From positions 60,343-124,342 of the forward strand of contig MU619301.1 in assembly GCA_025201805.1 (NCBI GenBank): 64,000 nucleotides of DNA, in the 5' to 3' direction. The DNA is from Parasitella parasitica NRRL 2501 (taxonomy: Eukaryota > Fungi > Mucoromycota). Shown piece after piece: positions 1-64,000 of this stretch. The position numbers and the translations under genes were made by a program. Below the pieces are notes generated by a model. The model did no database searches and was not told the origin of the DNA. It saw only the letters and a list, made by a program, of their open reading frames with translations. Numbering within the stretch: position 1 is the first letter of the stretch; each line of letters opens with the position of its first letter.

Positions 1-379
1 ACTTCTACTTTTGTCACATAATGCTTATGTTGGTGTGGGGTGGTGTTATATCAATAACATGGCAAGGTCTCACATCAGGATCTCAGATCAGTCCCAGGGT
101 CTTACAGTAAATCATGGGCAGTCATGATTTACATTATGCAGCTAGACAGTAGAACCCTAGTGTAATGAATGTGTATATAATACATCGAGAGATGTATTAT
201 ATGAATAAAAGTGTAATCCTTTGGCAGATTTATTTTATCAGACTTTTGACATAACAAAGAATATCTTTAACAGAATAACTAAAGTATGATGATAGCCATC
301 CTAACACGGCCAACTAATGTTACGCAAATCTCCATGAATGGTGAAAGCATTCAGCATAATTTAAACAACGACAAATTAA

Positions 380-2971
380 CGCATTGACTCTCGGATCAAT
401 GCTTCATCCATGAGAACTGATATACAACAATTCAAATTCTATAAATACTAAGATGTTTTTCTCTAGATAAAGCCTCAGTATACTTTTATAATAAAGAACC
501 CCAAACTTGATTATAATTGTAATTTCATATCGCTTTTATTTTTATATATTTTTTTTATTTCGTAAATCTTTCAAATTTACTGCACAGCTTATTGCACATT
601 CGATCTATTTTCAAAATAAAGAAGGGTTTTAATCGTATCTTGCTTTTTCACTTTTTTTACTGCGTTTCGCTGCATGTTGGTTAGCAAAAAGTTAAGATGC
701 TAGTTACGCAGTATTGTCGTACATTTTAAATTGCGAGAGTAGAACATTTACCCATAAGTTAAGTATATAAAGGTTCATCTACCTGGCCAGTAGATGAACT
801 AGAGCTTTATACACCTGTCGATTTGATAATAAAACCTATACCTTATCAAGTTGACATTTGTTGTTTTTTTCTTATCTAATTTTTTTCCGTGAATCATATA
901 ACAATTTATACCGACTACACAGTGATGATGATTCATCAAGTTCTGATGAACAATACGAATCAGCTGATATGCACGGCACTGTGAAAATCAAGGTAGTCAA
1001 GACTATGATTCCCTGGTTTTCCGTTGGATTATTATGATGGTTTGACTTTGAGCGATTTTACTAGTATCCCACGCACCATGACATCAAATACAAGTATTTA
1101 TTTCCGGCGTCAGAAAGGGTTGATTACTCTGCAACCAACCCAGTCAGACCTACCCAACCTGCCATAACTATTCACAATTCAGATGAAGAAGCGCCAATTC
1201 CGTCTCGTGTCTTGAAAGATAGCTTCCCCAGATGACAATTTTTATTATTGATACAGCAAAAAATTTATAAATTTTTTATAAATAATAACCCATTTAATGG
1301 ACATGATCAAAATCTCCAAGTCCCATAGAAGGCACAAAGATTTTATGAGACGCTTCCGTGATGCTTTATATATTTGCGATCAACGTGATAAAGCTCTCAT
1401 CGAAACATTTTTATTGAGCACAGGGACCGACTGGAACACACGGATGCTGTCTAATCCTGCTTGGATCTTTGAAAGAGTCAGAAGATTTATACCAAAACCA
1501 GCCAAGCTTTACCTCACTCTGAAATTCTTATTTGATAGCTACGGCCCATTAAGATGTTAGCATTCTGGCCGCCAGCTTTTTGATGATACGCTAGGGAAAT
1601 GTCTTTGCATGTTCTTTAAATCTGTAAAAGAAGGGCATGTTTCTGATGTTGTTGGTGGTCCTGCTCTCTATACAGAAAAAGCTTGGATAAGGACGGTTTG
1701 ATGACTTAAAAGTGTTCGTGATGAACTAGTTCTGTTAAAGGAGCCTGTCATATGAATATTGTTCGCATGTTTGCACCATATAATGCATCTACTCGATTAG
1801 CAGATTCCATTTTAACTGATTATAGACTTTATCATAATATAAACGTAAGTGGTTTATAATTTAGTATGGTTCATAATTTAAAAACTTAACTTTTTGTCTT
1901 AGGTCGTACTTGCCATCAACATGCTCACGGATCTATTACGGAGTATACACTTGCGAGCGTTATGGAAATTTTTAAATTTCAGCTTTACGAATGAAACTTT
2001 CAGTGGTGTAAATATGCCTCATGTACTATGTAATAACTAGACAAAAAAAGAAAGGATTATGAAACTTACATCCTTGTCTACCATTAAACTTCCACCAATC
2101 GGATACACTTTACGCAGTTGCGGCAGTACACACCAAAGAAGAAACTTTTCTGTTTGAAACGCTTTTAAAAAACACAAAACCATGCAGATACTCGAATATA
2201 TTAACCGTTCGATGCAAAAAACTAGACTTCGATTTGTTTGCCTTCACATGGAACACCAAGTACTGTCTTGCAAACAGTAATACCCATTACAAAACCCCTG
2301 GCTATTTGAGAGCCTACTATCACATTGTAGAGGATCGCAAGAAGTATGGAAACACTGTCTTGAAAAACATTGCAATATCCCAATCTGTCCGTGCACTTGT
2401 TGAAGATGTATCAAAATTTGACACTTCAATTCCGACTTTGTCAGTACCCACCGCTCCACAACAACAACACTCTCCTGCTGGTATACTCTCACCTTTGATC
2501 CCTAGATTACCAACAATTTTACCTTTTTATCCTGCCAGACAGATCCCAAGCTCTCTATCTTTGCCTTTGCCACGTATCACTTCTTCTGTGTCTGTTGTTT
2601 TAGCAAGTAGTAAACCAAGAAAAAGACAGTGCACGATTTGCAAGATCGACAAATGTCCCGGAAGCTCCAAAAGAATTTTATGCATCAACAAATGTGGAAA
2701 AGGCAGACAAGAACGCTGCACTGGTAGGCATGTCAAGCAGCTCTTTTAAACCATTACCATGCTTAAACACTAAATTGTAACTAACAACCATGGGTGAAGA
2801 TTCCTGCATAAATCGTTAAGTACATTATCCACATTTCATAAGCAAGTTAATTTCTTTTGGGTATCACTATCCCTCACCATTATTTATATAATTATTCCTA
2901 ATGAATTTTTAAAAAAATGTCTAATAACCTTTAAAAATTTGGGTGCCCTTGGGCACCCAAATCACTATGCA
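380..2971 (+). mobile_element. Decayed DNA-transposon-like element, TTAA-flanked with subterminal hairpins; fragmented transposase-like ORF (DUF6729-associated/piggyBacX-like by recall)
   Basis: Broken reading frames: SRVLKDS..(~1202), MDMIKISKSH..FMRRFRDALY (1297-1560), KCSR*TSSVKGACHMNIVRMF..DYRLYHN (~1710-1845), and a C-terminal Cys cluster CTICKIDKC..C..KC (2234-2749). Stops and frameshifts throughout. TTAA at 376-379 and 2972-2975; perfect 12-bp hairpin at 2937-2962. Confidence 0.5.
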
Positions 2972-3108
2972 TTAAATTCTCAAACCTGTTCAATTAAATG
3001 CTTATTTTTACAAATGGCCCAACTATGGTTATACAGTCAATTGACCGACATTAAGCAAATATGTGGCAAGTCAAGATAAATTTAGGGCAAATGGGTATTA
3101 CATAGAAA

Positions 3109-3171
<63 letters not shown>

Positions 3172-3750
3172 NNNNNNNNNNTGGCCAGATATGCCAAAAC
3201 GAGATCTTTTTCAGTAATCAACACAAAGCAAAAAATGCAAAAATGTCTTATTTTTTGCGCTCTACAAAGTGGTATAAGTATGAAAACGAAAAAAACGAAG
3301 AAAATTAGCTGATATTATTTAATCGAAAAAACATTTCTTCGATAGTTTCATACTTGATTTATCTTTTAAAGATTTATAATAATTTTGATTGCTTTTACCA
3401 AATGTTTTCTCTCACAGTGTTGGCCATCATGAGGGGCTGTAAGGGCCAGGACGACTATATATAGCAATTGCTTAGTGGAGTATGTACAGCTGCCACTTTT
3501 CTCTCAGAAAATATAACAGAATGCCATATTAGATGTTTCTCTCGAACTAAAATTGAAGACATCAGCTAGCTTTAGTCTTGAATAAAAGTTGTATGGAGGT
3601 TAGGCGTGCACCAAAGGACTGATCTGGCTTGTACTGTCCAGGCATTAAGGGTCGTATTTCAGCCAGTGACGGTCAGGAAAGATCTTGACATTTAACAAAA
3701 AAGATTTTTTTGTTTTTTTATTTTTTTTACAAAACATACCACATATAACA

Positions 3751-5201
3751 ATGGACACAATCAAGAAAAGATCAAGAACTGACGACATGGGCGACTCACA
3801 GGTATCAAAGAAACAAATACTGGAGAAAGTCAGCAGTTCCAGCTCTTTATTACCCACCAATGCGTTACTCGATATCCAAGAAGATTTTCGTATTGTAGTT
3901 GGCACGTATGAACGTCTTTTATTCGGCATCAATGCAGTCTGGAACCAAGAGGTAAGAGCTTCAGATAGAGATCTGCTGGTATAGTGAGCGATGGGAAATC
4001 TGATGTTGGTCGCTGTAGAAAACTCAAGTCAAACTGGAGCCTGTGTTCATTATCCCTGCTCACACTGGCTGCATCCGTACGGTAGCTATTGGAGGTCATT
4101 TCTTGGCTTCAGGCAGCACTGATGAAATTATTCGATTGTATGATGTCAAGAAGCGTAAGGAATATGGGTCTCTGGGGGGGCATCATTCTGGTGATATCAC
4201 CGATGTTCAGTTCCATGGCAAATACATGCTTTCCGCTTCGGACGACCATTCGATTAATTTATGGAGAACCAAAGACTGGGAATTTCTAAAGACATTCAAA
4301 GCTCACAAGTAAGTTTCTCCTTGAATTTGTTGTTGCTGGTCTGACGGAATTGCTTGACATATTAGGGCAAGAGTCAATTCAGTAGCGGTTCATCCTACTG
4401 GTAAAATTGCACTATCCGTTGGTGCTGATAGGACAGCCATTGTTTGGAATTTGATGACAGGTCGTAAAGCCAGTGTTAACAAGTTGGGTAGAGGTAATTA
4501 TATAGCTTGAAAGAGTGAATTTATTACAGACAATTGAAGGATGTTGTTAGAGGAACCAATGGTGGTTTTGTGGAATTCAGCTGGTGATAAATACGCCATC
4601 ATGTTTGATAAAACTATCAATATTTACAACGTTTCGGTAAGATGATATCCTGCTGTTTCACTAGTCAACTGCTAAAGCTCTATCAACGTAGGATGCCGAA
4701 ATTGCAACTACGATCGCTCAAACATCCAGGATCCACAGCTTCAAATATTTTCACTCTCGTAGAAAGGAAAAGGACTACATTGTTACTGGCAGCGAGGATA
4801 AAGCTATTCGTATTCATGACATTGAGTCAGGCAAATGTGTAGCAGAGATCAAAGGACACAAACTGCGTGTCAAGTCGGTGACCGTAGTCGAATCTGATGA
4901 CAAAATCGTGCTTGTATCAGTATCATCTGATGGCACTGTCAAGTGTTGGGATTTAGAAGAGGCATTAGAAAACCAAGATGTGGAGCCACTGGGAGAGTAT
5001 AACACTAAATGTCGTGCGACTTGTATTACATCTCATGTTGGATTTTCCAAGATGGAAGCCATTGCTGCCGAAGAAGCTGCTGCCAATGCTAAGGCTGCCA
5101 AGGAAGCTAAGGCTGCCAAAACTGAGAAGAAACAGATATCGCAAGAAACAAAAACTGTAGCACAGCCGCAAAAAAAGAAGACGAACAAAAAGAAGGGATG
5201 A
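3751..5201 (+). CDS. MAK11: WD40-repeat 60S biogenesis factor Mak11/PAK1IP1 (multi-exon)
   Basis: FRIVVGTYERLLFG, AHTGCIRTVA..LASGSTDEIIRLYD, WD repeats, VSVSSDGTVKCWD..LGEYNTKCRATC and a Lys-rich C-terminus. Several GT-AG introns (first 3952-4018). Confidence 0.88.
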
Positions 5202-5399
5202 AAAGCCTCTAATAAAGAACATACATAGAGATTGTTGCACAAGATAAAATAATGTGCTATTATTTGTGTTCGTGGAATAGTGTGTTGTGTGCGTGTGTGT
5301 GTATATGTGTGTGTGTGTATTTATATATGCGTGCAAGTGTGCGTATGCCATACTTTGCTTCTTTTTTTCTTTTTTTGTACACAAATACAATATCCTCCT

Positions 5400-7356
5400 A
5401 TGGATCCAACTTTGAAAAACAAATCAAGAAGTTCTAGTATCTCAAACGACTTCAACGGGACCACCAAGAAAAAATCATCTCGAGCCTGCGCACCATGCCG
5501 AAAACGAAAGGTAAAGGTAAACAAGCAGTAAAGTCTCTTATTTTGACCAATACAAAAGGTGAAATGCAATGGATTACTGCCATGCGATCGATGCTCCAGA
5601 ACAGACGCCACATGCGTATATGACAAACCTCAGCAAAAGAAGGATGCACCAAGGCCTACAACAGATAACCATGAACCAAGATTAAGGGCCCTGGAAAAAA
5701 TTTTAAGGCAAATTTCTAACCTGCTTGAAATCTCGGACCCTGATCCTCCCTTGTACTCGAATGCAAATCAAATTCATATGCCTCCTGGTAAGTTACAAGA
5801 GAACGAAGGGTTCTGTATAGAAATATTATTTACGCCTTTTTCATATATAGCCCCACATAAACTATTCGTACATCCCACAGGACAAGGCTTGTATGTGCCT
5901 GATAATCCACTTCGAACTGATTCAGTGGTCAACCATGCTAACTTGACATATATACCAGAGCAACCACCACCGTCAGCACAACCACCACAGCAGTCTGCAA
6001 GCCTGCTGAGAGAAAACTTGCTTTCTATTTACTTTCAGTTTGTTGATCCACTCATTCCGATTTTGCACAGACCATCGTTTTTGCAGCAACTTCGGTCTGG
6101 AAAAGTGAATGAATTGCTATTGAATGCGATCTATTGTGTCTCGTCGAGATGGGATTTAGCAATGCCCTCGGTAGGAGAGGAGCCTCGAGGTTGGATGTAC
6201 TATCAGAAAGCCGTACATTTGCTGGATCAGCAAGGCGAGCCCAGGTTAACAACTATCCAGGCCATGTTTTTACTACTGAAATACAATGAGCATGTACGGC
6301 GACCTGGGTTTTCCTGGAGGACTCGTTACTACTTTCAAATGATTGTTCGCATGTCGAAAGACCTGGGTCTTTCTCGTAACATAAATGCAACAGCAGACCA
6401 AATGATAGATATGGAAAAGAGAAAAAGGACGTTTTGGGCAGTATACTGTTATGATGTGATGATGAGGTTGGCTCTTTCACTTCTCTCTGTTACGCTTCAA
6501 ACTAACACTGTCTATATGTAGCGTTGAGAATGGATCATCTCCCAGTTTTAGCCATGTCGACTGCTCAGTTGATATACCACATGTTTTGCAAGATGAAGCA
6601 GAGGAAAGCGACAAGATCATACATTTCATACTGCTCACTAAAATTATGCGCAATCAGTCTGATATTATAGAGTTTTTACACATAAAATACCACAAGAAGA
6701 TGGCAATCCATTGGGATCAAGATACGCAATTTCACAAATTATCCAACGAGTTGGAAACGACGATCTCTCTTATAACATCAACAGCCAAATTTCCGCAAAA
6801 AGAAAGCATGTGCTACACCGTCTGCTTCCTGTACTTGGCTTCTTGTTTTACCACCATTTTGTTGTACCGACATGTCGCCGACCAAAGAGAGCATTGCCTC
6901 GAGGCAGCGTTGAACATCAAAATAATCACAGAGCTGATCCTAGAGTGCAATGCTTTTGAAGACATGTATTGTTCGATGAGGGGCATACAGCAGATTGTGC
7001 ACTTTCTGTCAGCAGCCGTTACAGTCTTCAAAGAGCAGGAAGCGACCATGGCCTACAATAGCACGCTTGAATTAGCACAAAAGCTTGCATCGATTTCACC
7101 AGCTACTGAAGTGATTGGCAATAATAGATTAAAGCGAGGAAGCCTTCAAGCTAGTCTGCAAAATATTCGACTCCATTCACAGCCACAGCAATATCAAATA
7201 ACGAATGCTATTGCTAATGGGACAAATCAATTTATCGATCAGCAAGAACAGCAACATGAATACAATGCAACAATGGACTTTATGGAACAGCAATCTATAC
7301 CAACCCAACAGCAATCGTTATTAGGATTTTTGTTGTATAATGAAGAAGGCTTATGA
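5400..7356 (+). CDS. Zn(II)2Cys6 transcription factor with fungal-specific TF domain
   Basis: ACAPCRKRK|VKCNGLLPCDRC..C joined across a short intron; middle homology region (YFQFVDPLIPILHR, KDLGL, RKRTFWAVYCYD); second intron ~6467-6521. Confidence 0.9.
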
Positions 7357-7543
7357 TTGTTTATTAAAAAAAAAACCTGGCTGTTCTTAGCAGTGTCTTT
7401 TTCCCTACTAGATTATTTCAACTCAACATTGTACACTTGATAAATTTTTTGAACAGAGCGCACTAAGAGTATTGTTTTATTCAAATGCAATTCAACAGCA
7501 TCCATAACACGATACATCTTTAATGATTAATACAACTGCCCTC

Positions 7544-7912
7544 TCAAGATGACAGATGGTCGTTTACAGCTTGAATGTTGTCCACGGTATACTTTTCTGA
7601 TGGCTCTCCAAGTGAGATGATTAAAGTGGAATTTTGATCGACTAACAGCATACACGGCTATTATGCTAAATGTATCATATGACATTGATAAATATTATGA
7701 CACTATTTTTATTTTATTTTTACCTGGCCGTTACTTTGAGCCTTGGCAGAAGGGGTATTTCTTCTTTTTGGTCTAGTCAAGTTTTGCTGTTTCTGCCATT
7801 CCATCAAATCTGTTCTCGTCCAACCTAATCGAGATAAAATGCTGTTTATTTTATCATTTGCAGCTTCGACTTTTTTAGATAGCAATACAAGCTGATTATA
7901 CCGAGTGTCCAT
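7544..7912 (-). CDS. Small (~100 aa) protein whose N-terminus resembles the U11/U12-48K (SNRNP48) N-terminal helices; no CHHC zinc finger
   Basis: ATG at 7912 (MDTRYNQLVLLSKKVEAANDKINSILSRLGWTRTDL). CAG|GTAAAA donor and a phase-0 TAG acceptor give an open second exon ending TGA at 7544. The similarity is from recall only. Confidence 0.4.
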
Positions 7913-8722
7913 TGTTTTCGGAAAGAAGGCAGAAGAAAACAAAATTAATGTGCCCCAAGCTGTTACTGTTTCATTGGGTGGATGGTTCTCGGGATCGAAA
8001 GAAATCGACATGCCAAACACATGCAAGAAGATAAAGCGCCCATTATATCATAGTTTGTTTGGCTGAGAAGAGGGCCTAAATCCCAGAGATTACCTTACTT
8101 GCTTAACGGATTCAATGTACAGTGTATCAATGTGAATTTGATCTCAAAAGTTCAAATAGTGACTCGATGAGATTATTTAAACATATATGATTGTTTAGTC
8201 ATTGGTACGGATATCGTCATTGATTTTGATGCACGTGTTGCTTTCAGAGTTATCGATCTTTCCTATAGTAGCCAGCAATGTATCAGAGTCTACAATACCT
8301 AATGTGGTGCTCCCATCTATAACATCTACGGTGTTTCACGTCATTCTTCTTCAGTGTGATAGCGGCTTTGGAGCATTGTTACCACATGAGAGCCTTTGTT
8401 AGTACCGCCAATGTGCTTCAAGCGTATTATACATGCTCACGCAGGTGTATCTTGAGGACTGATCTGTATTCCGTGCGTTGTGAGCCTATTCCTCATTGAT
8501 ACGTACAATATGTCATTTTGTTGAAAAAGCAAGACACAAAAAAAACCAAAATATGGAATAGGGTTTGATAAGGCGATAAATGACAAATAAGGCCAAGTTG
8601 ATTTGTTTCGTCATTTATACATCACCTCATCTTTGACTCTCTTGAAAACGGACGAGAGTATATAAAAGCCTTGCTGATCCAGGCATTCCAAGGCATTTTT
8701 CTTCTCTATATAACTGTATAAA

Positions 8723-9631
8723 ATGAAGTTCGTTCTCACTCAAATCTCTACTGCTGTTCTGGCTGCCACTGCCGCATCTGCTGCGTATCTTACTCCTAGA
8801 CAGGAGGCTACCCCTAATGGTGGTAACCAAGGCCAAAACCAAACTGCCCAACAGTACCCTGAAGGCTTTGATGCTGGTGTTCTCAATGGCACTTGTAAGT
8901 AATCTCTTGACAAACAACTGCGTAAGAAAATTACAAACTTTGACATTTTATCTGTGTGATATATAGGGTATTTAACCGGTGTAACTCAAAACATTTGGAA
9001 TGCCTATGAGCTCTTGTCTCAAAAGATGAACTTAAATGTCAACTGCCTGCAATTTAACGTCAGCGGCACATCCAACATTACTTTGGATGTCTTTGCCTCT
9101 ACTTTCTTGAGCAAGAACGGTATCGATACTGGCGTTAATGCTACTGCTGCTGGTGCCTTCATCCTGCAGAGCCCTGACAGCCAAACTAATGTCAGCAACC
9201 ACGAATTCTACTGGGATGCATACGCTTCACAAATCTTTGTCAACAAGGCCCAATGGGAGAACTTTACTTCTAACGGTCGAAGCACTGCCAATTCATCCGA
9301 GAGCGGTAGCGCTGTTATCCCTGGCACTAAGCCTATGGAAGCTTCCATCTACACTCAATTGATTGATTCCAATGCTCAGCCCGGTTCCAACGACTCTACA
9401 AACTACGATACTGTTTTCATCTGGGGCTCTCAGTTCAAGACGCTCGACTCTTCTGTCCAAAAGAGAGCTGATGATATCTATGGTGTCATTCTCTCCAAGA
9501 CCTCCAATGTCGCCGATGATACCTTTAACAAGACTATTGCTCTCTTACCCCCGGCCGTTGCTGCTAGCAACACTTCTGTTGTCAGACTCAATGACACTTG
9601 TAACCTTCAAAGCAATGATCAACAACAGTAA
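8723..9631 (+). CDS. Secreted, N-glycosylated lipocalin/calycin-like protein
   Basis: Signal peptide MKFVLTQISTAVLAATAASA. Intron 8895-8966 joins LNGT-W-YLTG (lipocalin GxW motif). YDTVFIWG..YGVILSK resembles lipocalin motifs 2/3. Many N-x-S/T sites, a TATA box at ~8659 and high-expression codon bias. Confidence 0.7.
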
Positions 9632-10572
9632 GACTCACAATAGTTCAACTCTTTTATCCCATTTTTGTTAAATATAACAGTTCTATGGCATCCTTTAATG
9701 CCGTTTATTTTACATAAGCTTATTCACAATATCTAATAAATCCTTCTTTCCATTCTCTAAGTCTCATGATACTTTTATTTATTTATTGTACCATGAGAGG
9801 AAAACTTCGAGACATATACTAAGGCTGCATGAAATGCTAAAAATACCATTTTTACGTTTGGACAGACGTTACGTCTTGATCATCGGACTTGTCGTCCTAC
9901 GGTACGATAGGATCGCCGATGGCGCTAAGTTATCCAGGGCTTTCCAAAAAGAGCAATTACGTTTTACGATGAAATCATAGCGTGTAATGAAGCTGTAAAG
10001 ATGAATTTCGTCAATCAGGAACGCAATGCAGATGCTATTTTCAAATAAAAAAATCCATGATGCATTGTTTACTTGCTACACTCTTTGCTTTATTTCGAAT
10101 GTTATACAACATAATCAGAGCACCATTTCTGAGATTGAGTGTGCACCGTTTCCTCCCAAACATAGAAGCTCTTTGACGTCCAAAAGCGTGAAACCATTTT
10201 AAATAGACACCAAGAAAATAATGCGCACCCAACTTGAATGTTCATCTGTAATATCACTGTAGCTATGGTATGTATTTATACATGTAAAACGTAAAATCAA
10301 TTTACACTGTATACAAACTCTGATTGTATCATATTTGCATGAATTGACCTAATTGAAAGGTACAAGTGTACTAGAAGAAATGCATGAATTTGTTTGATCA
10401 AGAAAGATTGAGTGGGGGTTATTTGACAAACGTATGTTTTTGTTTATTGTGATATTATTTTGTGTGAGAGACGTTTGTGATAATTGAAATTCTAACATGA
10501 AACATAAAAAAAGAGAGAGTGTATATACAACAGGAGGAATCGATTCTAGAGATAGTGACAGCAAAATGCTTT

Positions 10573-13367
<2,795 letters not shown>

Positions 13368-13409
13368 TTTGTGTTGTTGTTTTTTTAGCAAAGAAAAAGC
13401 AGGTCAAAG

Positions 13410-13443
<34 letters not shown>

Positions 13444-13516
13444 TCGAGCATATCTTGTATTTTAACTGTAATCTTGGTTGACATTTATTGCTAGTGTGTG
13501 TGTGTGGGGGGGGGTC

Positions 13517-13523
13517 TGAGTCA
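13517..13523. promoter_or_regulatory. TGACTCA (Gcn4/Cpc1-type; contains the Bas1 TGACTC core) upstream of ADE5,7
   Basis: Exact TGAGTCA on + strand, 150 bp upstream of the ADE5,7 ATG, just beyond a poly(A) tract. Confidence 0.5.
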
Positions 13524-14761
13524 TATCAATTTTAAGCCACCTGGAAACATTGTATAGCAGTGATCAAGTTTGCTTGCGAAAATTTTGAAGTTGTTTTCTG
13601 ATGACAATAGCTCTACTAGTTACTACTATTACGAGCTTGTCTGTTTTTCCATCTATCTATTCGTTCTTGATGGCCTATATCAAGCATGAGATGTATTAAT
13701 GGTAGATGAAACTGGGTTGCAAAATTCATGTGGATCAAATATTGATTTTACCGTATCTTATGGGTGTGTGTGTGTGTGTGGGGGGGGGGTGGTGATGGCG
13801 GGATGTTCACTTAAAAGTCTTTTTTGTTCGATGACACTTTCTGTGTGGCAGTCCAAGATGAATTTTCCAGTATATCAGCAATACTCTTAAAAAAAATTGT
13901 AGAAAACAACTACTCTGTCAAGCAGTATACTATTTTACAGGTTAAGTGTACATCGCTTTAAATGAGGCCCTGTAGCATACCGCCATCGGATTCACATAGA
14001 GTACGTCTGAAAATAGCGGACGTCTTTACACTCCTAAAAACGCCTAGTAACCATCGTGAAATTGTTCAAAATCCAAATATGCGAGTTTTAAGGTTTTGAT
14101 ATGCAGCAATACTAGAACAAAATCTGCGGATAGGTGATATAAAGTCTACAAAAGTTTAAAAGTAACCATTAGTATGCAAACATATCGTTTTGGGCAGGCA
14201 ATGAGTCCCCAGCTAAAGAGTTTTTACTCTCCATATACCTAATAAAAAAGGTTTGAATCTTGCATTAATAAAAGATACAAAACACTTATATAAGCGAGTG
14301 TTTTTATTTTGCACTCTTAAATCTGCCAAAATAATCAGCAATGGTAAATTTTTTATCAAATCTTAATCGACCAGAGGAAAAAATAGCATCACCATATTGG
14401 TAAAACATGAAACCCACCATTCTTTTGCTGTGGATGAGCCATATCACCAATGAACATGGACATGTGAATAATTTACGCTCTCTGAGATGATCATTAAACA
14501 ACATTTAATAATAGACGTACTCGATTTCTTTCTACCAGAGCCCTCTTTCTGTTGCTATAGACTCTCTGATTTTTGTCACAACAAATATCGAGGTCTTCAC
14601 TCTCTGAAATGCAGCATTGGTTTTCATACCTGTCTTCTGTGCAGTATTAGAATGGCGATAGCTTATAACACTCTGCTGCTTTGTCCTTTTTTTACTGTCC
14701 CTTTCTTTCCTCTTTCTCAATTCATCTCGAAAAATAAAAAAGTTTTCCTCGCTCATACATA

Positions 14762-16562
14762 ATGACTAGCGGAAAAGGCGAAGATCAAAACAATTCAATT
14801 GTTATTTTATCAGACGATGAGGAAGATATGGCCATCAATGAAAATGGCAAAAGGCCTCGTAACGGGAGCCAACCAAATTCAAGAAATAATCAAAGCAATC
14901 TGCTGGATGAAGAAGATGAGGAATACTATGACGATGAGGAGATGGATACTGAGGACGAGGAGTACGCCATGTATGAGCAAGAAGAAAGCAATAGCAACGC
15001 GGCTTATTTGAATCGGTCTTTACCTGAAGATCATGAACCTGTCATTCTCAGTGAACGCGATCAAGTCAACAGCTTAGAAGAAATCCACGACATTATTCAA
15101 GAGCTCAAAGAAAATGTGCTTAGAACAGACATTTTGGTCAAGGACGTTGAAACAAGCTACTCTTGCGGAGGTCCCCTGAATGTAGAAGCGCCCAGTATTG
15201 CGCTCAATGTCACCGGTGTCCCGGGCCCTATTGCGTTTCCCATGATTGACAAGGATGCAGCAAGAATCTTGTCAGCGCACCTTACCATTGAGAATGACAA
15301 AGGAGTGTCAATTGGATTAGACATGGATATCACTCATCTTGAGATCAGCAAGACATTTGACGAGTACTTGAGCGAAGTTTTGCTACTGGATGTGATCGCA
15401 TACCTTGGTGTCGAAAACTTTGTTGCCCAGGATACAAAGCTGGTTGCTAACCAGTTTCATATTCGAACAAATGGTGGAACTTTGCAATTGCCCGAATCCT
15501 TGTAAGGTCCCTGTAATCTCATGTTGTGTTTTCTCTGTCCACTCAATATAAATCCGTTTCTCTCTTCCTTCTCTTAGAAATGAAGACTCGTATGGTACGG
15601 TTGTCCTTATCTTGCCCACTGATTTCAGCGGTGGCGATGTCTTGATTAACTACAAAGATGACAGTATTAAATATCAGCCTGAAGAAACGGCTTTTGAGAG
15701 TTGCTACTATATGGCTTGGTACAATAACGTTGCGGCTAAATTTTACCCTGTTACTGAGGGTCATCAGCTTGCAATCTCCTTTTCCCTGGTACGTAATGGC
15801 ACAGTAGACAAGGCAACAATCGAATATCTGCAGCAAAGACGACAAGAGATAGCTAAAGGCGAATTGTCTCCATCCGAAGCTGAAGAATCGAAAACTTACA
15901 TTGAGCGAGTAATTGACTTTTTCAAAAACAGCAATGAACGGCCCTTCCCCATCTTTTACATGCTAGACTACAGATACACAAATCCTTTGCTTCAAGTGGA
16001 TAAGCTTAAACGGTCTGACAAGCTGCTCGCTAAGGTTTTGAGAAAGGCAGCAGAGGCAGCAGATTTCTTGATGTATCTAGGATCAGTCGAGAGAGAGGTG
16101 GCAGGAAAAGTGTATGAAGATGGCAGACCTCATAATGACGCTGCAAGCACAGAAGAAGGAGACGAATGCCCAATTGATGAAGAAGGGATATATTTGACGC
16201 AAAAGGCCGTTTATGACGAGTATGTCATAAGAAAGCTATACGACGAGCAAGGCAACAACATCCTGAATATCCCCGTCGGCTTGGATTCAAATGACCACCC
16301 GTCCATCATTCAAGGCGCAGTATGGTATTCTCGATGTAAACCTACTGATATTGATTATAGTGGAACAGTCGATGTGGAAGATGCCACTGTAAAATACTAT
16401 TATTCGGAGAGCCAGGTAAAAGCAGGGCTGATTCCGTTGTTTCATAGCATGCTAACGTCTTTTTTTTAATTTTTTTGCGTTTAGGCACTTGTATTTATGC
16501 CCAAGACAAAGCTACCCAGCCTTCTGAAAATGTCCAAAGCTCCTTCCAGCAAAGAAAAGTAA
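14762..16562 (+). CDS. 2OG-Fe(II) oxygenase-fold protein with acidic N-terminus; catalytic residues degenerate
   Basis: LNVTGVPGPIAFPM, YGTVVLILPTDFSGGDVLI, AWYNNV..FYPVTEGHQLAISFSL, YMLDYRYT..LKRSD, YY..ALVFMPK. Introns 15502-15577 and 16416-16484. Confidence 0.75.
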
Positions 16563-16743
16563 CTTGTTTGAAACGCATTCTCTCAAGCATCATCCCTATG
16601 AGATTTTAAATGTATAGCATGAATCATCAGTTTGATAATAACACCATTCCCACATACACTCTATATTATATAATATTCCCTCAGAGTCATAAAAAATAAA
16701 ATAAAAAGTACAATTTTACGCGCTAAAGGTTGGAACAATCATA

Positions 16744-16919
16744 CAGTGCGGCCGGGAAATATTGTCCGTTTTACAAAAATAAATGGCGATTACAAAAAAA
16801 TATTTGTCGTTTACCAGAAAATAAATGGCGCTAACTAGAAAATGATCGGCCGTTCCTCAATTTTTATTGGCCATTTCTCAGATTTACTATGGCCGTTTTA
16901 CGAATTCACTTTGTCGGTT
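16744..16919. repeat. Left terminal inverted repeat of the Tc1 element
   Basis: Reverse complement of 18442-18617; internal AAATAAATGGCG and TGGCC/GGCCG subrepeats. Confidence 0.95.
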
Positions 16920-16975
16920 TACTGGACTGTTCTGTTCGCTATGTTGTAGAAGCATGGACGTAAGCCAACTAACTC

Positions 16976-18397
16976 TTAGAATTCTGTTTTATTCAGGCAA
17001 TTGATGATTTGGCGCTTCGAGTGTCTACAAAATCCACGGAGATCACTTACGCGTACATCGTTGCACGCATCAGCAATTCTTTGTGATAAGTTCTCTTCGC
17101 TTAGCAGCCTATGGCGCTTCATCTTTCCTTTTACAATGGCCCAAAACTGCTCAATTGGGTTCAGTTCTGGAGAATAAGGAGGTAGATACATCACTCGATA
17201 TCCTCTGCTCTCAATCTTTCTCATCATTGGATGCGACTTATGAATAGTACAATTATCCATAACAAGGTAACTGCCCTTCAGATTTGCATCCATGTCCATA
17301 ATATCGAGAAGCTCATTCATGAATTTCACAAAGTGAGCTGTGGTTGTACCTTTGGAAGGCGGCTTGGTTTCTTCTTTCTCAACTTCCACATACTCTATGG
17401 TGGGCTCCTCAATGACAATCCCTCCTGTCTGCTCTTTGCCCCTCGCAAGCTTTCTTTTCTTTGACTTCTCTGCTTGAATTGTTTGAGGCTTCTGTCCTCT
17501 TGGCTTTCTTGGTGGAGGCTTTTTCATGACAACGTGAAGAACACTAGAAGAATGAATGGCGCCAATGATAGTATGTGAGGGGGAGCGAGTCTTTGCAATA
17601 TCAACAATGGCAGGTGTTCCTACTGCTGATCTAGCCCAATTGCTCCTCATGTTGATATTGAATCCAGCCTCATCAATGAAGACGCAGTTTGTGCCGTAAT
17701 CAAGATCAGAATCCTTCCAATTCATGAACCATTCATATCGTTTTTGCAAGTTTTCGGGAGAGTTTCTCGCCTTGGGGTCGAAGGTTGGCTTCTTGATGGA
17801 TATGAGCATATTGTTCCTCAGATGATCATTCATTTGAGACTTCGAGATTTTGAAGTCTTCAAACTTGGATGTCAACATATCAATGATATCGTCAGCACAA
17901 AGCTGCGAGTCTTTTTCAATAACATCCTGGATATACTTCTCATGTTCTCCAGTAAAGGAACTGGGTCTGCCTGCGTTTTTTTCAGATTTCTTGTAGGCTA
18001 CCTCACCCGTCTCGTTATAGTGCTTCCACCAACGCATAGCGGTACGAGGGTTTATACCCAGCTCTTTCGCTGCTGCTGTTACCCTTCCTCTTTCCACAGG
18101 GCCTTCAAGCATTCTTTCAATAAATGTTTCTCTTGTGAGATCATTGTGCTGCTTGTAAGCGCGGTCCGAGACATATTTAGCAACTTTGAAAGGCTTTACA
18201 GAAACATCTTTCATAATGACTTCTTTGTCTTGTGGTTTAAGGGCCAAATATGCTTTCTGGCTGGTAATCGTTTCAAGCACTATGTTGGGATCATTTATAT
18301 TCGTCAATACATCTTCCATTGGATCAATAACCCGCTCTCCACGCTCATCATAGATGTTTTCTTGACCGTCTTCATAATAAAATGTATTTCTACTCAT
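16976..18397 (-). CDS. Tc1-like DD34E transposase (HTH + DDE_3 domain)
   Basis: HTH (VTAAAKELGINPRTAMRWW), FIDEAGF, VMDNCTIH, YLPPYSPELNPIE; 34 residues between the second D and E; uninterrupted 473 aa. Confidence 0.96.
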   Translation of the reverse strand: MSRNTFYYEDGQENIYDERGERVIDPMEDVLTNINDPNIVLETITSQKAYLALKPQDKEVIMKDVSVKPFKVAKYVSDRAYKQHNDLTRETFIERMLEGPVERGRVTAAAKELGINPRTAMRWWKHYNETGEVAYKKSEKNAGRPSSFTGEHEKYIQDVIEKDSQLCADDIIDMLTSKFEDFKISKSQMNDHLRNNMLISIKKPTFDPKARNSPENLQKRYEWFMNWKDSDLDYGTNCVFIDEAGFNINMRSNWARSAVGTPAIVDIAKTRSPSHTIIGAIHSSSVLHVVMKKPPPRKPRGQKPQTIQAEKSKKRKLARGKEQTGGIVIEEPTIEYVEVEKEETKPPSKGTTTAHFVKFMNELLDIMDMDANLKGSYLVMDNCTIHKSHPMMRKIESRGYRVMYLPPYSPELNPIEQFWAIVKGKMKRHRLLSEENLSQRIADACNDVRVSDLRGFCRHSKRQIINCLNKTEF

Positions 18398-18441
18398 ATT
18401 GTTTAGTTACAAAAGTGAAGAAAAGACAGTTACATCATGGC

Positions 18442-18617
18442 AACCGACAAAGTGAATTCGTAAAACGGCCATAGTAAATCTGAGAAATGGCCAATAAAAA
18501 TTGAGAAACGGCCGATCATTTTCTAGTTAGCGCCATTTATTTTCTGGTAAACGACAAATATTTTTTTGTAATCGCCATTTATTTTTGTAAAACGGACAAT
18601 ATTTCCCGGCCGCACTG
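18442..18617. repeat. Right terminal inverted repeat of the Tc1 element
   Basis: Reverse complement of 16744-16919; ends CACTG followed by TA. Confidence 0.95.
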
Positions 18618-18769
18618 TAGCTCTATTGATACTTATAAATTGTGGTCCGAGGCCCGCGATAATAATGCTTCTGGCGGGTCAATTTTTCTCCTTTACATGT
18701 TTGAAATATGTAAATTATATAATCATGAATCAACAACTGATGTAAACGCACTCGCACACTCTTTTCCAG

Positions 18770-19180
18770 ATGAAAGATATCCTCATTGATATTGAAGACA
18801 AAACTGCAGTGGAAGCAGCAGAAAATCAAGGCACCACCATTATTGAAAAGTACCTGTTTTTCGTTGGATTTGCGCTTCCCATTGCATGGTTCATAGGCAG
18901 CAGTTCCTGCGGCAAGGATAACAAGGAAATTTGCTATTCAGCATTTGTATGGAGAAAGAGATGTCGAATCGCAGCCACTGTGAGTCTGACACTGTTGATT
19001 GTTGTTGCAGCCGTTGTCATGGTAGTGAATCCGAGGTTATTTGGTTTGAAAATGGAGTTCACGGGTGCGCAAACATCCTCTGCTTCCAACAATGCTATTC
19101 GGCCTGGAGTTCCCATCATTGGCACAAATGATTGGGGTGACACGGTAGCAGGCATCACAGTGGATGATAACCTCCGGTAA
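18770..19180 (+). CDS. Small membrane protein (LFxxGFxxPxxWxxG...WRxRCR motif, two hydrophobic segments)
   Basis: 136-aa ORF with YLFFVGFALPIAWFIG, WRKRCRIAA and a TM helix; TATA-like element at ~18633. Confidence 0.7.
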   Translation: MKDILIDIEDKTAVEAAENQGTTIIEKYLFFVGFALPIAWFIGSSSCGKDNKEICYSAFVWRKRCRIAATVSLTLLIVVAAVVMVVNPRLFGLKMEFTGAQTSSASNNAIRPGVPIIGTNDWGDTVAGITVDDNLR

Positions 19181-19340
19181 ATGTGTTTCTCCCAATATGA
19201 CTTCGGAATAACCAACCCCGAGCAAACTCATGAAATAAACAGTGGCAACTTATTTAGAGTGGCTCTTCCGCTCGCACTCTTTTTCTTTCTTTCTCTCTTT
19301 CTGTCTTTCTGTCTTTCTGTCTTTCTTTTGTCTTGAAAAT

Positions 19341-22218
19341 ATGTACAGCAGCAATCAGCAATTGCAGCCAGCATCTTTAGGTTCGGATACAAGCAATTTA
19401 TACCAGAAAAATGCAGGAACATCGAATCCTAAACGAACCAGAATTACAAGAGCCTGTAAGTGAGATGCGAGCGCTTATCTTACATGTTGAACTGTGCTCA
19501 TAATAAGATAATAGGCGATACATGCCGACGGAAGAAAATTAAGTGCGTATGCATCACCTCCTTTGACAGCCTAACTAAACACTATTATCATATAAAGATG
19601 CGATGTTGACACGAGACATCCTTGTACCACTTGTAGACAGTACAATTGGGAATGCACATTTTATGACGTAAAGGAATTGATGCAATTGCAATTCAACGAC
19701 AGAGTATTAATTGCACATTACAGACAGCAAAAAAGAGAGGGCCGCCCAAGGGATACATAGAAAGTTTGGAGACTAGACTAGAAAAGATGGAAAAACTACT
19801 GCAAAGGATTGGCAACGATGATGAAGTCGTGAGGGATGTACCTTTGTCTCCCACTACCAGCAAGAAACGAAAGAAAAACCAAGCATTAGATTCTTTACTG
19901 AACCCTGAAAATACCACAGCTGTATCACCTGTCTCGTCAGAGCCTGTGGCTTCAACACCAACGTCCGCATCTTCATCCAGAGTTCAAGATCCAAAGAGAG
20001 GAAAAATAGTGCGGTATCATGGTAGTTCATCAGGTTACTATCTCGTTGGAAATATACTTGATAGCAGCAACCAGCAAGAAGGACGGACTGCCCAGGACAG
20101 CGAGGAGAGTAAAGAATTACAAAAAATGTATGTGGTGCCCTCTCTCAATGGTGGGCAAGATATCCGCTTGCGAAGAGTCAATGTGGACGATGATGATCTG
20201 ATGATGGTGCGAGATACAACAGCGGACGAAGAAGCTTGCCAGCAGGCTGATGATGACCAAGAAGCAATTGATGATATTATACCTCGTTCAGTTTTGACAA
20301 ACCTTGTACACACGTAAGTGTTTTTCTCTCTCTCTCTCTCTCTCTCTCTTTTTCTCTCAACCTGGCCAAGTAATCCTTGGAAATCTTACTGGTCTTTTAT
20401 ATACAGTTATTTTCGAGATGCGCATACAACATTACCAGTATTGGAGAAAGATGAATACCTGGATGCCTTTGAAGGACGGACAACGCCGCCGCCAGCACCG
20501 TTGCTAACATATGCGATTTGTACATACTCTTGCTTTCTACTGAGGACAAACGACAGCATTTTCAAGGAGGCCGGCGTAGAAAGAGATCATATATTCCAAA
20601 CACTGTTGGACAGAGCAACTTTTCTCGTGCGAAAAGAGTATTTGAAGCCTCGTATCGTCACAATCCAAGCTCTCGTGTTACTGTGTGCTCATCCAACCTA
20701 CTCTACAAGTTCATATAGAAATTGGATTTTGGCAGGAATGGCTGTGCGTATGGCTCAAGATTTAGGTCTGCATCGCACATTGACTACAGTGGAAGTGTCG
20801 AGCGATTTCAAAGAAAAGAGAAAGCAATTGTGGTATTCTTGCTATATCACGGACCGCTGGTGCTGTGCAGTAATGGGTCGTCCTTTAGCTATAGCAGACT
20901 CTGACTGTGATGTCGACTTACCGCTGATGCATGGCCCGGATGGAAAAGAGGATCTCACCATGTTTGTCAACTTTGTCAAGCTATCTGGCATTCTGGGCGA
21001 GGTATTGCGCCGCATTTACTCACCTAAAGGCAAGTTGAATGGATACAAGACCAAGGCAATGGAGCAGACAGTGTGGAGCTTACAGAAAATGCTGGAAGAA
21101 TGGTTCCATAACGTACCCAGTGGGTACAAGATTACTGAAAATGACCTGTCTGATTTAAGATACAAGAGCGATCTGTATGCACCAGACTCTAAAAAGATTA
21201 TGGAAGGAGGGCCATTGACCGTTTGTTACCATGCTGTTGTTTTACTACTGCACAGACCCTTCATTGTGCTGGATAACGATCAAGTCAACATGCCTTCTCT
21301 TCCAAGAGCGACTTTACTATGTAGAACTGCTGCCAAGCTGGCGATTGATGTGGCCAGAGCTCTACCTTACATGGCCATTGCCAAGTTTGGATGGAATTTT
21401 GCAGGTATGGTACAAAGACGCATTAACCCTGGATTTGTATTGATCTCTTGTATATACATGTATGTAGCCTATTCCGTGTTTCAAGCTGCCTTGATTCACC
21501 TGTACAATTGCACGAGTTCTGACCCAGACATTGCAAAGGAAGCCAAACAGTATGTGGCAATATGTACTGATGAATGTCTAGCACCTCTAAGTAAAGACAT
21601 CCCTGCTGGCCCACCGTTGATTCCCTTTCTGCAGACTCTGTCAAGCCTGCTGGAACCAGAAGGCACAGATAAAAACGATGGCTCGACACTTGCGGAATCT
21701 TCATCTTCAGCGCAACAACACCAACAGCAGCAACCACAACCACAGCCACATCAATATACATCACAGCAACAGCAACAGCCACAGCCGCATCAATATACAT
21801 CACAGCCACAGCCGCAGCCACAGCCGCAGCCACAGCCGCAGCCACAGCAGCAACCATGCCCACAATCGTATTCTGGAATGTCAGCTCCAGCAGGCGTGGA
21901 TGTTCTTCCCCCAATCATGACCAATATCAATGGTACAAGCACAGGGAGCTTTATGGAAGACTTGAACAATGAAGGAGGCCAATCTTGGCTTTTAAACGGT
22001 AGCAACGGGAATGGGCCGGCATTATCACAAGCCGCATGGCAACAACTGTTTTCTACAGCAGGAACTCCATTTACTGAAAATGCCAATAGAGGGATTGACG
22101 TTCAAGGTACCTTGCCAAAGAAAGCTTGAATATTTCAAACTAATTTGTTTTTTTAAATATTCTAGGCTGGGATAATTTCTTCATGGAAAACCAATCTAAC
22201 ACCATGTTTATGCCTTGA
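19341..22218 (+). CDS. Zn(II)2Cys6 transcription factor with fungal-specific TF domain and Q/P-rich region
   Basis: RACDTCRRKKIKCD..PCTTC..C split by three small introns; AKKRGPPKGYIE; AVRMAQDLGLHR, RKQLWYSCYITDRW, LLLHRPF; last exon GWDNFFME..MP* ends at 22218. Confidence 0.92.
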
Positions 22219-22407
22219 TTCTGATTCAAATTTTAAATCCTTTTAGATACAATAAAAAAACACCACGATACCTTTTTTTGCGCAGCTTGCACTGGCTACA
22301 CCTTTTCTGTATTATGGGCAGTAGACAGCGCACTGCGTTTCAATAAATCTGAGTTTGTTTATAACTTGGAAAAAAAATTTCCAGCTCTTCCTGACACCAC
22401 AACAAAC

Positions 22408-23651
22408 ATGACAACGAATGCACCCTTATACTATGTTCGGTTTTTGAAACCACCGCCCAAAGAATGCCTAGTAGGGCAACCTTTCACGATTGTTTGGACT
22501 ATTGAAAGTGACCTGGGAGACCAAACATGTTGGGAGACAGTACCTGTCTGCATCAGCCTTGAAGGCTGCCCTCAACTCGGATTACGTGAGTCAAGTGGAG
22601 ACCTTAAAGGCAGTCTGAAAAAGAAAGCAGGAGCGCTTGCAAAGCCTTACATGCTGGACAAAGTAGCCCTAGCACGCGAGATACCCTTGGTGTTTGATCC
22701 ATTACGAGGTGGTGGTATTGTCACTAAGTTGGTCATGGAACAAATGCCAGGACGACCATTGCCGCTCAATACCACTGTTGACATCCAGCTTGGCATCAAG
22801 TTGGCCAAAGCAGCCCGCAGTGGGCCAAGTCATAGTATTTGGCAACATGCATATGAATTTCAGTCCATGTGGATAATCCCAACATGGTCAGCACCTATTG
22901 CAGCCACTGTGGCCAAGCAGCGACACGGCGATGTGAAGGAAAGTGGAGATCAGGCAGAAAGGATACTGCTGGCTAATCAGACTCGGGTTTGTATACGGGA
23001 AGATGCGGTGCAAAGCATAGCGAGACATGTATGGTATGCCGAATAAGTTGTATTAATCTTGTTGCAGTGTTGCAGCATACTGAGGAAATTACCTAGGGAC
23101 TGTGGGCTCGGTATGTGTCAATTTCTATCAGAATGCAAGCTTGATCCTGAATACAGCACATTTTTGGAATTAGGTATATATGCACTATTGTGGCATTACA
23201 CAGTAGTTCTCAAATTTATCTAGGGAGTGGCACTGGACTAGTGGGGATCTATGCAGCGCAACTACTAAATCTCAAACAGGTCTACTTGACAGATCTGCCA
23301 GACGCACTGGAAATCATGCAGCAAAACGTCGATTTAATGAGAGATAGCAAGGTTAAAATGCTGGTAAAAGAGCTCTCATGGGGGCCTGAAAAGCAAGATC
23401 AATACAGAGATGTGGACATTGTTCTTTTGACAGATGTGCTCTATAATCAAGGGTCACATAATGTTTTACTGGATACTTTAGACTGGCTGCTAGACAGCAA
23501 TGTCAATTGCAAGGCGCTGCTTAGCTATAAAGAGCGTAACCCTGATGAAAGAGAGTTTTTTTCAAAGGTGGCTCAGAGAAATTGGAAGTGTGAAAGAGTG
23601 GACAACTATCAGCATTTGGTGTGCGAGGTTTACTGGATTACGAAAATCTGA
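22408..23651 (+). CDS. Methyltransf_16 / METTL21-like protein-lysine methyltransferase
   Basis: YYVRFLKPP, ESDLGD, IARHVW|DCG, LELGSGTGLVG, LTDLPDAL, LSWG, LLTDVLYN, YKERN; two introns near 23034-23222. Confidence 0.85.
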
Positions 23652-23751
23652 TTTGTATAGGCATGAATTCTATTACTATGCTGGTCACAGATTAAAACAT
23701 AAAAGAGAAAGAAAAAGTATTTATTATTTAATGGCATGTTTTGGCTTTTTG

Positions 23752-24867
23752 TCAAGACAAGTGCAAAGGAGGAGGACGTCTGACAACAGAGGTTATCTCA
23801 CTTGATACAGCATCGCTCGAACTTACTTGTAGCAGTGCTGTTTCTATCATTTTGTAGATGTAGTGGCCTTCGGACGCATTGTACCCATCTGATTTTAACA
23901 ATGTGATGATTTCTTGGATTTCGTTTTGTGGAACGAGACACTTGAGGATAAAAGAAGGCATGGCCCTGATCTTGCCAAGTATTTCTCTGACCTCTTGTAT
24001 ATTAATTGTATGCGTATAATACGATAAACCCCATGCCTCTCTGGTGTTTATCTTTTCAATAACGATCGTTTCGATTTTGGGGTATTTGTATATGAAATAA
24101 TCGAGCAGATGAGCCTGGTAATCTTGGCCGATTTTGATTTTGAATGTTTTGAGTGTTTCGTTTCTCTTCACAGTTTCTTTCATCCAAGCGCGGATATCCT
24201 GTGGCTCGTCAATATAAGGCAAATGTACTGTCAATTCCTGTAAGCGATTGCAGCCCTTTAGAACGTCCTCTGTGTCTTCAATGTCATGTATATAAGAGTT
24301 GAATGTCAGAGATTTGAGTTTTTCAAAGTCGTCTAAACGCTCAGGCACTACCCATTCATTCATCATGCTTGCCGACTCATAGTCAGTTCCTCGGAAAGTC
24401 AGTTTGACGTCTTCCAACGAGTGTCTCAGTAGATACAAAAGTTTGTCGTAAACATTGCTGTGTGACCAGGCGGCTGGTATTATCCTTAGTTTTTTGACAC
24501 ATCTGGAATCCACAATCTGACGCAGGGCTCGAAAAAATTGGGTTCCTTCAATCGCCCCATCGTAGGTTTCGAGATTGCTGGTGACAGCAAGATTTGAGAC
24601 TTCTCTGAAATAATCGAGACGACAATGTAGAGGTTGTACAGTCAGATGCTTGATTAGATAGCTTTTGTCTGGGTTGCGAGTCAAATAACTGCAAAAAGTC
24701 ATCGCTTCGGACTCCCCATGCATGGTTATACTTTTGGTAGACAGGATGGCCGTTTCTATAAGCCTATCCCATTTTTTGCAAACTAAGCTGCACTGTTCTA
24801 GCTGCTTGAATGAATCAATATTGTTGAATATTTTAACCCATAATTCTGCGGGCAAAAATCTTGTCAT
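23752..24867 (-). CDS. F-box protein (LRR-like C-terminus), intronless
   Basis: LPAELWVKIF..L..CSLVCKKW F-box at the N-terminus; LxxL repeats downstream. Confidence 0.8.
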   Translation of the reverse strand: MTRFLPAELWVKIFNNIDSFKQLEQCSLVCKKWDRLIETAILSTKSITMHGESEAMTFCSYLTRNPDKSYLIKHLTVQPLHCRLDYFREVSNLAVTSNLETYDGAIEGTQFFRALRQIVDSRCVKKLRIIPAAWSHSNVYDKLLYLLRHSLEDVKLTFRGTDYESASMMNEWVVPERLDDFEKLKSLTFNSYIHDIEDTEDVLKGCNRLQELTVHLPYIDEPQDIRAWMKETVKRNETLKTFKIKIGQDYQAHLLDYFIYKYPKIETIVIEKINTREAWGLSYYTHTINIQEVREILGKIRAMPSFILKCLVPQNEIQEIITLLKSDGYNASEGHYIYKMIETALLQVSSSDAVSSEITSVVRRPPPLHLS

Positions 24868-25935
24868 TGCTTCAAGAGGTTAGTGTGTACAAAAAGGAAA
24901 GCAAAAATGGACTTGGATATCACAATTAATGTACTGCGCAATACAATCTACAGCACGATGTTTATGTGCTACGTGTTGTTGCTAGCAAGGAAAGTATACA
25001 CCTTCAACCGACTCGAATGAGCGCGTAAAGTGTCTTTCGAAATATATTCCTTGACGTGTAACCTGTAAATATAGCACCTCTGGTACCAAAGGTTAAAAAC
25101 AATACACCACACCTGATTGTATCGTCCTGTTTTATATTCGATATGCACTTTTACTTTTTTATTTAGTAATTCTCGCTGCAACGGAGATGAATGTGTCTTG
25201 TGATCACATCACTGTACTTTGCATGGAAGTATCGGCTATTATTTTCCATAATTGTGATTCTTTGTTTGTGTCTCAGTACATGTAAACTCTTTACATCGAC
25301 ACTTTACTATATTTTGAAAAACATGTTGCTCTCTCCTTACCACAATCAAAAAAAAAGTGTAGTCCAGATCAGAACTTGTGCCGTAGTGTTGATCAATGAA
25401 TAATTCCGTAAAGCTCTACTCCACAAGAGCTTATTTGTCGATCAGTTCCTGCTCCATATGGCAAAAGCAAAAGCAGAATCTTACAATGTTTATTGCGCAT
25501 AATTTCAGCCAATGATTATTTACATACCTTACGAAAATAAATGTAAAAACAAAGCAACGGTTATTACTGCGGCTGGGAAGGTGCAGGTCATTGAAATTGA
25601 GCGGATGGGTACCTCGAGAACCTGGCGCTTACATCATGCAATCAACCATATGGAACAAGCAGCAATCTTGCAATCTGACAAAAAAAGAGACCAGCCTTTT
25701 ACGTTAATCTGTTCCAGTATAAAGTAGGTATACAGATTCAACGTGACACTGAATGCATTGCTTCTCATTTTAAGCGGGGATTTGTGATTGTCTACCGCAG
25801 TAAAACCTTTGTTTAGACCAAGTATGGTGGTGGAAAATTCGCTTTGCCAAATAAAAACCACGAAAAAATTTGCCACCGAGAGAAGCTTTTCTTTCTTTCT
25901 GCTGTCCACCCATTGCGTCAATACAACAGTTCCAG

Positions 25936-28900
25936 ATGACAGATAGCATTTCAGTACATGCATGGCTGTCTGGCTCATTGGCAGTGATAACATGCTCCAG
26001 TGCTTTTGTGTTATCACTCCAGCGCACATATTTACACAAATCTCAGCAGATAGATCTTGCTCCACTTGTGTTTGACAAAAAGAGAGATACCAGCGTACCT
26101 GTGGCCGACGATTCCAGCCGTCTTTTCCGAATGACATTGGGCACCCTGACGCTCACCTTATTGTCGGCACTGGATTTCTACAACTCTGTCATTGCTCAAA
26201 AACCCTTGGAGTGGCTGATCACAGCATCTGCTTGTGCACGATTTATCGCCTGGCTATATGCTTTGGTTTTGGTGCTCGTTGCTCGTCGCCACCGCTTTCC
26301 CAGCGAATGGGGATGGATCATCAATGTCCACCTGTGTGTCTTTTACGCCATGATTTGGTGCATTGCTGTCTATGATGTGTACGATGTCTACGTATCGAAT
26401 CCCTCCGATAGCTGGATACACATGCTGCCCAATCTTTTAGCCCTGATCTTGGGAACAGACCTTGTGTTCACGACAGCTACTACACCACGCGGTGCGCCCT
26501 TTGTGGACGAAAACGGCAAGCAGGTGGCTTCTATCAATGTAGCCTCCATCTACTCCTTCCTCAACTTTTCGTGGGCCACACCCCTCCTGGATTTGGCGTT
26601 CAAAAACAAGAAATTGACAGACGACGACTTGCCTACTTTACCGGCTCTTTTCCGCGGTCATAACCTGTACTATCTCTTTGGTGCTACAAGAGGCAAAAGT
26701 CTGTTGAAACGCATCTACTTGACCAACAAGCACGCAATCGTCGTCCAGGTGGTGCTCGCCATGGCTACATCGCTGGCTTATTACGTACCCGCCTTCTTTG
26801 TGAATCGTCTGTTAACCCTGATCCAAGACATGAATGGTGTCGAGGACGATGTTTCCATCCGAAGAGGGTTCGTGATTGTTGCCAGTTTGGGTGCAACCAT
26901 TTTGATCCTCGGGCTCTTGGTTGGACAGCTGTGGTATTATGGTAAATTTTGGACTGCTTTCATGCAAAACAGGATAAACTAACAAACAACACACCCGTAC
27001 CGGTAGCTTCATCCTCGGTCCAGGTCAGAGTCAAGGCCATGCTGAATATCGAAATCTACCGCAAGACACTGCGCCGTCGCGATCTCGCAGTGGAGTCACC
27101 CAAACTGGAAGACAATGAAGATGAAGATGACGACGACAGCAAAAAGAAAGACGACGAGGAGACATCCCAGAAAGATGAATCCAAGGAGAAGGAAGATGTC
27201 AGCTCGTCGACAGGCACCATTGTCAATTTGATGAGCACAGATTCGAACCGTATTTCCGAGTTCAGTGTATGGTGGTTCTCTATTTTGGCAGCTCCTACAG
27301 AGTTGGCTGTTGGCATCTACTTTTTGTACAACTTGCTGGGCAAATCTTGTTTCCTGGGGTTGATTGTCATGATTATCGTCCTTCCGTTAAACCACTTTAA
27401 CGCCAAGATGTTTGCAAAGACTCAGGACAAGCTTATGGAGGCCCGCGACAAGCGTGTGTCTTTGATGAACGAGGTACTCCAGGGAATCCGCCAAATCAAG
27501 TTTTTTGCTTGGGAAAAGAACTGGGAAAAGCGAGTGATGGAGTCAAGAAAGGTGGAGCTTCATCATCTGGGCATCACTTATCTCTCAGAGGTAATGTTTA
27601 CTTTGCTGTGGCAAGGGTAAGTTTTCACCAAAATCAAATGCCATCTTTCACAAATTCACTAATTCACTAATTCACTAATTCACTAATTCACTAATTCACT
27701 AATTCACTAATTTTCAAAAAAAAAGGTCGCCCATCTTGGTCACTCTTATCAGCTTCTATTCATTCTGCAAATTGGAAGGAAAAGAACTCACTGCCCCTAT
27801 TGCATTCACGTCAATCACCGTGTTTAATGAATTGAGATTTGCTTTGAACATCTTGCCCGAAGTGTTTATTGAATGGCTCCAAGCATTAATCAGCATCAGA
27901 CGTATCCAAACCTACTTGAACGAGGATGAAATCGAGCCGCCTTCCACAGAAGACGAAATCGATCCTTCTGGTAACCAAATCCCTAAAAATATCGTCATCG
28001 GTTTTGACAATGCCACAATTGGCTGGAGCAAGCAAAACTACGCGGATCGAGAAAGTGATGCGCAGGACACCAGCTCGTCTGAAGCAGCCGGCTTCGTTCT
28101 CAAGGATCTCAACATTGAATTCCCCGCAAACGAGCTCAGTTTAATCAGTGGTGCTACAGGCTGTGGTAAAACGCTGATGATGCTTGGTTTATTAGGGGAA
28201 GCTATTGTTCTGAAAGGTGCTGCTCATTGTCCTCGCCAGGCCGTAGCAGACACTGTTTCTGATGACTTTGTTGCCTCAAAGAATATCGATCCCAAGGATT
28301 GGTTATTACCTTATGCGCTTGCCTATGTTTCGCAAACTGCCTGGCTACAGAACGCTTCCATACGTGACAACATCTTATTTGGCTTGCCTTTTATCGAATC
28401 AAGATACCGTGAAACCCTTACTGCTTGCGCCTTGGACAAGGATCTTGAAATCTTGGAGGACGGTGATCAGACTGAGATCGGCGAAAAGGGCATTACATTA
28501 TCTGGTGGTCAAAAGGCTCGTGTGTCCCTTGCAAGAGCAGTGTACTCTCGTGCGCAAAACGTGCTGATGGACGATGTATTGAGTGCTGTTGATGCGCATA
28601 CGGCCAAGCATATCTATGAAAAGTGTTTGCTGGGTTCGTTGATGAAGAATCGTACGCGCATCTTGATTACCCACCATGTCAAGCTCTGTGTTAAAGCCTC
28701 TGGTTATATCGTTCACATCGATGCAGGTCGTGCTAGTTTAGTTGGCACCCCGAGTGAATTACGTGAAAATGGCCAGCTTGCTTCCATCTTTGAAAGTGAG
28801 CAGGAGGATATTGCTGTAGAAGAGGATGCTCAAGAGGAAAAAGCGATTGAAAGCACCTTGCCTGCTGCTGCTGCTGCTGATGGACTTGCCTCTGATGCTG

Positions 28901-30927
28901 ACAACATTCAAAAGAAGCCTCGTGCTCTTGTTGAAGAAGAAACTCGCGCAACGGGCATGGTCAAGGTCAGACTCTACAAGTTGTATATCAATATGGTCGG
29001 CAGTCCCTTCTTTTGGATGGTAATGGCCATTTTGGTGATCGGCTCTCGTGGACTAGATGTCACTGAAAATTGGTGGATCAAGCAATGGTCTCAGTCCTAT
29101 GAAACAGAGAGTAATGGTACAAACAGCAACAATGTAATGATTCAACAGGGAGCTATTTCTCAGCCAAAGCCCTTTTACGCCTATCGACCTCTAGTTGCCA
29201 TGGAGACTGATACTGATAACTTTCATATTCTGGACAAGGAAGACGATACACTGAACTATTACCTGGGCATCTACTGTTTGATCACGCTTACCAATATCGT
29301 TGTGGGCACAGCTCGTTTTGCTGTTCTGTTTTGGGGCGTTCTTGGCGCCAACAAGCAACTATATGCTGAACTACTGCATCGTGTCTTTAGGGCCCCTCTT
29401 CGTTTCTTTGATACCACACCCATTGGTAGAATCTTGAATCGTTTCTCCAAAGATTTCGAGACAATTGACTCCAGCATTCCCAATGATTTGCTCAATTTTG
29501 TTATTCAATGGGTTATCATCGTATCAAGCATGATTACTGTTTCTACTGTCTTGCCCATCTTTTTGATACCTTTGCTGGCTGTAGCGCTTGTTAATGTGTA
29601 TTTAGGCGCCATGTTTGTATCTGCCTCACGTGAATTGAAACGTATGGACTCTGTTTCTCGATCCCCCTTGTTCAGCAACTTTACTGAAACCATTGTGGGT
29701 GTTGCTACCATCCGTGCTTTTGGAGCTACTCGCCAATTTTTACAAGAGATGTTAAAGCACATTGACACCAACGCTCGTCCTTATTACTATCAATGGTTAA
29801 CTAACCGTTGGGTTTCTACAAGATTTGCCGTTTCTGGTGCCTTTATTAATATGGTTACTGGCATGATCATCTTGTTGAGTGTCGATAAAATCGACGCTTC
29901 TCTCGCCGGCTTCTGTCTCAGTTTTGTCCTGATGTTTACAGATGAGATGTTCTGGGGCATTCGTCGATACACCAGTCTGGAAATGAGCTTTAATGCTGTT
30001 GAGCGTGTAGTTGAATTCATGGAAATGGATCAAGAAGCACCTGCTATTACTGAATTGAGACCACCTCCTGAATGGCCTACAAAAGGTCAAATTGATGTCA
30101 GGAACCTAGAAATCAAATATGCTGCTGATCTCGACCCTGTTCTTAAAGGCATCTCGTTCTCTGTAAAACCTCAGGAAAAGATTGGCGTTGTTGGTAGAAC
30201 TGGTAGCGGTAAATCTACCCTCGCTCTTTCCTTCTTTAGATTTGTTGAAGCTTCACAAGGCTCTATTGTCATTGATAACATTGACATCAAGGATTTGGGT
30301 ACTGAAGACCTTCGCTCTAATTTGACTATCATTCCTCAGGACCCTACCTTGTTCTCTGGTTCTCTACGATCTAATATGGACTCATTTGATCAATTCTCTG
30401 ACGAAGAAATCTTTACCGCTCTACGCCGTGTGCATTTATTGCCCACAGAAGGTGAATCCACCACTGATACTATCTTGTCTGAATCCACTGTAGATGGAGT
30501 CAATGCTAATTTATTCAAGGATCTGTCTACCAATGTTACTGAAGGTGGCAAAAACTTTTCGCAAGGCCAAAGACAATTGCTATGCCTTGCTCGTGCTCTT
30601 TTGAAGCGCAGCCGTCTTGTATTGATGGATGAAGCTACCGCTAGTGTCGATTTTGAGACTGATAAGGCTATTCAAAAGACCATTACGACTGAATTCGCCG
30701 ACTCTACTATCTTGTGTATTGCTCATCGTCTGCATACTGTCATCGAGTACGATCGTATCTTGGTGCTGGATCAAGGACAGATTCTTGAATTTGATAATCC
30801 TTTGACACTGATCACTAATCCAAAGTCTTCCTTTTACAAAATGTGTCGCAACTCTGGTGAATTCGATAGTCTGGTCGCCTTGGCGAAAGTAAAACATGAG
30901 TTGGTAGATGTGTCTTCCTCCTCTTAA
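25936..30927 (+). CDS. ABCC/MRP-type ABC transporter (Ybt1/Bpt1-like)
   Basis: TMD0 plus 2x(TMD-NBD): GATGCGKT, LSGGQKAR, VLMDD; GRTGSGKS, FSQGQRQ, LMDEATAS. Introns ~26942-27006 and 27617-27725. Confidence 0.95.
27653..27712 (+). repeat. (AATTCACT)7 tandem repeat in an ABC transporter intron
   Basis: Seven perfect 8-bp units followed by AATT. Confidence 0.95.
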
Positions 30928-31448
30928 ATATATTGTTATGTGTATAATGCTTTCATGTAGAATAAAATATCTCTCCTTATTAGATTTATCCTTCCTGGAA
31001 TAGTTTGTGCTTTCTCATTGATGAAGTGGAATACAAAATACATTTATGCTACTGGTATCAAGTATCAGCTGTTTATTGTTTCTTGTTATATATTCTCATT
31101 TTAAAATCTTTGTTGAGAACCGTTAATTTTATATGCCATTTTTTATAATGATTGAGGTTTAGTACAAATTCTAAAAAGTGGAACAAGTGCTGGTTTTAAA
31201 GGACTAGCACAGTAACTGATCTTGCAAAGATCATAAATGGAGAGACTAGCCGCCCAACGCCCGCTTTCTTCCATACCTTGGATGATTAATCAAATTCGGA
31301 CCGAACTACATCTTCATTATCCGGTAGAGCTTCTCTCAGCTACTAATTTAGGAAGCTAAATATCCTTTCTTGTCCGGCTGAAACCTATACTTACACTGAG
31401 CTTGAGCTGGCGATCCTGATACGGTCTCTTTTTCCTTCTGAATATACA

Positions 31449-32329
31449 ATGGCTGGTAAATATCCATACAACAAACATCACATAACAACGATCAAGATGA
31501 GCAATTATCGATTTGAGAGAGAACAGAACATATGAATGCCCTTGCTCTTACTTTTTTTGTTTTGTTTTTGGAGAATGGATGATGGAAATTGGATTTTACA
31601 TCATGGATGGATGAGGTTCCGGAAAAGGCCCTTCTTTTTGAGCGATAAAAAAAAAAAAAAAAAAGAAGAAGAAAGTGTCAAAGGGCTATCATATTAAGTT
31701 CTCGACTTTTATCGTTATTCTTTTTGCTCTTGATGATCCTACAAACTTTTCAACAACATGTATTGATTTTTACGTTATTAAATAGCTCCTCAGAACAAGG
31801 CTCTCGCTGCCAAGAAGGCCGCCCTCAAGGGTGTCCATGGTAAGACTGTACGTAAGATCCGTACTTCCACCCATTTCCACATCCCCAAGACTTTGGCTTT
31901 GAAGCGTGCCCCCAAGTACACTCGTAAGTCTATTGCCCATGCTCCTCGCATGGACCAATATCGTGTCATCCGTCAACCTCTCAACACCGAGACTGCCATG
32001 AAGAAGATTGAGGAACATAACACCTTGACCTTCCTCGTTGATGTCAAGGCCAACAAGAACCAGATCAAGGATGCTGTCAAGCGTCTCTATGATGTTGAGG
32101 CTCAACAAGTCAACACCCTCATCAGGTAGGTTTTTTATATTTTGTGATAGACGATGGGTTTTTCGTTAACTGGGTGCGCTATTTAGACCTGATGGTTACA
32201 AGAAGGCTTTCGTTCGCTTGACCGCTGATGTCGATGCTTTAGACGTTGCCAACAAGGTAATTTATGGTGCAAGTAATAAAATGCCATTGCATTACTAACA
32301 ATTCATGTAACTAGATTGGTTTCATCTAA
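31449..32329 (+). CDS. RPL25: 60S ribosomal protein uL23 (L25/L23a)
   Basis: ATGGCTG|long intron 31456-31785; [35 protein letters not shown]|[14 protein letters not shown]|IGFI*. Confidence 0.97.
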
Positions 32330-32663
32330 ACGATTTACAGTCAATGGAAATCCTAGTTTTTTTTTTTATTTAAATAAAACTAAATTCATAATTTGATGTC
32401 TGATTTTCTTTTATGGGAATGTCTGCTTTTAAATCACCTAGTGTCTTTTTTTTTTTCTTCAACACCTGTCAAAATTAGAATGCTCTTTTTCCGATTGACA
32501 AAGTAACCCAAACACGCTCAATGTCACGTATTAAACACTAAATCGAACATGAGCTGCTGTAAATAACAATTGCCTAGTAGTTACATCAAAATAATTTATT
32601 GAATTTTAAATATTTTTGACAAAATTTGATCTTTCTTTTAGAGAAAAAGAAAAGGGGCGCACT

Positions 32664-33161
32664 TTAACGAGTCTTGAAGTCTATGAAAAAAGGAAAAGTT
32701 AGTTGCCATGGATCACAATATGCATTAGGCATTTGAAATAACTTACAATCCAAGAGGACGTTCATGGCCTCGGACTCCTCTCCGAAATCAGTAACAGCAA
32801 CGCAAGAGCAGCCAACGACCTTACGAGCGTTACCTTCACGATCGATCTTGCAGAGACCAGCCCATTCACCGAGCTTCTTGGCATCAGAGACCTTGATCAA
32901 GTTGATGTTGTGCTCGGCACAGAGAGCTTCGACGAGCTTGATGTACTCAGACTCGGTACAAGACTCACAGAGAACAGCCAAATGAGCTTGACGTCTGTCA
33001 AGAGCCTTAACGGCTTCCTTCAAACCACGGGCAAGACCATCGTGAACAAGAGCACGACGGAGGACTTCTTGGAGAGCATCTTCAACAGACATTTGACCAG
33101 AAGTGGCTCCAGTGGCAACTTCGACTTCTTGAGTATCGATAACTTCTTCGTGGTCAGACAT
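32664..33161 (-). CDS. RPS12: 40S ribosomal protein eS12
   Basis: [43 protein letters not shown]; 5'UTR intron 33163-33301; last intron before YFKTR*. Confidence 0.97.
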
Positions 33162-33935
33162 ACTAGATTTTGCCCAAACTTTAGTATCCTGGTCTAATTG
33201 ATCCATCTATCAACATCTAATACAATCGATCTATTGTCATAGATGATGGATGTCTCGATTTTTTTTTTGATTTTTTTTTAGACAGAAATTATAATACATA
33301 CTTTGGTTATTCTAAGGGTGTAGAAAAAAGAGAAGGATTTCTAGATGTTCCAATACCCGTTGCCTTGTTCAATTCACTGGTCTTCAATACTTCTCGGAAG
33401 CGAAAAAAAAAAAATTATTATCTACCTGAACCCGGGAAAGCAGGTTCGCACCGGAATCGTCAACTTTTATCAAAAGAAGAAAAAAGATCCAGATCATACG
33501 AAACTTTTGCGTTTTCAATAAGCTTTATTCTTGCTGTTTTAAAAGGACAAAGCAAGATCTTTTGTGAATACATAATTCAAATAATTGACATTACTGCACT
33601 GAAAAAACTGCCTTGTAGGCGGGTTTTGCAGTGATTTTGATTTTTCAAGCTTGCATCTCAAATTTTCATTAGCTGATTAATGTCATTCCCCACGGTGTTG
33701 CCTGAACGACTGTTAGCTATCAAACATATTGCCAATTTGCACAAATTCATTGGGCAGCAAGCAAAGTGAACCTATATATTTCTGCTTGATCACGCATCCT
33801 GTTGAACCACACACGCGTTATACAAATACATTCATAAAGAGATGCAATACATATATGAAACACTTTTATGTGTTGAATAAGAATACCAAAAATGAAATGA
33901 AGAAAATTTTATTTATTTAAAAAATCCCAAGTTAC

Positions 33936-34597
33936 TTAGAACTCAACAGCAGCAGGGAACTCAAAGACAACATCTTTACCAGTGAGCTTCTTGTAGACAG
34001 CAGAGAAAGTATCAATCTTGTATTCAAGAGAAGTGGCGTCCTTGGCGTCAAGGAAGACCTTGAGGGTCTTGGTGCCATCAATCTTTTGACGGAGTCTCTT
34101 ACCAACAATCTCGGTAGGGAAAACGAGATCGTTCAAAATAGCCTCGTGGACGGCAGTCAAGGTACGAGAACGAGGACGGGGTTGCTTAGCGCTGTTGCAA
34201 CGACTAGGGACAGCCAAGATACGACGTTGAGCAACGAAAATGACGTGACGATCAGAGAACTTCTTCTCAAGCTCGCGAGTGAGGCGAGCTTGGATCTTGT
34301 GGAAACCAGCTTGGCTGGGGACAGGAACAAAGATGACAATAGCCTTCTTGCCGGAACCGAGCTCAATCTAATCACGATGTGCATACATGTTAATGGACCT
34401 GTTATCTCCTTATCTCTCCCTCACTTTTACTGCATGCAACGATACATTACCTCCTTGGCAGCAGAAATATGGAGAGCCTTGAGGCCCTTCAAGTCGGGGA
34501 CGTTTGACTCCAAGTCAACGAGAGCTTGAGCAACGGAGAGTTCGAACTCATCAGCAGCTGGGGCACCATTCTGCTTAACAATCTTGTTAGAAGCCAT
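33936..34597 (-). CDS. RPS7: 40S ribosomal protein eS7
   Basis: MASNKIVK.., [47 protein letters not shown]; one coding intron and a probable 5'UTR intron 34603-35050. Confidence 0.97.
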
Positions 34598-35247
34598 CTT
34601 GACTATTTAGTGTATTTTGATGCAAGATTGAGAGAGTGTAAATTTGGTGGTGGTAAATTTGAAAAACATGTGGAAAAAAAAAAGTTAGCAACAAAACTTC
34701 AATATAGATTAACAACGGCTACTCCATAGGCGTAATTAAAAAAAGAGATCAAAATGGACAATAGATTGTGTTGCTAGCTGTTGTTGTTGTTGTTGTTTTT
34801 TTGTAGTTACAGATGATATATGAGATATGATGGATGGATATGATGAAGGATTGATGGCTTCAAATCAGAATAACAGTAGATACACGGATCCATCCAGATT
34901 CCTGTGGTGATTTCGCTTCCATCAATCGAAAAGTAGCGCTGTTCTTGCAAATCCATCAACATCCATTGTCATGGATACTTGTTGTATTGATATCATCCTT
35001 TTTAACCTCTTTCTTTATACGCCTTCATGTTGTGCCAAAACAATACGTACGTGAAAAATAAAGGAAGGATCTCAAGCATTGCTTGATTGACATTTGCTTT
35101 TACCGAATAGATTGTTTCCCGGAAAATGTGGGATTTCAAAAAAAAAAAAAAAAAAAAAAGAAATTCCGGTAAACATTTGAAAAACAGCATTTCTTTCATA
35201 TTAGCCTGATTATTTTTACTTTTTAAATACTTTTGTTAAATATACTA

Positions 35248-37363
35248 TTAAGCAGCAGGAGCGCTGCATCCGATGATAAAGCCTTTGGATAATAACTCAC
35301 TTTCACTCATTGTAGTGACAGAAGGGAGAGTGTCGGGAGATAATAAACATACACGTACAAGTAATCTTCTAAGGCGTTCATGTGAGCTTCTACAGCCAGC
35401 TATTGAAAATGCATGATTTTAGTGCGCTAGTTCTAGTATGCAACATTTCAGGTCACTTACCCATTGCAGCTCTTTCAAAGTAAACTGTTGCTTTTCCAAG
35501 GTCGACTGGACAACCCAGCCCCTTTTCATAGCAGTTGGCTAAATGAAATTGACCAGCAACATGATTCTGCTTCGCTGAGCGCTCAAACAAGATGAAAGCT
35601 AATTCTAGATTTTGCGCAACACCAATGCCACTCTGTAAATGAACACCCAGCTTATCCTGAGCTCTTGCGTGGTTTTGCTCACTTGCTTTGCGATACCAAA
35701 CAACAGCCCTTGTTGCATTCTGTCGAACGCCGATTCCATTTGCATAGCAGAAGCCCAGGTTGCATTGCGCCCAGGCGTTATTTTGCTTTGCTGCTTTCAT
35801 GTACCAGTAAGCTGCCTTTTGAGGATTCTTTTTGACACCCATGCCCTCTTCGTAGCAGAATCCCAACGAGTTTTGTCCAACGGCGTTTCCTTGCAGAGCC
35901 GACAAACGGAACCATTTGCAAGCCTCCTTTTCGTTTTTCTCTACGCCAATGCCATTACGATAGCAATAACCAAGGGACAACTGAGCAGGAGCATGGTTGT
36001 GCTCAGCTGATAACATGTAGTAATAGACTGCCTCAGGCTCATTCACTTCAACGCCAACGCCGTTTTGATAACAGTAGCCTAATGAATGGAATGCAAATAT
36101 ATTGCCCAGTTCAGCGCTTTTTCGAAACCATTCAATCGCTTTTTTGACACTCTTTTCGATACCAATGCCATTCTGGTAGCAAAATCCAAGGTTGTGCTGT
36201 GCGCGAGCATGTCCTTGAACAGCGGCTTTTCGGTAGTATTCGACGCTCATCGCAGCGTCTTTGGGGACACCAATTCCGTTCTGATAGCAGTAGCCCAAGT
36301 TGCATTGTGCCCATGGATAGCCCTGATCTGCAGATCGCTTGTACCAGATTGCAGCTAGATCTTGGTTTTCTTCTACTCCAATGCCGTCTTCGTAGCAGTA
36401 ACCTAACGAATTTTGAGCAAATGCATTGTCTTGTTCCGCAGCCAATTGATAATATTTAACTGCCTCCTTCATGTTCTTCTCGACGCCAATACCGTCTTCG
36501 TAGCAGTAGCCGATATTATAAATAGCAACAGTTTCCCCCTGTGATGCAGCCAGTCGGTAATATCTCATTGCTTCAGCCTCGTTTTTCCCTACACCAAATC
36601 CTTCGCCGTAGCAGTAGCCTAGTATGCCTTGTCCACGACAGTTGCCTTGATCAGCGCTAGCTTTATACCAGTAGAAGGCCAGCTTTTCGCTCTTTTTCAC
36701 AGCTAACCCATCATGGTAGCAGACGCCCAGACAATACTGGCTTGCAGAGCACTTGTCGTCGGTAGCTGCACGTTGAACCCATGCAATCGATTTCAGACCG
36801 CCCAATTCTAACTGGGATTCCCATTTATGGGCTTCTATGCGGTCAATGTACACTCCTGGTCTCCCGTACTTGCGCAGGAATGCCAGTCGAGAAATCGCAA
36901 GTAACGCTCGCTCGTCGCTGGTGCCGTTTTTCAGGTCGGACGGGAGGGCCGAGATGTAATGCTGCTCTGCTGATTTGAAGCTCCTGGTGACACCAAATCC
37001 AAATTCATAACAGAATCCAAGGATGGCATGAGCGCTTTGGTTGTAATGTGTGGCTTTTGCAAGTAGTTTAATCGTGAGCTTGTAGTCTTTCTGGAAGCCG
37101 TTTCGGCCAAATAGATAGTTTTCTGCTTGGTCGATCAGTTTCATGCTGTTTGTCAATTGACCTTGTGTCGGTCTTGTCGCTGAGGTAGCAGCTGTTGCGG
37201 TGTGCTGTTGGGGGTATATATCGTGGCCGCTCTCGATTGAATTGGAGCGCTTTTGCGGTGTGTTGTTGGCTGCGATTTTGCCAAATATGTTTCGTGAGTA
37301 ATGCATTAATTGCTGTATTAGAGGCAGGTTGTTGGACGTAGAATTGGCTGATGAGGATGACAT
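35248..37363 (-). CDS. Sel1-like repeat (SLR/TPR) protein
   Basis: About 12-13 tandem AQxxLGxCYxxGxGVxKxxxxAxxWYxxAAxQG repeats; GTAAGT intron at ~35402-35460, then a last exon ending CSAPAA*. Confidence 0.9.
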
Positions 37364-39399
37364 GATTGCGAGTGTGTTGATCCAAGAAAGAATAACAAAC
37401 GCTTATATTTATTCTTAGTAGGATTGTTGCCAGCGCAAAGTTAAGTGTATTCAAAAGAAAGAAAGGGAAAAGGAACAGGAACTAAACTAGATTATAGCGA
37501 AAAAGCTGTTTGTATTATAAATAGTTTAATAGAATCATATATACAAACACACACAACAAACTGTATGCAAGGTCATCCCAACCTGGATAACCCCACTAAA
37601 CCGTATTATACAGTCTCCTCTTCCTCTTGCTATTCTCCTTTCTTCCCCTTCGATATCGCTCTTTGGACAAAGAATGACTTTTTCTGCGTCATATGGCTTT
37701 CTTGTCCCTGACGCAAGTGTAACAAACAGACAATGGAATCGTATATACACCATGGTCCACAAGAAGCGAACCTGCCAATGCATCACACAACATGTATAAA
37801 AACTACTCTATACAATCAATTTACACAACACATGCCCCCATTTTGATCTTGCAATAAACTGCCCTCCCCCTTTTTTAATGGGCTGTTTGTTTTCTTACAA
37901 ACCACCGCTGCCGCTGCTTCTGCTGCTGCTGTTGCTTTTGCTGCTGCATTTAGCCTTCTCCCCCCCCCCCCTTTTTTTTTCGCATAATTAATAGTGTAAC
38001 TGATTTATCATTATAGAGTTTCCCTCCTTTTTAGGTTTGATGGATATGTGTATCATTATCATTGTATTCTTAGCATTTGTAAATAAAACAAAAGCAGCAG
38101 CAGATGGATTTACATCTCTCAGAGTAGTGCAGCTGTTATTTACATGATAATAATGGTTTTATATCGGAACAAACTGGTCCGAGATCATCTCACCTTCTGC
38201 TCAAATGGGATAAATGACAACAGATATGGAGATCATCCATCGGCGCTACTCTTTATACCCCATCCCCAGGTTGAATACGGTATTTCATGTATCGCTTCTT
38301 TTTCTCATCTCCTAACCAATTTCTTTGTTCTTTGTGGCTCCCTTTTTAATAAAGATATGATATATCGTCAGGGAAAAAGTCAGGGGTAATAAGCCAATTG
38401 AGCAGAGCTTTTCTAGATTTTCCCTCGTATCGTTGTTTCTTATGCATGAATGGTTCCGTGTAACAGTTCCCCTTCCATGCTGTATATATATATAATACTA
38501 TCACCCTCAGTACGAATATAATGGTAGCATTACGCTAGACACTAAATGTTTTGATTTCTACTATTAATCCGCAAATGAGGGTCGTGCGTTTTTATTGTGG
38601 TATATACTCTCACTTTTTTTTTTTTTTTTTGGTTTTTTAATATCTGCACCCCAAGTATGTATGTATGTATGATACATGATGTGTTGCTGTGTTGTATCTT
38701 GCTGTCATGACCTGACACTTTTGAAACTTTCTCTTGTTCAAATGACTCTTTTTATCTTACATACGTTTTCACCATACATCAATGTCCATATTTTTGAGCC
38801 AACAGTAGTTGTTTTGCAATAATCTACGCCATCAATAATTTCATACTCAAGCTATTACGTATGTACATGGAACAAAGTGAGCACATTTTGCGTTCATCTC
38901 TATAGCAATCGACATCGTGCGGAAACAACATGAGCTCTGTTTCATTGTTGTTGACAACATGTGCAGGATATTAATATCATTTCTGATGTCAGTTTGCCAA
39001 CTATTTTGCTTTTTTTTTTAAACTATTACGTATAACTCAATTATACATAAACACGCACATACGAAAACCGGCGGCAAAATGCATAAAAATGCTCCAAGGC
39101 TTATATGATATCTGATTACAGATCCATCAGCAAGAAGTTTCAGAAATGTTCTGGATCTCTCCGAGTAATGTTAGAATGTTGTAAATCAACATTTAATGGC
39201 GAGACTTTTGGTCACTTGCAGCTTTTGAAAGTATACCAAGCGATCGCTCTGTGGTCTTTTCAATTCATCTTTGTCAAAATTGGGTCGAATAATGAAGCTT
39301 CTTATTATAGCATTTGTTAAATTAAACAAAGCACAAAGGGTCTTCTTCAGTCTGGTTATTTTGTTTGCTTAAAAACCGTGCTCTTGGTTTTTGATAGAA

Positions 39400-39467
<68 letters not shown>

Positions 39468-39708
39468 CACAACGCAGATAAAGGCTTTTTTTAATCCTCT
39501 ATCCAAACAAGTAGATTGCATGAAGATGATAGATTTGCACACGGCTACATAAATCGAGACCACAATGTAATAAACCCCCCCCCCAGTGCACAGTTGATGT
39601 CTTACTTTATATACAGTTAGTATTATTGAAGATAGAATGACGATGGATTAAATTAAACAAATAGTAGCACAAATAGCATTACAACAAGCGACGAAAAGGG
39701 AAAATCGA

Positions 39709-41296
39709 TTAAAATACGTATGGAATGAAAATATAAGGGACACGTCTACAATATTCTTCCCAATCCTTGCCGTACTTTTTGGAGCAACGTTCCATGTCTC
39801 TAGAGACACGATGAGTCAAGACACAGACAAAGAAGCAAAAGTAGAAATAAGGCAAGAAAGATCCAAAACCACAGATCAAACCCCAGGACAAAGACTGGAA
39901 TAAATCGGCAGTGTAATGAGGCTTGCGAACAACACCCCACCATCCAGAAGTTAAAAGCAAGTTGCCATTTTGTGTCTTGACATAGGTGGGGTTCTTGATT
40001 CTTCCCCAGGGGAGTTGAGGGAACGCCTTGCGGTCAATAAAGGAGCCATTCTGCTCCATGCGAAAACGGTTCTTTTGAGAGTTACCAGTATCAAAGACGT
40101 AGTAAGCAGCAAGGAGAGTAGCAAAAATGGCAATGGTATAACTCCAGCCATGACTGATGGTCTCGCCAGTAGTCAACTCGTATTTTATAAGGTAGATGGA
40201 AGAATAACCGTATGTGAATGGAACGCCAGCCATGTTCCAAAAGATAAGCATGAATCCTGATAAAAAAAATAAATAGTTAAATAACCCCATATCTGTCTGT
40301 CAATGTGTTTGGGGGGGTGTTTCTTACCATCCTTCTCGTAAAACATGTCAAAAGAGGTAGGAATACATTCTTCGCCCTTTTGACAGGCATTGGTGTACAG
40401 AAAGTGAGCAAGGACCATAAAGGCGACAGGGCCACTGACATAGCCACGCATTTCATATTGCTTCAATGCACACGAAACAGAGGTAAAGAAGAGGATAGGC
40501 CAAGGCACACGGCACTCTGCCCACATCTTCAAGTCAACAGGACCAATACGCGGATTCAAGGGAGCCCCCATAAAGAAATCGTAAATGGGCTTACCTGACA
40601 TGCGGTGCTGGGTACCTCTTATGATAGAGTTGGTATAAACGAGGAAAGACATTGTGAAACCCCAAATAATTGCTGTGGTCATGATGCCGCCAAAGTTCTC
40701 AATGATGGAGGTCAAGCGGAAGATGCCAGTAACATGAAGCGCAACAGAGAGTGCAAGGGTCAAGTACCATGATGACAGAGCATTGCAGAGATAGGGAAGC
40801 TACATGAAGAGGGATACAAAAAGTTAGCGAATGGCTCTCTCTCTCTCTACTGGTATTCGTCAAAAGAGATACATGCCTTACCACCCTTTAGAGAAGGAAG
40901 GGGAAGGCCATTCACGACAGGCCCGGGCATAAAGTAGGCGCAGAGAAAAGTATAAGCAACAAAGCCCATGTAGATCTTGACAGCGGTCAAGGAAGGATAA
41001 GCACCCAAAGCGATTTTAGCAAGAAATTCCTCTGAAAGAAATTGGATGATGCCATCCTTTGTGTAGGAAGTAGGGCCAATAAGGTGGCCTTGATGGTACT
41101 CTAAGCAAATCCAAAAATAATACATCAAGCAAGGGAACCCCACCATCATACCGAGCGCGCCAGCAGGACCACCGAATTCATATACAACTTCGTTGTCCAC
41201 TTCTTCCTCGTGCTTGGTCAGTTTGCTTTTAAATAAAGGCACGCCATTGCTGTTGACAGTGGGCTGCCCATCAGCGTTCACTTCCTTCACCGCCAT
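39709..41296 (-). CDS. ERG4: Delta24(28)-sterol reductase (ERG4/ERG24 family)
   Basis: [81 protein letters not shown]; two introns. Confidence 0.9.
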
Positions 41297-41849
41297 GTTT
41301 TGATTATAAACAAATAAAAAAAAAAAAAAAAAAAGGTGAAGAAGGAGGAAAACAAATGTGCCGTTTTATACCAGTAATTAAATGCGCGCGGGGAAAAATC
41401 ACCCGTGCTGTTGGTAGCAGTTACTGGCCTCGATTTCGGTTCAACTGTTGTGCCGATTGTGCTACTGTTGTTGATCTTTCTTTGTTTGATGTGCAAGATA
41501 TGCGGTCTTGCCAATGCAGAAAACATGACAATTTATCAGTTACTACACCGAGAATAAAGAAAAGTGTGAATTATAAGGCAAAATCGAAACCATTGCATGT
41601 TTCTTGATAGCTCAATGGCGTTGATAACGTAGGCCGGTGTAGGTTGCAGAAGCAATCGGCAGGTGGGACAGCACTGACATTTCATCTCTCTGCCTTCCAA
41701 TCAGATTCATTCTTGACTTGTGGACCAACACTTTCACATCCAAAATATGATGCAAGACATTGGAAAAAATTCTCTCTATTTATTTTTCAAGCTTTCTCCC
41801 TCTCTCTCTCTCTATTTTCTTTCTTTCTTTCTTTCTTGATGCATTTACA

Positions 41850-43153
41850 ATGGGACAGAGCAAAAGCAGAGAAAATAATGCTCTCTCGAAAAAGACACAT
41901 TGTACGTATCCATTTCGTCATTGCACAAATCGTATGATTTACCTAATTGGTTGCACAGTTTCGACAAAGGAAATAGACAGCCTTCGACAAAACGTAAAGA
42001 CGCAAGATCAAAACAACATTACAGTAGACGTATTCAAGGATGTAAATGGAGAGATGGGTCTATGTGTATGCATGTTGTAATAATCCCTATGTATGTAGTC
42101 TGTCAAACAATATGTGCCAACCGTTTCCATGACAGACGATGTGTTTTTACAGCGGCTGTATTGCGCTTTTGGTGGCGATGAAAAGAAAGAGAAATGCCTT
42201 GATTTCAGGTAAAAAAAAATGGCTACTACCCAGGCTTAGTGGTGCATACTAATTGCTTTTATATATATATATATATATATATAGCACGTTTGTTGATGGT
42301 TTGAGTGTGTTTATGAAGGGAACTCCAGAGGAAAAGCTGAAATGTAAGACGGTGTATGCGTTTATATCCCACATTTGACTCAATTGTACAGTGTCGTTCA
42401 AATTATACGATGTGGACAAGGATGGATATATATCCAAGGACGAATTAGAACATGTCATGATGCAATTGGTAAAGCACGCATAGTTGAAGCATGATTCATG
42501 GCCAACATTTTTCATTAGTCCAAGATGATGTCGGATCAGGATAAGCAAGACGAGGAAATTCAGCGCTCTATTGATTGCATGTTTGAAGACTTTGATGTAG
42601 ATTGCGATGGAAAACTGGCAAGTTGCCGGGTATTTGGCATTCAAACAGCACAGTTAGTAACCTTTTATCATTCTAGTCTTTCGACGAATACAAGCTTTCC
42701 GCCATGAAAGAACCTCTAATTGCCGATTTTGTTGGACGCTTTTTAGATCAGCATAATTTATCAAATAAAGCATCACCTGTATCAAGGCCCACTTCAGTGA
42801 AATCACGGCAATCCTCTCGATCCGTCAACAACACCAGCAACCCACCCACACAACAGAATCGACTATCATATCGACTATCACAAGCCGAATTACTAGATTA
42901 TAGCCATCAGCAGCAGAAAAAAAGCATATCAGACACAGCAACCTCCAACTCTACAACCCCAAGTCCTAGAGCATCTGTTTGTTTACCTTTAACTTCTACA
43001 ACATCTCCTGCTAGTGGGTTGTCATCCAAATCAAATTCTCCTGTTTCGTCTTCATCATCAAACACAGCGTCTAGCGCAAGGCCGAATCTGACTCATAGAT
43101 TAAGTCGAGGCACCAGTATGGCAAGTCTTGATGCTGCAATGACATCCATGTAG
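41850..43153 (+). CDS. N-myristoylated EF-hand calcium sensor (NCS-1/frequenin/calcineurin B-like) with Ser/Thr-rich tail
   Basis: MGQSKS (G2, S6); FVDGLSVFMKGTPEEKLK, SFKLYDVDKDGYISKDEL, FEDFDVDCDGKL|SFDEY; about 6 introns, one GC-AG (42618-42676). Confidence 0.85.
41929..41938. promoter_or_regulatory. Candidate SREBP (SrbA-type) site ATCATACGAT upstream of ERG4
   Basis: Exact ATCGTATGAT on + strand, ~630 bp upstream of the ERG4 ATG, inside intron 1 of the divergent gene. Confidence 0.35.
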
Positions 43154-43649
43154 TAGTGTCAGTAGTAGCTTTTTGCACATACGAATAAAACGTCTCGCTG
43201 GATTCAAATAGCTTGTGCTAGACACATGAAAGCATTGAAAAAAAAAAAAAATGAAAAATACCACTAGAATGTAATGCGCATTGATTGACTATGCCATAAG
43301 TTGTAGTATTCCACAATGCAATGATCACAGTGTAGAAATCCTTGAATTGTCAAGAGCAATGCACTGTTAGACATATTTTTGCGGCTATTTAAATAAATAC
43401 ATCAGCCACCATTCGTTTTGTGTATTTTGCGCAAATCCTCAAATAAGGATTTGCCATTGGATTTTATACACCTTCTTTCTCCACGTTCAAAGGTACCCAA
43501 CATCGTAACTTCCATCCATCCATTCATCCATCCATCCATTAACAACCACATACTGACCGATCTATATTTCTTTCTTTTTTTTTTTTTTNNNNNNNNNNNN
43601 NNNNNNNNNNNNNNNNNNNNNNNNNNNNNNNNNNNNNNTCAACCAACAG

Positions 43650-44274
43650 ATGCCTCCCAAGTTCGATCCCTCTGAGGTTAAGATTATCTACCTTCGTGCT
43701 ACTGGTGGTGAAGTTGGTGCTTCCAGTGCTCTCGGTAAAGTACCAAATGTCCACAGGATTACCACACACACTCACATTCTAAAATATGTATCTAGCCCCC
43801 AAGATCGGTCCTCTTGGTTTGTCCCCCAAGAAGGTTGGTGAGGATATCGCCAAGGGTACCAAGGAATGGAAGGGTCTTCGTGTTACTGTCCAACTGACCA
43901 TCCAAAACCGTCAAGCCCAAGTGTCCGTTGTCCCCTCTGCTTCCTCCTTGGTCATCAAGGCTCTCAAGGAGCCTCTCCGTGACCGCAAGAAGGAAAAGAA
44001 CATCAAGCACTCTGGTAACGTCTCTCTTGAGGACATTATTGAAATCGCCCGTACTATGCGTTTCAAGTCTTTGGCTCGTGAGCTTTCTGGAACCGTCAAG
44101 GAAATCCTTGGCACTGCTTTCTCTGTCGGTTGCACTGTCGATGGTCAAAGCCCCAACGATCTTTGCGCTGCCATTGATGCTGGTGAAATTGAGATCCCTG
44201 TAAGTTTGGTTTCGGCTGGCTAAAAATGTTTATATCGTGTAGCATTGCTAACTCTGTTATCGTAGGAAAAGTAA
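43650..44274 (+). CDS. RPL12: 60S ribosomal protein uL11 (L12)
   Basis: [46 protein letters not shown]..; two coding introns; 5'UTR intron 43493-43649 spans an N gap. Confidence 0.97.
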
Positions 44275-44540
44275 AAATTTATTCGTTGCATTCCCTTTCA
44301 AATCCAACAAAAAATAAATAATTCTTGTATAAACAATCTGTGACAAATTGGAGCTTACAGCGCTGCGTAGTTCAATCTTAAAATGACCACTGACTGAATA
44401 GAGAATAGAGAATAGGAAAAAGTGTGGAATGGAAATTGGACTTTTGGACCATCATTTCCTCTGAAATTATTTCAAAGACTTTTTTTGAGCGTGTCATCAA
44501 CAATGCTCTGTGCATGTAGTTTGATCAAAATACGTGAGCT

Positions 44541-46044
44541 TTATTCAACCTTGATCACAATTTTGCCCTTGGATTGGTTGCTTTCAAGATACCTGTGAGC
44601 ATCAGCAATGTCTTTCCAATTATAGATTTTGTCGACAAAAACCTTGAGTTGGCCGTCATGTTTGGCAATATGGTTCAAGACAGCATGTTGATAAATATCA
44701 TCACGTAAACGAGCTTGATATTCCAAGCTACGAGCTCGGAGGCTGGAGCCCTCAATCTAACAGTGATTACGCAGCATCTGGGTCAATGTTTGCATCAACA
44801 AATGATTAAATAAAAAAACTCACTCTTAATCGCTTTTGAAACATGACAGTGACATCAAACTGCTCAATAATGGCACCTAGATTAAATAGAGTGAGCACGC
44901 ACGCATACGTCATGCATTCAATCATTGCTTTTTACCACTCATGAAAGCCAGAATAACCATATGGCCATCAAAGCCTAGAACGTCCATGTTTTGCTTCCAA
45001 TAATCCTTGCCGACGAAATCAACCAAGACATTAACGCCCTTATTGTTGGTTTCTTGCAAGATCTGCGGTATAACTGTTAGAGGCTTGTATTTGCATTTGC
45101 CAGTTTAAACTTACAATGTCAGACCAGTTTTGTGTCTTGTAGTTGATTCCTTTGGTGGCGCCAATGCTTTCACAAAACTCGACTTTATCATCTGATCCAA
45201 CAGTGACAAAGATACGCTTACTAAGACGCGAATCAGACGGTGTGAATATATGCCGGGTTTGTACCACACTTACGCTCCAGCCTCTTTTGCAAGTTGGATA
45301 GCAGCAATGCCGACACCAGAAGCTCCCGCATGGATCAAGACATCTTGGCCCTTCTTCATCTCGCCAACAAAGAAGAGCGCTTGATATGCCGTGAACCATG
45401 TTTCCGGGATGGCAGCTGCTTCCTCGAAAGAAATAGTATCAGGCTTATGCATGGTCAAGGACTCTTCCAAGACGGCAAACTGATTTTGTGAATGGTTAAT
45501 TGATCCAATGTTTATTCATGCAAGCGCGGAATTCTAATACACATACCTCTGCGTATCCGCCTCCAGGCATGAGACCAAACACAGCCTCGCCAACCTTGAA
45601 GTCTTTGACTGATAAAGTATGCCATTTATCAGTCTGATTCATATTTTTAAAATAACACTCGCCATACCATCTTTGCCAATGCTTTCAACGACGCCGGAAA
45701 CTTCAACGCCCAAGATGGGGCTAGCATGGGCAGGAACTTTGTATTTTCCTTCTCTCTGCAGGATGTCCATTCGATTCAAAGCAAAAGCCTTGACCTTTTA
45801 AAACCGCATAAAGTGTTTGTACTTTTTTTTTTTTTTTTTTTTTTACATGCAACGATCTCTGTCACTCAACCAAACTTACGTTGACCAAGATCTGGGTGTC
45901 GGTGGGAACAGGTTTTTCAAAGCTGCCAAGAGCCAAGTGGGACGCGTCCCCTAACAGCCACACATGTCAGAATGCTGACAGCCGCTACGCTCACAAATGC
46001 TTACCAGGTGTATTTACGATTACTGCACGCATTGAATTAGACAT
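44541..46044 (-). CDS. NADPH:quinone oxidoreductase, PIG3/zeta-crystallin family (MDR)
   Basis: MRAVIV..PG, ALNRMDILQREGKY, LGVEVSG, GGGYAE, AAAIPETWFTAYQAL, VLIHAGASGVGIAAIQLA, AHRYLESNQSKGKIV; many introns. Confidence 0.92.
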
Positions 46045-46403
46045 TTTTGCTTGACTATGGAAGAAAATAAAGAAGAAGAGCTACTCTTTTCCTTGCCGTT
46101 ATATACTCGAAAAAAAAAAAAAAAAAAAAAACAAATCTTTTCCTTGCCTTTAAAAACAAAAAAAAAAAAAAAAAAAAAAACTGCATTACTAAGCTCTGAG
46201 ACTCAAACCCATTATTAATCCATGCTTCGATCACTTTGGCTCATACGGTTTAGTGTTAAAATCAGGAAATGGTTGATATTGATCAGTTGTACAGGACAGC
46301 CATTGATAAAACGCTATGCGCAGCAATGGAGATATCTACTTTGGTTGGGTGATTTCGAGCACTTTTGCACTATATGAAAAGAATTGTTTTGAATGGTTTG
46401 TTA

Positions 46404-46445
46404 ATTTAAAATGTTTATTTAAAATGTTTATTTAAAATGTTTATT
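46404..46445. repeat. 13-bp tandem repeat (TTTAAAATGTTTA)x3
   Basis: Read directly from the sequence. Confidence 0.8.
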
Positions 46446-46978
46446 GCTTGAATTGTGTGCTTGTAAAAGACGAAATAAATGCTATGGTGCAGGTCATTGG
46501 AGACCCAGTAGAAAAGCAACTAACAATGGCAGTGCGGAGCTGACCTGACCTGACTTTGAAGCAACCTCAGATTTTGAGGCTTGATGATGGCATAGAAGCA
46601 GGGCAACCAGCCGGGTAAAGATTGATGATATCAGCTGAACAGCCATGCATGAATAGTGGAGATCTCGCAAGGACAAGGCTCGTCTTTGTAGCAGCAGGTT
46701 CAGTCTGAACTCTATGTTTTTATGTAGATTTATCCTTGGGCATCATTGTGAGGACAGTAGTAGGCAGTCAGTTTGATAATCATGCCCCTAATTGATAGTT
46801 GAATGTTGTCACTTGCAAAGCTGATGCGTGCATTACTATAGGCTCAAATGGCTAATATTTCTGCCCAAAGACCATGATTATCTCGGGTGCTGGAAAATAT
46901 TTTTTTTGTAACATCAATAAAATCGATAAAAGGATTTTCTATTTGTTTTTCTTTTTCCCACGAATATTTCCACACAAA

Positions 46979-48180
46979 ATGTCTGTAACACAGCAGCGCC
47001 TCCCTACACGTCAAAATGTGTGCAAAGTCTTGGAAAACTTTGAAGCGAAGCAGGGCCTCATCTACTTGAGCGGCCAAGTTGTCGTCGAGAGAGATGACAC
47101 TGATGTGGAACAGCCTTTTCGTCAAGAATCCAACTTTTTCTACGTCACTGGTAAGCTTTATACTCACGAGAGCAAAGAGCAAAGAGAGACAGACGGACTC
47201 ACCACCCTCTACGTAAGGCTGTCAACAACCCGACTTCCATGTCACCATTGACCTTGGAACCAAGGCTGTCCATTTGTACTCTCCTAACCTGGACCCGGAG
47301 CACGTCATGTGGATGGGCTTGCCGGATTCACTTGAAACTCTAGTCAACAAGTACGATATTGACGATGCTTGCTATGTCGATAAGCTGAACCAGCGCTTAG
47401 CCGAGGCTACTATCGTTTACACGCTGCCCATCACCAAGACTGACAAGATTGACACTGGTAAGGTAAAACTGTGCAGTGCTGAGCAAAGCAAGCAATTGCA
47501 CACTGCTTTTGCAAAGGCCCGTTCCATCAAGGCTGACTGGGAAGTTGAAATCATTCGTAAAGCCAACGAACTTTCTTCAATTGCTCATGCCAAGGTTAGT
47601 GTTGTTGCATTTAGTGCAGAGATGGCGATTACTATTACTCATTATTCGGCCGCCAGTTGATGAAAGCCTCCAAGGTGGGTACTACTGAAGCGCAATTGCA
47701 CGCCTTGTTCTTGTACGAAACCTACAGTCGCGGTGCCTTCTTCCAGGCTTATTACCCTATTGTTGGTGTTGGCATGAACGCTGCTACTCTCCACTACAAC
47801 AAGAATAACGCCCCTTTGCGTCACGAAACCGATTTAGTGCTTGTGGATGCCGGCTGTGAGGTTTCTTGCTATGCCTCTGACATTACCAGATGCTTCCCTG
47901 TTGGTGGAAAATTCTCGCCAGAAGCTCGTGTCATCTACTCTATTGTTCTTGACATGCAAAAGGTAACGTATATGCGTGTATAAAGCACACTGCTTGTATT
48001 AACAATTGCACCGACAGGCTTGTCTTGCTGCCTGTAAACCCGGTGTTGCTTGGGAAGAGATTCATAACATTGCTACCAAAGTTGCGTGTGATGGTCTTTC
48101 TGATTGTGGTATTCTTGTTGGCGATAAGCAAGAGATATTGGCTAATCATGTCGTTGCCGCCTTTTTCCCTCACGGCAGTA
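46979..48180 (+). CDS. Xaa-Pro aminopeptidase / prolidase (M24B); 3' end lost in an assembly gap
   Basis: PFRQESNFFYVTG, AYYPIVGVGMNAATLHY, LVDAGCE..YASDITR, FFPHG; the sequence runs into N's at 48210. Confidence 0.9.
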
Positions 48181-48209
48181 GGTTTTTTTTTTTTTTTTTT
48201 TTTTTTTTT

Positions 48210-48694
48210 NNNNNNNNNNNNNNNNNNNNNNNNNNNNNNNNNNNNNNNNNNNNNNNNNNNNNNNNNNNNNNNNNNNNNNNNNNNNNNNNNNNNNNNNNNN
48301 NNNNNNNNNNNNNNNNNNNNNNNNNNNNNNNNNNNNNNNNNNNNNNNNNNNNNNNNNNNNNNNNNNNNNNNNNNNNNNNNNNNNNNNNNNNNNNNNNNNN
48401 NNNNNNNNNNNNNNNNNNNNNNNNNNNNNNNNNNNNNNNNNNNNNNNNNNNNNNNNNNNNNNNNNNNNNNNNNNNNNNNNNNNNNNNNNNNNNNNNNNNN
48501 NNNNNNNNNNNNNNNNNNNNNNNNNNNNNNNNNNNNNNNNNNNNNNNNNNNNNNNNNNNNNNNNNNNNNNNNNNNNNNNNNNNNNNNNNNNNNNNNNNNN
48601 NNNNNNNNNNNNNNNNNNNNNNNNNNNNNNNNNNNNNNNNNNNNNNNNNNNNNNNNNNNNNNNNNNNNNNNNNNNNNNNNNNNNNNNNNNNNNN
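48210..48694. other. Assembly gap (N run); further gaps at ~3172, ~43589 and ~56646
   Basis: N runs, each preceded by a long poly(T). Confidence 0.99.
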
Positions 48695-49046
48695 TTTCTT
48701 TTTCGGTTTACATCATGTACGACAGATTATACTATATATATTTAACCCAATATTGTCTCTCACATGAGGACTACGTATATATGTGTGTACCGGTATCAGG
48801 GTAGTGGATCCTGTACAGTCTCTAGCTTGTGCTAATCAAATGCAGCAATACGTTAATCGCCAGACTCAAACATAACCCAATGATACTCGCAGAAATATAA
48901 AATCCTCCATGGATACACGACGACAAATCGGATTTTGATTTGACATGCTGCTTGAAACATTTTTATTGACTATATTTATAAATACTCTTTGAACATTCGC
49001 CTTATCTTGCCTTTCTTTTCAACTTGTCTCTATCGTCAATCTCAAA

Positions 49047-49265
49047 ATGAACTTTCTCAATAAACTCTTCAAAAAGACTGCGCCTGCCAAGGACGACAAG
49101 AAAGAAGCTCTTGAAAAGAAGCCCCAAGAGGAACTGCCCAAAGGATTTGCCAATGATGCTATGCGAACCAGCAACGTGCCCGACACTCTGTACGGATTTG
49201 ATGATCCTGTAGCAAGAAGACTTGGTCCTGTCCCCACCTCAGATCCTACCAATACTGGTGCTTAA
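49047..49265 (+). CDS. Small orphan protein (72 aa)
   Basis: TATA (TATATTTATAAA ~48971), AAAATG context, biased codons, AATAAA downstream. Confidence 0.55.
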   Translation: MNFLNKLFKKTAPAKDDKKEALEKKPQEELPKGFANDAMRTSNVPDTLYGFDDPVARRLGPVPTSDPTNTGA

Positions 49266-52200
49266 TCTCTTAATTTACTTAATACCACTCTACTCTCTTG
49301 AATAAATATTATCCCATACATCTTTATTTCTAATACTACATTACTATCATGGCTGCTATATTATTGATGGGGGTGGGGGGTGGGGGCGGTTCCATGTAGT
49401 TTTTTCCTTTCCTCGGAATGCAGATTGAGGCGTCGCCATGCGGTTGAATTGCTTCATCTTTGTCTTGTTAATCCTAGGCATTCTTTTTGTCGATTTTATT
49501 TGTACATGTTCCAAATTACTCTACTTTGATTTTATTTTTATTTTTATTTTTTCTTTTTCCTTTATCTGATTTTTCTGATTTTTTGATCCATGCTCTTATT
49601 TGTCCAGAAATCTAGATGAATAACGTTTAGCCGTTTCCCGATGTGGGGAAAGTTATTGTTTATTATAATAGTGGTTAACCCAATCATATACTATATGTGT
49701 ATATGCGAGTTTATCGAGCCAGGATACGCTCCTATCCATATCTTTGCAATTGTATGCACAGATGTTATAGTATACAGGGCCATCTCAAGCTTTCATTGTA
49801 ACACCGTTACGGGTTGTTTTGGTGCTACCATCTCTGCATAGCAGCCGCATCAACAAAAGGCATGACACCAAACAAAACACCCTTCCAAATACTTTTCCCG
49901 TTTTAAAGCCACAAATCCGCTTGCTGTGAATTATCAATTCATGACAAATCAAACCGTTGTACTCGCCTGTGGTTGATTATACACTAATACATATTCTCAA
50001 TCTACAGGAATCGCATCAACTCAGAGCACATAGCATGCTTTTGTTGGCTAGAATAATAACGCAACGCAACATACTGCTGTTTTTTTTTTGTTTTTTTTGT
50101 TGTTTTGTTTTTGCGTCTGCGAGCCCACAGTTATATGGCCGAATGAGATAACCAAAAAAAAAAAAAAAAAATTCCAATTGTGCCAATTTAGAGTAAAATT
50201 CTGTTATTTTTTTTTTTAAATAGAAATCGGAACGGGATTGAATGACAAAAGTCTAAATCTTTTATTCTGCAGCTTGTCAATCAGGATTGCCGAGGTTAGG
50301 TTAAGTATGCTAAGACGTCCCGGGAAAGGTATATTGAAAAAGAACTAGGCTGAAGGTAAATGCTATCCCTACATGATGTTTTTACTTTACACAGTTCGTC
50401 ATTTTATTCCAAAAAAAAAAAAAAAGCCATTTTCTACTTTGTAAAGCATTGTCTGCTTACCACCTGTCCAAGAGACAATCCTTAAAAAAGACAAAGTAAA
50501 TTAGCAAGAGTCCGGTAGAAAAAAAGAGAGTAAACTGTTGTGGCCGTGAAAAAAATAAATAAAAATAAAATAAAATTACGAACGAAACTTGGACTTTTGC
50601 GCTCAAGGATCGCTTAATACAAGGATCCAAAGGATTTTATTTACTCTATTATAATGTCTTGAAAAGATCGCCGATAATCTCCTTGAGACATTCAGCAGTA
50701 ACCTGCATCTCTTTGTTGGATTTCTACATTTACTTGAAATTTATTTGCCATACAAAAAGATTAAGCATCACACATAACAGGTACATATCACATTCATGTT
50801 CGCACCTTTCTTCCCGCTATTCCTCACTTTGTGTAGGTCTAATGGTGATTTGAATTTTTCAAAACGACCTCGTCAATCGTAGAAATGGTCAACGACTCTC
50901 CTTTACCTCTGCTCTTATACCCTGACGCGAACCTTTGAATCCTGTATCATCCTAACCATGTAATATCTGATGTAATCTGCTGTGCGGTGTTGGCGTTATG
51001 ACTTTTTTGTTTCCCTGTTTTTGGTGCCTGTCCTGAAGAAGTGGGAGTGGTGCCCCATAGGCCTTTGTGATATGGTCCAGGTGTGGTGACCTGGAACGAC
51101 TGATCCCGCGAACCTCCTACGTCTTTCGAGACAATGGGAACTCTTGTGTCTTTCGAGACATTAAGAGATAGGTTTCTTATCAATCATAAATATATTCAAT
51201 AGTTTCATTCCTTCTTCCCCAAACACATTTTACACCTGATATTCTCACCTACGCTCCCCCAACCTCCGATCTCAGTCGTTCTCTCTTCTGTCGTTCTCTC
51301 TTCTACGCTCCCCCTACCTCTGATCTCAGTCTTTCTCTCCTCTTCCTCCTTGGTACGTTTGAAGGACTTTAAACAATGAAATAAAACCCTTATTTCCCTA
51401 AAAAAAAAAAATCACATTTATGTTTGTTGGCGATGTAAGATCAGGTGTGAGGACGCTGTGAGCCACTGACTTTCTCTCGAACGAAAGCAACCTTTTGCAA
51501 AGCTAAATATATCTATATCCACGAGAAAGATTAGCAATGAACGCACTAATACAGCATTTACGCTTAATGACAAATATGCCTACAAGCTGTATTTTCACCA
51601 AGGACGCAACCAAAGTTCTGCTACCAGCAATAGCCAAAGGTCTAATTGCCAGATTCCTATACTATTGTTGGATAATCTTTTTAGCATATTATTAAATAGA
51701 ACATAGTGTACATCTTAACATTATTTACTCTGTTTAGAGAGTTTTTAGTTTAAATGAAAATACATGATCATTTATTTGATGCTTTGTTTCATACGCATAT
51801 ATTTTACTTACAAATTTTCTAGTTTCTGAAAAAGAAATGCGCTTGGCTTAACGCCGACTTCTCGAAAATCAACAGTGGAACTGAAAGCATTTGTTAACTT
51901 CATTCCTTCTTGGTCTATATTTGTTTTGCTTTATTCTTGTATATTATTTGTTGACTGTGTACAGTTTTCAAGATTTTTTTTAGTGTTAGTTATACGAAAA
52001 ACTTTCCAAATTAGGATATAAGTAAGTGAATGATACTATAAATCAAGTAAGAGATACTGAGTATTTCCCTGCATTAGAGACAGCAGGATTAAGTCTTGAA
52101 TTACCCTTACCATGTCTTGAGTACAATTCGATTCAAACCGGAAATCTAGTATATCATTAGCAGTTAGAAAACATGTATAAACCTTCACATCTCGATTTAT

Positions 52201-52799
52201 TTTATTAAAAAAAAAAAAATACATAACCACTATTTTCGCATTCAATCTTGTTAATAATAGGTCGTCTTGTCATTCGCTTTTAATGATCTCAAAAGACGCC
52301 TTATTTCTATTGATGATTAAGAAGAACAAATGTCAGATCAGTCAGTCTTGCGGACTAATCAGCACTTGAACAGCCAATTTACTTTCATGATACATACAAT
52401 CAACAACAAGCATAACAGAGAAGTTGGGCATAAATCTCACCACAATTCCCTGTTCAATGCAATATCCTTTCAATTACAACAGCAAAATTAACAACTAAGA
52501 CAGCAACAAGACATAATCCAAACATTAACAACAAACCAGCAGTTTCTGAAGTCGCAGCTACAGCTTGCTTTCGCAGGCTAAGAATACAGTAGATTGATAA
52601 ATTGAGAATTTCGGACCAACACAGGTAAAAGCTGCTTCCGAACACCACATCCCATCCAAGACTAGCAAAGAAGACAAAGTGTAAGGACTCTTCTTCTTTT
52701 CTTTCTTATATTTATTGTACGCCTGCCATCAAACATGAAATAAAAAAAAAAAAAAAAAAAAAGACAGTAGGCTCAACCATCATCAACCCTCCAGCTTCG

Positions 52800-53360
52800 T
52801 TTCTAAAGGCATTCAGTGGGCTTCAAAGCAAAGTCCAGACATCCGAAGAGAAAACAGATTAGTGGAATGCCCTGCAGTCGCAATTTTTCATCTGTTTACT
52901 ACGCTCAATTATACATTGCAGGAAGAAAAATGGAAACTATGATGAGCTGCACATCTCTTCATTGAAATATACTAGGATACCCAAAGGTGAAGTGCATGAA
53001 GCAGAAGCAAAAATCAAGAGTCCAGGAAAAAATCACAACAATGCTAAACACCGTATACGGTACTAGACAGAATTTGTGGAAGCGGATATTTTTGAACACT
53101 TGACTCTACCCCGCGCTCTCACTTTAGGCTCCAAGCAAATCAATCAAGACACCAGCTTGGCTACCTTTACAAATTCGTTGACTCGGAAAAAGAAGGCCAT
53201 AGAAGGCGGGTATAGAGCTCTGGAGATGAAAAAGAATCTTGGAAAAAACAATGCTCAAGACAATGCGCCGCTGGTCTTGGTTTCCTTTAATTTGGAGTAC
53301 CTTTCCCCTGTTTCGATCCAAACCCCACCATTGCCAGAGGCACACAATTCAACAATTTAG
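52800..53360 (+). pseudogene. Possible Crypton (tyrosine recombinase/NDC10-like) remnant
   Basis: IRRENRLVECPAVAIF and NQDTSLATFTNSLTRK..GGY loosely resemble Crypton motifs; multiple stops. Confidence 0.25.
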
Positions 53361-53789
53361 CCCCATATTTTTTTTGTACAGAAAACAGATACTGGGCTCG
53401 CCTTTCGATAGAGGCAATACTCTCTGAAGCCAAATAAACAAATATAAAAAGTGGGGATAATTCATCGTTAATCGAGCGCTGCATCTTTGACTTTGGCCTT
53501 TTACGGTATTATTGTGTAAGTGACATTTCGATTTTATAAATTGTTTACAAAACATAACCAAAATCATCTGTTTCCTCTTTCGGAATTTAGCTTGCTATAT
53601 CGATACAATACAAGAGATAGCCTTCGATACATAGTTAAAAACAAACGCATGACTATCTGATTTTACTGATTCAGAAGTGCGGCAGCGCGACTTTGTTGTT
53701 GCGATATGAAATACATGTAAACCTTTTTTTTTTTTAAAAAAGTTTGCTGTTTGCGGTTGGAAGGTAAGGTGAGAAGAGGTTACAGAGCT

Positions 53790-54583
53790 ATAGAAAGATA
53801 CTAATCCACAGAGAAGAAAGGAAGTGGAAAATGAGGGATACCAGACGCAATGAAATTGTCTTGTTGGTGTTTGAGAATTTTTGATTCGACGAACGAAAGC
53901 ACAGAGTCCAGAAGAAAGGGAGTGTCAGAAAAGATGAAAGCCCAATGAGAACCCCAAATATATTCGATAGTGGCAGCAACCACCAGAATGCTGGCCGAGG
54001 AAAGTCGGCGTGAAAGCGGATAGTAGTGAGGAGTAGATGGAGATCAAAAGAGGTCCAAGGAAAGGAAAGGAAAGGAAAGGAAGGTGGCGATGTTGAATCG
54101 TTTGCCATACTAACAGTTTGACGGGACACGAGAATCTAAAACGTAAGAGCACAGCTCGAAGGTATGTAGGGTGAACACTTTGGCATCGGTGTTAATCAAT
54201 GCTATTATGGGCTGCCACTTCTTCAAGAGACCTAAGGCGCCTTGTTTTGGAAGCAAAGAAACACACGACTCGAGCCAGCAAGGGACAAGGCATTTTTAAA
54301 TGTCGCCAGGGCGTTTTCGCGACAACCTGGATGCAAAGTAACAAGCTGGTAAGGAAGACCGTCTTGGCAAGGAGGGGATTTGTCAGGAGCATGCGAGAAG
54401 GCTTCAATCAAATCGTCAAAGGTGATGGGAACCACGACAGAGTCAGCGTCAGCATCAGACAGCCAAAGTGAGGCGGGGAGTGCATCTAGCAAGTCGGATA
54501 TAGCCTGAGGATCAATGGGGTTAGACGAATACAGGTCTGTATAGAAGGTGGCTACGAGATCCAGCATCTCCTCTTTTGTCGTG

Positions 54584-54621
<38 letters not shown>

Positions 54622-54900
54622 TGGGGTAGATCAGCGGCGGGATCGACTTCTTGGGCGCCCGGGAGGCGACAGAGCTTTTCAAGAAACCGGCCTAGACTTC
54701 ACCGCGTTCACGCCAATGAATGCCAGAGCGCAAGGCCAAGATTTCAACCTGGTACTGTTGCAGGGAAGCAAGCTGTTCTTTGACAATTCTCAGTTGGTGA
54801 TCCAGCACTGGATGGAGGGAGGGATCAGTGGTCAGCTTTCGCGATAACCCTGAGTGCTTTTTGTGGAGTAGATCTTCTGCACGCGACAATGTGTAGCTCT
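53790..54900 (-). mobile_element. Degraded non-LTR retrotransposon (L1/Tx1-like ORF2 linker and RT N-terminus)
   Basis: EILALRSGIHWRERGE; FYTDLYS..ITFDDL..APDKSPP.DGLPY (degenerate KSPGxDG); frameshifts; (GA)n inserted at ~54588-54619. Confidence 0.8.
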
Positions 54901-55379
54901 ATCGAACTTAAAAAGTCAGACGTCACTACAGCTACCCTACAACAACAACCAAACAAAAACCTGAGGGATCAACACCTGTATTTTAAACGACAAATATCTT
55001 TTTACTGAAAACACTGATAATCAACTCATTTACTTTTGATTTCGCTGGCTGATCCGCTTACGTGGTTCAATTGTACAGATATGAAAACTGCTTTGTAGGA
55101 CGCAAGATTGTAGGACGCAAGATTGAGAGCTTTAATTTGATAGGCTTTCTGGTGGGGTTGAAGCAACTTGGAAAAAGTATTAAAAGCCTGTATGCCTGGA
55201 AAGAGTTCGCGATGAACCTCAGCAACACAATTACATTATCTCATGTTGATTAATCTTATAATTATGGTCTGATCAAACTCAGTGATTAAGCTTCAACTAG
55301 TCCCGCTGGATCACCAACGAGAAAGGTAGATCCAACCATTGTCAGTCTATCACCTAGTAATCGATCGAATATCAGAGGA

Positions 55380-55880
55380 AAATATACACACTCATATCCC
55401 TTTGTCACGTAATAACTTTGAAAAATTCATGTATTTCCATCTCGCATGCCGGCTTACCCTCAAGCCAACAATGTCAAAGAAAGACGCCGCTGATGCCCAT
55501 GATCTTTTCCTAAAGTATAACCGTACATTTGTACAGTTATATACTGCTGAATTTGTACGCCCTTACAATCACCTTCTCATGCATCTGGCTCAAAATATTC
55601 TTGATTTTGGCTCGGTTGTTCGTACTTGGTGCTTCAGCTATGAAAGGTATTACCAAAACGATAAATCAAAATATGCCATTTAATTGATAGCTCTTTCTAA
55701 AGATACAACTACTTACTGAAGCCTATTGATACGAGTCAACGAGGTCACTTTGAGAGGACCATCATGCGCAAGTTTGTTGAGAAGAGCAACTCCATGTCAA
55801 TGATCAACGAGTATGGCAGCGTCCTCCAAGATGAAGAGCAGGCGCTCTTATTCAACATAGCTAATGCAAACGGCCATATA
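55380..55880 (+). mobile_element. CACTA/EnSpm (CMC)-type transposase C-terminal fragment
   Basis: FVQLY..PYNHLLMHL..I.DFGSV..WCFSYER|YNYLLK..FERTIMRKF matches the H..LH..I..FGP..W.F.FER.N signature. Confidence 0.7.
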
Positions 55881-56888
55881 AAAATCATTTTAGCAATTTG
55901 TTGAATAAAGTGTTCTCATGTAATTTTTGAACCTTAATTTTCGAGGATGAAATATAAATGGAAACAACTATGGCATGTCATAACACAAATAAATTACTAA
56001 AGTACGTATCACCACTTTGATAGCTTTTCAATAAGGGTTATTTCAGTATTTCCTGAAGATGATCATATTTCTTCTCGCTTTGTTGACGCGACTCTACCAG
56101 TAAAGAAGTTTCTAAAATGCTGTCCTCAAATGGGTAATACGGTATATTTTCGGGTTCCTGGATGAGAGACTTGGTCCGAAATCCCGGGTATGAGCTAGTA
56201 GCAGCGAGCAATTCAATCTCACCCAAGTCCAAAATTACAAAAGTGGGCAGTAATTTTCAAACATCCGGTAAACTGAGGCCAATCGTACCAATTTAGAGTA
56301 AAACCCTGTATATCATATCCTGATTTGATACCCATCCACATACACCAAGCTTAAAATTGGGGGGAGGGGGAGTGGAGGGTTTTTGCGATATTGATCGCCA
56401 AATGTTCCTAGATCGGGTCAGATTTAATCCCTTTACACATGCAGTAATCTCCATCAGTTATAGAATGACAATGCTTCCATATGTTTACTTTGGAAATCAA
56501 TTCATTGCTGGATTCATGCATTAGTTTTGTCAATGTATTATGATTCAAGTACACCCTGATATTATAATGGCAGCAATAGTAGTAAACCAGAATTCAGGTG
56601 TAACTGTGAGCTAAAGTTTGAGGTTTTTTTTTTTTTTTTTTTTTTNNNNNNNNNNNNNNNNNNNNNNNNNNNNNNNNNNNNNNNNNNNNNNNNNNNNNNN
56701 NNNNNNNNNNNNNNNNNNNNNNNNNTATATATATATGTGTGCGTGTATGTGTGTGTATTATATTACACTATATATTTATATAAAGGCTTGTTGGGTTTAA
56801 TATAGAAGCCAAATAATGATATATAAAAGAGATGGAAACAAAAAAAGGTGGGTTAAAATTTGCTGATCCTGCAGGGTTTCTTTTTTCT

Positions 56889-57570
56889 TCAAGAAGAAGC
56901 GTTTGAATCCTCTTTTGTTGTTTGCGATGCCGCCGCTGAAGCAGCATTCGTTGCAGCCACGGCAGCTGTGGGAGCAACTACATTTTTCTTCTCTGCTTCC
57001 TCTTCGTCGTCATCCTTCACTTCTCCCTCTTCTTGCTCTTCGACTTCTCCCTCTTCAGGCTCCTCTTTGGCTACCGGCATGGGTTTATCTTCTTGCACGT
57101 CAACGGCTTCTTTCTCTGCTGGATCTGGTGCTGAGGGAGTGGTTACAATAGGAGTAGAGATTGGTGCTGGTGGCGATGCTGAGGCAGTGTCTGTAGCCGT
57201 TGTTGCTGTCACAGCAGGTGCAGATTCTTCCTCTTGGTGTTCCCCTTCCTCCTTCTCTTCTGCTGCCGTCGAGGATGTGGGCACTGGTATTGTCGTAGTA
57301 GAAGTAGCAGCGGCAGCTGGCGATGCTTCCTTTTCTTCCTGTTGAGGCTTCTTCTCTTCCTCTTTATTATCATTGCTAGGTCTAGGTTTTTTGTTTTCTT
57401 CTTGCTCATGTTGTAATGCACGTTTCTGGCCCAATTGAGGATTACCCATACTCAACAAAGCATCAGCAACGCTTTCGTCATAATCCTCGTCTACAGGACG
57501 CTGTGGTTGTGATTGCTGTTGAGGTTGCTGCTGCTGCTGCTGCTGCTGGTGATGTTGCTGCTGCTGCTGC

Positions 57571-57631
<61 letters not shown>

Positions 57632-60126
57632 GGTGGTGGTGTTGATGTTGATGTTGATGTTGATGATGGTGGAGCTGCTGTTGATGTTGCTGCTGCTGCT
57701 GCTGCTGCTGTTCCTCCTTCTTCACTTCTTCTTTGGTGCTATATTCCATGGGTTGAGTAGGGGGACGATTGTTATATTCCTCATGTTTCATACGATGGTA
57801 ATCATTGCTGCGGTGTGCGGTGCGAGGAGAAGATGTATTTGAAGAGTCGACTTCCATTGGTCTCTGTGCAGGCGAACGTTGCTCGTAGAATCGATCATTG
57901 TGGCCTGTACGGGGAGATAAACGATGATCAAATTGGTTGGGTGGCGCTAAAGGATGTGAGGTACGCGGAGAAGGTCGAGAATGGGGCAAAGACATAGGCG
58001 CAGGGTTGGGTGAACGAGTTTCCTCTTTAAAGGGTTGGCGCATACTCATGGGAGGCAGATTGGTCTGAGAGCTCTGCTGCTGTTGATGCTGTTGCTGAGG
58101 CGACATGCGCTGCTGCTGCTGCTGCTGGGGTGGCATATGTTGCTGAGGAGGAAGAGATTGCTGCTGTTGCGAATGATGAGGATGTTGCTGTCTTTCGTCG
58201 TGCATAATGGGGTTCATTTGCGAACGATCAGATGGAGTAGGCGCACGGCCGCCGCCAATGTCAGGGATACGCACATCCTCGCGTTGGTTTGAATTGGAAG
58301 GATGAGATCCTGAAGATGGAGGATACTGTCCATAAGGTCCAGGAGAGCGACGGCCAGAACCAGCAGGAGGAGGAGGGCCGGGCATAGGAAGATCTCTGGC
58401 AGGCCCGTTGCTACCTTCGTGGGGGTTCATACTGTGACTCACAATAGGCAATTGTGGTGTGGGTACTCTTTCATCGCGTAATGCTGCATTAGAGCTGCCA
58501 CTGCCCAAAGCGGTATGGTAGGCAGACATGCTGGACGGAGGGCCTGTGGGGGCTGATTGACTATAAGACGCACCAGATAGAGGTTGTCCGTTGTGTCCGC
58601 TTTGATATTGGCTGGGGTTGCTGACATCTTGAGGAACTGGAGCACTGCCGGGCTGTGATGATTGTACATTTTGCGATTTTCGTAGTAATTCAAGACGTTG
58701 CTTGATGTGGGGATTAGATGGATCCAATTCAGCTGCTCTTTGATAGGCATCCAAAGCGTCTTGAACCTGATTGTTACAGGATTCGTAAAGGGTACCCAAA
58801 TCGTACCAAACTTCAGAAATATAAGGGTTTAAGCGGATGGCACGGCTGTAGGCATCCAGTGCGTCGCGGTACTGATTGATCTGGTAATATAAAACACCAA
58901 TAGAACACCAAAAGGTGGGGTTGCGGGCGTCGCGGTAGACGGCTTGCTGGTAAGCTTCGTAGGCTTTGTTATAGTTTTGTTCTGCCATGTAACAACGTCC
59001 AAGCAGGTACCAAGATTGCGCATCGTTACTATCTGACTTGAGAGAGCGGGTGAGATACTGGATTGCCAGTGCCTGGTTGCAGAAAGACGTGTTTTGTTGA
59101 TGGTACAGCCAGCCCAATTGCTGGAGCACTTTGGCATGATCAGGGTTCTCGTTGAGCACACGCTCGTACGCTTCTTTTGCTAATTCATACTACACAAATC
59201 ATCATCAGAGGGGGGGAAAGTTCATGTATAAATTACCTCCTTAAAAACATAATTTAATTACCTCTTTCTGTTGTTCATAGACATGACCAGTTTGGAACCA
59301 AATATCTGACTCAGTTAAAGGTCTTGGAGGGTTGTGAAGAATATAACGGAAACACTGCAGGGCATATCAAGTTAGAAAAAACACACACACATACGCACAC
59401 ACACACGCTTGTGTACTGTGGCCCTTGCCTGCCTTACCTGGAGAGAAAGATCGTATTTCTGTTGCTGTTTGTAGATGATGCCTAGTCTAAAGTAGATTTC
59501 GTTGGCCTTTTCGAATTTGGGGTCCATCTTCATTACAGCTGAGAAGGCCTCCTCTGCATGTTCCAACGAGCCATAGCGATCGTAAAGAATACCAATGCCG
59601 TACCAAAGTTTAGGATCCTGTGTCTGTTTAATAAATCATATCCCTCCTTTTTTTTCTCTTTCCACTGCTGCAAACAATACCTTGGGATTTGAAAGATGAT
59701 ATAAAGCTTGCTGGTAAGCTTGATACGCTTCTTGTAGATTGTCCATCATGAGATAACAATGGCCTAGTGCAGCCCAGGTTTCACCGTTGTTCTCTTGGAT
59801 TGCCAGGATTCGTTTAAAGTATTCAACAGCTCTGCCAAACTGCTCACGTCCTCTGCACAAGGACGCGATTTGAGACAGAGCGACAACGCTGTACGGATTG
59901 TGTCGGAGGGCTGATTCATAGCAATTCATGGCTTTGTCGTAATCGGTCATCATTTCTGCTAAATTGCCTGCCATTGCAATGTACAAAAGAATGTTTGTTA
60001 GAGTGACAACATTTCGTTATGCAACAGTACAAAACGGCATTTACCCATGGTTAACCAGGTCTGTTCGTTCACTTGAGCTAGTTTCTGAGCAGCTGTAACT
60101 TGCTGTGGTGGTACAGTTGCTGCCAT
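56889..60126 (-). CDS. SSN6: General transcriptional corepressor Ssn6/Cyc8 (TPR repeats, polyQ, acidic tail)
   Basis: QKLAQVNEQTWLTMG, DPKLWYGIGILYDRYG, ANEIYFRLGIIYK, DAQSWYLLGRC, NPTFWCSIGVLYYQINQYRDALDAYSRAIRLNP; about 5 coding introns and a 5'UTR intron ~60130-60280. Confidence 0.95.
57525..57712 (-). repeat. Coding (CAG/CAA/CAT)n polyQ/H microsatellite in SSN6
   Basis: Long (TGT)n/(TGC)n runs on the + strand. Confidence 0.95.
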
Positions 60127-62099
60127 TTTCTATCCAGTGCAAAAAGAAGGTTAATACCAGAGCTATTTAGACGGGGGAAAAGAGTTGGATATCTCTCGCT
60201 CCGTTTTATTGTGTGCGTCATGAACAACGTATGAAACGCGACTTTTTCCCACTTTTTGCTGGTTTCGCCATGACATTTACCTTGGATCGTTGCTGACTAA
60301 ATTCGCTTTATTATGGGAAGTCTCTTGAATACAGCTAATTTTACGGTTTTTTTTTATTTTATTTTTTTGGTACAAATCGAGAAAAGTTGATACAAAAAGA
60401 ATTTTTCTTTAAAAGAGGGATTTGTAGAAAAAAAAAAAAAAAAAAAAAAGAATAGAAACATGGTGGTCCCGAGTAAAAAAATTATTTCGTCAATGTTGAA
60501 CAGGACAAGGAGGCGGTTAAACATGCAAATCCTAATAGAGAGGTACTACGCTGCACACATGAAAATTGACATTGAAAAAATGGTCCTTTATTTTATTAGC
60601 TTCCTGCCATTATAATTGCTGTATGCCCAACCTCAATCCATCAATGAACGTACATACGCATCGTGTATAGCAATGCTACTTGTTAAAGGACGCTTGATTA
60701 GATACTGATGAGAGCAGAAGAAGAAGAAAAAAGAAAAAAAAAAAAAAAAAAAAACCACCCTGCTTGTATGTAGATGTTGTATATATAAATATGTATGTAG
60801 GTATTTATGTATTTATGTATGCTCTGCATTTAATCAAAATATCTCGTGAATCTATAATATGTCAAGTTGCACATACATTTAATAGTGATCTGCTGACATC
60901 CCATGAGAAATATATAGTTGCGCTTGTTTCTGAAGCACGTAGAATGTTCAAAGAGCCTTTATAGATGACACACATAATATTTTCTGTTTAGCACATTAAT
61001 AGTTTTTTTTTTCTTTTTTTATTTCTTTCCGTTTTGGCCTCACAGCTTAATCGAGTTATCCCGATAATGCTTAAAATAGCCATAATTTCTTGTGAAAATG
61101 TGCCTGAAAACACATGTGTCACAGTAAAGAATGCCTCTGCAAATTAATTTCTCTGTGAAAAATACTCTCTAAAGCGTACAGTAGAAATGAATGAACATTA
61201 ATCATCGATCATTCACTTTTTCATGTAGATCACAGCTACTGCGAAATCACATTGGAGTTGCAGCCACTGCACTGTTGCCAGCAATTGCTTTGAAATTTCT
61301 GTTTCATCATGTTGGTAAACTTTCACCTATTCTCCGAAATGTATCGTGGAACGTGTTTTGGATACGTTGCAGAATCCTGCTGCTTAATTTTCCTTTTTAA
61401 GAAAATCTTGTAGTCTGTGTCAAAACGAAAGATATAAATCCTGATTTTAAATCACAATAGCAACACTCTTTTTATGGTTTGTTTCAACCATGTCGAGCTG
61501 TTGCTTCTCTATTCAGTGATAATTGTGATGATCGGATATATCAAAAATGGTGGGATGGTTGTAGTAGGCCAGCGGACCATTATTTTCAACATAGGAGCCA
61601 ATAGGGAAGTTGGTTGCAATAGCTGGAAAGCTCTGCGTAATAGCATTATCTTCAATGTCTAGTATCTTTTTATATTTATACATGTATATATATATATATA
61701 CTACTGCACAACCATACCCAAGTTTCATGCATCTCTGCCCATATATCAACATTTATCATTCAGGCCCCCCCCCTAAACCTCATACTTTACCTTTGTTGTA
61801 GACGAAATTGCAAAACATAATTTCGCAAACTTTATAGCTTATACGTCTAGAGCAAGTATCAAATTTCGCAAGTACTGTCTGACTAGAGTGCTGTGGCAAC
61901 ATAATTGGCACGCTAATATAGCTCAACATGAATTACTACGTTCATTGGAATTTATATACATTGTCTGAAGATGCTTTTTTGGGTCCCCAAGTATGCGTAT
62001 GTACTGTATTGAATCGTGATTTCCACTGTTCTGCTACATGTGCATGGAATCGTTTCATGTGTATTGAATGATATATGATATGTATAGTATAGGGATTTA

Positions 62100-63326
62100 T
62101 TATGCTGCATGTCTCTGCTGTAAACCATCTTTATGAAGGTTCACAGAACTGCCTGTAGGTGTACCGGCAACTATACCCTGGTAGTCCAGACGGTAGATTT
62201 TGGGTGGTAAACCTTTACCAAACTTACGATTAATGTGATTTGAACACATGAGGGCTGTAAACATGACAAACAAATGCACAGGGATCATACTGAACGCAGC
62301 AATCCAAGTAATTGTCAACGCTTCTTTGGTAAATGATTGGTACTTGAATTTACAGCCGGGCAGCAAGGTGCGAGGGAAGCATTTGTTGGATCGTTCGTGG
62401 TAGTCGGTAAAGCTCTTGTATCCGCAACAGTGAAGATTAGCTTGAATGCGGGCTCTGCCGTCCGAGTCAAGATCATAATGCCATTGGTACGAGAGTTTGC
62501 CTTCAATATTCCATTTGTTTTTGCGATAGGCTGTGTAACCGATCGCGGCGATGAGACCAAAGCATGGCCATAAGAATAGGTTATATATCGTCAGCGCCGG
62601 TCGGTTGTTCAGCATGATACCGACATAGCCCAGCAGTGATGTAAACAAGCAAACAACACCTGTGGCAAGAATCACTGCAGAGATCAAACAAAGTTTAGAC
62701 ATCATGCTGCTTTTTTGTTATCTACCATTGATCCTTACAATTGAGAATCATTCGTTCTCCTACTAAAACAACATCTGCACGAAGATAAACTATAATGATA
62801 AACAATTTTTTTTTTCTTTTTAGGTATAATCATGTATCGATGTTGCGTGTTGGTCCCCTTACATTTAAAAAAGGTTAATAATGCTAATAGCATAATGCCT
62901 AGTCCATAACAAAACAGCTGAAAAAAAAATAAAAAATAAAAATATTAGGATTATTCAGCTATCAATGTCAGTGTCAATCGAGCAACTTGCCAGTGTGTTG
63001 GAGAGCAACAGCCACCATTTATGTTTGGACCATCTCTGCTTTTTTTTAATGGCTGGATCTGGCATTTGTCTTTTCATGATATGAAGACTAGCTGTATCTA
63101 CTGAAGTGCGAGATCCTATCGATTGACGTGACTCTGACTTCATCCAAGGTAAGACAGGCTCTGGCAAACCATTGTTCTGAAGAGACCCCCATGAGTCTGT
63201 CTGCTCTGGTTTCGATGCAATGCGATGATTAGTGTCTTGTAATGAAACCGATGAACTGGCTTGGCTTGTTTGACTGGTATATGGGTTTTTACCAAGCACT
63301 GATGCTGTTGGCAAAAAACTAGGCAT
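62100..63326 (-). CDS. Fungal tetraspanin (Tsp2-like) with long N-terminal cytoplasmic region
   Basis: Four TM segments; QANLHCCGY..C..LPGCK large loop; KWWLLLSNTL|LFCYGLG; GC-AG intron 62918-62990 plus two GT-AG introns. Confidence 0.85.
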
Positions 63327-63774
63327 GTTTTTTGGTTTCTTTTTTTAATATATATGAAAGAAGAGAAGAAAGGGTAAGATTATTATGTATCTAATTGCAA
63401 GCGAAAAAGATATTTTTAGGCCATGGATTTTGAATTTCCAGGTACACAAAAAAAAAAAAAAAAAACCATCTTTCGATTCCACAACTCCTGTTGCAAGCCG
63501 GAGGGGGGGATAAATATAGATGCCTATAGCCTAAAGGTCAAAACCCATGAAGGGTTTTATCGCTTTGTTGATTGGCTTGGTTAGATTCAATAAGGGCTCC
63601 TTTGGATCTTTCTTAGGGGGGGGGGGGGGCGCCGATGGGAATACTCTTATATTTATATGAGGTAGAAAGGTCGACAATTGATCAGCTTTCATCAGCCATT
63701 ACTCGACATTTAGGTCATCTCGACTAAAATTCAGAAACTGGTATAAATAATCTTTATTGAGGGTACGTTTCTGT

Positions 63775-64000
63775 TCAAGCATAAACTGCACCATAGCCAT
63801 CTTTCTGTCCAGGATGTTGAAATGTAAGCGCTTCTGATGATGGGTTTCCTCCGTTGTTGCGTCGAGCAATTTCTCTGGCAATTTTTCTCTCGTTATCTTC
63901 GTACTTGTCGCCAACCCACAGAGCAGCGCCAACTACATTTGTCCACATGAAAAGAAGGTTGAACAATGGGACCAATTCAAGAGCAACCGCGACAGCGCCA
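63775..64000 (-). CDS. C-terminus of an EI24-domain Rrt8/Lds-like membrane protein (partial)
   Basis: GAVAVALELVPLFNLLFMWTNVVGAALW motif; the gene extends beyond the window edge. Confidence 0.75.
   Translation of the reverse strand, partial: GAVAVALELVPLFNLLFMWTNVVGAALWVGDKYEDNERKIAREIARRNNGGNPSSEALTFQHPGQKDGYGAVYA

What the first reader, a model, noticed from the sequence alone, without database searches (positions are those of the whole stretch)
33229..34976. Shared intronic hairpin with a compensatory change in the RPS12 and RPS7 leader introns: candidate ribosomal-protein regulon RNA element
On the sense (-) strand, the RPS12 5'UTR intron contains AUCUAU-GACA-AUAGAU (33244-33229) and the RPS7 5'UTR intron contains AUCCAU-GACA-AUGGAU (34976-34961). 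The 16-mers differ at exactly two positions, which form one base pair (U-A versus C-G). They lie 57 and 74 nt after the donors, and both introns also carry GAUGUUGAU at or just after the 3' arm. Both have a downstream complement able to open the hairpin (RPS7 AUCUAUUGUC at ~34757-34766; RPS12 GAUUGU), suggesting a switch. These are unrelated genes, so a shared covarying structure suggests a common RNA-binding regulator of splicing or stability (inference). I know of no described element like it in Mucorales.
Basis: partly seen in the sequence, partly recalled or inferred. Interest (0 to 1): 0.75.

Follow-up and report, generated by a model that had tools for sequence, protein, structure and literature searches.

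The report
Intronic DNA motif marking ribosomal-protein genes
All four ribosomal-protein genes in this stretch of a pin-mould genome carry a cluster of the same six-letter motif, in either orientation, in their predicted first intron; these are likely DNA binding sites for a shared transcription factor, and the reported hairpin is likely just two such sites facing each other.

Summary
The two 16-mers are real and not chance, but they are part of something wider. The window (Mucoraceae) holds four RP genes: RPL25, RPS12, RPS7, RPL12. Their first introns hold 23 ATRGAT cores against about 1 expected. ATRGAT is the only one-degenerate 6-mer present at least four times in all four introns. Cores face both ways: 15 sense, 17 antisense over six introns. 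The hairpin's pairing probability is 0.00 in the full RPS12 intron and 0.29-0.38 in RPS7. Best reading (0.6): a promoter-proximal intronic cluster of DNA sites for an unidentified RP-regulon factor; the hairpin is two cores head to head, 10 bp apart. An RNA role is not excluded: a relative changes the 5' arm at the covarying base and its partner could not be read. No binding or expression data exist; only six motif-bearing introns were seen. Ten literature searches found no description.

The parts
33163..33301 (-). RPS12 predicted 5'-leader intron (139 nt), 5 ATRGAT cores (3 sense, 2 antisense) at nt 51-101
   Evidence: GTATGT..TAG, ATG at 33161; counts; splicing inferred
33229..33244 (-). RPS12 16-mer: antisense core + GACA + sense core, starts 10 bp apart
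33205..33220 (-). RPS12 tandem module: near-core TTAGAT, GTTG, core ATAGAT (10-bp period)
   Evidence: read; core at nt 92
32664..33161 (-). RPS12 coding region
   Evidence: PF01248; 99-100% to Mucor/Parasitella RPS12
34603..35050 (-). RPS7 predicted 5'-leader intron (448 nt), 8 cores (3 sense, 5 antisense)
   Evidence: GTACGT..TAG; deep contigs stop at 34602; counts
34951..34976 (-). RPS7 16-mer plus GTTG and a third core: cores at intron nt 75, 85, 95 (10-bp period)
   Evidence: relative X12 differs at 34973
34825..34864 (-). RPS7 intron block with two antisense cores, 0 of 40 bases changed in relative X12, beside a 73-nt stretch that does not align
   Evidence: tables 5 and 8
34757..34766 (+). 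Reversed copy of the 10-mer GACAATRGAT in the RPS7 intron, no inverted partner arm
33936..34597 (-). RPS7 coding region
   Evidence: PF01251; intron 2 joint
31456..31785 (+). RPL25 (uL23) first intron (330 nt), 4 cores (3 sense at 31575-31612, 1 antisense at 31462-31467), no hairpin
   Evidence: joint 31454-31785 GT..AG in X7; PF03939/PF00276
43493..43649 (+). RPL12 (uL11) predicted leader intron; visible 96 nt hold 6 cores, all antisense (43514-43539, 43560-43565); 43589-43638 is an N gap
   Evidence: PF00298/PF03946; donor inferred only

Best explanation
The first introns of the ribosomal-protein genes carry clusters of the hexamer ATRGAT (extended form GACAATRGAT) in both orientations, which likely act on the DNA as binding sites for one sequence-specific, still unidentified transcription factor that would co-regulate the RP genes from just downstream of the start site. 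Shown: the clustering, its restriction to RP first introns within the window, the mixed orientation, the 10-bp start-to-start spacing in RPS7 and RPS12, and the recurrence in an Umbelopsis-like RPL25 intron. Inferred: protein binding, a DNA rather than RNA target, an activating effect, and genome-wide use. The reported hairpin is two cores placed head to head around GACA; any inverted pair of DNA half-sites folds as a hairpin when read as RNA.
For: 23 cores in 1012 nt of four first introns vs 0.97 expected (18 vs 0.96 without overlaps); the four best 120-nt windows of 64 kb are these four introns (6, 5, 4, 3; all others <=2), in a window with at least 12 recognisable non-RP genes. Unbiased k-mer test: ATCCAT/ATGGAT top 6-mer, 17 vs 35 in the rest, Bonferroni 1.4e-16; ATRGAT the only shared pattern at >=4 in all four; 0 of 300 random AT-rich quartets share any. 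Six later introns of the same genes hold 1 core; 343-399 nt upstream hold 0, 0, 1, 0. Orientation 15 sense / 17 antisense. Independent loci: L034 (RPL25 97% to Umbelopsis vinacea) 6 cores vs 0.57 and one armless GACAATGGAT, the only copy in 481,666 nt of 76 loci; L002 (unplaced early-diverging fungus) 3 cores vs 0.32. Only 8 of 32 cores pair with an opposite core at P>0.5. 40-nt core-bearing block unchanged in X12.
Against: No binding, chromatin or reporter data. Only four RP genes of one genome and two outside introns carry the motif; no whole genome was available. Four Mortierellaceae-like RPS12 leader introns have 0-1 cores, so it is not phylum-wide. All five complete introns contain both orientations, as a stem model would want, and three fold at z -1.6 to -2.0. 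Many cores overlap inside (ATGG)n runs, so they are not independent. RPL25's best window (3) is only one above background (2). No factor could be named; the DAP-seq set of PMC12638772 gave no usable match.
Confidence: 0.6

Rival explanations
1. The 16-mer is an RNA hairpin with a GACA loop, bound by a common RNA-binding regulator of splicing or stability.
For: Same arrangement in two unrelated genes, 0 of 3000 shuffles. Pairing 0.75-0.99 in nascent RPS12 prefixes up to 10 nt past it, and mostly above 0.9 (ends 0.55-0.9) in local RPS7 context. Relative X12 changes only the covarying 5'-arm base among the 16-mer positions that the table can show; this gives U-G or, if the unseen partner changed too, U-A: both pair.
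Against: P 0.00 in the full RPS12 intron and 0.29-0.38 in RPS7; -3.4 and -5.4 kcal/mol alone. Absent from RPL25 and from the visible part of RPL12; 2 of 4 GACAATRGAT copies have no 5' arm and the L034 equivalent folds at 0.0. No Rfam match at E<=1. Known fungal RP RNA motifs are mostly gene-specific autoregulatory sites (PMC5640933, PMC8216456, passages).
Confidence: 0.13
2. Sense and antisense cores pair over longer range into zipper or long stems that aid splicing of long RP introns, as in budding yeast.
For: All five complete introns hold both orientations; RPS12, RPS7, RPL25 fold at z -1.6 to -2.0; RPS7 has predicted 5'-3' helices at P 0.93-0.98. Known in S. cerevisiae (PMC12350175, PMC12311795, abstracts).
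Against: Stems need complementarity, not one shared hexamer across unrelated genes and orders (inference). 8 of 32 cores pair with an opposite core; L034 z 0.01, L002 z -0.34, visible RPL12 part unstructured. The main RPS7 helices are not made of cores; their 5' arm has four listed changes in X12 and the partner could not be read.
Confidence: 0.1
3. The clusters are dense ApT targets for symmetric 6mA methylation just downstream of the start site (methylated adenine clusters), which position nucleosomes on highly expressed genes.
For: Right place and lineage, orientation-free: 6mA peaks downstream of the TSS at VATB in Rhizopus and Phycomyces (PMC12019607, PMC11258239, passages). The Mortierellaceae-like introns have 84-96% of ApT in VATB context.
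Against: In the window the RP introns are not special for VATB: fraction 0.54-0.75 vs 0.57 overall, and only 4 of the top 15 VATB windows lie at these introns, none in the top 3. The A variant of the core breaks VATB. Clusters cover 35-40% of genes in 6mA-rich species and do not track ApT density; M. lusitanicus has only 39.
Confidence: 0.07
4. No selected function: (ATGG)n micro-repeats arising in highly transcribed introns, with the shared 16-mer copied once between two neighbouring genes.
For: RPL12, L002 and L034 clusters look like short tandem repeats; RPS7 and RPS12 are adjacent and share about 26 nt apart from a 14-nt insert and three R/Y changes.
Against: Later introns of the same genes lack it; the 10-mer recurs in another gene of another order; a core-bearing 40-nt block is unchanged in X12 while its neighbour does not align (biased, since aligned pieces are picked for likeness).
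Confidence: 0.1

Closest known systems
Fungal RP-regulon DNA elements: Rap1 sites (S. cerevisiae), Tbf1/Cbf1 (C. albicans), Homol-D (S. pombe) (PMC4138321, PMC8047918; passages)
   Same: One short motif shared by unrelated RP genes, often as paired or palindromic sites; lineage-specific swapping of the motif.
   Different: Those lie upstream of the start site; here cores lie inside the first intron and are nearly absent upstream; different sequence; factor unknown.
Plant downstream GATC motif (YVGATCBR, GATA factors) and the intron-mediated-enhancement motif TTNGATYTG (PMC11525189 section 9 part 1, PMC6760150 passages)
   Same: GAT-core motif in multiple copies downstream of the TSS, in introns or UTRs, acting in a copy-number-dependent way.
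   Different: Core here is ATRGAT, not GATC; confined to RP genes in the window rather than thousands of genes; no effect measured. The Mortierellaceae-like RPS12 introns, rich in GATC, are closer to it.
Fungal RP pre-mRNA structures (rpl7, rpl7-l8-s3, rps0, RPL12, RPS13 motifs; RPL7B zipper/switch) (PMC5640933, PMC8216456 passages; PMC12311795 abstract)
   Same: RP introns or leaders; one motif (rpl7-l8-s3) is shared by three RP genes.
   Different: Those are larger, strand-specific, covariation-supported; neither survey mentions Mucor, Rhizopus, rps7 or rps12.
Methylated adenine clusters of early-diverging fungi (PMC12019607, PMC11258239)
   Same: ApT-rich, orientation-free, just downstream of the TSS of highly expressed genes.
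   Different: Defined by methylation, not by a 6-10-nt motif; not RP-specific.

Membership tests
RP-regulon DNA cis-element | Motif enriched at RP genes versus other genes | tested here: met
   4 of 4 RP genes, no comparable cluster elsewhere in 64 kb; not genome-wide
RP-regulon DNA cis-element | Orientation-independent | tested here: met
   15 sense, 17 antisense
RP-regulon DNA cis-element | Conserved in other species of the lineage | tested here: inconclusive
   Present in L034 and L002, absent in 4 of 4 Mortierellaceae-like introns; one close relative read in part
RP-regulon DNA cis-element | Bound by a factor and needed for transcription | not testable with these tools
   No ChIP, footprint or reporter data
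Rap1 / Tbf1 / Homol-D type element | Located upstream of the start site | tested here: not met
   0, 0, 1, 0 cores in 343-399 nt upstream of the four donors
Conserved RP pre-mRNA hairpin | Forms in the full intron | tested here: not met
   P 0.00 (RPS12), 0.29-0.38 (RPS7), prediction only
Conserved RP pre-mRNA hairpin | Sense-strand specific, both arms always present | tested here: not met
   10-mer reversed in RPS7 and armless in L034
Conserved RP pre-mRNA hairpin | Covariation among orthologues | tested here: inconclusive
   One relative, one listed change at 34973, partner 34964 unresolved
Rfam families | Match to a covariance model | tested here: not met
   0 matches at E<=1 in 30000-38000
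Plant-type downstream GATC element | GATC core enriched | tested here: not met
   GATC 1-2 per intron, P 0.26-0.52 in the four window introns
Methylated adenine cluster | Symmetric 6mA at ApT | not testable with these tools
   VATB density not distinctive; no methylation data

The most novel reading that the evidence does not exclude
Mucoromycotina run their ribosomal-protein regulon from inside the first intron: an unidentified factor binds arrays of ATRGAT/GACAATRGAT downstream of the start site, conserved from Mucoraceae to Umbelopsis and swapped for a GATC-type motif in Mortierellaceae. This would be a fungal counterpart of the plant downstream GAT-core enhancers and a new RP regulatory wiring beside Rap1, Tbf1 and Homol-D.
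Probability: 0.4. Interest if true: 0.7.

Novelty: new variant of a known kind. Interest (0 to 1): 0.5.

Why it matters
The RP regulon is the standard case of regulatory rewiring in fungi, but the reviews and surveys read here cover Ascomycota. A defined motif gives direct bait for finding the growth-control factor of Mucorales, a short test for whether introns raise expression through DNA sites in fungi, and a possible expression-boosting part for Mucor and Umbelopsis work. It also warns that 'covarying hairpins' shared by co-regulated genes can be inverted DNA half-sites.

Tried and rejected
No whole genome held, so no genome-wide scan. Rfam: none in 30000-38000. Metagenome scan with RPS12: 74 loci, none with the 16-mer, none placed in Mucorales; 1 of 74 has >=3 cores per 120 nt near the RPS12 5' end, but many lack upstream DNA. 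GTDB and viral collections: one contaminant RPS7 locus, one weak hit, one blank. Second read-laying: 3 of 4 runs laid nothing, which is no proof of absence; 7 of 14 differences in the X12 piece were not listed. Copf3 (copper-fist factor said to target ribosome biogenesis in R. microsporus, best JASPAR match Cup9) was followed: 27 peaks, 9 targets, read-in-peak 6.3% and 1.5%, and seven unrelated domain terms score alike (7.0-8.4), which looks like one gene per term; its logo could not be read; dropped. The Mucor 6mA-cluster table gives coordinates only and could not be tied to RP genes (only part 1 of 263 seen; two larger files unreadable). PMC6760150 has no statement on orientation. Tree placement of L002 unresolved. 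Sigma-70 scan irrelevant. Earlier-findings look-ups were empty. ACAAT as a SOX-type HMG core and a Myb-type GGAT binder were considered from recall only; untested.

Full report
Observation. The two 16-mers lie at 33229-33244 and 34961-34976 on the - strand; chance gives 0.22 matches at two mismatches, and 0 of 3000 shuffled intron pairs share such a hairpin. The genes are RPS12 and RPS7. RPS12 is 99-100% identical to Mucor and Parasitella proteins. The leader introns (33301-33163, 35050-34603) are inferred from splice signals; deep contigs of X7 and X14 stop at the RPS7 acceptor, but no joint spans either leader intron (X7 is only guessed to be RNA). Rfam has nothing here.

A wider feature. 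The window has two more RP genes, RPL25 and RPL12. The RPL25 first intron is bridged by a GT..AG joint; the RPL12 one is partly hidden by an N gap. The four first introns hold 23 copies of ATRGAT or its complement in 1012 nt, against 0.97 expected (18 against 0.96 without overlaps). They are the four best 120-nt windows of the 64 kb (6, 5, 4, 3; the rest at most 2), among at least 12 recognisable non-RP genes (40 of 235 ORFs scanned). I chose the pattern after seeing the data, so I repeated the test blind: ATCCAT/ATGGAT is the top 6-mer (17 against 35 elsewhere, Bonferroni 1.4e-16), ATRGAT is the only one-degenerate 6-mer found four or more times in all four introns, and 0 of 300 random AT-rich quartets share any. 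Six later introns of these genes hold one core (some boundaries there were off by one base); the upstream 343-399 nt hold 0, 0, 1, 0.

Outside the window. Of 74 RPS12 loci from metagenomes, none could be placed in Mucorales and none has the 16-mer. L034 keeps the convergent RPS12-RPL25 pair; its RPL25 is 97% identical to Umbelopsis vinacea. Its first intron has 6 cores (shuffle mean 0.57) and one GACAATGGAT at nt 30 with no 5' arm; the 16 nt there fold at 0.0 kcal/mol. That is the only copy of the 10-mer in 481,666 nt of 76 loci (1.8 expected at random), and it falls in the one Mucoromycotina RP first intron I had. L002, an unplaced early-diverging fungus, has 3 cores in a 69-nt RPS12 leader intron. 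Four Mortierellaceae-like RPS12 leader introns (L001, L003, L029, L032; L001 partial, L003's end approximate) have 0-1 cores but 5-9 GATC, P 0.16, 0.002, 0.014, 0.002. The motif is therefore not phylum-wide.

DNA or RNA. Over six introns the cores are 15 sense and 17 antisense; the visible RPL12 part is 0/6, L034 5/1. The covarying position is the core's degenerate base (24 G, 8 A), and a third core after GTTG makes the same choice as the arms in each gene. Cores start at nt 75, 85, 95 in RPS7 and at 58, 68 and (82), 92 in RPS12: one helical turn apart in both inverted and tandem pairs, though RPL12, RPL25 and L034 show 4-bp overlapping runs instead. The hairpin has P 0.00 in the full RPS12 intron and 0.29-0.38 in RPS7. 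Eight of 32 cores pair with an opposite core.

Against my reading. The hairpin forms well in nascent prefixes and in local RPS7 context. In relative X12 the only listed change in the 16-mer is at 34973, the covarying 5'-arm base. The partner, 34964, is not listed, but 7 of the piece's 14 differences are unlisted and it lies 27 nt from the piece's end, so the pair is U-G or U-A; both suit a hairpin, and both suit a degenerate core. All five complete introns have both orientations and three fold at z -1.6 to -2.0. In the same relative a 40-nt block with two cores is unchanged beside 73 nt that do not align, which suggests constraint but is biased by how pieces are picked.

Mechanism. Most likely (0.6) a sequence-specific factor binds these clusters on double-stranded DNA just downstream of the start site and co-regulates RP transcription; binding, direction of effect and genome-wide reach are inferred. 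A shared hexamer across unrelated genes and orders calls for sequence recognition, and mixed orientation points to DNA. Rivals: RNA hairpin (0.13), long-range stems (0.10), unselected repeats plus a local copy (0.10), 6mA target clusters (0.07; VATB density is not distinctive).

Known systems. Ascomycete RP genes use upstream Rap1, Tbf1/Cbf1 or Homol-D sites (PMC4138321, PMC8047918; passages). Plants use a GATC motif downstream of the TSS, dose-dependently, bound by GATA factors (PMC11525189; abstract, passages, section 9 part 1) and an intronic TTNGATYTG (PMC6760150; passages). Fungal RP RNA motifs are in PMC5640933 and PMC8216456 (passages; no mention of Mucor, Rhizopus, rps7, rps12); zipper stems in PMC12350175 and PMC12311795 (abstracts). 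6mA: PMC12019607 and PMC11258239 (passages; one supplement part). Mucorales cistrome: PMC12638772 (passages, section 9, supplement searches); motif logos are figures and could not be read, so a match there is not excluded. PMC6993855 (passages) covers Mucoromycota RP genes and has no occurrence of 'motif'. Ten searches of the open library listed no description of this element; subscription papers, including older Mucor racemosus RP gene work (recalled), were not searchable.

Verdict. Observation confirmed; interpretation partly supported. A real RP-regulon signal, better read as an intronic DNA motif cluster than as an RNA hairpin. New variant of a known kind; interest 0.5.

Noticed in passing
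window 31000-31460 (- strand), intron 31343-31394: A contig of X7 skips 31343-31394 with CT..AC ends: a canonical minus-strand intron in a transcript divergent from the RPL25 promoter. No open frame without stops in the predicted spliced form; Rfam gives only chance hits at E 2.6 and 6.7. Possibly a spliced non-coding RNA.
   Followed up: partly
L001, L003, L029, L032, RPS12 leader introns: Mortierellaceae-like leader introns are rich in GATC (5-9 copies; significant in 3 of 4) and have 84-96% of ApT in VATB context: a plant-like downstream GATC element or a 6mA signature.
   Followed up: partly
window 31449-34597 and L034: The convergent RPL25-RPS12 pair is kept in an Umbelopsis-like contig; the window has three RP genes in a row and a fourth 9 kb away.
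   Followed up: partly
window 34728-34763 with 34991-35024: Predicted long 5'-3' stem in the RPS7 intron (three helices, P 0.93-0.98), not built from the cores; four listed changes in its 5' arm in X12.
   Followed up: partly
L005: Three tandem, near-identical intronless RPS12 copies within 1.5 kb in an AT-rich fungal contig.
   Followed up: no
L075: A eukaryotic RPS7 gene sits on a contig of a bacterial MAG in the GTDB collection, probably contamination.
   Followed up: no
window 16976-18406 (-): Intact-looking 476-codon DDE_3 transposase frame with HTH domains.
   Followed up: no
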